Source: Chrysemys picta bellii (Eukaryota). Taken from it: a stretch of DNA of 64,000 nucleotides. Where the stretch lies: positions 2,108,001-2,172,000 of the forward strand of contig NC_088802.1 of assembly GCF_011386835.1 (NCBI RefSeq). Reading direction: 5' to 3'. The position numbers and the translations under genes are program-made. The notes below the pieces were generated by a model that was not told where the DNA came from, searched no databases, and saw only the letters and a list, made by a program, of their open reading frames with translations. Below, piece after piece: positions 1 to 64,000 of the stretch (the first letter of the stretch is position 1; the number at the start of each line of letters is the position of its first letter).

Positions 1-470
1 GGCATAACAAGGGCGCTGATCTGGGCTGCACCTGGCACCACAGGGGCCCCGATATTTTGCAGGGGAGCTGTGTAGCGCCCCGGGGGGCCCTCCATTTGCT
101 ACGGCTGCAGTTTCTGTGGCTCGGGGCTCTGTCTGCACTTGAGCTCCTGGTGAGAAACAGGAAATTCAGCACCGTTCACGGCCACAGCTTTTGCAAAGGC
201 AGCAGCACGTGGGTGGGGTGTGATTTACAATCAGCGACAGAAGTGTCGGAGTCGGGGCCGTGTGCAACACACAAATCTGACCACGGTTTCCGTCCGCGAG
301 CCGGAGTTGATCTTCAGGCGCTCAGCTTGCAGAGCCAAAAAATACTTCTAGCCTTCAGGAGTGCAAAGAAATTTCTCCAAACCAGGGCGGGTGGGACCTA
401 CGCCTGAGTCTGCAGAGACCCCGAGCTGGTCGCTCTGAGAGTGGGGCTGAACTTTAAGCAGAGCTGAGAT
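1..470. repeat. Low-copy segment 'X' (about 450 bp, unidentified), part of the segmental duplication unit
   Basis: Near-identical copies at about 13980-14440, 24120-24600, 31490-31940 (inverted) and 48060-48540 (inverted). No reading frame is conserved across all copies. Confidence 0.7.
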
Positions 471-596
471 AACAAGGATTGGGACCGAAGGATCTTTTGT
501 ACAATTTCAAGCCTTCTTTGACAAGTTGGAATCCCGGGGAACCATAGGTAATTAGGGCAACTTTGAAACAGGTTCATCACTGGTACTTAGCTATTT

Positions 597-971
597 TAGT
601 CTGCAGAAGAGAAGAGTGAGGAGGGATTTGATAGCAGCCTTCAATTACCTGAGGGGGGGTTCCAAAGAGGATGGAGCTCGGCTGTTCTCAGTGGTGGCAG
701 ATGACAGAACGAGGAGTAATGGTCTCAAGTTGCAGTGGGGGAGGTTTAGGTTGGATATTAGGAAAAACTATTTCACTAGGAGGGTGGTGAAGCACTGGAG
801 TGGGTTACCTAGGGAGGTGGTGGAATCTCCTTCCTTAGAGGTTTTTAAGGTCAGGCTTGACAAAGCCCTGGCTGGGATGATTTAGTTGGGGATTGGTCCT
901 GCTTTGAGCAGGGGGTTGGACTAGATGACCTCCTGAGGTCTCTTCCAACCCTAATCTTCTATGATTCTATA
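597..971 (+). mobile_element. CR1 LINE 3' fragment
   Basis: ORF 616..885 is a CR1 RT C-terminus ([40 protein letters not shown]). Ends in a CTATGATTCTAT tail. Confidence 0.9.
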
Positions 972-2080
972 CGAATTAACATAGGGCATGTTCCTCCACC
1001 ACTTCAAAGAGAGATGAATACCGAGATATCCCATGTTTACAATTCATTTAAATGCTAGGATGTTCTTTTGATCTCCGAATTATCAGAATACATCATGGAC
1101 AAGAACTGTTGATTACATTGTTCACCACTGCCGGTATATATGTAAATACACAAAACCACAAACATTATCTTCACATATGTCTTTAAGGGTTGAATTTGAG
1201 TCATTTATTTTGCAGGATGCTTAACCCTTTCTGGCCAAGTGTCACAGCTGGAATGGCTTGTTTTGATCCAACTGCTTAAAATGTTTCATTTCCAAACAGA
1301 ACCTGTTTTAGAACTTTACATTCCACCCAAATTTCCAATTTCTCACCCATATGTCCTGGTTCAGAAGAAAAACAAGTGTTAAAAACTAGATGGAAAGTCT
1401 ATCTTTTTAACATCTGAACTGGGAGCACTTGAAATTCCATCCAAGATCCTTGCCCGTGAACAGCATTATTTTCCAGCCTCCTATCACCTTCTCTACGGCA
1501 ATCTCTCCTCCTACAGGAGTCTCACTCTACCATGTTTTTGAAACAAACACATCTGCACTGGGAAAAAAGTCAGAAGCCTTAAAAAACTCTCCCCATAGTT
1601 TCCACTAGAAATTTCCTCTTAGCAAGGTGTGTCGTACATTCACAAGACAGATATATTTCCTAGTGCAAAATGTTTATTTAAATAACATTGAAATATTTGT
1701 AAGGAAAAGAAAATATGTTCCATAAATGTAACTACGACTGGGGTGGAGCATATCAGTGAGCTATTACATATAGATATAAACATACACACAAACACAACTT
1801 TTTGTCCACAAGGAAAAACATTTTCCATGATGATTTTTTCTGAAAATATTGTTAGTAAAGAGAAACATCTTCCCCAAAGTATTTTCCTTTTTAAAATGAT
1901 ATCGTTTTTGTCAACAAGACGAGTTCACAAAGATATTTTTTCTGTTCAAAGCTCTTTCTGCACTGGAAGAACATTTCCCAGCAGACAGCTTTCATTAAAA
2001 ATGCTTCATTTAAAACACATTGAAATAACATTTTATCACAAGTTATTGTTCCCCAGAAATGTTTGATTTGACAGAACCGT

Positions 2081-3160
2081 TGTGACAGTGCTGCCCGTGG
2101 GAGCCAGCCTAGGTCACTCAATCAGGGTGAACTGCAAACACACCGGGGCAGACAAACCCCGAACGCTGGTGGATCTTCCAATACTTAGATTTGCCAAGCT
2201 AGCACAAAACAGCTTCTACAGTACTTCACTGGTTACTCAGACGTCCAAACAACGCAGTTCCCTTAAAGTGCCCAGCCTCAGGCCTCCGTCCAGACACATG
2301 TCAGATATGATGATGATTACTGAAAATCTTATCTCAATATATAAAAGAAAAGGTTCTTCCAATCCCAAAGGATCAGCCACACACCCAGGTTCAATTATAA
2401 CTTAGATCTTACCCAAAATACACATTATAGCCAATTCTTATTAACTAAGCTAAAATTTATTACAAAAGAAAAGCGAGAGAGTGTTGGTTAAAAATCAATA
2501 TACAGACAGACTTGAATTCAATTCTTGAGGTTCAGACACAGCAGAGATGAGCTTGTAGTTGCCAAAAGTCCTTTTAGAAATAGTCCCGAGGCTATAGTCC
2601 AATGTCCATATTCAGGGTGACTCCAGTCACTGACTGGGGATCTCAATCTTTGTGGCTTAAGGTTTCCCCCTCTTGAAATCCAAAGCAGATCTGAGATGAA
2701 GTAGGATCATGTCCCAGGGTTCTTATATATTTCCAGCAGCCTTTCGGCCTGAGAAAACAATAGGCTTAATTCTCCTTCTCTCAAACATCCTGGCAATTAG
2801 CACAGGGTCATTTATCCATTAAACAGTTCAGATACAGGTCACCTTAACCTTCAAAGAGACATAGAGACAATAATACTATTTCAGTCAAGTATCATCACAA
2901 ACGTTAATATTCCTTTTTTGATCTTTGAATTTAAAACTATAGCAATAGACAAGACTTGTTTGCTTACATCACAAGCCCTGAGCAAACATCTACCCTTTTA
3001 CCTCTAACAATGCAGACTTACATTTCAAAGCTCTATTCATTTACATATCTTCCTAACCGGTTCGACAGTTCACCCATGGGTCAGATCAGTCTGAGTTAAT
3101 TAACTCTTTCTGGCCCTGTCACCTTTCAATGAAATATTATTTTACACTCATAACGTCACA
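2081..3160. mobile_element. Solo LTR of a Gypsy family (same family as the LTRs at 32030-33103 and 54566-55638)
   Basis: TGTGAC...GTCACA termini. Flanks ACCGT/ACTGT form a 5-bp TSD with one mismatch. The paralogous empty site near 15085 reads GATAGAACTGTTTTTAAATAAGC. Confidence 0.9.
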
Positions 3161-4466
3161 ACTGTTTCTAAATAAGCCAAGGAAAAAGTTGGGGCCAGAT
3201 CTCAGCTGGTGTCAAACGGCTAGGCTTGCACTGACCTCAGTGGGGTTGGTAATGAGAGTCTGTAAATCAGTTCCATTGACATCAGAAGAGCTACAGACGA
3301 TAGACACCAGCTAGGGGTCTGGCCCCATTGACTCAGATGGACCTATGGCTGATTGATACAAGCTGGGGCTCTGGTCCCATTGCTTCCAATGGATCTACAA
3401 CCGATTGACCCCGTTTGCTGACTGCTTCTCCTGCGCTCGCTCTCTGCCTCCTTCTGCTGCTGCGTTCTCCTTGGGTTTCTGTGTCTTCTCCCTCTGCTGC
3501 TGGACGGGACAGGACACGACACTCTCCTGCTGCTCCGTCAGCTCTCCATTCGGTTGTTGGACAGATGGGCCACTCAGGGAAGCTTCTCTGTTTTTTCCCC
3601 TTCTCTTCACCGTCCATTTGCTCTCCACTTACCCCTTGGCTGTCTGCTGACACACTGACTTTTATATTGACCCATCAAGACTTTCCTGAGCATGACAACT
3701 GCCCACATTCCAAACGGTCCGTTCTATTTTCAGTCTGCCACCATTGTTTACCTCAGAGTTATGATCTGCTGAGCTTTCCCCTACTTTGGTTTTCCTGCAA
3801 ATTCGATTTTTAGAGCTATGTGACCTGCAGCTTCAAATAGAGGAGTGACTCTTGCTAACTTAAAATGGAAGCTAGGGATACAAAATGGAGTCTGGGGAAT
3901 TTCTCTGGTATCAGCATCATCCACTCAGGATTTTGACCTGCAAGTTATTGCACGTTGTTTCTCACGTTTAGCAAAAAGGGAAGCAGGTTAGAGGGTACAA
4001 TAAATAAGTCTCAAAATTCAGAGTCAAGAGTTTATCAGTTTCTGGTGCGTTTCTCAAGTGAGTTTGGTCTCCATATTTTTCAAAGGGGAAGTGTATTTGT
4101 TCCATGACTAGAGAGGAACTGACTGATTTGCGAACACTTCATCTGTGTCTATAACAACCTGATGTTCCAGGAGAGGGGAAGTGGAGGGGAGGCCAGGAGG
4201 CCACAGCTGTAGCTCAGAATTTGAACGGTCTGACTCAGATGTATGGGAAGCCAGGGACTGGGATTGGCTCCGCACTTCCTGGACGTGGGCTGAGAGATGG
4301 GCAGGAAGTTCCTCGGTCACTAGAAAACTGGATTCGAGCCTGAAGGGGAAGCTAACGTAAATTGTGATGAATCAACATTCAAGTGAAACCCTCCAGTGCC
4401 CCTGGGTCATGGCCCCACTGAGGACTCATTTCCTGGGGCTGCCGGCCCCATCCCTGAGCCATTCAC

Positions 4467-4972
4467 CTTTCTTATTCCTCAGGCAGACGAGCAATCCCAG
4501 GCCCATGAAAACCAACCCCAGCATGGAGCCCCTGACCCCAGCCACCATCTTGCCCTGGGAGAGTCAGTCTGTGCTTCTGTGAAAACAAGAGCACGGGTGG
4601 TTCAGGCTCAGCCCAGCTTCTCCTTCCCTTTGTCACGTCCCCACTCTCTGCCCCCAGGGTGGGGATCTGACCCAGGCCCATCCCCCGAGGGGGCTCCACA
4701 GAGCTAGGGGTGCCCTGTGTGGCTCAGGGATTGCCCCACACTCAGAGGCTCTTACCCCAGTGCATGGTGAGGGGGCCCCACAGGCTGATGTGCTCCACCT
4801 GGCAGGTGTAGACGTCCCTGCGCCGGGGGGAGGGGGTCATGGCCAGCATCAGCAGGATCTGGAAGATCCAGTCTTCCTTGTGGAGCAGCTCCGTGGACAC
4901 CACCCCAGCCATCTGCTCTTGCCTGTTCTCGAACCACTTGATTTCAATCCCCGAGAGGTAAAACCCCGTCAT
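4467..4972 (-). pseudogene. MHC class II beta chain fragment 1 (partial beta2 exon and TM exon)
   Basis: 4756-4972 encodes [65 protein letters not shown] followed by a GT donor. The CP/TM exon 4467-4576 is 110 nt, against 111 nt in copy 3, so it is frameshifted. No leader, beta1 or beta2 N-terminus. Confidence 0.85.
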
Positions 4973-4984
4973 GGAGGAAAGTCC

Positions 4985-5175
4985 TAGAGCTGGGCACAGA
5001 TCCAGCCCCGAGGTCCATGTCCCCAGGAGAGGGGCCGAACCCCATGCCTGGGCCGGTGCTGCCCCCTCAGGCTCTGGAGTCAGCAATGCCCCTGGAATGA
5101 GAGAGCAGAGGGGATGGGTTATGGGGTTTTAATGGCCCCACCCCCACCGCAGAGCAGGAGAGGACTCACCTGCAT
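4985..5175 (-). pseudogene. CD1 3'-end relic (last intron, last exon and 3' UTR)
   Basis: Aligns by eye to 17330-17535 of the intact CD1, including the acceptor CTCTCTCATTCCAG. The YQDV codons are deleted. Confidence 0.7.
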
Positions 5176-5351
5176 CTGCGGACTCACCTGCGTCACCGAT
5201 GTGGCGAGGGGCGGTTCGTCCACCATGGGCGCCGACTCGCCTTGGGGAGGGAGGGTCCCGGAATCGATGAATCGATGAGTCGTTCACCTGGCAACAAATG
5301 GGGGAGGGCGGGGAATGGAAACCGGAAGGGGAGGCCATCAAGGGGCGGAAG

Positions 5352-6022
5352 TGAAGTGGAATATTGGCTCTATATAAATCCATGGGATGCCCACACCTTG
5401 AATACTGCATGCAGATGTGGTCGCCCCATCTCAAAAAAGATAGATTGGAATTGGAAAAGGTTCAGAAAAAGGCAACAAAAATGATGAGTGGTATGGAACA
5501 GCTGCCATATGAGGAGAGATTAATAAGACTGGGACTTTTCAGCTTGGAAAAGAGGCAACTAAGGGGGGATATGATAGAGGTCTATAAAATCATGAGTGGT
5601 ATTGAGACAGTAAATTTACTCCTTCTCATAATACGAGAACATGGGGCCACCAAATGAAATTAAGAGGTAGCGGGTTTAAAACAAACACAAGAAAGTATTT
5701 TTTCATGTAATGCACTGTCAACCTGTGGAACTCCTTGGCAGAGGGTGTTGTGAAGGCCAAGACTATAACGGGGTTCAAAGGGAGCTAGATAGATTCATGG
5801 CAGATTGGTCCATCAATGGCTGTTAGCCAGGCTGGGCAGGGACGGTGTCCTTAGTCTCTGTTTGCCAGAAGCTGGGAATGGGCGTCAGGGGATGGATCAC
5901 TTGATGATTCCCTGTTCTGTTTATTCCCTCTGGGACACCTGGCATTGGCCACTGTTGGAAGACAGGACACTGGGCTAGACGGACCTTTGGTCTGACCCAG
6001 TATGGACGCTTTTATGTTCTTA
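5352..6022 (+). mobile_element. CR1 LINE 3' fragment
   Basis: ORF 5364..5657 ([44 protein letters not shown]). Ends in a TTATGTTCTTATG tail. Confidence 0.9.
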
Positions 6023-6440
6023 TGTAAGTGGCCACAATGGGGCATTTGCCCTCAGTTTTGGTGCAATGTCCTACAGGAAACCGGAAGCTGCACGGGAAAG
6101 TTCCAGGGTGTGTTTGGTTCTTCAGGGGTTAAATCGCTCCAAGGAGAGCAGGTGGGAGGGGACGGAAGCAAGTACAGGAAGTGGGCCCAAGGCAGGGCGG
6201 AAGTGGACCAGATATGGCGTCAGGACTATAGCCATAGATGACTTGCCCGCAGTTGGGGGCAACGCTCTCGAAGGCCGGCATGGGAAACACGAGGTGGAGG
6301 GCTCCGGGGTGTGGTGGGTCCCGCAGGATTTAAAAGGGGGTGGGTGAAACTGGGATTAACGCATCAAAGGGATGGGGGACAGCAGAGGTGGATCTCAGTG
6401 AAGGCGGAAGCAAACCGGAAGTTGCATCAACCCTTCTAAC

Positions 6441-6515
6441 ATAGTCTCTAAGGTGCCACAAGTACTCCTGTTCTTTTTGGGGATACAGACTAACACGGCT
6501 GCTACTCTGAAACCG
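6441..6515. mobile_element. Penelope-like element terminal fragment
   Basis: GTCTCTAAGGTGCCACAAGTACTCCTGTTC...GACTAACACGGCTGCTACTCTGAAAC, matching 35630-35705. Family assignment is from recall of turtle repeats. Confidence 0.6.
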
Positions 6516-7668
6516 TCTAACATAAACGAAGGACTTCCCCAGGTCAGAGATGATGGGGAGGTGATAGGTGGGGAGGGGAGAAAAGTGGGGGGGGGGGAGA
6601 GAGAGGGAGTGACAAAAATCCCACAAAAATGATAAATATCCAAAGGGAAACAATCAGAGACCAATTTCCAACTCGTGTTTCAATTACGTCTCTACATTGT
6701 TGGTCGATTTTCCCCAGTGATTTTTATTTAGTTCCTTCTTTTTCTCTCTTTTCCCCTTCTTCCCGCACTCATAATTTAAAAAAAAACAACATTTGCATGG
6801 TGGACAAAATTCCAATTTTCAGGGGAAAAAAGATTTTCAGAAAAAAAATTAAATTTTAATGAAAAAAATATTGTTGGTTTTTTTTGCGGGGTGGGGAAGT
6901 GTCCCAATTTTCAGGGATAAAATGACACATTTTCATTGGGGAAAAAAATAATGTTCTAAAACAAAATATCAATTTTTTAGGAAAATAACATTTTTTTCAT
7001 GGGGGAAAAAGGTTGATTTTCTGAAAAGCAAATTTTAAAAAATGGTGGTAAGATTTTGGAACATCACTAGGGGACTGAAGAGAAGAGAGAAGTGATGGAG
7101 AAAAGGAAAAGTTTTTACCCAACACATTTTTTCAAAAAAGTCTGAAAACAGACAATTTTTCACACAAAGAAATGATTTAATTAAAAAACAAACAAACAAA
7201 CAAAAAACTTTCTTTGAGCAACTCCAGCCTGCTGGAGCTGTCACGTTGGTCACTCAGACCGATTCCACCGCCCACACGATGCTGAGGTGGGCTAGCGTTT
7301 CTCTTGGAGCTCAGTTAGAAAGAGGGACCAGACACTGCGTTAATTACCCCCACCTGGTCATGCTCCATAGGGAGGCGTTGCAATCACTCCAGAGAGGACA
7401 GGGAAATAACGGATTGAGACATGATATAGTTATACTTCAGGCGTCCCCGGAGAAGGCATTTCCTGAGGATAAGACCATGCCCTAGTAGATTATTCCTTGC
7501 CGTAGAGAGGGCGAGCTGGGTTTTGTTGGGGTTCACATGGACCTTCATGCCGATAGATTTCTTCTGCTGTCCCTCAAACCCTGTGAGCGTCTCCTCCTGT
7601 GGGGAATTTCCTCGTGGCTGCGTGGCGCTGAGTGTGAGGGACTCAGGTAGTGCTGGGTGCGGAGGGAC

Positions 7669-10600
7669 TCAGCGTCGCTGGGCGTGGTTGGACGTGTGTT
7701 CCCTGCCTCCTGGGGTCTGGACTGTAATCTCTGCGTAGTGCAGGCTCTCGCTCTCCACGGCCTCCCGGCTGCCCTGGCCCTGTGTTGGACAGACAGACAG
7801 TGAGGACGCCGTCACCCCAGATCTGGTCTTTTAATTCTGGCCAATCTAGGCCGCTCCCAGGGAGCAAATCCCACAGTGTTACCCCAGATTGGAGGGATTG
7901 GGAGCCAGGACTCCGGGGTTCTTTCCGAGCTCTGGGAGGGGAGTGGGGTCTAGTGGGGTAGAGCTGGGGGCTGGGAGCCAGGACTCCTGGGTTCTCTTCC
8001 CAGCTCTGGGAGGGGAGTGGGGTCTAGTAGGGTCTGGCAGCCAGGACTCCTGGGTTCTCTCCCCTCACTGTATTGTACCAGTCTTTATTGGCATTCGGAG
8101 ACCAGACCCAAGCACTGTCTGGAACAAGGCCCAACCTGCATTGTCTCACCTTCAGCTGCTGTCGGCGAGGCTGCGAGTGGGGCGGCGCTGCACAAGAAGG
8201 GAGAAGAAAGGAACGTTAAAACAGAGGAGTGAGAGAGAGAGTCTGGGGTGAAGAGGGAAGCTGCCAAGATCTAGGGACGGGGGGGAGAAGGAGGGCGAAG
8301 AAAGGACGGGGTGGGGGCGTGGATATATGGACAGACAGCCCAGCATGGACCACAGCGGACAGACGGCCGCTCGGGTGTGTTCAGTAGCAAGGGCCCTGGC
8401 CCATGGGGCCAGGAGGTTAGCGGGGGGAAGGCTCCGGTTCGGTACCTTGGCGTCTCTTCAGGAGGAGGGTGGCCGCCAGGCCAAGGAATAGAAGGAGCCC
8501 CAGGGCGATGGCGACCTGGTACAGGAGCTCCCAGGAGCAGCTCCCTGCGGGAGCAGGTTCTTCACCTGGACGATGGAGAGGACTGTTAGGGGATTCTCAG
8601 CCCCTTGAGCCAGCCAGTCCCCTGCCCTGCGGCCAGAGAGGGGGAAGGCCCCGTGCCCCCATTCCCCACCTCACCTGTGTCACTCTGGTTTCTCCCCATC
8701 ACCTGCAGCTCGGTGCCTGCTCCTGTCCCGCTCTCTCCCTGGTGGATGCTGATCTGACACTGGTAGAGACCAGAGTCCCGCTGCTCCAGCTCCGACAGGG
8801 TCAGCATGGCCTCCCCTTTCTGGAGCAGATCCAGGTGGGACACATTGAGCCGCCCGTTGTAGAAGGGATGGGCAGAATCCAGCACGACTCCAGGCGCTCT
8901 TGTCCAGGTCGCTCTGGCCATGCTGCCCTGTCTGTTCTCGAAGGAGCAGTTGAGTGTCACGGTCTCGCCAGGGGACGCTCGGAGGACAGCGGGGCTCTGA
9001 AGGACTGTGAGACCTTCGTGAACCAGGGCAATAAACATTATAGCAACAAAGGAAAACTACGACGAATGGTATCGAGACACGCCCCAGCCGCCCGAAACCT
9101 TAGCAGCACGGAGATAAGAAGCTTAGCTGGAAAAAATTGTGTGTTCCTGTCCACCTTGCTACTGCTCACAACACTGTCGATAACACATTGCACAGGACTT
9201 TCACTTCCCCCTCCAACAGATACCCCACATCAGCACTGCTATGTGCACGGCAGATGCTCACAGAGACGTTAGCCGTAAAATCACTCAGGACAGTTACGTC
9301 CAAGGCAGACTGTGCAGAGTTGCAAAGGGATCTCACTAGACTGGGTGACAAAATGGCAGATGAAACTCAAAGGTACTAAATGCAAAGTCAGGCCCACTGG
9401 GAAACATAATCCCAACTACACATATAAAATGATGGGGTCTAACTTAGCTGTTACATCTCAAAGAGATCATGGATAGTTCTTTGAAAACATCCGCTCAATG
9501 TGCAGCGGCAGACAAAAATCAAACAGGATGGTAGGAACCATTAGGAAAGGAACAGATAATAAAATGGAAAATATGATAATGCCACTAAATAAATCCAGGG
9601 TACGCCCACACCTTGAATAGTACGTGCCGTTCTGGTCACCCCATCTCAAAAAAAGATACATTAGAATTGGAAAAGGTAGGGAAAAAGGCAACAAAAATGA
9701 TTAGGGGCATGGAACAGCTTCCATATGAGGAGAGACTAAAACACTGGGACTGATCAGCTTAGAAAAGAGATGAGTAAATGGGGGAATATGATAGAGCTCT
9801 ATAAAGAATGGTGTGGAGAAAATGACTAGGGAAGTATTAACTACCACTTCACATAACACAAGAACCAGGGGTCACCCGATGAAATTAACAGGCAGCAGGT
9901 TTAAAACAATCAAAAAGAAGTACTTCTTCACACAACACACAGTCAACCTGTGAAACTCACTGCCAGGGGATGTTGTGAAGGCCAAAAAGGAATTAGATAA
10001 GTTCCTGGAGGATAGATCCATCAATGGCCAAGATGGTCAGGGATGGAACCCCATGCTCTGGGTGTCTCTAAATCTCTGACTGGCAGAAGCAGGGACTGGA
10101 CGACAGGGGATGGATCACTTGATGATTGCCCTGTTCTGTTCATTCTCTCTGAAGCATCTGGCACCGGCCACTGTCGGAAGACAGGATACTGGGCTAGATG
10201 GACCATTGGTCTGACCCAGTATGGCCGTTCTTATGTTCTTGCAGGAGGACTGCAAGTCACACTACTAAAGAAAAGAGGCTGCTCCCTAAGGCAGAGAGGA
10301 ACAACTCACCCCACATTAGTTTAGGCTGGGTCTCTGCAGACTGACTCTGATCACATGGAGACCCCTCGGCTGCAGGCAGGCCCAGGAGACCCGCTTACAA
10401 ATTAAAGTGGCAGCTTGTCAGTTGAACACTTTTAAGTACACCGCAAACACATGCCTCGACTTTATACAATTTGTGCTCCAAGCTACAGGGTGGAAATGTT
10501 TCCCGATGGAACGTTTGTCCCTTGGAAAATGCCGTTTCATTGAGATGACGACAACTTGTTTAGCAATGGGGTGGACGGCACGAAAAAGCGTTTTGATAGG

Positions 10601-12454
10601 GTTGAAAGGGAATGGTTTGATTTTTCAATTTCCAAATTTATTTGTTGTTATATTATTTAAAAAAGAGTCAAAATTGAAATGAAATGCTTCAGTTTTACGG
10701 AAACAGAATACATCTCGTTAACCTGAAATGACATATCCCCGATCTATCCATCCATACATGCACCGATCCTCCACCCCTAGATCCATTGCTATCTATCCAT
10801 CCCTAGCTCTCTGTCTATAGATAGACAGGACTTTGAGTGGATGGTAGCTAGCTAGATACAGATGCCCAGGGATGGAGTATGGATGGATAGATATTAATTT
10901 AGGGGTGCGGTGGATGGGTACATAGATAGAAATATAGATAAGAAGGATCTAGGGGGAGGGATGAATGGTTGGATGGACAGATAGAGATGAATCTAGGGGT
11001 GGAAGATGGCTGGAGGGACAGATAGAAATGGATCTAGGAATGGGGTAGATAGATGGAAGAACAGATGGGGGTGGATCAAAGGATGGGGTAGATGGACATA
11101 TAGAGAAGCATCTAGGGATGGGGTAGATTGTTGCCTGATTTTAGAGGATGGTATATTATTGTAGACTCGCCAATTGATCTGACCAGAAGATAACGAGGTT
11201 CTTGTCCCAGAATGAGGCCACCCAGAATTAAATGCCGTGAGTTCAATATCTTGTAAGGACCTTCGAGGTGGATGACAAGGACACGCAGGCTGAGGAGAAA
11301 TTGCAGCCATAGAGACTTATTAAAATAAGTGAAAACGCTACCAAAGCTCCACAAGGGAATAACACAGCTCTGGGGGGACCTGTCTCATCAGCCTTTACCA
11401 AAGCTTCCTAGATTAGCACCCTCACAGGGGCACCTGGTGGTAAGAGACAACGGACCAGCCTGTCCCTGGCCTGCCAAATGGGTCCGACGATGCTCGAGAC
11501 TGAGGGTGAATATTAGAGCTGAAGGGTCAGATGCTGAGGAGCGAAGTTGACAATAGACAGTGGAGAAACTCAAAAGCTGAAGAAGACGAAGCTGCCTGCA
11601 CATGGCGGGTTGCCCTCCTATAGGATCTCAGCAATATCTTGAATATTCATGCTAGTACCCAACCTTCTGTGCCCAAATCTAACTTCCTCACCCACATCAT
11701 ACTGGGGTGCACTTATTCTATAGCCTAGTGTAGTCACACATGTTAATGCCAATTGCCTCATTCTCAAACCTGTTATTTCTTTCCCAATCTGGTTTCCGGT
11801 CGTTACTTCCACATTCCTGTGGTGTCCCGTGTGGAGTCCCAAGTTTCTTAGATAAACATGTCTAGTTCCCCAAAATCTAAAAGGGTATCGGTTAGGCCAT
11901 ATATCTGAGCCTAAGTTCACCAGCCCCCTTAACCGTACAGATGCTCACTTGCTGAAGCTAAACATACAGGATACAGGCCTGTAGGACCCGTTACAGCCAA
12001 ACATAATAACATAATCCAGTGCAAACATACAAGGCAAATATACCAAAGCAAACCAATAAATAAAGGCAGAACATAATAAAGCAAGCCAGCAGGTTAGCCC
12101 TCTGGCCTACAGGTGGACTGACAGAGATGGATCTAGGCTTGGGGCAGATGGACAGAAGGACAGAAAGAGATGGATCTAGGCTTGGGGCAGATGGACAGAA
12201 GGACAGACAGAGATGGATCTAGGGATGGGGCAGATGGACAGAAGGACAGACAGAGATGGATCTAGGGATGGGGCAGATGGACAGAAGGACAGACAGAGAT
12301 GGATCTAGGGGTGGGGCAGATGGACAGAAGGACAGAGATGGATCTAGAGATGGGGTAGGTGGCTGGATGAACACATTAAATTAGTACCTGCTGTCCAGGT
12401 GGGGATGAAGAAGAGGATGCAGAGGACGGGGCTCAGGGCTGGCAGCTGCTCCAT
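7669..12454 (-). CDS. NCR3-like: NKp30/NCR3-like V-type Ig receptor, inhibitory form (ITIM), gene 1, 224 aa
   Basis: complement(join(7669..7779,8150..8187,8446..8565,8675..9013,12388..12454)). Leader [23 protein letters not shown] domain with C..W..DSGLYQC and [38 protein letters not shown]. Tail [13 protein letters not shown] then [21 protein letters not shown]. All introns GT-AG with compatible phases and no stops. Confidence 0.85.
9197..9208 (-). promoter_or_regulatory. Candidate ETS-IRF composite element (GGAAGTGAAAGT) in intron 1 of the receptor gene
   Basis: Exact match in all five paralogs (also 36191-36202, 40293-40304, 44970-44981, 59172-59183). Fits the GGAAnnGAAA EICE consensus. 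Confidence 0.45.
9303..10248 (+). mobile_element. CR1 LINE 3' fragment in receptor intron 1 (antisense to the gene)
   Basis: CR1 RT-like sequence (GTGTACGCCCACACCTTGAATAG, GAGAAAAGATGAG) with a TTCTTATGTTCTT tail. Shared with the paralogous introns. Confidence 0.85.
12121..12355. repeat. 43-bp VNTR in receptor intron 1
   Basis: Unit CTAGG(N)TGGGGCAGATGGACAGAAGGACAGACAGAGATGGAT, about 5 copies. Confidence 0.9.
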
Positions 12455-15400
12455 GGTCCCCGCTCTCTGGGCGGCTCCGTGCGGCCACCTCAGCTCAGCT
12501 TCAGCATCCTCCGCAAGTGTCAGCCCCAGGGGGCGGTGGAAAGTTTTGTGGTCAGCACTTCTGAGATGGCTGCAGCGAGAGGCCGGGGATGAGGGCCGGA
12601 TGGGTATGTGTGTGTGTGTGTGTGTGTGTGTTTGAGCATGTGCTATTCACTGTGTTAGGGACTGGCTGGTGTGTGCGTGTGTGTGTGTGTGTGCGTGAAT
12701 CCAACTGCTCCCTAGAATCAGCCGCATTCATCTGTGTCTCCTATCCCCTGTACTGCGTGTGACTGAGGAGGATTCCCCTTACTTAGACTGGGGCAGTTGG
12801 GGTGTTTAGAGCTGGGGCATCTGGTCTGATGCCCCGCCCGGCTGCCTGGCGCAGGGGGCAGCACAGCAGCAGCTGGCATCTCCTGGAGCATCCTGGCTTG
12901 GTGGTGGTCCCCAGGAGCAGCTCCCCGGCCAGGGCTGCGTCCTACCCTGGGCCACAAATCCCTGCTCTGCTCTCAAACCAGGGGGGCTGACGGGCGTGAA
13001 TTCCCACCCTGGGTCGGCGATCCGGCCCTGTCAACTTTCCATGTCTTTTTCATCGGCTCTGTCACGAGACATTTCTAACCAGACATTGTCCTTAGCGCCA
13101 CAACCTTGAATGGTTGGCCAACAGCTACACCACACTGCTGGCTAGCGATATTCGGAGGAGCTGTCAGGTTGCAGGTAGTTGTGATGGGGATTTGGGGTAA
13201 TTTGGAGTCATTTTCCGTCCAAAACGACCCCGCCAAATTGTACGTGTGGCTGCGGGTGGGTAAAATCTTCCCCGTCAGCAGCTGCATTTCAGTCACCGCC
13301 CCCGGAGCCGCCCCCCATCTCCCTTTACCTCCGGGAAGTCATATTTTCTTGGATGACTTATCTCCGCTGGCTGAGACATGCCAACGTGCCATCGCTCCCA
13401 CCCACTGCCGCGCCAATCACCCCCAGCTCGGGTGGCCAATTTTGGTTGGACGTATTCCTGGAGATTCCATCCCATGACATAACCCTTAATTAAAGATTAA
13501 CCCTGAATTGCTGGAGACTCCAGGACAATGGTGGAAGATTGGCAACCCTAGGCCTCAGATGACAGCCTGGTTGTGGATAGGGGTGGGCGCAGAAGGGATG
13601 GCGCCTAGCGACTCAGAGTGAAGGTGTCCAGTGGTAGGTGGGCTCCCAGGAAGGGGTCTGAGAGTGGAGGGGCAGACGGGGCGATTGTGTTGAGGGGCTT
13701 TCTTGGGGTGTTGTTTTGTCCACTGACCCTGGTCGTTTCACGACCTGCTTTGGGTGTTAAATTTGACAAGGGGTGCTTGTGAATCTATCTGCAGCTGTGG
13801 GGAGAGAGTGAGGAGAGGTGGAGCTGGGGGGAGGGCTGGGTGTCAGGACTCCTGGGTTCTATCTTAGGTCTGGTTAAGTGTGGTCTAGCAGAAAAAGACT
13901 CCCAGCCCCCCTGACTCTAACCCACTAGTCCCCACTCCCCTCCCAGAGCTGGGAGAGAACCCAGGAGTCCAGACCCTTTGCCATCCTTCAGTTCAGGTCT
14001 GTGCACAGCCCATCTTTCTTGGGGGGGACCCATGAGGAGGGCATCCATTTGTTACTTGTACTTTCTGCAGTTTCTGTGGTGGGCTGAAACATGCCAAGTT
14101 GCTCGAGGCTCTGTCTTCACGTTCACTGCTGCGCCCCGTGGTGAGAAACAGGAAATTCAGCATCTTGCACGGCCGCAGCTTTTGCAAAGGTGGCAGCAGT
14201 TGGGGCTGGGGAGGGGGTGAGTTACAATCAGCTACAGAAGTGTCGGAGTCCGGGGCACATACGACGCACAAATAACTGACCACGGTTTCCGTCCTGTGAG
14301 CCGGAGGCGATCTCCAGGCGCTCAGTTTGCAGTGCCAAAAATGCTTTTAGCCCTCATGGGTGCAAAGAAATCTTTCCAGCCAGGGGCGGGTGGGACCCAC
14401 GCCTGAGTCTGCAGAGAGCCTGAGCTGGTCGCTCTGAGAGGGGGGAGCTGCCTCATGTGTGATCCAGGCAGTGATGGGAGTGGCCTGGCTCGGGGTGAGG
14501 GGGTGAGGGTCTAACCTGCTACAATTTTACTTTCCACCCAAATTTCCAATTTCTCACCTTTTTCAGGAGAAAAACATTCACAAGACATATATATATTTCC
14601 GAGTGCAAAGAAAAGAAAATATGTTCCATAAATTGAACTACCAATGGGGTGAAGCTTGACAGGTATTTTTATATATATAACATTATTTTTCTCAAGAAAA
14701 ATAATTATTTTCCATAAATGCAGCTAGCACTGGGGTGGAGCATAGCATGTCAGCTATTATATATAGATGTAAACACACACACACATATACGCAAATACAC
14801 ACACACACTTTTTGTCCACAAGAAAACACATCATTTACCATGATTTTTTTCTGAAAATATTTTTGCTAAAGAGAAACATTGTTCCCAAAGTATTTTCCTT
14901 TTTAAAATCATATCATTTTTGTCAACAAGAATAGTTCACAAAGATATTTTTTCTGTTGAAAGCCATTTCTGCACGGAAAGAACATTTCCCAGGAGAGAGT
15001 TTTCATTAAAAATGCTTTATTTAAAACATATTAAAATAAGATTTTATCACAAGCTCTTGTGCTCCAGAAATGTTTGACTGGATAGAACTGTTTTTAAATA
15101 AGCTAAGGGAAAACCTCCGGGCCAGATCCCAGCCGGTGTCAAGCGGCCGCACCTCCACTGAGCTCAGTTGGGCCAGGTACTGAGTTTCTGGAAATCCGTT
15201 CCATGGAAGTCAGAAGCGCTACGGCCGACTGATCCCAGCAGGGATCTGGCCCCATTGACTTGGAGGGAGCTACGGCCAATTGACTCCCTTGCTGCTTGTT
15301 TCTCCTGCGTTCGCTCTCGCCCCTGCAGTGTTCTCCTTGGGTTTCTGCGTCTTCTCCCTCTGCTGCTGGACGGGACCAGGACACTCTCCTGCTGCTCCGT

Positions 15401-16329
15401 CAGCTCTCCATTCGGCTGTCGGACGCATGGACCGCTCAGGGAAGCTTCTCTCTGCTTTTCTCTCCTTCTCCTCACTGTCCACGTGCTCTCCACCTACCCC
15501 TTGGCTGTCTGCTGACACACTGACTTTTATACCGACCTGTCAGGACTTTCTTGCGCATGACCACGGCCCACATTCCAAACGGTCCGTTCTAATTTTAGCC
15601 TGCAGCCGTGTTTACCTCAGAGTTATGACCTGCTGACCTTACCCCTACTTTGGTTTTCCCGCCAATTTGATTTTTTAGTGCTATGGGATCTGCAGACTCG
15701 AATGAGGGCCTGACTCTTGCTTAATTAAAATGGAAGCCAGGGATACACAATAGAGTCTGGGGAATTTCTCTGGTATCAGCATCATCCACTCAGGGTTTGA
15801 CCTGCAAGTTATTGCACGTTGTTTCTCACGTTTAGCAAAAAGGGAAGCAGGTTAGAGGGTAGCATAAATAAGTCTCAAAATTCAGGGTCAAGAGTTCATC
15901 AGTTTCTGGTGCGTTTCTCAAGTGAGTTTGGTCTCCATATTTTTCAAAGGGGAAGTGTATTTGTTCCATGACTAGAGAGGAACTGACTGATTTGCGAACA
16001 CTTCAGCTGTGTCTGTAACAACCTGACGTTCCAGGAGAGGGGAAGTGGAGGGGAGGCCAGGAGGCCACAGCTGTAGCTCAGAGTTTGAACGGTCTGACTC
16101 AGATGTATGGGAAGCCAGGGGCTGGGATTGGCTCCGCACTTCCTGGACCTGGGCTGAGAGATGGGCAGGAAGTTCCTCGGTCACTAGAAATCTGAATTTG
16201 AGCCTGCAGGGGAAGCTAATGTAAATTGTGGTGAATCAAAATTCTAGTGAAACCCTCCAGTGCCACTGGGTTATGGCCCCACTGGGGACTCATTTCCTGG
16301 GCTGCCGGCCCCATCCCGAAGCCATTCAC

Positions 16330-16833
16330 CTTTCTTATTCCTCAGGCAGACGAGCAATCCCAGGCCCATGAAGACCAACCCCAGCACGGAGCCCCCGACC
16401 CCAGCCACCATCTTGCCCTGGGAGAGTCAGTCTGTGCTTCTGTGAAAACAAGAGCACGGGTGGTTTGGGCTCAGCCCAGCTTCTCCTTCCCTTTGTCACG
16501 TCCTCGCTCTCTGCCCCCGGGGTGGAGATGGGGATCTGACCCAGGCCCATCCCCTGAGGGGACTCCACAGAGCTAGGGGTGCCCTGTGGGCTGAGGGGTT
16601 GCCCCACACTCAGAGGCTCTTACCAGTGCACGGTGAGGGGGCCCCGCAGGCTGATGTGCTCCACCTGGCAGGTGTAGACGTCCCAGCGCCGGGGGGTCAT
16701 CGCCAGCATCACCAGGATCTGGAAGGTCCAGTCTCTGTTGTGGAGCAGCTCCGTGGACACCACCCCGGCCGTCTGCTCCTGCCTGTTCTCGAACCACTTG
16801 ATTTCAATCCCTGAGCGGTAAAACCCCATCACG
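16330..16833 (-). pseudogene. MHC class II beta chain fragment 2 (partial beta2 exon and TM exon)
   Basis: 16624-16833 encodes [68 protein letters not shown]. The TM exon 16330-16439 is 110 nt, with the same 1-nt deletion as copy 1. Confidence 0.85.
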
Positions 16834-17156
16834 GGGTCCCTCACACCTAGATCTGAAAGGTCCCTGCCCCGAGGAGCTGTCAGCCCCGCCCAGCCAGAAA
16901 CTTGGAGCGGCCTCCCTGGCGCCCCGCGGGCCAGAGTGTTGTCCGGGCTCCGTGTGGGTAGCTGGGCCTATGTCCCACGGGGAACCCGCTTGCTACCCAG
17001 GCACCCCAGCTCAGCCTGGACACCCTGCCAGGACCCTCCTGGTTCCCCCACCCACGCCCACCCCCTTTGTGTACGTAGCTGTGTCTGACCCCTGCACCCA
17101 GACCCTGGCTCCTACAGCCCCCGGTGGGGTCCACTGGACAGCCCCTCCCTGAAGGG

Positions 17157-17162
17157 TTTATT
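17157..17162 (-). terminator. Polyadenylation signal of CD1
   Basis: AATAAA on the minus strand about 255 nt after the stop codon. Confidence 0.6.
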
Positions 17163-17415
17163 GAACGGCACAGGCCAGCGCCGGCTCCCTGTGGATCCTG
17201 GACCCCCGCGATCCCACAGTGCCCCAAGTGTCCAACGTGCCCCCAACGTCCAGAGGGAGGAGAATCCCACCCCGGGCCCCGATCTCCCAGGGCCCCGATC
17301 CAGTCCTGCCCTTGGGGCCCTGAGCTCTGGAGCCGAGCACAGATCCAGCCCCAAGGTCCATGTCCCCAGGAGAGGGGCCGATCCCCATGCTGGGTCTGGG
17401 GCCGGTGCCGCTCCC

Positions 17416-20309
17416 TCAGGGCCTGGACTCCCCTGGTCCAACATCCTGGTAGCCCCTGGAAGGAGAGAGCAGAGGGGATGGGTTAGGGGGTGTAACGGAC
17501 CCACCCCCACCCCAGAGAGGGGAGGACTCACCTGCGTCTGCTCCGCCACAGCACCACGGCCATGGCGGCTACGGCCACAACCCCCAGGGTGATGCCCACG
17601 ACCAGGCCGGGGCCCCAGGGCCTGCTCTGCTCTGTAAAACAGGGGGTGCCGTGCTGGGAACGGGGACAGGAGTGTGGGCCCTGTTCCATCAGCCTTCCCC
17701 GCAGCCCCCTTCTGCTCTCCCCGCCCCCGACCCACTGCCTGCAGCCCTTCACCCTGATCCTGTTCCTTCAACATCCCCCGCAGTCTCCCCCGATCACCCC
17801 ACCCCGACCCACTGCCCTCAGCTTTTGCCCTACCCAAAATCTCTTCTTTCAGCCTCCCCCACCATCCCATTCCCCTCGCTCCCCCTGCTGTCCCACCCCC
17901 TCAACTTCCCCCCATTCCAGTCCTGCTCCCCTCTGTCTCATCCCCTCCAGACCCTCTCCCTCTCCCCAACCCCCCGATCCTCTCCAGCACAGCCCCATTG
18001 TCTCCCCTGCCCCACTCCACACAGCTCTCTCTACCCTGTCCCATTCAGGCTCCCCTCAGCCCCTACCCTGCTCCCCCCATGCCAGTCGGGTCCCCCTCAG
18101 TTCCTCCACCCTGCTTCCCCCGGTCCATCCCCACACCCGCCGAAACCCTCGACCTCCCTCCGCCCCAATCCCGCTGCCTGGACCCACCCCTGTCTCACTG
18201 AGGATGTGCCGGAAAAGCCCTCAGAGACCACGACCCCCCCCACCCCCCCTCCGGGGACGTGCACCTACCCCAGGGGACCAGCAGGCTCCGGCCCCCCAGG
18301 CTGCTGTGCTGCACCCGGCAGGCGTAGCTGTGCCCGGCACCCGGCTCCACGGCCAGGGAGCTGCGCAGCTGGTAGGTCAGGTCCGCGTTGGGCAGGATCC
18401 CGCTGGAGTTCAGCCACCAGCCCGGCCCCACCTCCTCCCCGTCCTGCAGCCAGGCCACGCGGACGGGCCGGGGGTAGAAACCGGTGACCCGGCAAACCAG
18501 CAGTACCGGCGCGGGGGTCCCGGCTGAGGGAGGCGCTCGGGCAAACACCACGGCGACCGGCCGCTCTGAGACAGGAGGAGAGAGACGGGGCGGGGGAGAG
18601 GGGACGATTCAGTCTGAGCCTCAGGGACTCACTAGCCAAGCCCAGCTCCATTCCCCGGGGTCAGGCGTTGGCCCCGCTGTCCTGGCCAGACCCCAATTCT
18701 GCCCCCTGCCGTTACCAGTGGTGACGGAACCCCCTTCACTTCCTGTCCTAAACTGCTGTGCAGTGCGGCTATGATATGGCTACTGTGCTGCACCCCAGAT
18801 ATAGCTGCATTTGTACACCAGGCAAGGGGGCCCTGGATAAACAGCCCTTGTGCCCCACCCCAGAGGTGGCTGCATCTCCACAAGCGGGGAGGGGTGTCCA
18901 GCCTCACCTTGCCTCTCCAGAGACTCTTTCCCATACTGGACAAAGCTCTTGATCAGATTGACACACGTCATTCTCAGGAGAAACTGAAGCGTGATGGCCA
19001 CAACCCGGTTGTAGTTAAGAATCTCCTGGGCTTTGAGAGTCAGTTTATCCCCCTGGCGAGCGACCCATTTGCCGCTCTCCGTGTCAAAGCTGACAAAGTC
19101 CTCGCCGTTCATCCCAGCATCACAGAATCCCCTGGGAGTGCCATTGGGGTGGAGCTCGCAGCCCTCGGTGAACTGGGTAACAAAGGGGTCTGGAACAGGA
19201 AGGGCAGGGGGTCACCGGAATGGGGGGAGACGGCAGAAAGAGGGAGACACCCAGCGCAGACCCTGGGCTGAGCCGCTGGGCAGAGCCGTGCTGGGTTCTG
19301 TCCCATGCCCTGGGGCAGCGCTGGCTGGGAGGGTGGGGGAGGCATTAGCTCAGCTCTGCGTTTCCTGCCCATGTCTCAGTTTTCAGGTTCAGGCAGGACA
19401 GGTGGCACCTTGGGCAGCCTCCCCCCTCGTTTCCACTTCCCCCTCCTTCGACAAAGGCCTTGGGTAGGGCACATGAAAGACCATGAGCCTAGGGTCAGGG
19501 GCTGGGACATGGGGCCTTTCCCCTCTAGGGCGCACAGGCTACAATCCGGCCCCAGAGTGGGGGACTGGCTCAGTGGATGGAGAATGGGATGTGGGGCCTT
19601 TCCCCTCTAGGGGAAGCTGGCTCCATTCAGCCTAAGGGCCAGGGACTGGCTGTCTTGCCCCTGATCCACCCTATCAGGACACACTCAGTTGCTGTGGGGA
19701 GCGTGTCAGTTCTCAGCTCCCTGGTGGGTGCGGGAAGGGACCCCCCTCAGACTGCGCCATACTCACAGCCCTCTCCTTCTTGCTTAACCAGATCGTTCAC
19801 CATACGGATGAAGTTGGACAGATTGTTATAGATCAACTTCTCCAGGTCCTGCCACTGCTTTGGGGTCAGGCCCTGCTGGGCCCAGGGCTGCAGGAAGCGG
19901 ACCTTGCAGGTCCTGCAGTCCAGGGAGTGAGTCTCCAGGTCGCCCAGCAGGGCCGTCCCCTGCATGTCCGTGGAGCTGGCGTTGTGGAAGATGATGGTTT
20001 GGAGCAGCCGGAGAGTGAGAGACTCTGTGGGGACAGGAGGGGAGGCTGTGGGGAGGGGAGAGGAAACAAGTGGAGGATAAAGCAGTTGGGGAGAGAGATT
20101 AATGAGTCTCAGTCTCCTTAACACTCCCTGCTGACCCCTAACCCGTCTCCCCCCTCCTCCTACACCCCCAGCGAGGGTCACTAGCCCAGCGTGGTGCTGC
20201 CCCATCCTGGCATTACATCACACCCCCCAGTAGCAAAAAGGGAGGGGGGTCCCCACTTACCGTCCAGAGCCCCCCATGCCCAGGGCAGGAGCAGCAGAGG
20301 GAGCAGCAT
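17416..20309 (-). CDS. CD1: CD1-family MHC class I-like lipid antigen-presenting heavy chain
   Basis: complement(join(17416..17455,17532..17631,18269..18565,18908..19189,19767..20045,20261..20309)). Leader MLLPLLLLPWAWGALD. alpha1 LRLLQTIIFHNAS..LGDLETHSLD. alpha2 starts with the CD1-typical YPFVTQFTEGCELHPNG and has TC near its end. alpha3 C1 domain LLVCRVTGFYPRPVRVAW..YACRVQH. TM GLVVGITLGVVAVAAMAVVLW. Tail RGYQDVGPGESRP*. GT-AG introns, phases consistent, no stops. Confidence 0.9.
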
Positions 20310-20619
20310 CCCGGCAGGGGAAACGGGCTCAGGGAGACGTCAGAGCAGCGGGACGAGGGGCCCAGGGCTGCACACATGTGCTCTTGGTTCCTCCCAGGGC
20401 GCAAACCTCTCTGCCAACTTCTCCCTTTGTCTGTGTCTGCTCAGCTCTGTCCCCGCAGCTGCCAGCCCTGAGCCAATGAGGGCAGAGTGAGTCGGGGAGC
20501 GGAGGCCGTGCGGGAGGGGATCCCCGGCAGCAAGAGCAGAACCAGGGCCTGTCCCGACTCCCAGTGTGTGTGACACGGCCCCTCCATCTCCTTCAGCCTG
20601 GGTACCACTGCTCCCAGGA

Positions 20620-21412
20620 CAGCCCCTAGCGCCGCCCTGGCGCCATGGGGAGCCCTGACTGCCCGGGGAGAGCCCCCTGCTGCCCCCGCCCCGCCCCCTG
20701 CAGCACAGCCCCTAGCGCCGCCCTGGGGCCATGGGGAGCCCTGACTGCCCGGGGAGAGCCCCCTGCTGCCCCCCACCCCACCCCCTGCAGCACAGCCCCT
20801 AGCGCCGCCCTGGGGCAATGGGGAGCCCTGACTGCCCGGGGAGAGCCCCCTGCTGCCCCCCACCCTGCCCCACTCCCTGCAGCCCAGCCCCTAGCGCCGC
20901 CCTGGGGCCATGGGGAGCCCTGACTGCCCGGGGAGAGCCCCCTGCTGCCCCCGCCGCCCCCTGCAGCCCAGCCCCTAGCACCGCCCTGGGGCCATAGGGA
21001 GCCCTGACTGCCAGGGGAGAGCCCCCTGCTGCCCCCGCCCCGCCCCCTGCAGCACAGCCCCTAGCGCCGCCCTGGGGCCATGGGGAGCCCTGACTGCCAG
21101 GGGAGAGCCCCCTGCTGCCCCCGCCCCGCCCCCTGCAGTACAGCCCCTAGCGCCGCCCTGGGGCAATGGGGAGCCCTGACTTCCCGGGGACAGCGCCCCC
21201 TGCTGCCCCCCGCCCCACCCCCTGCAGCACAGCCCCTAGCGCCGCCCTGGGGCCATGGGGAGCCCTGACTGCCCGGGCAGAGCCCCCTGCTGCCCCCCGC
21301 CCCACCCCACTCCCTGCAGCACAGCCCCTAGCGCCGCCCTGGGGCAATGGGGAGCCCTGACTGCCCGGGCAGAGCCCCCTGCTGCCCCCTGCCCCACCCC
21401 CTGCAGCACAGC
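20620..21412. repeat. GC-rich VNTR of about 87 bp upstream of CD1
   Basis: About 9 copies of CCCCTAGCGCCGCCCTGGGGCCATGGGGAGCCCTGACTGCCCGGGGAGAGCCCCCTGCTGCCCCC...CAGCACAG. One more unit follows the MITE at 22149. Confidence 0.9.
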
Positions 21413-22148
21413 TAGGGTTACCATATTTAAAAAATAAAACAAGAGGACACTCCACGGGGCCTTGGCCCTGCCCCTTTCCCACCCCCGGCCCCGCCCCAAC
21501 TCCGCCCCTTCCCCAAAGTCCCCGCCCTAACTCCCCCTCTTCCCTCCCAGCCACGCGGAAAGGGCTGCCCGAGCGCTACCGGCCTCACGGTTTACCGGGC
21601 AGCCCCCTGACCCTGCGCCCCCTGGCCGGCGCTTCCCCAGCACAGCTGGAGCCTGGGAGGGGAAGTGCCCAGCCGGGGGCGCAGGGTCTGGAGGCTGCCC
21701 GGCAAACCGTGAAGTCGGTAGCGCTCGGGCTTCGGGCAGCCCCCTTGCCTCCGGACCCTGTGCCCCCAGCCGGGCACTTCCCCTCCCGGGCTCCGGCTGC
21801 TCTGCTCCTCCCCTGACTCTTCGGCTCTGTTTAAGAGCCGAGCTGACCGAGTGCTCCGGCTTCGGGCAGCCCCCTTGCCTCCGGACCCTGCACCGCCGGA
21901 GCAGAGCAGCTGGAGCCCGGGAGGGGAAGTGCCCGGCCGGCGGCTGGGGTCCGGAGGCAAGGGGGCTGCCCGAAGCCGGAGCACTCGGGCAGCTCAGCTC
22001 TTACACAGAGCCGAAGGGTCAGGGGAGGACGTGCCCGGCCAGTATTTTTCCCGGACATGTTTGGCTTTTTGGCAATTCCCCCTGGACGGGGGTTTGATTA
22101 CCAAAAAGCCGGACATGTCCGGGAAAAACCGGACGTATGGTAACCCTA
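21413..22148. mobile_element. Non-autonomous hAT element (MITE)
   Basis: TIRs TAGGGTTACCATA / TATGGTAACCCTA with a perfect 8-bp TSD AGCACAGC (21405-21412, 22149-22156). Confidence 0.9.
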
Positions 22149-22909
22149 AGCACAGCCCCTAGCGCCGCCCTGGGGCAATGGGGAGCCCTGACTGCCCGGG
22201 GACAGCGCCCCCTGCTCAGGCCAGATTCACCCACAGACAAACCAGGCAGGGACCTAGGCCCTGAATTGGTGGGGGGTGGCCCCAAAATTACAGGCCAGCG
22301 TCCCCCTCCTCACCCTGCCCAGGGGCTCTGCCTCCCCCCAGCTGCCCCCTCCGACCTGGCACTGCACCCCAAACCTGGCCTGGCACGGGGGAGGGGGGTG
22401 ACTTGGGGGGGGGTGGAAAGCAAACCTGCCCAACCCCCACCCCGCAGCGGGGTCCTGTCCCATGGGGCTGGGCCTGGCTCCCCCCCAGGGGCTGCACCGG
22501 AGTGATGGCGGGAGATGGGGGGGAATGGGGAAGAGACAGAACAGAAGGGAGGGCAGAGCCCCTCCAACTGCCCCCTCATCCCTGTTCCAATGGCCCCTCC
22601 CCCTCCCTATAGCCCCTTCCGCTCCTTGCCCCTCCCTCTCCCAATAGCCCCTCCCCCTCCCTATAGCTCCTTCCCTCCTAACAGCCCCTCCCCCTCCATT
22701 CCAATAGCTCCTCCCTCTCCCAGTGGCCCCGTCCTTCCAATAGCCCCTCCCTCCCCCTGCCCGCTTTCTTATTAGCCACACTCCTGCTCCCTGCCCCTCC
22801 CTCCCGCTCCTTAGCCCCGCCCACTCCGTGGCCCCGCCTCCTTATTCTCCTCCCCGGCCCCTGTCGCTCCCAGGCTCCGCCCTTTCCATCAATGGCCTGG
22901 GCGGGACAG

Positions 22910-22957
22910 CCAATCAGAAGGAGCAGTCCTTTCTGAGCGTCACTAGTTGCCGGGCAG
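22910..22957 (-). promoter_or_regulatory. SXY-like module (X1 RFX-like, X2 CRE-like, Y box)
   Basis: Minus strand reads CTGCCCGGCAAC TAG TGACGCT (18 nt) CTGATTGG. Second copy at 50055-50102 has the same motifs and spacing. Confidence 0.55.
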
Positions 22958-23068
22958 ACTCAGTCGGGGCGGCCCTGGAGAGGACTCGCGGAGATAAAAA
23001 AGGGCGGGAAACGGGTGGGGAAGTGTCGTGAGGCGCCAACGGCCGCTGAGAGCGCGAGTGGGGAAAGG

Positions 23069-23774
23069 CAGGGTTACCATATTTCAGCAAGCAAAAAAGA
23101 GGACGGGAGAAGCCCCGCCCTAGCCCCGCCCCGTCCTGGCCCCGCCCCCGTCCTGCCCTAGCCCCGCCCCCATCCTGGCCTAGCCCCGCCCCCACCCCTG
23201 CCCCTCCCACTTCCTGCCCCCCTCCGAACCCCCAACCCTCCCCCCACACCTTGTCCCCTGACTGCCCCCTCCTGGGACCCCTGCCCCTAACTGCCCCCCA
23301 GGACCCTACCCCCTACCTGTCCCCTGACTGCCCCAACCCTTATCCACCCCCCCAGAAAGCCCCCCCCGAACTCCCGACCCCCCCGTCTCTTGACTGCCCC
23401 CTCCAGAACCTCCCTGCCCCTTCTCCTGCCCCCTGCCCCCCTTGTTGTTGGCCTTCGCCTAACGTCTCTGTAGCGTGCTCAGGAACGGCCGGAGCCGCTC
23501 GTCCCGGCACGCCGGGCGGCGGGGGGGGGGGGGGAGCTCCAGACTGCCGGAGGGATCTGCCAATGCAGGGAGGGCGGGCGGGAGGGAGTGAGCTCGGTTG
23601 CAGGGGAGAGGAGGGGGGGTCTCTCTGGCTGTCAGAGCCCCATGCGGCCGGCTGCCCTGTTAGCCACGCGCTCTGCAAGGGGGGGAAGTCCGGACATTTA
23701 CAGATTCCCCCCGACGCTATTTTTAGCTCAAAAAGCCGGACATGTCCGGGGGAATCCGGACGCATGGTAACCAT
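23069..23774. mobile_element. Non-autonomous hAT element (MITE)
   Basis: Ends CAGGGTTACCAT...ATGGTAACC. 8-bp TSD GGGAAAGG/TGGAAAGG. The empty site is visible in the paralog near 49940. Confidence 0.8.
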
Positions 23775-25181
23775 TGGAAAGGCCAACTGTCCCCTGACGG
23801 GGGAGGGGGCGGGACCAACTGTCCCCTGATGGGGGAGGGGGCGGGACCAACTGTCACCTGATGGGGGAGGGGGCGGGACCAACTGTCACCTGAGGGGCAG
23901 GAGCCAAATGTCACCTGAAGGGGGCGGGGCCAACTGTCACTTGGAGTCCGGGCTCCAAGCACCCCCTGCTCTAAGCACTAGACCCCACTCGCTTCCCAGA
24001 GCCGGGGAGAGAACCCAGGAGTCCTGGCTCCCAGCCCCTTACCACCTCTCCCCGCTCAAACCTTCTCAGTCCCACTCTTCCCCTAGCTGTGGGACAGAGA
24101 ACCCAGGAGTCCAGGTCCCTGTGCCATTGCTCAGTTCGGGTCTGGGCAGAGCCTGGCATAACAAGGGCGCTGATCTGGGCTGCACCTGGAACCACAGGGG
24201 CCCCGATATTTTGCAGGGGATCTGTGTAGCGCCCGGGGGCCCCTCCATTTGCTACGGCTGCAGTTTCTGTGGCTCGGGGCTCTGTCTGCACTTGAGCTCC
24301 TGGCGAGAAACAGGAAATTCAGCACCGTTCACGGCCACAGCTTTTGCAAAGGCAGCAGCAGATGGGGTGGGGGGTGATTTACAATCATGATAGAAGTGTC
24401 GGAGTCGGGGCCGTGTGCGACGCACAAACAACTGACCACGGTTTCCGTCCCGCGAGCCGGAGGCGATCTCCAGGCACTCAGCTTGCAGAGCCAAAAAATA
24501 CTTCTAGCCCTCACGAGAGCAAAGAAATTTCTCCAAACCAGGGCGGGTGGGACCCACGCCTGAGTCTGCAGAGAGCCTGAGCTGGCCGCTCTGAGAGGGG
24601 GGAGCTTCCCCGACTGTGATCCAGGCAGTGATGGGGGTGGGCTGGCTCTGGGGGGCTATAACCTGCTAAAGTTAGGGAGAGGACCCAGGAGTCTGAGCTA
24701 CCACCCTCCTCTGCTCTAACCACTAGATCCCACTCCCCTCCCCGTGTATGTGCAGGACGAAGCACATGGCTTCCTTCTGAAAATGTAACTCTCACCGGCT
24801 CGAGCTGCAATACTAAGACCTGGGAAAGTCTTAGTGCCCTTGTGTGGGCACCCTCATTCTGCCCCCATCCACCCCAATGAGCCAGTCCCCCTGCTCTGGG
24901 GCCAGATTGTAGCCTGTGCACCCTAGAGGGGAAAGCCCCCATGTCGCAGCCCCTGACCATAGGCTCATGGTCTTTCACGTCCACGTGCCTGACCAAAGGT
25001 CTTTGTCAGAGGAGGGGGAAGGCTGCTCATGGTGCCACCTGACCTGTCCTACCTGAACGTTGAAAACCGACCCCTCTAGGAAGCATGAAACACCCAACAC
25101 AAGAATGGGAAATGCAGAGCTAAGATAATGCCTCCCCCACTGTTGGAGGAAAGGACAGAAAGGCAAAGAAATATATGTGGG

Positions 25182-26337
25182 TGTGACGGGTTGAATCATA
25201 GAACCCCCCCCTGGGAGCTGCCACCTGATGTGCCAAGACTACTTCTGCCCCTGCTTTCCCTGCCAGCTCAGGACCCCAGCACCCCGTCTCGCTGAGCCAG
25301 ACACGCCCGTCTGCTCCGACACAGACCCAGGGTCTGAATTACTTGCCCCAAAGCTGCAGACTTAACTGAAAGCAGCTAACAGAAGTGTTCTTGTCTTTAA
25401 CACTCAGATGCTCAACTCCCAATGGGGTCTAAACCCAAATAAATCCATTTTACCCTGTATAAAGCGTATACAGGGTAAACTCATAAATTGTCCGCGCTCT
25501 ATAACGCTGATAGAGAGATATGCACAGTTGTTTGCCCACCCAGGTATTAACACATACTCTGGGTTAATTAATAAGTAAAAAGTGATTTTATTAAATACAG
25601 AAAGTAGGACTTAAGTGGTTTCAAGTAGTATCAGACAGAACAAAGTAAGTCACCAAGCAAAATAAAATAAAACGCGCAAATCTATGTCTAATCAAACTGA
25701 ATACAGATAATCTCACCCTCAGAGATACTTCAGTAAGTGTTTTCCTCAGACTGGACCCCTTCCAGGCCTGGGCACAATCCTTTCCCCTGGTCCAGCTCTT
25801 GTTCCAGCTCAGGTGGTAGCTAGGGGATTCCTCATGATGGCTCCTCTCTTTGTTCTGTTCCACCCATTTATATCTCTTTTGCATAAGGCGGGAATCCTTT
25901 GTCCCTCTCTGGGTTCCCACCCCTCCTTCTCAATGGAAAGACACCAGCTTAAAGATGGATTCCAGTTCAGGTGACATGATCACATGTCACCGTAAGACTT
26001 CAAGCCTTCATTCCTCCCAGCCTGACTCCCAGGAAGGCGGCCTGCAGACAGAGCCATCCACAGTCAATTGTCCTGGTTAATGGGAGCCATCAAAATTCCA
26101 AACCCCCATTAATGGCCCCACTTTGCATAATGACAATAGGCCTTCAGAGTTATATTTCCTATTTCTAGTTTCAGATACACAAGTGATACATTTATACGAA
26201 TAGGATGATCTCACTCAGTAGATTATAAGCTTTTAAATGATACCTTACAAGAGACCTTTTGCATGAAGCATATTCCAGTTACATTATATTCACTCATTAG
26301 CATATATCTATAAAATCATATAGAGTGCAACGTCACA
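25182..26337. mobile_element. Solo LTR (second LTR family, probably Gypsy)
   Basis: TGTGACG...CGTCACA termini with a perfect 5-bp TSD GTGGG (25177-25181, 26338-26342). Confidence 0.9.
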
Positions 26338-27659
26338 GTGGGATAAGGTGAGAGATTCCTATGCTACCTGTTTCTTTAGATTCGACCTTCCCTATCCAGC
26401 ATCTGTCATCTGGTAGGTTTGATCTTCCCATGAAGGGTCCCTCCCACCTTGACTAACGAGGAGTCAGTCGTGATAAGGTGAAAAACAAATGAAGTGTATT
26501 GAGGGATTGGTGCACAATGAATGGGGCAAAGAAAAGGAGGGAGTAAACAGTCAAATTATGCAATACGGTGATTCCCCCCAAATCAACCCCATAAACAGGA
26601 CAGCAGCTGAAGGTGGAGGATGGTAAGTGGGATGTGGCTGTCTGGCCTTCTCTTCTCCTTGCCGGTGATGGCAAAGTAGAAGCAGAGCTGTGGAAGGAAA
26701 ACCCGAGCCCCCTTCTACCACTAGGATGGGGAGGTGAGTGCAAGTCAGACCCTCGCTGTCACTCAGATGGACAGCACCTGAGCAGGAAACCCCAGAGAAG
26801 GAGCAGAAAACCCCTTCTGGGAAACCCTGTGGAAAAGGTGGTAAAAACCAGTTCCATCCAGAAGTTGTTTACCCCTTCTGAGGAGAAATAAAAGGCGGGA
26901 ACACTGTGATCAGCTGGATCACATGGGCACAAACTCCATTTTGAAAATCAACATGGGATCCTGAAATTATACAAAACATATAAAACGGACATAACCCAAC
27001 AATCACCCTCCCAGCCAGCGCTGCCCCAGGGGATGGGACAGAACCCAGCACGCCTCCTCAGCGGCTCAGCCCAGGGTCTGCGCTGGGTGTCTGATGCTGG
27101 AGCACTAAAAGCAGGTCCTCGGGGGAGACTTTCTCTCAGAAACCCCTTAACCACCTGCCCCCAAATTTGCACCACAAAGTCTCTCCTGCACCTTGCTGGG
27201 GCAGAGTTAGTTTCACGGCAATCTGCCTGGGCAGGTGCATTTCACGACAGAGGGACAGCCGGCCGAGGGATCACAGCTCACCGCCGCAGGAACCGCTCGG
27301 TGACAGGGCTTGGACAGATGGTCCCGGGGCTCAGAGAGGTTGCAGCCTCTCCCGCTCTCCCCTGTTACTCCGCGTGTCACGCCCTGAGCCCCCTGGTGAA
27401 GTGATCCCAAGTTTGCACCACAAATCTGCCTCAGGCCCGGATGTCTCGCAGCAGTTTTCGAGCCAATCTGATTTTGCATGTGGTTCTTAGAGCACAAATC
27501 AGCTTTAAACAGTAACTGGAACCTGTCCTGCACTTCGTCCGGGGCTGCCCCTCGATCCCACTGCCATCTGGTGACCGAACAGCCTCATTGCACCTAACAT
27601 CTCTCGATTTCCGCCCCAGCCCCGGTGACCTCCAGACGGTCTGTCCTCGTCCCCCCGAC

Positions 27660-28370
27660 CTTCCTCTTCCAGACCCCTTTGTTACCCAGGTCTCCTGAAA
27701 ACAACTTGTGTCAATAAGACAAAGAGCTTTGTCTGCTACGGGAAAGAGTCACTGGAGAAGCAGCACTACTCCCCATTCTCTCATATGTAGCTCCCTCTGG
27801 GATGGGGAAGGAGGCTATTGATAGAGGGATCTCTTGCCTGGTGTACAAATGCAGTCATATCTGGGGTGGAGCGATTTCATGGCCGCACTGCACAGCAGTT
27901 TAGGACAGGAAGTGAAGGGGGATTCCCTCACCACTGGTAACTGCAGGATCTGGCCAGGACAGCGGGGCCAACGCCTGACCCCGGGGAATGGAGCTGGGCT
28001 TGGCTAGTGAGTCCCTGAGGCTCAGACTGAATCGTCCCCTCTCCCCCGCCCCGTCTCTCTCCTCCTGTCTCAGAGCGGCCGGTCGCCGTGGTGTTTGCCC
28101 GAGCGCCTCCCCCAGCCGGGACCCCCGCGCCGGTACTGCTGGTTTGCCGGGTCACCGGTTTCTACCCCCATCCCGTCCGCGTGGCCTGGCTGCAGGACGG
28201 GGAGGAGGTGGGGCCGGGCGGGCGGCTGAACTCCAGTGGGATCCTGCCCAACGCGGACCTGACCTACCAGCTGCGCAGCTCCCTGGCCGTGGGGCCGGGT
28301 GCCGGGCACAGCTACGCCTGCCGGGTGCAGCACAACAGCCTGGGGGGCCGGAGCCTGCTGATCCCCTGGG
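27660..28370 (+). pseudogene. CD1 pseudogene (internally deleted alpha2, intact alpha3 exon)
   Basis: The alpha2 start ACCCCTTTGTTACCCAG jumps directly to the alpha2 end (..TGTGTCAAT..GGGAAAGAGTCACTGGAG). alpha3 exon 28074-28370 is open with AG/GT borders. No leader, alpha1 or TM exon found. Intron-2 relics at about 24870-25050 and 27005-27090. Confidence 0.85.
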
Positions 28371-28934
28371 GTAGGTGCACATCCCCGGGGGGTGGGGTCA
28401 TCTCTGGGGGCTTTTCCTGCATGTCCCAAGTGGGACGGGGGTGAGTCCAGCTAGGCAGTGGGATTGGGGCAGAGGGAGGTCGAGGGTGTCAGTGGGTGTG
28501 TGGGGACGGACTGGGAGAAGAAGGGTGGTGGAACTGAGGGGGACAGGACTGCGACGGGGGAGCAGGGGGAAAGTGCGGGGGAGGCTGAAGGAAGAGCTCT
28601 GGGGTAGGGCAAGGCTGAGGGCAGTGGGGTCGGGGTGCGGGGAGCAGCGGGGACTGCAGCCGATGTTGAGGGAACAGGGTCAGGGTGGGCAGCACCGAGC
28701 ACAAGGGGGTCTTGGGCATGACCGGGCTCCTCGGCCCTGCGGTAACACAGCGATAATAACAGTCCTGGCTGGGGAGGGGAAGTGGATTTGAGCAGGGGGG
28801 CTGGAAGCCAGGGCTCTGACCTGCCTGGTTTCCTCTTTTCTATGGTCCTGATTTGTGATCAGACAGAGGGTGGGGGTGGGACATAGTGACAGGTGGGGTC
28901 ACAGGGGTGGGAGCAGACCCTGGTCCCAAGACGG

Positions 28935-29418
28935 GGTTTTAATCAAGTGGTTCATGAACAGGCAGGAGCAGACAGCCGGGGTGGTGTCCACGGAGCTGCT
29001 CCACAACGGAGACTGGAGCTTCCAGATCCTGGTGATGCTGGCGATGACCCCCCAGCGCAGGGACGTCTACACCTGCCAGGTGGAGCACATCAGCCTGTGG
29101 GGCCCCCTCACTGTGCACTGGGGTAAGAGCCTCTGAGTGTGGGGCAAGGCCTGAGCCCGCAGGGGCACCCCTAGCTCTGTGGAGTCCCCTCAGGGGATGG
29201 GCCTGGGTCAGATCCCCATCCCCACCCCGGGGGCAGAGAGCGAGGACGTGACAAAGGGAAGGAGAAGCTGGGCTGAGCCCGAACCACCCGTGCTCTTGTT
29301 TTCACAGAAGCACAGACTGACTCTGCCAGGGGCACGATGCTGGCTGGCGTCGGGGGCTCCGTGCTGGGGTTGGTCTTCATGGTCCTGGGATTGCTCGTCT
29401 GCCTGAGGAATAAGAAAG
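28935..29418 (+). pseudogene. MHC class II beta chain fragment 3 (partial beta2 exon, intact TM exon)
   Basis: [60 protein letters not shown] ends at a donor at 29122. Exon 29308-29418 (111 nt) encodes AQTDSARGTMLAGVGGSVLGLVFMVLGLLVCLRNKK, a class II beta CP/TM pattern. Confidence 0.85.
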
Positions 29419-32029
29419 GTGAATGGCTCCGGGATGGAGCCGGCAGCCCCAGGAAATGAGTCCCCAGTGGGGCCATAACCCAGTGGCACTGGAGGGTTTC
29501 ACTAGAATTTTGATTCACCACAATTTACGTTAGCTTCCCCTGCAGGCTCAAATTCAGTTTGCTAGTGACCGAGGAACTTCCTGCCCATCTCTCAGCCCAG
29601 GTCCAGGAAGTGCGGAGCCAATCCCAGTCCCTGGCTTCCCATACATCTGAGTCAGACCGTTCAAACTCTGAGCTACAGCTGTGCCCTCCTGGCCTCCCCT
29701 CCACTTCTCCTCTCCTGGAGCATCAGGTTGTTACAGACACAGCTGAAGTGTTCGCAAATCAGTCAGTTCCTCTCTAGTCATGGAACAAATACACTTCCCC
29801 TTTGAAAAATATGGAGACCAAACTCACTTGAGAAACGCACCAGAAACTGATGAACTCTTGACCCTGAATTTTGAGACTTACTTATGCTACCCTCTAACCT
29901 GCTTCCCTTTTTGCTAAACGTGAGAAACAACGTGCAATAACTTGCAGGTCAAACACCTAAGTGGATGATGCTGATACCAGAGAAATTCCCCAGACTCTAT
30001 TGTGTATCCCTGGCTTCCATTTTAAATTAGCAAGAGTCAGGCCCTCATTCGAGTCTGCAGATCCCATAGCACTAAAAATAGAATTGGCTGGAAAACCAAA
30101 GTAGGGGAAAAGTCAGCAGATCATAACTCTGAGGTAAACACGGCTCCAGACTAAAATTAGAACGGACCGTTTGGAATGTGGGCCGTTGTCATGCGCAAGA
30201 AAGTCCTGACAGGTCGGTATAAAAGTCAGTGTGTCAGCAGACAGCCAAGGGGTAGGTGGAGAGCGAGTGGACAGAGAGAAGCTTCCCTGAGCGGTCCATG
30301 CGTCCGACAGCCGAATGGAGAGCTGACAGAGCAGCAGGAGAGTGTCCTGGTCCCGTCCAGCAGCAGAGGGAGAAGACGTACAAACCCAAGGAGAACACTG
30401 CAGGGGCGAGAGCGAACGCAGGAGAAACAAGCAGCAAGGGAGTCAATTGGCCGTAGCTCCCTCCAAGTCAATGGGGCCAGATCCCTGCTGGGATCAGTCG
30501 GCCGTAGCGCTTCTGACTTCCATGGAACGGATTTCCAGAAGCTCAGTATCTGGCCCCACTGAGCTCAGTGGAGGTGCGGCCGCTTGACACCGGCTGGGAT
30601 CTGGCCCAGAGGTTTTCCCTTAGCTTATTTAAAAACAGTTCTATCCAGTTAAACATTTCTGGAGCACAAGAGCTTGTGATAAAAAGTTATTTTAATATGT
30701 TTTAAATAAAGCATTTTTAATGAAAACTCTTTCCTGGGAAATGTTATTTCCTTGCAGAAATGGCTTTCAACAGAAAAAATATCTTTGTGAACTATTCTCG
30801 TTGACAAAAATGATATGATTTCAAAAAGGAAAATACTTTGAGGGGAAATGTTTCTCTTTAGCACAAAATATTTTCAGAAAAAAATCATTATGGAAAATGA
30901 TGTGTTTTCCTGTGGACAAAAAGTGTGTGTGTGTATTTGCATATATGTGTGTGTGTTTACATCTATATATAATAGCTGACACGATATGCTCCACCCCAGT
31001 GCTAGCTGAATTTATGGAACATATATTCTTTTCCTTACATAAATATCAGTGTTATTGAAAAACATATCTACACTCGTAAATATATCTATGTCTTGTGAAT
31101 ATATGACACACCTTGCTAAGAGGAACGTTCTAGCAGGAGGAAAGGGGTCAGTTCCTTCAGGCATCTGACTTTTTTCCCAGTGCAAATGTGTTTGTTTTGA
31201 AAACACTGTAGGTCCAGACTCGGTGTAAGAGGAGAGATTGAAACAGAGAAGAGGAGTTGATGGAAGGCTAGAAATTAAGGCTGTTCACCCCGTCTCAAAC
31301 TACATGAGAAAGGGATGTTGGGTGGAATTTAAAGCACTCCCAGTTCAGAAGTTCAGAAAACAAATTTTCTATCTATATTTTAATGCTTGTTTTTCTCCTG
31401 AAAAAGGGGAGAAATTGGAATTTTGGGTGGAAAGTAAAATTCTAGCAGGTTAGAGCCCCCCCCCCCCGAGCCAGCCCACTCCCATCACTGCCTGGATCTC
31501 ACTGGGGGGAGCTCCCTGCTCTCAGAGCGATCGGCTCAGGCTCTCTGCAGACTCAGGCATGGGTCCCACCAGCCCCTGGTTAGAGAGATTTCTTTGCACC
31601 TGTGAGAGCTAGAAGCATTTTTGGCTCTGCAAGCTGAGCGCCTGGAGATTGACTCCGGCTCACAGGACGGAAACCGTGGTCAGTTATTTATGTGTCGCAC
31701 GTGCCCCCGACTCCGACACTTCTGTAGCTGATTGTAACTCGCCCCCGGTCCCCCCTCCCCCCAGCCCCACCTGCTGCCACCTTTGCAAAAGCTGTGGCCG
31801 TGCAAGATGCTGAATTTCCTGTTTCTCACCACGACGTGCAGGGGTGAAAGTGAAGACAGAGCCTCGAGCAACTCGGCACGTTTCAGCCCACCACAGACTC
31901 TGCAGAAAGTACCAGTAGCAAATGGACCTCCCCACCCCCACTACTATAACCTACTATAGAACCCAGGAGTCCTGACTCCCAGCCCTCCCCCCAGCTCTAC
32001 CTCTCCTCACTCTCTCCCCACATTTGCAG

Positions 32030-34670
32030 TGTGATGATGGTGCCCATGGGAGCCAGCTGAGGTCACACAATCAGGGTGAACTGCAAACAAAATGGGGCAG
32101 ACAAACCCCAGACGCTGGTGGATCTTCCAATACTTAGATTTACCAACCAGCCCAAAACAGCTTCTATAGAACCTCCCTGGTTACTCAGACGTCCAAACAA
32201 CGCAGTTCCCTTAAAGTGCCCAGCCTCCGGCCTCCGTCCAGACACACACGTCAGATATGATGATGATTACTGAAAATCTTATCATATAAAAGAAAAGGTT
32301 CTTCCAATCCCAAAGGATCAGCCACATACCCAGGTCCAATGATAACCTAGATCTTACCCAAAATAGATGCTTATAGCCAATTCTTATTAACTAAGCTAAA
32401 ATTTATTAAAAGGAAAAAGGGAGAGACAGCTGGTTAAAAGATCAATGTACGTACAGACTTGAATTCAATTCTTGAGGTTCAGATACATAGCACAGATGAG
32501 TTTGTAGTTGTGAAAAGTCCTTTTAGAAATAGTCCACAGGTGTCCAATGTCCATGTTCAGGGTGACTCCAGTCAATGACTGGGGATCTCCATTCTTATGG
32601 CTCAGGGTTTCCCCTTCTTGAAACCCAAAGCAAATCTGCGATAAAACAGAATGGTGCCCCAGGGTTTTTAGACATTTTCCAGAGCCTCTTGGCCTGAGAG
32701 AATAAGCTTAATCTTCTGTCTCCCAAACATCCTGGCAATTAGCACAGGGTAATTTATCCATTAAACAGTTCAGATCCAGTTTATCACAACCTTCAAAGAG
32801 TCATTGAGACAATAATACTATTTCCCTCAAGTGTCTTCCTAAATGTTAATATTCCTCTTTTGATCTTTGAATTAAAGCTATCGCAATAGACTAGACTTGT
32901 TTGCTGACATCACAAGCCCTGAGCAAACATCTCCCCTTCTCTCTCTAACAGTGCCGGCTGCATTTCAAAGCTCTATTCATTTACAGATCTTCTTAAGCAG
33001 TCTCTAAAGTTCAGCCATGGGTTAGGTCAGTCTGTGAGTTAATTAACTCTTTCTGGCCCTGTCACCTTCCAATGAGATATTATATTACACTCATAACGTC
33101 ACACCCCCAATGCAAAATTGGTGCAGGAAGGGATGACACAAACATCGCTGACTGCATCCCAAGAGCTCCCTATCCTGCGTTCTGTCTCATTACAGCTTGT
33201 ATTGGATTAGAAGCTGTATCAGTGTATATCAGAAATGGTTTATCCAAGTCATGTTCAATAACATGATTGAATCTCTTTATAAACTCAAGGTAAAACTTGG
33301 TTAGAACAATAGTGGATTGGATCTGCTCTGGCAGCACGGTTCCTGTATGTCTCATGTGACCTTGCCAAGAGCTAAAGAAAACAGCTACTTTATCCATACA
33401 AGCTCGGGCAAATGTTTGGAACCCAATTACCATTAAGTCAATGTAGATGTTAATGTTGTCCGCAGTGTAGGAATCTTGGCATTTGGCCATGAAAGCAATG
33501 TGGTAGTTGCCTCAGTTTCCCTTCTTATACAGCACATCAGATCTGGAATGTCTTTTCCCCTGTGAAAAGTTCCAATACTGTTTACAGGCATTAACAGTGC
33601 GACATTAGCATTACAAGCCCTTCTAACATAAAGTGTGTTCTTACGTATTGCTTGTAACATGTCTAAGGGATTTTCCACAAGATTAGGCCCATGGTACATT
33701 TTTACAGTTTTTGGTAATAGCGACACATTAGTTACAAAAACCACCATTAGCAATAACAACAAATGTATAGCAAGTGTCCATTTATAATTATTGTTGTCAT
33801 GTCACACCTTTGGCCCAATACCATTGGGGTTTTGTTGTTTTAGGGTTACCCTGTGACTTCCCTTTGCAAAATTAAGTTCTCTCTTTCCTCCTTGTCCTGA
33901 AGGATCAATCCCTGATTTCTCTTGTTTAACAGAATTCACTGGCTGAGGGGCTGTGCTCTCTGTGCTAACAGCTATTAGCAAGTCTTTCTTCTCCCTGCCA
34001 GCCAGGTAATTTGCATCAACACAGACACTAGCTTTTAGATTCTCAGCTGCTACCAATTTTAAGGCTGGACTGTCTTAAAGAGATACCATCCATTTTTACT
34101 AGCATGTTAGATGCAAGGTTCTGTTGTCCTTTCATTACCAACCTCGGCTTCCACATGGAATCAGATGTTAGGTCCACTGAGAAACTACAAGTCATATCCA
34201 AAGTGTCTAGAGAGGACAGCGTACCTGCCATCCCCTGCATTCTCGAGAGACTAACTACACAGCTGTTCTGCTCTGCCCACTGAGCTACCCAGTCTTCCCT
34301 CTGAACCTGAGACCCAGACTGTTCACTCACAGAATCTACACGGAGATATTCCTGTTCCAACACCATTGTCTTCCCAACAAGCTGGCCAAACACAGCCACT
34401 TGGTCATAGGGCTGTTTGAATTCCTTAACAGCTTTTACTCCATCTGAGACCTTCTCAGAGCAACCCACACTGGATCTTTCAGAAGGAAAGTCAGTGGATC
34501 CATTCACAGCAGAAAATTTCTGGCTGTTAGAAACTGAAACTTTCTTGATTGAATCACTTTCACACCCTTGAGCTACAGCAAACTGCTTGCACAGATTACC
34601 AGGAGGATTCCTTTCCCTAGGAACTTTTCTACGTAACAATTCAGCCCTCACAGGAATTCTGCCCTTACCC
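32030..34670 (-). mobile_element. Degenerate Gypsy element, 3' half (3' LTR 32030-33103 and pol remnants)
   Basis: LTR with TG...CA termini. Adjacent minus-strand remnant FYLEFIKRF..DKPFLIYTDTAS resembles the RT/RNase H junction. A G-run lies next to the LTR. Confidence 0.75.
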
Positions 34671-34673
34671 TAA

Positions 34674-35010
34674 AAAGAACAGGAGTCCTTGTGGCACCTT
34701 AGAGACTAACAAATTTATTAGAGCATAAGCTTTCGTGGACTACAGCCCACTTCTTCGGATGCATATAGAGTGGAATAAATATTGAGGAGATATATATACA
34801 CACATACAGAGAGCATGAACAGGTGGGAGTTGTCTTACCAACGCTGAGAGGCCAATTAAGTAAGAGGGAAAAAGAACTTTTGAAGCGATAATCAACCTAG
34901 CCCAGTACAGACAGGTTGATAAGAAGTGTGAGAATACTTACAAGGGGAGATAGATTCAATGTTTGTAATGGCTCAGCCATTCCCAGTCCTTATTCAATCC
35001 TGAGTTGATT
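34674..35010. mobile_element. Penelope-like element terminal fragment
   Basis: AAAAGAACAGGAGTCCTTGTGGCACCTTAGAGACTAACAAATTTATTAGAGCATAAGCTTTCGTGG. An inverted partial copy lies at 35587-35705. Confidence 0.65.
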
Positions 35011-35084
35011 GCAGGCTGCATTTTCTCCTCAGCCTGCATGTCCTTATCATCTGCCTCGAAGGTTCTTACAAGATATTGAACTCA

Positions 35085-46441: not shown

Positions 46442-48599
46442 GTCCCTCCGCACCCAGCACTACATTAGTCCCTCACACTCAGAGCCACGCAGCCACGAGG
46501 GAATTCCCCACAGGAGGAGACCCTCACAGGGTTTGAGGGACAGCAGAAGAAAACTATCGGTGTGAAGGTCTATGTGAATCTGAACAAAACCCAACTAGCC
46601 CTCTCTACGGCAGGGAATAATCTACTAGGGCATGGTCTTACCCTCAGGAAATGCCTTCTCCGGGGCCTCCTGAAGTATAACTATATCATGTCCCAGTGCG
46701 TTATTTCCCTGTCCTCTCTGGAGTGATTGCAATGCCTCCCTATGGAGCATGACCAGGTGGGGGTAATTAACGCAGTGTCTGGTCCCTCTTCCTAACTGAG
46801 CACGAGGAGAAACGCTAGCCCACCTCAGCATCGTGTGGGCGGTGGAATCGGTCTGAGTGACCAACGTGACAGCTCCAGCAGGCTGGAGTTGCTCAAAGAA
46901 AGTTTTTTTTTTTGTTCTAAAAATTAAATAATTTCTTTGTGAGAAAAATTGTCTGTTTTCAGACTTTTTTATAAAAATGTGTTTGGGTAAAACCTTTTGC
47001 TTTTCTCCATCATTTCCCTCTTCTCTTCAGTTCCCTTGTCATGTTCCAAAATCTTACAATCATTTTTTTAAATTTGCTTTTCAAAAAATCAATATTTTTC
47101 CCCATAAATTTTTTTTTCCTGAAAATTTGATTTTTTGTTTTAGAACATCATTTTTTCCCAATGAAAATGTGTCATTTTATCCCTGAAAACTGGGACATTC
47201 CACCCCCACTAAAAACAATTTTTTTTTCATGAAAATTTTTTCTCCCCTGAAAATTGGAATTTTGTCCCCCATGAAAATGTTATTTTTTTAAAATGATGAA
47301 TGCAGGAAGAAGGGGAAGAGAGAGAAAAAGAAGGAACTAAATAAAAATTACCTATGGACTCCAACTTGTCAAAGAAGGCTTGAAATTGTATAAAAGATCC
47401 TTGGGTCCCAATCCTTGTTATCTCAGATCTGCTTAAACCAGAAGGGGTTCCTAGACTTAAGGTGGCATCATGGGGAGATTTGGAGACCAGGCAGCGGTGG
47501 GTAAAGACTATAGGGCACAGGCAGAGATGTGGGGTGCAGTGGAAGGAGCCCAAGGGATGCCCCAACCCTTCTCCACTCTTCCATGGATCAGCCATGTATC
47601 AGAGCCGGAGAATCCAGTGCCTTTGGCGTGTGTTAGTGGCTGTGTTGCCCAGTTCCTTCTCTACGTGGCCCACCTTTGAGTCCCCTGCCAGCCCTGGGCA
47701 CGGTGCTTGGAGGGGGGCACAATGAGGGTGCCCACACTAGGGTATTGAGACTTTCCCAGGTCTTAGGGTCGTAGCTCGAGCTGGTGAGAGTTACATTTTC
47801 AGAAGGAAGCCAAGAAAATCTAAACTGAATTGGCCCTTTTTGCTGCCAATAACACCTTGCTGGAGGGTGACACCCATGTGCTTCGTGCTGCACGTACACA
47901 GGGAGGGGAGTGGGATCTAGTGGTTAGAGCAGAGGAGAGTGGTACCTCGGACTCCTGGGTTCTCTCCCTAACTCTAGCAGGTTATAGCCCCCCAGAGCCA
48001 GCCCACCCCCATCACTGCCTGGATCACAGTCGGGGAAGCTCCCCCCTCTCAGAGTGACCAGCTTAGGCTCTCTGCAGACTCAGGCATGGGTCCCACCCGC
48101 CCTGGTTTGGAGAAATTTCTTTGCTCTCGTGAGGGCTAGAAGTATTTTTTGGCTCTGCAAGCTGAGTGCCTGGAGATCGCCTCCGGCTCGTGGGACGGAA
48201 ACCGTGGTCAGTTGTTTGTGCGTCGCACACGGCCCCGACTCCGACACGTCTGTCATGATTGTAAATCACCCCCCACCCCATCTGCTGCTGCCTTTGCAAA
48301 AGCTGTGGCCGTGAACGGTGCTGAATTTCCTGTTTCTCGCCAGGAGCTCAAGTGCAGACAGAGCCCCGAGCCACAGAAACTGCAGCCGTAGCAAAGGGAG
48401 GGGCCCCCGGGCGCTACACAGATCCCCTGCAAAATATCGGGGCCCCTGTGGTGCCAGGTGCAGCACAGATCAGCGCCCTTGTTATGCCAGGCTCTGCCCA
48501 GACCCGAACTGAGCAATGGCACAGGAACCTGGACTCCTGGGTTCTCTGTCCCACAGCTAGGGGAAGAGCGGGGCTGAGAAGGTTTGAGCGGGGGGGGGG

Positions 48600-49905
48600 G
48601 GTGAGGGGCTGGGAGCCAGGACTCCTGGGTTCTCTCCCCGGCTCTGGGAGGGTGTGGGGTCTAGGGGTTAGAGCAGGGGAGGCTGGGAGCCAGGACTCCT
48701 GGGTTCCCTCTCCGGCTCTGGGAGGGTGTGGGGTCTAGGAGTTAGAGCAGGGGGAGGCTGGGAGCCAGGACTCCTGGGTTCTCTCCCCGGCTCTGGGAGG
48801 GTGTGGGGTCTACGGGTTAGAGCAGGGGGAGGCTGGGAGCCAGGACTCCTGGGTTCTCTCCCCGGCTCTGGGAGGGTGTGGGGTCTAGGGGTTAGAGCAG
48901 GGGGAGGCTGGGAGCCAGGACTCCTGGGTTCTCTCCCCGGCTTTGGGAAGGTGTGGGGTCTAGGGGTTAGAGCAGGGGGAGGCTGGGAGCCAGGACTCCT
49001 GGGTTCTCTCCCTGGCTTTGGGAAGGTGTGGGGTCTAGGGGTTAGAGCAGGGGCAGGCTGGGAGCCAGGACTCCTGGGTTCTCTCCCCGGCTCTGGGAGG
49101 GTGTGGGGTCTAGGGGTTAGAGCAGGGGGAGGCTGGGAGCCAGGACTCCTGGGTTCTCTCCCCGGCTCTGGGAGGGTGTGGGGTCTAGGGGTTAGAGCAG
49201 GGGGAGGCTGGGAGCCAGGACTCCTGGGTTCTCTCCCCAGCTCTGGGAGGGGAGTGGGGGCTGGGGGGTTAGAGCAGGGGGAGGCTGGGAGCCAGGACTC
49301 CTGGGTTCTCTCCCCGGCTCTGGGAGGGTGTGGGGTCTAGGGGTTAGAGCAGGGGGGGCTGGGAGCCAGGACTCCTGGGTTCTCTCCCCGGCTCTGGGAG
49401 GTGAGTGGGGGCTGGTGGGTTGGAGCAGGGGGAGGCTGGGAGCCAGGACTCCTGGGTTCTCTCCCCGGCTCTGGGAGGGGAGTGGGGGGCTGGTAGGTTA
49501 GAGCAGGGGGGCTGGGAGCCAGGACTCCTGGGTTCTCTCCCCGGCTCTGGGAGGGTGTGGGGTCTAGGGGTTAGAGCAGGGGGAGGCTGGGAGCCAGGAC
49601 TCCTGGGTTCTCTCCCTGGCTCTGGGAGGTGAGTGGGGTCTAGGGGTTAGAGCAGGGGGGGCTGGGAGCCAGGACTCCTGGGTTCTCTCCCCGGCTCTGG
49701 GAGGTGAGTGGGGGCTGGTGGGTTGGAGCAGGGGGAGGCTGGGAGCCAGGACTCCTGGGTTCTCTCCCCGGCTCTGGGAGGGGAGTGGGGGGCTGGTAGG
49801 TTAGAGCAGGGGGGCTGGGAGCCAGGACTCCTGGGTTCTCTCCCTGGCTCTGGGAGGGTGTGGGGTCTAGTGGTTAGAGCAGGGGGAGGCTGGGAGCCAG
49901 GACTC
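48600..49905. repeat. GC-rich minisatellite of 74-75 bp
   Basis: About 17 copies of GGGGTCTAGGGGTTAGAGCAGGGGGAGGCTGGGAGCCAGGACTCCTGGGTTCTCTCCCCGGCTCTGGGAGGGTGT. Confidence 0.95.
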
Positions 49906-50054
49906 CAGGTGACAGTTGGTCCCGCCCCCTCGCAGGTGACAGTTGGCCCTTCCCCGCTCGCGTTCTCAGCAGCCGCTGGCGCCTCGCGGCGCTTCCCCGC
50001 CCGTTTCCCGCCCTTTTTTTATCTCCGCGAGTCTCTCCCTCGTGCCGGCAGACT

Positions 50055-50102
50055 CTGCCCGGCAACTAGTGACGCTTAAACACGAAGTCGCCTTCTGATT
50101 GG
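50055..50102 (+). promoter_or_regulatory. SXY-like module, second copy (no CD1 downstream)
   Basis: CTGCCCGGCAAC TAG TGACGCT (18 nt) CTGATTGG. The flanking 50100-50820 is the inverted paralog of about 22160-22910. Confidence 0.5.
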
Positions 50103-51175
50103 CTGTCCCGCCCGAGGGAGGGAAAGAGAGGAGCCTTGGAGCGGCATGGGCCAGGGAGGAGGATAAGGAGGCGGGGCCACGGAGTGGGCGGGGCTAAGGA
50201 GCGGGAGGGAGGGGCAGGGAGCAGGAGTGTGGCTAATAGGAAAGCGGGCAGGGAGGGGGAGGGGCTATTGGGGAGATGGGAGGGGCTAATGAGGGACGGG
50301 GAGGGGCCATTAGCGGGGAGGGGCAGGGAGGAGCTATGCAATAGGGGAGGGACTAATGGGAGAGGGACGGGCAGGCAGGGGTGGGGAGGGGCCTTAGGGA
50401 TGGAGGGGAAGGGAGGGGGAGGGACTATGGGGATGGAAGGGGGCTAATGGGAGAGGCAAGGGCAGGGAGGGGGAGGGGCCATTGGGAGAGGAAGGGGCTA
50501 TAGGGAGGGGGATTGGCCATTGGGATGGAGGGGGAAGGGCCATTGGGACACAGGGATGAGGGGGCAGTTGGGGGGGCTCTGCCCTCCCTTCTGTTCTGTC
50601 TCTTCCCCCTTCCCCCCATATCCCCCCGTCACTCCGGTGCAGCCCCTGGGGGGGGTGCCAGGCCCAGCCCCACAGGTCAGAGGGGGCAGCTGTGGGCAGG
50701 CGGAGCCCCTGGGTGGGGTGAAGAGGAGGACACTGGCCTGTAATTTTGGGGCCATGAATTCAAGGTCTAGGTGCGAGCCTGGTTTGTCTGTGGGTGAATC
50801 GCCCTGAGCGGGGGGCGCTGTCCCCTGGCAGTTAGGGTTGGTCCCATTGCCCCAGGGCAGCGCTAGGGGCTGTGCTGGGAGCAGCAGTACACAGGCTGGA
50901 GGAGATCAGGGCCGGCTCCAGGTTTTCTGCTGCTCCAAGTGGCAAAAAAAAAACCCCAAACCATCAGCGGCAGCTCAATCGAGCCGCTCCATTCTTCGTC
51001 GGCAGTTTGGCTGCGGGTCCTTCGCTCCCTCTCTTCCTCTTCGGCGGCACTTCGGCGGCAGCTCAAAGAGGAAGAGAGGGACTGAGGGACCTGCCGCCGA
51101 AGACCCAGGTGGGCCGCCCCAGTAGCGGATGGAGTGCCGCCCCTTTGTATTGGCCGCCCCAAGCACCTGCTTCCA

Positions 51176-51850
51176 GGGCCGTCCTTAGGATTTATGGTGC
51201 CCTAGGCGGGATTATTAAACTGGTGCCCCTGTGCCTGACTTGCTCTTAACAACACAAACATAAGCTTACAGTATTGGAAAACTTGCCACATGCATGTTAT
51301 TAAACCCAGTTTCACTTAATTAAGCACGCTGTGATGCTGATGGACTAGCACTAAAGAAGTAGCGCTATAGAAAAAATTCTGATTTGACAGAATGATGCAA
51401 ATAATATAATTCTTTTAATTTGTCAACATTTTATTGGAAATTTAGATGAAGAGGTATTGAAACAAGGATTTGTTTTTAATTAAAAGCAATCGTTCTGGCT
51501 TTTTTTGGCTGCAAAAGCAGTAATAATGTCATTGTATGACAAAGACAAAGTGATGTCTTGTTCGATTGCGGGAATAGCAAGACCAGTCAAGCATTCCTGA
51601 CTCATTGTAGAACAGAGAGAGTTTTTAATGAGCTTTAGTTCTGAGAAACTCCGTTCTCCTGATGCGACTGTTACAGGAATTGTCGGTAGAATACGAGTGG
51701 CAATGTACACATTAGGATATATGTCAACAAGTTTGCTGGTATGAATAAACTGTACAATGTCCATCACCGATTTTGCATGTGGCAACATTGGTGACAGTGT
51801 CCTCAATTCTTCGTCCAGTTCAAGTCCATTTAAATCAAAACTATCACCGT
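51176..51850 (-). mobile_element. hAT DNA transposon remnant with the transposase C-terminal dimerisation domain
   Basis: ORF 51480..51806: DIYPNVYIATRILPTIPVTVASGERSFSELKLIKNSLCSTMSQECLTGLA. TIR-like CAGGGCCGTCCTTAGG at 51176. Right boundary uncertain. Confidence 0.8.
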
Positions 51851-52541
51851 GCTTCAGGAGGCTCTCTAGGTTCTTGCGCTGTGACCTTGAGCTAGTGTGA
51901 AGACACCTCCCAAGGCGCTCCGCCCTGACTGAGACACAATAGAGTTGGAAACCCAGGTCATTTTTACAAAGCCACTTTTTAGTTTTAAATGTATAGTGGG
52001 CATCAGTCTTAATGTTAGTTACAACTCTCTATCAACCTTCTACTGTAAATAGATCAATGGCATTATCCAGTTTAATACGCTGGGTTTCCGAGCAGTGGGG
52101 AAATATAACCCTAGTTTTACTCCTAGGTAAAGCACAAAGTGACCAAAATGAAGTCAGCACAGAATCATCTCCTCTAGATGAAGGCAGCACAGAAATGTTA
52201 CCGAAGTCCTATTGTGCCTCATTTTTGTTTGGAAAGACATTAGCAATAGCAGCACATTTTGGGCACTGCCAGAAATACAGGCTAAATCACTGCCTCTAAC
52301 GTTCCATCAAAACCTGACATTTTCACAGCTCTAGCATGATCTGCTACACAGACTCTTCACAAGGAAGTGTCCCTGGCCTTTTTAACTCGTATTAACCATG
52401 TATTTACTTTATGAAAGTTGGACAAAACATTGTGAAAACGTAAGACATTGGCTGCCCAACCTCTGGGCTGGCAAAAGCTATCCTGACTCACTGGGGAAAA
52501 AAGCAAGAGAATCTTAGTACAACAGATGGTCACTCTGTACC

Positions 52542-53055
52542 AGGGGTCGGCAACCTTTCAGAAGTGGTGTGCCAAGTTCACTGTCATTTAAAAGGTTTCC
52601 CATGCCAGTAATACATTTTAACGTTTGTAGAAGGTCTCTCTCTATGTCTATATTATATAAATAGACTATTGTTTGTATTTAAAGTAAATAAGGTTTTTAA
52701 AATATTTAAGAAGCTTCATTTAAAATCAAATTAAAATGCAGATCTTATCAATTTAGTGTGATCCTTGCCTGGGATCCTTGTCTGGGGTTCCAGCCACCAG
52801 CCCCGCTCAGCCCACTGCCGGTCTGGGGTCCAGCCACCAGCCCCGCTCAGCCCACTGCTGGTCTGGGGTCCAGCTACTGGTCCTACTCAACCCACTGCCG
52901 GTCTGGGATTCCATCCACTCAGCCAGCAGCAGGCTGAGTGGGCCGGTGGCGGGCTGAGCGGGACCGGCGGGGGGGCTGAGCGGGACCGGCGGGGGGGCTG
53001 AGTGGCTCAGTCCGTTGCCAGTCTGGGATGCCGGCAGCACTCAGCCTGTTGCTGC
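52542..53055. mobile_element. Probable non-autonomous hAT element fragment
   Basis: Begins CAGGGGTCGGCAACCT and contains internal CAGCCCCGCTCAGCCCACTGCCGGTCTGGGG repeats. No second TIR identified. Confidence 0.45.
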
Positions 53056-53059
53056 TCTG

Positions 53060-55638
53060 GGTGCGGTGTCTCTCCATGCCATACCCCTCACTCCATTCAC
53101 TTCTGCACTGCTAATAAACTCTGTCTTATTTTCCCCATATTTAGCTTTAATATGAGTTTTAAGGTTAAATTCTTCAGAGACCACAGAAACAGCATTTGCA
53201 CACAGGGCACCAGCACTGGGCTGTGTGCGGCTTGCCGTGAGTTTATAACAACAGGATTAGCATTTACTGGGTTTGGGGTTTTATTTTTTACAGTTGGACA
53301 CTCTGGTTTGATGTGCCCAGGTGGACCACACAAATGACAGACCACTTGTTTCCCCTTGGAGTAGGAGTTTTTCTGCTCTGGGCCCCCATGAGCTCCTTTA
53401 TAAGAGTCAGAGCCAGGTTTACTTTTAAATCCTTCCCTCCTCTTGAACGGGGGCGAATGGTGATTAGTTCCCCCATGGGATTTCCACCATCCCGAGCCCT
53501 GTTTCAGGTATGGGCATCCACAATTTCTGCCGCCCTTAGGACTTACTCAGGGTCTCTCTCACACACAGCAGCTTTAACATGGTCGGGAACAATGTCTAAA
53601 AACTGTTCCAAAGTTATTCAATTCAGCAGTTTTTCAAAACTCCCATGTGTCTTTACTCCCATAACCCACGTTTTAACAAAACCCATCAGCTTATGGGCAC
53701 ATTCCACAAAAGTACTAGCATTAGACATGCTACATTTCCTAAATTTAGCTCTGTAAGAATCAGGAGTAACCTTGAACCACCTTAACACAGAATCTTTAAA
53801 CCACTCGTATTCCAAGGCTTCCTGTTCCCCGATTCATTAAATACCTCCCTGGCTTTTCCAGTCAGTCTGGTCAGCAGGACGGGAATTCGCTGACCCTCGG
53901 GGATCAGGTACAGATTGCAGAGGCGTTCAAAGGAAGACAAAAACTCCCCTATATCCTCAGTATTGTTGTAAATAGGACACATCCTCTCCCAGTTTTTCTC
54001 GTGGTGGTGGGGAAGTGGAGCACCAGGTGGGGATGACTTTCTCCGCTCTTCCATTACTTGGAGCTGAGGTTGGTGAGCCTTCTCCTCTGCAGCCAACAGC
54101 TCCGTGCATCCACTACAAGCCCTTTCTTCTGTCTCACCAGCCTCCTTTGTTCTTTTATCAGCTTCTTTCTCTCTCTCAGCAGCTTCTCTTTCTAACTCCG
54201 CGATCTTCTGCTTTTCCAGCAATCGAAGATCTGCTAGTTTCTGTTCATGCTCAAGTTCCAGTTTATTTGCTGCTTTTTGCTTCTGCAGCTTCAGGTAAGG
54301 GCTGTGCTCCTGCCTTCTGATCACTGGCCATTAACAGACTTCTCAGTTCTTGATTTGTAGCTTTCTTTCTAAAGCTTATCTCCCTTTCTGAACTCAAATC
54401 TTCCAGGGCTTTTTTTGTCAAGGCCTCATATGCTCTTTGCTCACCCATTGCACCTGCTCTTTAACCAACCAAACTCTCAATATCAACATTCAAATGTGGA
54501 TAGCGCGGGGTTCTGACCCAAAGCTTAACTCACCGGTTCTGGGGATCCTTGTACAACGACGCCACTGTGACAGTGCTGCCCGTGGGAGCCAGCTCAGTCA
54601 GGGTGAACTGCAAACAGACCGGGGCAGCCAAACCCCAAATGCTGGTGGATCTTCCAATACTTAGATTTACCAACCAGCCCAAAACAGCTTCTATAGAACC
54701 TCCCTGGTTACTCAGACGTCCAAACAACGCAGTTCCCTTAAAGTGCCCAGCCTCAGGCCTCCGTCCAGACACACACGTTAGATACGATGATGGTTACTGA
54801 AAATCTGATCTCAATATATAAAAGAAAAGGTTCTTCCAACCCCAAAGGATCAGCCACACACCCAGCTCCAATTACAACTTAGATCTTATGCAAAATACAC
54901 GCTACAGTCAATTCTTATTAACTAAACTAAAATTTATTAAAAAAGAAAAAAGGGAGAGAGTGTTGGTTAAAAGATCAATATACAGACAGACTTGAATTCA
55001 ATTCTTGAGGTTCAGACACAGCAGAGATGAGCTTGTAGTTGCCAAAAGTCCTTTTAGAAATAGTCCCGAGGCTATAGTCCAATGTCCATATTCAGGGTGA
55101 CTCCAGTCAGTGACTAGGGATCTCAATTCTTATGGCTCAGGGTTTCCCCTTCTTGAAACCCAAAGCAGATCTGCGATAAAACAGGATGGTGCCCCAGGGT
55201 TTTTAGACATTTTCCAGAGCCTCTTGGCCTGAGAGAATAAGCTTAATCTTCTGTCTCCCAACCATCCTGGCAATTAGCACAGGGTAATTTATCCATTACA
55301 CAGTTCAGATCCAGGTTACCACAACCTTCAAAGAGACATAGAGACAATAATACTATTTCACTCCAGTGTCATCATAAATGTTAATATTCCTCTTTTGATC
55401 TTTGAATTAAAGCTCTAGCAATAGACAAGACTTGTTCGCTTACATCACAAGACCTGAGAAAACATCTACCCTTCTATCTCTAACAATGCCGGCTGCATTT
55501 CAAAGCATTATTCATTTACAGAACTTCCTAACCAGTCTCTAAAGTTCAGCCATGGGTCAAGTCAGTCTGTGAGTTAATTAACTCTTTCTGGCCCTGTCAT
55601 CTTTCAATGGGATATTATATTACACTCATAACATCACA
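53060..55638 (-). mobile_element. Degenerate Gypsy element, 5' half (5' LTR 54566-55638, PBS, gag with SCAN-like capsid and zinc knuckle, start of protease)
   Basis: PBS-like TGGCGTCGTTG next to the LTR. Frameshifted gag pieces EDIGEFLSSFERLC..LTGKAREVF, FKVTPDSYRAKFR and CHLCGPPGHIKPEC. Protease-like VNGVRGMAWRDTA is cut at about 53062. Confidence 0.85.
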
Positions 55639-56995
55639 TACGGATAGATCCGGTAGCTTTCCCCATCGGCAGAAATTCACAAGCACCTCTTGTCAAATTT
55701 AACACCCAAAGCAGGTCGTTAAACAACCAGGGTCAGTGGACAAAACAACACCCCACAAAAGCAAGGAACTACAGCCCCTCAACACAAGCACCCCATCTGC
55801 CCCTCCATTCTCAGACCCCTTCCTGGGAGCCCACCTACCACTGGACACCTTCACTCTGAGTCGCTAGGCGCCATCCCTTCTGCGCCCACCCCTGTCCACA
55901 ACCAGGCTGTCCTCTGAGGCCTAGGGTTGCCAATCTTCCACCATTGTCCTGGAATCTCCAGCAATTCAGGGTTAATCTTTAATTAAGGGTTATGTCATGG
56001 GATGGAACTTGCAGGAATACGTCCAACCAAAATTGGCCACCCAAGCTGGGGGAGATTGGTGCAGCAGTGGGTGGGAGCGATGGCACATTGGCATGTCTCA
56101 GCCAGCGGAGATAACTCATCCAAGAAAATATGACTTCCCGGAGGTAAAGGGAGATGGGGGGCGGCTCCGGGCGGGTGACTGAAATGCAGCTGCTGACGGG
56201 GAAGATTTTACCCACCCGCAGCCACACGTACAATTTGGCGGGGTCGTTTCGGACAGATAATGACTCCAAATTACCCCAAATCCCCATCACAACTACCTGC
56301 AACATGACAGCTCCTCCGAATATCGCTAGCCAGCAGTGTGGTGTAGCTATTGACCAACCATTCAAGGTCGTGGCGCTAAGGACAATGTCTGGTTAGAAAT
56401 GTCTCGTGACAGAGCCGATGAAAAAGACATGGAAAGTTGACAGGGCCGGATCGCCGACCCAGGGGGGAATTCACGCCCGTCGGCCCCCCTGGTTTGAGAG
56501 CAGAGCAGGGATTTGTGGCCCAGTGTAGGACGCAGCCCTGGCCGGGGAGCTGCTCCTGGGGACCACCACCAAGCCAGGATGCTCCAGGAGAAGCCAGCTG
56601 CTGCTGTGCTGCCCCCTGCACCAGGGCAGCCGGGCGGGGCATCAGACCAGATACCCCAGCTCTAAACACCCCAACTGCCCCAGTCTAAGTAAGGGGAATC
56701 CTCCTCAGTCACACGCAGTACAGGGGCTAGGAGACACAGATGAATGCGGCTGATTCTAGGGAGCAGTTGGATTCACACACACACACACACCAGCCTGTCC
56801 CTCACACTGTGAATAGCACATGCTAAAACACACACACACACACATACCCATCCGGCCCTCATCCCCGGCCTCTCGCTGCAGCCATCTCAGAGTCGCTGAC
56901 CACAAAACTTTCCACCGCCCCCTGGGGCTGACGCTTGCGGAGGATGCTGAGCTGAGCTGAGCTGGACCCACGGAGCCGCCCAGAGAGCGGGGACC

Positions 56996-59900
56996 ATGGA
57001 GCAGCTGCCAGCCCTGAGCCCCGTCCTCTGCATCCTCCTCTTCATCCCCACCTGGGCAGCAGGTACTAATTTAACGTGTTCATCCAGCCACCTACCCCAT
57101 CTCTAGATCCATCTCTGTCTTTCTGTCCATCTGCCCCAAGCCTAGATCCATCTCTGTCTGTCCTTCTGTCCATCTGCCCCACGCCTAGATCCATCTCTGT
57201 CTGTCCTTCTGTCCATCTCCCCACGCCTAGATCCATCTCTGTCTGTCCTTCTGTCCATCTGCCCCAAGCCTAGATCCAGCTCTGTCTGTCCACCTTGTAG
57301 CCCAGAGGGCTAACCTGCTGGCTTGCTTTATTATGTTCTGCCTTTATTTATTGGTTTGTTTTGGTATATTTGCCTTGTACGTTTGCATTGGATTATGTTA
57401 TTATGTTTGGCTGTAACGGGTCCTACAGGCCTGTATCCTGTATGTTTAGCTTCAGCAAGTGAGCATCTGTACGGTTAAGGGGGCTGGTGAGCTTAGGCTC
57501 AGATATATGGCCTAACCGATACCCTTTTAGAGTTTGGGGAACTAGACATGTTTATCTAAGAAACTTGGGACTCCACACAGGACACGGCAGGAATGTGGAA
57601 GTAACGACCGGAAACCAGATTGGGAAAGAAATAACAGGTTTGAGAATGAGCCAATTGGCATTAACATGTGTGACTACACTAGCCTATAGAATAAGTGCAC
57701 CCCAGTATGATGTGGGTGAGGAAGTTAGATTTGGGCACAGAAGGTTGGGTACTAGCATGAATATTCAAGATATTGTTGAGATCCTATAGGAGGGCAACCC
57801 GCCATGTGCAGGCAGCTTCGTCTTCTTCAGCTTTTGAGTTTCTCCACTGTCTATTGTCAACTTCGCTACTCAGCATCTGACCCTTCAGTTCTATTGTTCA
57901 CCCTCAGTCTCGAGCATCGTCGGACCCATTTGGCAGGCCAGGGACAGGCTGGTCCGTTGTCTCTTATCACCAGGTGCCCCTGTGAGGGTGCTAATCTAGG
58001 AAGCTTTGGTAAGGGCTGATGAGACAGGTCCCCCCAGAGCTGTGTTATTCCCTTGTGACGCTTTGGAAGCTTTTTCACTTATTTTAATAAGTCTCTATGG
58101 CTGCATTTTCTCCTCAGCCTGTGTGTCCTTGTCATCCGCCTCGAAGGTCCTTTACAAGATGTTGAACTCACGGCCTAGTCCATCTAGCCCAGTATCCCGT
58201 CTCTGACAGTGGCCGGTGCCAGATGCTTCAGAGGGAATGAACAGAACAGGGCAATCATCAAGTGATCCATCCCTGTCGTCCAGTCCCTGCTTCTGCCAGT
58301 CAGAGGTTTAGAGACACCCAGAGCATGGGGTTCCATCCCCGACCATCTCGCCATGGATGGATCTATCCTCCAGGAACTTATCTAATTCCTTTTTGAGCTC
58401 AGTGATACTTTTGGCCTTCACAACATCCCCTGGCAGTGAGTTTCACAGGTTGACTGTGTGTTGTGTGAAGAAGTACGTCTTTTTGCTTGTTTTAAACCTG
58501 CTGCCTGTTAATTTCATCGGGTGACCCCTGGTTCTTGTGTTATGTGAAGTGGTAATTAATACTTCCCTTGTCATTTTCTCCACACCATTCTTTATAGAGC
58601 TCTATCATATTCCCCCCTTTACTCATCTCTTTTTTAAGCTGATCAGTCCCGGTGTTTTAGTCTCTCCTCATATGGAAGCTGTTCCATGCCCCTAATCATT
58701 TTTGTTGCCTTTTTCCGTATCTTTTCCAATTCTAATGTATCTTTTTTTGAGATGGGGTGACCAGAACGGCACGTACTATTCAAGGTGTGGGCGTACCCTG
58801 GATTTATTTAGTGGCATTATCATATTTTCCATTTTATTATCTTTTCCTTTCCTAATGGTTCCTACCATCCTGTTCGATTTTTGTCTGCCGCTGCACATTG
58901 AGCGGATGTTTTCAAAGAACTATCCATGATCTCTTTGAGATGTAACAGCTAAGTTAGACCCCATCATTTTATATGTTTCCCAGTGGGCCTGACTTTGCAT
59001 TGATCACCTTTGAGTTTCATTTGCAGTTTCGCTGCCTGGTCTAGTGAGATCCATTTGCAACTCTGCAGAGTCTGTCTTGGACTTACCTGTCCTGAGTGAT
59101 TTTACGTCTAACGTCTCTGTGAGCATCTGCCGTGCACATAGCAGTGCTGATGTTGGGTATCTGTTGGAAGGGGAAGTGAAAGTCCTGTGCAGTGTGTTAT
59201 CGACAGTGTTGTGAGCAGTAGCAAGGTGGACAGGAACGCACAATTCTTTCCCCTTAGCTTCTTATCTCCGTGCTGCTAAGGTTTCGGGCGGCTGGGGCGT
59301 GTCTCGATACCACTCGTCGTAGTTTTCCTTTGCTGTTATAATGTTTATTGCCCTGTGTGACGAACTGGGCCTGTTCTCACTGTGGTGTGTGAATGCTGAC
59401 AGGGGAGTGTGCTGGGATAGTCTGCATTGGAGGATGGGATCTGCCCGGGGGCGCATTCCTGAGCTTGTAACATGAGAACCCAGGAAGGGGTTGAAGGCCA
59501 GGTGACTCCTGAGCCCGGGAAACTGAAAAAAGGCTGTGGGAGGGGTCGCTGAAGGCAGTGTGCTGGAAGCAGGCTGGAGAGATGGCTGGGAGGCAGAGAT
59601 GGCTCTGACCTCCCAAGGGGGGCTGGGCTGGGATGCCCGGGGACCCCAAGATGGACCTAACTGAGGGGGTCCCTGTTGTCAGTGCCTGCAAGACCTGTCT
59701 TGGACTGTATTCCTGTCATCCAAATAAACCTTCTGCTTTACTGGCTGGCTGAGAGTCATGGTGAATCGCAGGGAGCCAGGGGTGCAGGGCCCTGAGTTCC
59801 AGTTGTCACGGAGTATTGGGGAACTCAGGGCCCTGCACCCCTGGCTCCCTGCGATTCACCATGACTCTCAGCCAGCCAGTAAAGCAGAAGGTTTATTTGG

Positions 59901-62900
59901 ATGACAGGAATACAGTCCAAGACAGGTCTTGCAGGCACTGACAACAGGGACCCCCTCAGTTAGGTCCATCTTGGGGTCCCCGGGCATCCCAGCCCAGCCC
60001 CCCTTGGGAGGTCAGAGCCATCTCTGCCTCCCAGCCATCTCTCCAGCCTGCTTCCAGCACACTGCCTTCAGCGACCCCTCCCACAGCCTTTTTTCAGTTT
60101 CCCGGGCTCAGGAGTCACCTGGCCTTCAACCCCTTCCTGGGTTCTCATGTTACAAGCTCAGGAATGCGCCCCCGGGCAGATCCCATCCTCCAATGCAGAC
60201 TATCCCAGCACACTCCCCTGTCAGCATTCACACACCACAGTGAGAACAGGCCCAGTTCGTCACATCTCTCCCCCCTTCGAGACCGAACTGAGCAGGGTCA
60301 CTTTAGCCAGTGACCTGGGGAAGTTCGAACCTACCCCCGTTCCCATGGATGCCCCCGCATCCCTCCCATTCCTTGGTGAGAATTACACCAGGCCCCTCCA
60401 GTTTCACGCCCCCCCTTAGGTTGGGGTTGCTTGATGGCACTCGCAGTTCGCATGTGGGAAGGTTTATGCGGCCTGTGCCCTTTTCCCACCCCCATACCTC
60501 TGGGGCTCCAACTGGGCTGTGGTCTTCTCCCAGCGCTCCAGTCTGGAGGTCTGTGCTTTGGGCTCTCTTGGTTTAGAGCCGCCCTTTTTACCTTGGCCAC
60601 CCTCCGAAAAGGCTCCTCTATGCTGGGCAAGGGTCCTAAAGCTGTCTTCCCCTTGTCCCAGGCCTTCCTCCCCCTCTGACAGGGGTCACAGGATCCGCAG
60701 TACTGTCGGACAGTAACAAAGACCCCAGGCCAGTAAAAGCTCCGTAGCAGCCTCTGCTGGGTACGCCAGGTTCCCTGGTGCCCTGCGAGGGGAATGTCAT
60801 GGGCCCGGCACAGCAGCTGGCGGCGATACTTCTGGGGTACCACCAGCTGCCTCCTGATCCCCCCTGACTCCATTTTCCCTGGGGGAGCCCATTCTCGGTA
60901 CAGGAACCCCTTCTCCCACAGGAACCTTTTCCGGCCACCTCGTCCCATGGTCTGTACCGCATTGAGGTCGGCCAGGTCCCTTATCTTCCGCAAGGAGGGA
61001 TCTCTCTGTAACTCGGCCTGGAACTCAGCAGCTGGGACGGGGATGGCCACCTGCTCTTTCTCACCCGCTGGGTCCGAAGCTGCAGCCTCCCTGAGCCGCG
61101 TCCCTGGGCGTTCCCTCCCCACCAGGTTAGGGTCCTGCACCTCAGGCAAGGCACCCCCCCCAAGGCCAGGGCGCAGTGCCCCTCGCCGGCTCTGACCGCG
61201 GGTCACAACTAAGGCGGTCTGGGGGCTGCTTGGCCAGTCCTCTAGGTCCCCCCCCATCAACACCTCAGTGGGCAAATGGTGGTGCACTCCCACGTCCTTG
61301 GGGCCCTCCTTGGCCCCCCATTTCAGGTGTACCCTCGCTACGGGAACCTTGAATGGGGTCCCGCCCACCCCGGTCAGGGTCAGGAAGGTGTTGGGCACCA
61401 CCCGATCTGGGGCCACCACCTCGGGCCGGGCCAGTGTCACCTCTGCGCCCGTGTCCCAGTAACCATAAACTTTCTTCCCATCCACCTCCAGGGGAACAAG
61501 GCACTCGCTCCGCAGGGACAGCCCCGCGCCAACCCTGTAAACGGAGAACTTTGAATCCGGGGCATCTGACCCCCCAGAGAAGCTAGCCTGGGGCTCTCCT
61601 CCCTCCTTAGCAGGTGGTACTCTGCCAGCCCCCCTTCCCTGGGAATGCTGCCTCTCGCCGGGCTGGGTCTCTACCCAGTCAACCCTCTGTGGGTTCGGCC
61701 TGCTCAGTCTGTCCCTGAGCCTGGGGCACTGGGCCCGTATGTGGCCCTTTTGGCCACAGTGGTAGCAGCCCATGTCCCATGGGACCCCTTGAGTGGGTCG
61801 GATGGTCCTGATGCCGGATGTTCCCCTCTGATGGGGTTTTTCTGTATTTTCCCACGGGGAGGTCCCATGGTGACTCTCTCTCTGCGTTGTGGTGGGATTG
61901 CTCCTTTGGGACTCCTCCCTTTTATCTCCTGACCGGCTCTTTACGAACTCATCGGCCAGCCGGCCTGCCTGTCGCGGGTTCTCTGGCTTTCTGTCCACCA
62001 ACCACAGCCTCAGGTCAGATGGGCACCGCTCATACAGTTGCTCCAGTACCAGCAGTTTGACCAGGTCCTCCTTCGTCTGGGCCCCATCAGCCCACTTGCT
62101 GGCGTATCCTTCCATGCGGGCGGCTAGTTGCAGATATGAGATCTCAGGGGTTTTATCCTGACTCCGGAACCTTTCCCGGTACATCTCAGGCGTCAGCCCA
62201 AACTCTCGTAGCAGGGCCTTTTTGAATAGTTCGTAGTCCCCTTTCTCTGCCTCTTCCAGTTGGCGGTACAATGCCACGGCTTTGGGGTCCAGTAAGGGGG
62301 TAAGGACCCGGAGTCTGTCCGCGGGATCAACCCGGTGCAGCTCGCAGGCCGTCTCAAAGGCCTCCAGGAAGTCATCCATGTCCTCCCCCTCCTTGTATGG
62401 GGCCATGATGCACTTATCAAAGCTCCGTGCAGTCCTGGGTCCCCCCTCACTCACCGCAGCCGGGGGTTCGCTGCCCTTCAATCTCGCCAGTTCCAGGTCA
62501 TGCTGACGCTGTCTCTCATTCTCCTCCCGTTCATGCTGATGCTGTCTCTCTTTCTCCTCCCGTTCACGCTGATGCTGTCTCTCTTTCTCCTCCCGTTCAC
62601 GCTGATGCTGTCTCTCTTTCTCCTCCCGTTCACGCTGACGCTGTCTCTCTTCATGCTGTCTCTGTCGTTCCCGATCCTCCAGCTCTCTCAGTTTTAGCTC
62701 TTTCTCCCATTCCAGCCAATTCCGCTCCACGGATGCCGAACGTCGCCGGGAGGCTCCTCTGCTGGCCGGCGGGCTTCGCCGGGGGGACCCCCTGCTGGCC
62801 GGGGGGATCACGGCGCCTTCGGTATTTGCTGGGCTCCTCCCCACCCTTCCCCTAGGCATAGGAAGGAGGGGTCTCGGGAAGCCCTCAGCAGCCGGCTGAC

Positions 62901-64000
62901 CACTCCCAGCCGGGACAGACACTGGTGCCTGCGCTGCATTTGCCAGGCTGCTTCCCTGAGACACAGGGATCAGTTCATTCGCGCGATCTTCCGCCTCCAG
63001 CTGGGCGATGAGCTGTTCTTTGGTGAGCCTCCCAATGCGCAGCCGCCTCTGCTTGCACAGCTCCACCAGGTCGCTCTTAAGCCGCTTGGCATACATCTTC
63101 CTGCTGGCCACTCACCGGCCTGTGTGCTCACAGCTCCCCACAGTTCCCAGGGGGACCCCTAGTGTGCCAGCCCTTCTCGAGGTCACCACCTCTCTGCCAG
63201 GGTCGAGCTGCAGACTCCTCCGCCCCTGGGACCACTCGCTGCGATCCCACGGGGGACCCTGTTACTGCAAAAGTCCTTCTCGCTGGTCACACACTCCCAG
63301 GGGTAATAACCGTCTCTCTCCCACTCTTCAGCTGGCCTGGTCCCCGTCAATCCCCCTTCGTTTTACTGCTCCCCAGTCACTTACTGCAGGAAGCGCCGTC
63401 CACGGGGTGCAGTAGATCCCGCCGCTGCCACCAGTTGTCACGGAGTATTGGGGAACTCAGGGCCCTGCACCCCTGGCTCCCTGCGATTCACCATGACTCT
63501 CAGCCAGCCAGTAAAGCAGAAGGTTTATTTGGATGACAGGAATACAGTCCAAGACAGGTCTTGCAGGCACTGACAACAGGGACCCCCTCAGTTAGGTCCA
63601 TCTTGGGGTCCCCGGGCATCCCAGCCCAGCCCCCCTTGGGAGGTCAGAGCCATCTCTGCCTCCCAGCCATCTCTCCAGCCTGCTTCCAGCACACTGCCTT
63701 CAGCGACCCCTCCCACAGCCTTTTTTCAGTTTCCCGGGCTCAGGAGTCACCTGGCCTTCAACCCCTTCCTGGGTTCTCATGTTACAAGCTCAGGAATGCG
63801 CCCCCGGGCAGATCCCATCCTCCAATGCAGACTATCCCAGCACACTCCCCTGTCAGCATTCACACACCACAGTGAGAACAGGCCCAGTTCGTCACACCCT
63901 GGTTCACGAAGGTCTCACAGTCCTCCAGAGCCCCGCTGTCCTCCGAGCGTCCCCCGGCGAGACCATGACACTCAGCTGCTCCTTCGAGAAGAGACAGGGC
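56996..64000 (+). CDS. NCR3-like: NKp30/NCR3-like receptor gene 5 (partial, runs off the window), with a Gypsy insertion in intron 1
   Basis: Leader exon 56996..57062 [23 protein letters not shown] exon starts at 63912: [30 protein letters not shown]. Signalling type and intactness cannot be seen. Confidence 0.7.
57090..57290. repeat. 43-bp VNTR in intron 1 of gene 5
   Basis: About 5 copies of the same unit. Confidence 0.85.
58175..59085 (-). mobile_element. CR1 LINE fragment in intron 1 of gene 5
   Basis: Inverted paralog of 9303-10248. Confidence 0.85.
59356..63896 (-). mobile_element. Young non-autonomous Gmr1-type Gypsy LTR retrotransposon with an extra inverted LTR
   Basis: 5' LTR 63436-63896 and 3' LTR 59804-60264 are both 461 bp and identical by eye. 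Inverted LTR copy 59356-59800. PBS TGGTGGCAGCGGCGGGATC matches the recalled vertebrate tRNA-Leu 3' end with about 1 mismatch. PPT AAGGGGGGAGAGA. TSD CCCTG at 59351-59355 and 63897-63901. Confidence 0.95.
60331..63096 (-). CDS. Gypsy Gag-protease-truncated integrase polyprotein (no integrase core, RT or RNase H)
   Basis: Open frame from the ATG at 63096. Contains a coiled coil with [11 protein letters not shown] repeats, a SCAN-like capsid ([24 protein letters not shown]), [18 protein letters not shown], protease WDTGA, and then the integrase zinc-binding H..H..CDPC directly, which is the Gmr1 order. It breaks after EEPFRRVA. Confidence 0.9.
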   Translation of the reverse strand: MYAKRLKSDLVELCKQRRLRIGRLTKEQLIAQLEAEDRANELIPVSQGSSLANAAQAPVSVPAGSGQPAAEGFPRPLLPMPRGRVGRSPANTEGAVIPPASRGSPRRSPPASRGASRRRSASVERNWLEWEKELKLRELEDRERQRQHEERQRQREREEKERQHQREREEKERQHQREREEKERQHQHEREENERQRQHDLELARLKGSEPPAAVSEGGPRTARSFDKCIMAPYKEGEDMDDFLEAFETACELHRVDPADRLRVLTPLLDPKAVALYRQLEEAEKGDYELFKKALLREFGLTPEMYRERFRSQDKTPEISYLQLAARMEGYASKWADGAQTKEDLVKLLVLEQLYERCPSDLRLWLVDRKPENPRQAGRLADEFVKSRSGDKREESQRSNPTTTQRESHHGTSPWENTEKPHQRGTSGIRTIRPTQGVPWDMGCYHCGQKGHIRAQCPRLRDRLSRPNPQRVDWVETQPGERQHSQGRGAGRVPPAKEGGEPQASFSGGSDAPDSKFSVYRVGAGLSLRSECLVPLEVDGKKVYGYWDTGAEVTLARPEVVAPDRVVPNTFLTLTGVGGTPFKVPVARVHLKWGAKEGPKDVGVHHHLPTEVLMGGDLEDWPSSPQTALVVTRGQSRRGALRPGLGGGALPEVQDPNLVGRERPGTRLREAAASDPAGEKEQVAIPVPAAEFQAELQRDPSLRKIRDLADLNAVQTMGRGGRKRFLWEKGFLYREWAPPGKMESGGIRRQLVVPQKYRRQLLCRAHDIPLAGHQGTWRTQQRLLRSFYWPGVFVTVRQYCGSCDPCQRGRKAWDKGKTALGPLPSIEEPFRRVAKVKRAALNQESPKHRPPDWSAGRRPQPSWSPRGMGVGKGHRPHKPSHMRTASAIKQPQPKGGRETGGAWCNSHQGMGGMRGHPWERG

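Follow-up and report, generated by a model that had tools for sequence, protein, structure and literature searches.

Research on NKp30 (NCR3) has dealt almost exclusively with its activating role on mammalian NK cells. The human receptor carries an Arg residue in its transmembrane (TM) segment, signals through CD3-zeta or FcR-gamma and possesses no signalling motif of its own (PMC6514059). Isoform 1 of another natural cytotoxicity receptor, NKp44 (NCR2), has a single V domain and an ITIM in its tail; it has kept a TM Lys and coupling to DAP12, and its ITIM recruited no phosphatases in a study cited by the same review (PMC6514059). In the families of paired receptors (KIR, LILR, PILR, SIRP, CD300 and chicken CHIR), near-identical ectodomains are placed either on a charged TM segment with a short tail or on an uncharged TM segment with an ITIM-bearing tail, and the clustered genes undergo rapid duplication, some of them being pseudogenes. 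The XMIV genes of Xenopus reportedly form an expanded, MHC-linked NKp30-like family, possibly comprising both receptor types.

The window analyzed in this study, a stretch of 64,000 nucleotides from the turtle Chrysemys picta bellii (contig NC_088802.1, positions 2,108,001 to 2,172,000), contains a gene (gene 1, located on the minus strand) which shares with mammalian NKp30 a VJ-type IgV domain contained in a single exon, a short stalk, one TM segment, a short tail encoded by small 3′ exons, and a probable linkage to the MHC. It differs in that the homologous TM position is occupied by Gln and the tail carries an ITIM, and the similarity of the V domains is modest (E ~1e-8), comparable to that seen with Ig light chains. 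The TM Gln speaks against a mode of action as in mammalian NKp30, but does not contradict common descent. With NKp44 isoform 1, gene 1 has in common its relationship to the natural cytotoxicity receptors, the single V domain and the tail ITIM, but it lacks a charged TM residue. The turtle cluster resembles the paired families both in the arrangement of its ectodomains and in its clustered, rapidly duplicating genes and pseudogenes; however, its genes represent a different V-domain lineage, are probably located in the MHC rather than in the LRC or other regions, and provide, in the case of gene 1, only one ITIM per chain. It is probable that gene 1 is an intact, transcribed and MHC-linked member of an expanded NKp30-like family, and the putative inhibitory half of a paired-receptor system; judged from its sequence, it is an ordinary putative inhibitory partner in a paired-receptor cluster. 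A search of an available collection of papers retrieved no account of ITIM-bearing NKp30-like genes of turtles.

The leader exon of gene 1 (12388..12454) begins with an ATG at position 12454, encodes the signal peptide and ends with a phase-1 GT donor after 12388. It corresponds to residues 1-22 and the first base of codon 23 of P0001, a 224-aa protein annotated by NCBI as 'natural cytotoxicity triggering receptor 3-like [Chrysemys picta bellii]', and the same leader is present in protein P0060 of Pelodiscus. The IgV exon (8675..9013; 339 nt, phase 1 at both ends) encodes residues 23-135, and its start at 9013, as in the annotated model, is a small correction to the sequence-only reading made previously. 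The stalk/TM exon (8446..8565; 120 nt, with AG/GT borders; from residue 136) encodes Cys145 of the stalk, an uncharged TM segment with Gln152, and then KRRQ. It is followed by a cytoplasmic exon of 38 nt (8150..8187; AG/GT; phase 1 in, 0 out; from residue 176) and by the last coding exon (7669..7779; 111 nt, AG acceptor), which consists of 36 codons (residues 189-224) and the stop. A six-frame motif search located the LHYAEI codons of the ITIM, recognized in this tail by the sequence-only reading, at 7726..7743. The probable 3′ UTR (7420..7668) is defined by contigs of two public runs, X1 and X3, that continue past the stop to ~7422; its end is approximate, since a canonical poly(A) signal is lacking before 7181.

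The exon-by-exon translations, performed with a local script, reproduced P0001 across all 224 residues (100% identity). The phases of the three 3′ exons (1/1, 1/0 and 0) permit their joining in frame, as had been proposed, and this is confirmed by their AG/GT borders, by the identity with P0001, and by spliced contigs of the public runs. The joint removing 7780-8149 was detected in X1 and X2, that removing 8188-8445 in X1 and X3, and that removing 8566-8674 in X1. All three are GT..AG joints on the minus strand at exactly the predicted introns. The leader-to-IgV junction (12388/9013) was absent among the joints listed. The runs, presumed to be of RNA, come from two organisms and two studies. 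Their contigs mismatch the window at certain positions, e.g. 7707, so some of them may stem from closely related paralogues or a different species. The statement that none of these exons appears in frame among the predicted ORFs does not apply to the last exon, which corresponds to an ORF of 48 aa once the ORF cut-off is lowered. Gene 1 is a genuine immune-receptor gene of the NKp30-like family, spliced and present in existing annotation.

The product of gene 1 is a type I membrane protein, in which a signal peptide precedes a single VJ-type IgV domain and a short stalk containing one free Cys leads to an uncharged TM helix and a tail of 50 residues. The IgV exon matches the Pfam V-set model over its full length (E = 1.1e-11), and the J-like strand G-A-G-T-E-L-Q-V (G-x-G-T-x-L-x-V) is encoded within this exon (9013-8675); the TM and tail exons gave no Pfam match, as expected. 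Among solved structures, the human NCR3 chains were the best single-domain non-antibody match to the V domain (E = 8e-7 with the single sequence and 1.3e-8 with a profile), with Ig light chains and summed pIgR domains scoring equally or better. P0001 served as the query in full-length searches, and the exons were searched singly. Word-based protein searches, run separately for the IgV and the TM/tail portions, gave turtles only, while a full HMMER search reached alligator, frogs, gecko and sharks; the nearest non-turtle representatives include NCR3 of the nurse shark, an NCR3-like protein of the horn shark and a frog NCR3. The V domain of the frog protein P0155 matched TCR-delta and SIRP, and not NCR3, among the solved structures, and the frog proteins are therefore cited here as VJ-type relatives found via the turtle profile, not as proven orthologues of NKp30. 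The assignment of gene 1 as NKp30-like holds on the basis of the V-set domain, the structural match to NCR3 and the shark and frog NCR3 relatives.

Arg, Lys, Asp and Glu are all absent from the TM segment, with the basic stop-transfer residues located behind it. Gln152 aligns with the TM Arg of the activating-type paralogues and of older relatives, the TM exons being homologous. These paralogues have a near-identical IgV domain, Arg in the TM segment and a short tail devoid of tyrosine. One of them is the neighbouring gene 3, in which a closely related ectodomain is combined with a charged TM segment and a short tail: behind its IgV exon (40498-40824; 91% aa identity) lie an exon encoding an Arg-bearing TM segment and one for a short tail (41573-41629). 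Gene 2 is laid out in the same way, though an in-frame stop interrupts it. The stalk Cys is conserved in both the Gln-TM and the Arg-TM type. The window also contains an ORF (19750-20205) encoding a domain of the MHC-I family (PF16497, E = 2e-15).

On the plus strand, gene 4 (45163-46441) has the same four exons as gene 1 and, as the sequence-only reading had correctly stated, an identical ITIM, followed by KT in place of the TV of gene 1. Its IgV exon (45163..45501; AG/GT, open frame) shows 93.6% nucleotide identity to gene 1, and its stalk/TM exon (45611..45730; AG/GT, open frame), which is uncharged and encodes the Gln, shows 87.5%. The 38-nt exon (45985..46022) also has AG/GT borders, and the last coding exon (46331..46441), with LHYAEI at 46367-46384, differs from that of gene 1 by 4 nucleotides. 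A leader exon (42664..42730; 87% identity) was located upstream by tblastn with the leader of P0001. Gene 4 is an intact and recent inverted duplicate of gene 1.

The only tyrosine of the gene 1 tail, Tyr203, lies within LHYAEI (residues 201-206), which fits the ITIM consensus (I/V/L/S)xYxx(I/V/L). Conservation of this residue in orthologues was checked across turtles, and both the Tyr and the Glu at +2 were invariant in 42 of the 42 distinct tails, which had been retrieved without requiring the Tyr; at least 12 species of turtle, Pelodiscus among them, have retained this receptor architecture. An identical LHYAEI is present in Pelodiscus (P0060 and P0100), Chelonia (P0067), alligator (P0129) and frogs (P0155 and P0213), and the motif Tyr is also kept in gecko relatives. 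In the cytoplasmic part, near-invariance is confined to the columns of L201, Y203 and E205, and L-x-Y-x-E is the sole conserved island in the tails of Pelodiscus, the Chelonia paralogue, alligator and frogs, which are otherwise ~25-40% identical.

The conserved island might instead serve mainly as a sorting or endocytosis signal (YxxPhi, recognized by AP-2) that sets the surface level of the receptor, without recruiting a phosphatase. YAEI does fit YxxPhi on sequence alone, the gene 1 tail has a single tyrosine, and the residue at -2 varies in turtles (L, V or M), M being non-canonical for an ITIM. However, this residue is L or V in 38/42 distinct tails, the deep relatives pair the motif with a nearby second one, (V/T)xYxx(V/I), typical of ITIM/ITSM tails, and gene 1 adjoins Arg-TM paralogues in the classical layout of paired receptors, so that sorting as the main role appears rather unlikely. 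The two roles are compatible with each other.

Purifying selection on the ITIM had been proposed from its identity in genes 1 and 4. This identity is no evidence of selection, and the comparison was rejected as a test: the two genes are alike in their introns (90.6-94.5% identity), 3′ UTR (94.4%) and tail coding sequence (96.4%), 18 identical bases are expected by chance with P = 0.26 at a non-coding divergence of 7.1%, and all four nucleotide differences in the tail are non-synonymous. The comparison with the Macrochelys orthologue (L002) was rejected likewise (P = 0.18; tail dN/dS ~1.3). Such pairwise tests fail because turtle DNA is too similar, and the conservation of introns to the same degree as exons gives the shallow conservation of the motif little weight. 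A Chelonia locus (L001) aligned to gene 1 over the IgV exon only. Over its full length, the tail gives no indication of purifying selection among turtles (dN/dS of at least about 1). The proposed conclusion is nevertheless supported by the deep conservation of the Tyr and Glu.

The shallow comparisons would also suit a young, effectively neutral duplicate heading towards a pseudogene, with a motif maintained by recent copying or gene conversion and by slow substitution in turtles. Exons are no more conserved than introns, both between genes 1 and 4 and relative to Macrochelys, dN/dS amounts to 0.6-1.3, the neighbouring gene 2 has already acquired its stop, and tail codon 25 specifies a Gly unique to the window, all other tails and the RNA contigs having Arg. 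We consider this improbable, since the 224-codon frame of gene 1 is open with every splice site canonical, spliced transcripts have been seen, the architecture has persisted in other turtles, Pelodiscus among them, and far older relatives have retained the motif. Very doubtful, finally, is a dual or activating receptor whose stalk Cys or polar TM Gln would mediate pairing with an adaptor or Arg-TM paralogue, its Tyr serving as a switch motif, as proposed for NKp44 isoform 1: the stalk Cys occurs in both types, their TM exons are homologous, and TM Arg and ITIM tails are joined in older relatives, as are a charged TM segment and an ITIM in NKp44-1 (PMC6514059), but gene 1 has no TM Arg, its motif has L at -2 and not the T of the switch motif, and no adaptor-binding feature is left in it.

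For gene 1 as a putative inhibitory receptor, we infer the following course of events, including the ligand, the cell type and the outcome. Binding of a ligand would bring the receptor beside activating receptors, where a Src-family kinase may phosphorylate Tyr203. The phosphorylated ITIM could then recruit an SH2 phosphatase (SHP-1/SHP-2 or SHIP), which would damp ITAM signalling. Two derived features, the replacement of Arg by Gln in the TM segment and the loss of the second tyrosine motif, may have turned gene 1 into a dedicated inhibitor. Tandem-SH2 phosphatases bind two phosphotyrosines best; with one ITIM per chain, a dimer formed via Cys145, or another partner, would therefore be needed.

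The second tyrosine motif of the older relatives has decayed in gene 1, which has His in place of the Tyr. Its older, two-motif form is LHYAEI...TEYASI, and the tails of these relatives (Chelonia P0067, Pelodiscus P0100 and alligator P0129), with xxYA(E)I followed by (H)TEYAS(I/V), resemble the SHP-2-binding stretch ITYADL...HTEYASI of SIRP-alpha (PMC5589908). The motifs are spaced by 13 residues in the older relatives and by 24 in SIRP-alpha. Two-motif stretches of this kind recur in many ITIM receptors, and the likeness to SIRP-alpha may thus be due to convergence. We tentatively suggest, as a possible though not the expected history, that the LHYAEI tail is ancestral (with an origin no later than the last common ancestor shared by turtles and crocodilians, perhaps already in early tetrapods) and belonged to a receptor in which a TM Arg was combined with a SIRP-alpha-like, phosphatase-docking tail of two tyrosines. 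Turtles might then have split this receptor into inhibitors, by the change of Arg to Gln and loss of the second Tyr, and activators, by loss of the tail, and mammalian NKp30 might be the activating remnant of an inhibitory or dual receptor.

The NKp30 family of turtles appears as a multigene, MHC-linked paired-receptor system, whose putative inhibitory members are expressed and have kept an old tyrosine motif. General principles are unchanged by this finding. The locus offers a route to asking what the first role of NKp30-type receptors was, and can be used to test the origin of activating from inhibitory receptors, as proposed for other paired families. For reptile immunology, the tail peptides and the Gln/Arg TM variants are candidate reagents. 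The description of this family as one usually regarded as activating is valid for mammalian NKp30 only: both types occur in the turtle cluster, and the tails of nurse-shark NCR3 and horn-shark NCR3-like contain ITIM-like motifs, which makes that description a mammal-centred view. Several of the shark and frog relatives resemble gene 1 in having an uncharged TM segment and ITIM-like tails (VEYATI, LEYSTI and LTYAQV), and the frog relatives have LHYAEI or LQYAEI. Outside the motif, the tails of the non-mammalian relatives are unrelated in sequence to that of gene 1, and the shark motif is located at the second position, not at the first.

Gene 1 lies on the minus strand (12454-7669) and is classed as inhibitory. 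In the annotated model it begins with a leader exon encoding the signal peptide (12454-12388) and an IgV exon that starts at 9013 and ends in phase 1. These are followed by a stalk/TM exon (8565-8446; 120 nt, phase 1/1) and a 38-nt exon (8187-8150; phase 1/0), both bordered by an AG acceptor and a GT donor, and by a last exon of 111 nt including the TGA codon (7779-7669), with AG as its acceptor and phase 0 at its start. The phases of the IgV, 120-nt, 38-nt and last exons are compatible, so that the exons join in frame. The borders, phases and translation agree exactly with the sequence-only reading, according to which three small 3′ exons are spliced in phase to give an ITIM tail. The product contains a stalk with one Cys, a hydrophobic, uncharged segment of 21-23 residues followed by KRRQ, and a tail whose single tyrosine (Tyr203) is located within LHYAEI (codons at 7743-7726). 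Protein searches were performed with separate exons as queries. The IgV part retrieved P0001, a 224-aa NCBI protein named [quoted passage not shown] (100% identity), and the exon-by-exon translations equal this protein from residue 1 to 224. Gene 1 is an already annotated gene, identical with the RefSeq model, and the full-length work was based on P0001.

The splicing of gene 1 was followed by aligning the contigs of four public runs to positions 7001-13000; the RNA label of these runs is only a guess, they were used as contigs rather than reads, and some sites differ from the window. This analysis revealed joints removing 7780-8149 (runs X1 and X2), 8188-8445 (X1 and X3) and 8566-8674 (X1), all of the GT..AG type on the minus strand and exactly at the predicted borders. 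Since genomic DNA without a processed copy cannot yield such joints, the runs hold spliced RNA of gene 1 or of a very close copy. The leader-to-IgV junction was absent among the joints listed from the run contigs. One X1 contig links the leader donor at 12388 to approximately 9102; this join lies roughly 90 nt 5′ of the annotated acceptor (9013) and would include an in-frame stop (9059-9057). Several database models, P0067 of Chelonia and P0014 among them, begin at an ATG equivalent to 9038; the resulting absence of a signal peptide is a probable artefact of annotation. At tail codon 25 (window position 7707) the window has GGC (Gly), found here only, while CGC (Arg) is present in all X1, X2 and X3 contigs, in gene 4 and in 35 of the 41 other distinct turtle tails, the remaining ones having Cys, His or Arg. 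Either the Gly codon is a variant private to the reference, or a close copy is the source of the contigs. Predicted isoforms from several turtles (P0003, P0010, P0020, P0021, P0027 and P0035) skip the TM exon, so that IgV leads directly into the 38-nt exon and ITIM tail; they would yield a putative soluble receptor. In the window this skip is frame-neutral because both junctions are in phase 1.

As judged from its sequence, gene 1 most likely encodes an inhibitory receptor. Turtle tail segments were fetched by BLAST with no requirement for a tyrosine, which gave 42 distinct tails from at least 12 species, including the soft-shell Pelodiscus. None of the 42 departs from the Tyr, whose loss in orthologs would have refuted the sequence-only reading, or from the Glu at +2; L, V or M occupies position −2, and position +3 holds I except in two tails with F. 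The Chelonia paralog P0067 has only 14 of 36 tail residues in common with gene 1, all six of LHYAEI among them. LHYAEI or LHYSEI also occurs in Pelodiscus (P0100), alligator (P0129) and two frogs (P0155 and P0213), while a further frog has LQYAEI and a gecko LNYVEL. Outside the Ig fold, an alignment of ten sequences has just three near-invariant columns, L201, Y203 and E205. The comparison shows the motif as a conserved island in distant tails, which points to purifying selection on it. It is unlikely that YAEI acts instead as a sorting signal.

The sequence-only reading had derived purifying selection from the identical ITIMs of genes 1 and 4; the selection finds support in the deeper turtle, alligator and frog conservation, but that argument for it does not hold. 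The two genes form an inverted duplication alignable over 3 kb, with identities of 93.6% (IgV exon), 87.5% (TM exon), 92.1% (38-nt exon), 96.4% (tail CDS), 94.5, 92.1 and 90.6% (the three introns) and 94.4% (first 470 nt of the 3′ UTR). At a non-coding divergence of 7.1%, 18 identical bases are expected by chance with P = 0.26, and all four differences in the tail replace amino acids (T to K, V to T, G to R; dS = 0, dN = 0.05). Chance, identity at the level of the introns and replacement-only changes thus rule out the shared motif as proof. The orthologous locus of Macrochelys (L002) is approximately 90-93% identical over the whole gene, introns included; six of eight tail differences are replacements, and motif identity has P = 0.18. 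That gene 1 is merely a young duplicate under neutral drift is improbable.

Inhibitory and activating genes share homologous TM exons. Directly after an invariant Tyr151, every activating form has Arg, as does the older ITIM-bearing type (P0067, P0100 and P0102); the gene-1 type, P0060 of Pelodiscus included, has Gln. In the older type, alligator and frogs, the first motif is followed after approximately 13-25 residues by a second one, (V/T)(E/T)Y(A)(S/P)(V/I); its place in gene 1 is taken by E-H-T-S-N-H, with His instead of Tyr. By this comparison, the TM Gln and the loss of the second motif are derived features of gene 1. In the inhibitory receptor proposed here, Tyr203 would be phosphorylated upon co-engagement with activating receptors and would then recruit an SH2 phosphatase, while the product, having no TM Arg, would not couple to ITAM adaptors. 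As each chain has a single ITIM, dimerization through a disulfide at the stalk Cys145 could, purely as we infer, aid tandem-SH2 binding. A dual role for the receptor is the least probable of the alternatives.

The other genes of the cluster are located on the plus strand. Gene 2 (36396-37407; IgV 36396-36722) has activating-type TM and tail exons and an in-frame stop replacing a conserved Trp of the IgV domain, and is a probable pseudogene. Gene 3 (IgV 40498-40824) has an Arg-TM exon and a short tail, and the inhibitory gene 4 (42664-46441) has every exon intact; by exon content, they make up an activating/inhibitory pair. Such paired receptors are a well-known design. Gene 5 (leader 56996, IgV from approximately 63923) runs past the window end. 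Between genes 1 and 2, on the minus strand, an ORF with an MHC-I family domain (19750-20205; PF16497, E = 2e-15) is located within a GC-rich block (16-24 kb, 64-71% GC) and is probably a CD1 or MHC class I-like gene.

The domain of gene 1 is a V-set with a J-like G strand. Of the single-domain, non-antibody proteins with solved structures, human NCR3 matches it best, but Ig light chains reach similar scores. When 1.84 billion representatives were scored with a profile built from nine turtle proteins, the turtle paralogs were followed by proteins named at source NCR3 or NCR3-like, from nurse shark, horn shark and one frog; unnamed single-V receptors from alligator, frogs and geckos were also retrieved. 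XMIV of Xenopus has reportedly been described as an expanded NKp30-like family. In the frog relatives P0155, P0213 and P0194, whose tails are of the LHYAEI type, the predicted TM segment contains a Glu, which is uncommon in an inhibitory receptor. In the alligator P0129 and Eretmochelys P0041 models an Arg-type TM segment precedes an inhibitory-type one with an ITIM tail; either annotation fused neighboring genes, or both TM exons belong to one gene with alternative use.

The literature searched contained no report of ITIM-bearing NKp30-like receptors in turtles. Shark NCR3 database proteins already bear ITIM-like tails, and what adds modestly to the interest of gene 1 is the Arg-to-Gln change together with the age of the tail motif. 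In mammals, NKp30 is an activating receptor that lacks its own signaling motif, and isoform 1 of NKp44 carries an ITIM (PMC6514059). The two-motif tail of the older relatives resembles the SHP-2-docking stretch of SIRP-alpha (PMC5589908), a likeness that does not imply homology.

The intron between the 38-nt and last exons of gene 1 contains two copies of a unit of approximately 75 nt (7891-8064), which forms a long tandem array directly downstream of gene 4 (48600-49870); its depth in the run contigs, in the thousands, marks a high-copy, transcribed repeat. An interspersed repeat, whose copies are 76-93% identical (9576-10240, 5361-6021, 58178-58820 and 35092-35597), is found within the first intron of gene 1 and close to the other gene copies, with run depth up to tens of thousands.

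Follow-up and report, generated by a model that had tools for sequence, protein, structure and literature searches.

The 64,000-nucleotide stretch of Chrysemys picta bellii DNA analysed here (the window) contains an LTR retrotransposon insertion with three LTRs, the third of which is inverted and placed beyond the 3' LTR, so that the outer ends of the three-LTR unit are both U3. Read from the letters of the locus, it is well supported that this composite was built before integration and was inserted as a single unit through its two U3 ends. We attribute it, with a probability of roughly 0.7, to an aberrant double-stranded cDNA of a Gmr1-like element that entered the chromosome in one integration, the extra LTR probably having been acquired through extension by reverse transcriptase (RT). 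The insertion is very young; it preserves an accident of reverse transcription as it happened in nature and does not represent a new kind of element.

Two LTRs of 461 bp lie on the minus strand, namely the 5' LTR (63436-63896) and the full-length 3' LTR (59804-60264). The LTR starts with TGTGAC and finishes with GTGACA, and this U5 boundary was set by the TG...CA rule together with the start of the primer binding site (PBS). The extra copy, on the plus strand at 59356-59800, corresponds to LTR bases 1-445, that is, U3-R-U5 minus the terminal 16 nt (CCAATACTCCGTGACA), and the three copies are 100% identical. A preliminary description of the locus had claimed an inverted LTR lacking its last 16 nt, which together with the 3' LTR makes an inverted repeat with arms of about 445 bp and a 19-nt spacer. 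Both points are borne out: the arms measure 445 bp and are 100% complementary, and the spacer (59801-59819) consists of AGT followed by 16 nt that are complementary to the end of the 3' LTR. The palindrome sits directly before an immune-receptor exon; the adjacent gene is NKp30-like and has a V exon. By chance, as judged from shuffles, 0 matches to the LTR end motifs are expected. A search with these motifs found two U5 ends, both internal, while U3 base 1 of the inverted copy adjoins the left target site duplication (TSD) and U3 base 1 of the 5' LTR adjoins the right one. The two types of att end are near-identical (TGTGACG vs TGTCACG), which makes a U3/U3 pair plausible for integration.

The TSD is 5 bp long and reads CCCTG on both sides (59351-59355 on the left, 63897-63901 on the right). 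Four paralogous empty sites with 90-94% identity are present within the window, at 36370-36374, 40472-40476 and 45148-45152 on the plus strand and at 9024-9028 on the minus strand. Each is contiguous across the reconstructed junction and contains CCCTG once, at the exact position of the three-LTR structure; compared with these sites, no host DNA was gained or lost at the target. A single CCCTG at four of four empty sites shows that the whole 4.5-kb unit entered by one integration with two U3 ends. The earlier claims that CCCTG flanks the entire three-LTR structure, and that integrase used two U3 ends, are upheld by the precise TSD and by the empty sites.

Long-read libraries are known to produce perfect palindromes as artefacts, and a fold-back or palindromic chimeric read might have disguised a normal two-LTR element in the assembly. 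Such an artefact gives no reason for the fold-back to end at U3 base 1, for an exact TSD matching four empty sites to stand right beyond it, or for the centre of the palindrome to fall at U5+AC+TGG. Moreover, a normal element needs a U5 end beside the left TSD, where none is present, and arms of 445 bp are short and easily spanned by long reads. The window sequence contains no N. We consider an assembly artefact very unlikely. The nesting of LTR elements is common, and the structure could also be read as two independent or nested insertions, with a solo or truncated LTR beside a normal element. There is only one TSD pair, bracketing the whole unit. In addition, CCAGT stands next to the inner U5 end (59804) and does not repeat the right flank, and the identity of all three LTRs also speaks against this reading. 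It is refuted by the empty sites, which show a single target, and we give it hardly any weight. A change after integration is a further option, in which a replication template switch or a fold-back duplicated the 3' LTR in inverted orientation, and genomes do undergo microhomology-mediated inverted duplications (PMC10766186, PMC4689423). However, the copy would have to start at the exact U3 base 1 and land at the very boundary of the TSD and the U5 end, with a filler that matches the PBS junction by chance and without gain or loss of host DNA. A post-integration fold-back was rejected, as U3 base 1 exactly at the TSD is too great a coincidence, and post-integration rearrangement in general is highly improbable.

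The composite derives from a Gmr1-like Ty3/gypsy LTR retrotransposon, and the element is a non-autonomous deletion derivative. It has the TG...CA LTRs, the TSD of the 4-6 bp class and the gag with CCHC that are expected of an LTR retrotransposon. A polypurine tract (PPT; GAAGGGGGGAGAGA, 60265-60278, minus strand) adjoins the 3' LTR upstream. The PBS (TGGTGGCAGCGGCGGGAT, 63416-63433, minus strand) is a TGG-initiated 18-mer located 2 nt (AC, 63434-63435) after the 5' LTR; a Leu-like tRNA is a candidate primer (17/18 match), and no tRNA genes were found in the 64,000-nt window. Between the LTRs, an open gag-pro-IN(N-terminal) reading frame of 926 aa (60331-63111, minus strand) encodes SCAN, zf-CCHC, a DTGA protease motif and Integrase_H2C2. 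Its homology to full-length relatives ends at aa 839 (about 60595): the region after the IN zinc domain is gone, and with it the IN core, RT and RNase H. In the full-length relatives the domain order is IN-RT-RNase H, with H2C2/rve spanning roughly 650-850 and RVT/RNase H roughly 1130-1490 in P0007 and P0009. The SCAN-like gag, the CCHC knuckle and the position of IN before RT in the relatives are shared with Gmr1-like Ty3/gypsy elements (pol order PR-IN-RT-RH), whereas the copy in the window differs from them in its missing IN core, RT and RNase H. Without these domains, the element must have been mobilised in trans. The Chrysemys picta annotation includes copies of the same architecture (86-95% identity), and one cluster holds 14 sequences.

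The junction between the 3' LTR and the inverted copy bears on how the third LTR may have been made. On the minus strand, the sequence beyond the 5' LTR is ACTGGTGGCAGCGGCGGGATC, and beyond the 3' LTR it is ACTGG (59799-59803) followed by AACTCAGGG, the inverted LTR. These five nucleotides are identical to those after the 5' LTR (63431-63435), in agreement with the earlier observation that they are the start of the post-LTR/PBS sequence, and the direct repeat of the two minus-strand LTRs is 466 nt long (LTR + ACTGG). Exact scans of metagenomic and viral contig collections, where turtle DNA would not be expected, gave no hit to the U5-AC-PBS junction. AC is the dinucleotide that integrase normally removes; because it is retained after CA, the inner U5 end was never cut by integrase. 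An autointegration product was rejected on the same ground, since the junction end is not an integrase-processed CA-3'OH. The next base, T, or possibly TGG, matches the PBS start, the complement of the tRNA CCA end. GG (59799-59800) is common to the junction and the inverted arm, which constitutes a 2-nt GG/CC microhomology, and the unambiguously non-LTR bases of the junction are only ACT. Owing to this sharing, read-in to the tRNA primer rests on 1-3 bases, with a chance match of about 1/4 to 1/64. The preliminary proposal that DNA had been copied into the primer is therefore retained in part: T, possibly TGG, fits the PBS start, but only those bases carry it. Against our best explanation, a 3-nt TGG/CCA match lies 2 nt further on and was unused.

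The integrated molecule had the order 5' LTR, body, 3' LTR, AC, T(GG) and inverted LTR bases 445 to 1. In the route that we favour, plus-strand synthesis at the right end would have run 1-3 nt into the tRNA primer, or what was left of it, leaving a 3' end (...GTGACA-AC-TGG-3') that would be a poor integrase substrate. Its terminal GG would then pair with CC at the 3' end of a plus-strand strong-stop DNA that had remained incomplete (...GAGTTCC-3'), and both 3' ends would be extended by RT. Run-off at the strong-stop 5' end, which is fixed by PPT cleavage, would generate a second perfect U3 end, and integrase, provided in trans, would join both U3 ends to the target. Several of these steps have precedents. 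PBS or tRNA-primer sequence is kept at unprocessed U5 ends of HIV cDNA, and 2-LTR circle junctions with retained PBS bases have been ascribed to imprecise removal of the tRNA primer by RNase H (PMC5618025). RTs, including the Ty3/gypsy-type Tf1 RT, clamp and extend strands on two complementary 3'-terminal bases with G or C (PMC3035444).

A closely related idea, put forward in the preliminary description, is that the plus strand snapped back on itself. Its pre-integration composite is supported and its GG/CC microhomology is seen in the sequence, but the intramolecular fold-back is not required, and two-strand pairing is simpler. Overall, two plus-sense LTR strands, paired through their 3'-terminal GG and CC and then extended, fit better than a literal snap-back, which would yield the same letters with extra steps. 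Snap-back fits less well because it results in a closed hairpin, in which nothing would make synthesis halt at U3 base 1. Without a nick in the plus strand where the PPT meets U3, synthesis would overrun this base, and a second plus-sense strand would still be required to finish the bottom strand. For the free plus-strand end, no fold placing GG onto CC was found, and folding was no better than that of shuffles (z = -0.58). A spontaneous hairpin at this end was rejected on these grounds, and the absence of a fold speaks for a 2-nt contact held by an enzyme rather than for spontaneous fold-back. Because all LTRs are identical, intra- and intermolecular pairing look the same in the product, as do synthesis by RT and joining by host polymerase and ligase.

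Host enzymes enter in another explanation, in which a full-length cDNA whose unprocessed U5 end was slightly over-long was joined before integration, by MMEJ on GG/CC, to an inverted LTR piece broken off another cDNA, with integrase afterwards acting on both U3 ends. A microhomology of 2 nt and a one-sided loss of 16 nt are typical of end joining, and host repair does act on unintegrated retroviral cDNA, where 2-LTR junctions carry deletions or insertions (PMC5618025). Yet end joining requires two molecules, a break within U5 of one of them and, for the other, still an RT error that added the T/TGG, and it leaves unexplained a strong-stop-sized partner that starts exactly at U3 base 1. We therefore regard host end-joining as unlikely and prefer extension by RT of two paired plus-sense strands.

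If formed by RT extension, the insertion would be an in vivo germline record of plus-strand read-in to the tRNA primer, of joining on a 2-nt overlap and of the concerted integration of two identical U3 ends. Such steps are otherwise mostly known in vitro or from dead-end circles. Copies like this will be mis-called by LTR annotation tools built on the assumption that LTRs are direct, and the palindrome, with 445 bp in each arm and 19 nt between them, could act as a fragile site and give rise to dsRNA. Should the event recur in the family, the junctions would provide a natural catalogue of vertebrate retrotransposon reverse-transcription errors. A far more speculative and rather doubtful extension is that U3/U3 integration is a recurrent side pathway of the Gmr1-like painted-turtle family, in which RT would rescue U5 ends spoiled by tRNA remnants by copying a second plus-sense LTR strand. 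RNA from the LTR palindrome could, on the same tentative reading, seed silencing: the palindrome would place an LTR promoter in antisense orientation relative to the element, and the resulting hairpin or antisense RNA might lead to small-RNA silencing (compare Mu killer of maize).

Partly inverted insertions are also known outside LTR elements, in the LINE-1 twin priming inversions reportedly treated by Ostertag and Kazazian in 2001. Twin priming resembles the turtle event in that a second 3' end primes and a partly inverted insertion with one TSD results; it differs in being a non-LTR process of target-primed reverse transcription on chromosomal DNA, with no LTRs and no integrase. Among retroviruses, Olsen and Swanstrom are said to have dealt in 1985 with defective avian retroviral DNA that may include related unintegrated forms. 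Our literature search found no report of an LTR element that has integrated with U3 at both ends and carries a third LTR in inverted orientation, and in the LTRtype paper on complex LTR elements the words inverted, palindrome and opposite or reverse orientation are absent. The GG/CC junction fits the geometry of 2-nt 3' complementarity in the RT clamp of Oz-Gleenberg et al. (PMC3035444); that system uses oligonucleotides in vitro, with no such in vivo product described, and its role in the turtle element is conjectural. Aberrant retroviral U5 ends (PMC5618025) are alike in that the U5 end is unprocessed and runs on into bases derived from the PBS. These ends, however, belong to dead-end circles in infected cells, whereas the faulty turtle end is buried in a germline insertion and joined to an inverted LTR. 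Integrated counterparts are the plant three-LTR complexes, formed before integration and carrying a TSD, of Sabot and Schulman 2007 (PMC1950507) and of a rice survey (bioRxiv 10.1101/452573). They share with the turtle element three LTRs, one TSD, near-identical outer LTRs and a pre-integration origin by abnormal template switching or recombination. In those complexes all LTRs are direct, two internal domains share the middle LTR and the outer ends are the normal U3 and U5, whereas the third LTR in the turtle is inverted, 16 nt shorter and adjoins the 3' LTR, with one internal domain and U3 at both outer ends.

A single 461-bp LTR (TGTGAC...GTGACA) occurs three times in the window. Two of the copies, the 5' LTR (63436-63896) and the 3' LTR (59804-60264), are full-length and in minus-strand orientation; the third is on the plus strand (59356-59800) and comprises LTR bases 1-445, without the last 16 nt. 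All three copies are 100% identical, and the plus-strand copy forms a perfect inverted repeat with the 3' LTR (445-bp arms, 19-nt spacer). The minus-strand pair makes a direct repeat of 466 nt, or LTR plus ACTGG: the 5' LTR is followed by AC and a PBS-like 18-mer, TGGTGGCAGCGGCGGGAT, and the 3' LTR by ACTGG and then, without a gap, the inverted LTR. The 18-mer presumably matches the 3' end of a vertebrate tRNA-Leu (17/18). Copies of the TSD, CCCTG, lie at 59351-59355 and 63897-63901. On re-examination of the sequence, the preliminary description was correct in all these facts (LTR copies, arms, spacer, ACTGG and TSD). With 0 differences over 1367 LTR positions, the insertion is younger than roughly 1-4 My (assumed rate per site and year, 2e-9 to 0.5e-9). 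An AATAAA is found at LTR position 368. The extra LTR (59356-59800) faces the interior of the element, in antisense orientation to gag. Were its promoter active, its transcripts would open with R-U5, in a hairpin with the 3' LTR, and then run antisense across the body, which would make this LTR a possible source of dsRNA.

The target site is a tandemly duplicated receptor gene, which provides empty sites for comparison. The left flank, carrying one CCCTG, was fused to the right one, and the product was compared with the rest of the window. The joined flanks align unbroken to four paralogues at 90-94% identity (35991-36473, 40087-40575, 44764-45251 and, reversed, 9408-8925). All four read ...tttattgCCCTGgttcacgaag..., with CCCTG once each. 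A single precise insertion therefore accounts for all 4541 bp (59356-63896) and for the 5-bp duplication. Compared with these sites, no host DNA was lost or moved at the target. Together with the interrupted copy (58956-59355 plus 63902-64000), the same stretches (the reversed one being 8925-9408 on the minus strand) make up five paralogous copies of an intron end and V exon, 88-98% identical and one inverted, belonging to an NKp30-like receptor cluster (38433-46441). The insertion lies ~10-19 bp upstream of the Ig V-type exon (frame from 63899) of an NKp30-like paralogue. It separates the pyrimidine-rich tract of the intron from the probable splice acceptor, and normal splicing of this gene copy may have been lost. 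Other repeats upstream of the insertion, at 50168-50525, 52785-52904 and 57091-57291, comprise G-rich degenerate repeats of ~54 nt and two tandem repeats, one with 3 units of 40 bp and one with 4 units of 43 bp.

At both outer ends of the element, U3 base 1 adjoins the TSD; the window has just two U5 ends, and both are internal. This arrangement rules out two separate or nested insertions. Joined to the four single-CCCTG empty sites, it bears out the earlier proposal that the whole three-LTR unit integrated by two U3 ends; an origin before integration, followed by U3/U3 integration, is strongly supported. A later genomic fold-back, after insertion, is very unlikely, as the LTR copy would have to begin at exactly U3 base 1, be placed exactly between TSD and U5 end, and come with added filler matching the PBS junction. 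The boundaries at U3 base 1, the TSD and the PBS junction likewise speak against a fold-back artefact of the assembly, which would have no reason to respect them.

In the sense orientation of the element, the junction is ...GTGACA | AC | T GG | AACTCAGG.... Integrase removes the dinucleotide after the conserved CA before joining. Here AC is still present, so this U5 end was never processed by integrase, and autointegration is ruled out. The T or TGG after AC corresponds to the first PBS bases, the complement of the tRNA CCA end. Since the inverted arm itself begins with GG, ACT alone can be placed outside the LTR without ambiguity, and read-in to the primer would amount to 1-3 nt. Read-in to the tRNA primer, as first proposed, is thus consistent with the start of the PBS, although few bases speak for it. 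In HIV cDNA, retention of PBS/tRNA-primer bases at unprocessed U5 ends is a known error, attributed to imprecise primer removal by RNase H (PMC5618025).

The plus-strand snap-back of the preliminary description would yield the right letters but meets three difficulties. Its product is a closed hairpin; copying would stop at the end of U3, short of the PPT, only if the plus strand carried a nick at exactly that point; and a second plus-sense strand would still be required for the bottom strand, whose beginning is plus-sense U3-R-U5. No fold bringing GG onto CC was found at the free plus-strand end (z = -0.58). We infer that a two-strand route, with 5'-to-3' synthesis on both strands, is simpler and fits better. 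A plus strand ending ...ACTGG-3' would pair through GG/CC with the 3' end (...GAGTTCC-3') of an incomplete plus-strand strong-stop DNA, and RT would extend both 3' ends. The first strand would run off at the strong-stop 5' end; PPT cleavage fixes this end at U3 base 1. When checked, extension of both 3' ends reproduced both strands of the observed junction. For RTs, including that of Tf1 (Ty3/gypsy-type), two complementary bases at the 3' termini, G or C among them, suffice to clamp two strands and extend them, and cellular polymerases show no such extension from a two-base contact (PMC3035444). Host microhomology-mediated joining of two cDNA pieces may instead have made the junction, and its product would have the same sequence as that observed. 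In the two-strand route, the molecule plausibly could not integrate by its over-long U5 end and became fit for integration only by gaining a second U3 end. The att ends of the family are almost alike (TGTGACG vs TGTCACG), so a U3/U3 pair should be acceptable to an integrase provided in trans.

The 3171-bp body, with a PPT immediately 5' of the 3' LTR, carries a single open frame of 926 aa encoding SCAN (gag capsid type), a CCHC knuckle, a DTGA protease motif and an integrase zinc-binding domain; RT was not found in this ORF. Two full-length sea-turtle relatives (P0007 and P0009) have the order gag - IN (H2C2, rve, SH3) - RT - RNase H, which is the Gmr1-like arrangement. Up to residue 839, where the integrase core starts, the window protein aligns colinearly with both; beyond it, homology is lost. 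This marks the copy as a deletion derivative without integrase core, RT and RNase H, which must then depend on mobilisation in trans. Chrysemys picta bellii has several annotated proteins with this truncated architecture (86-95% identity), indicating that the deletion form is a multi-copy subfamily. Beyond the breakpoint (about aa 839), another ~87 residues follow before the ORF ends (60331-60594); these have no homology to the integrase core of the full-length relatives and look like read-through of the former 3' region. Within the gag ORF, a 33-bp tandem repeat (62492-62656; 4 units, 85-92% identity) encodes a reiterated peptide stretch, and P0007 has ~20 residues fewer at this site.

Three-LTR complexes within one TSD, formed before integration, are known from grasses (PMC1950507; bioRxiv 10.1101/452573). 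In those, the LTRs are direct, there are two bodies, and the outer ends are the usual U3 and U5, whereas the window element has an inverted third LTR and two U3 ends. The words inverted, palindrome and opposite/reverse orientation are absent from the LTRtype paper, and our literature search, of incomplete coverage, found no description of an integrated element that combines two U3 ends with a third LTR in inverted orientation. In concept, the nearest analogue is twin priming of LINE-1. We place the window element among the complex LTR insertions that arise from errors of reverse transcription; it is not a new type of element.
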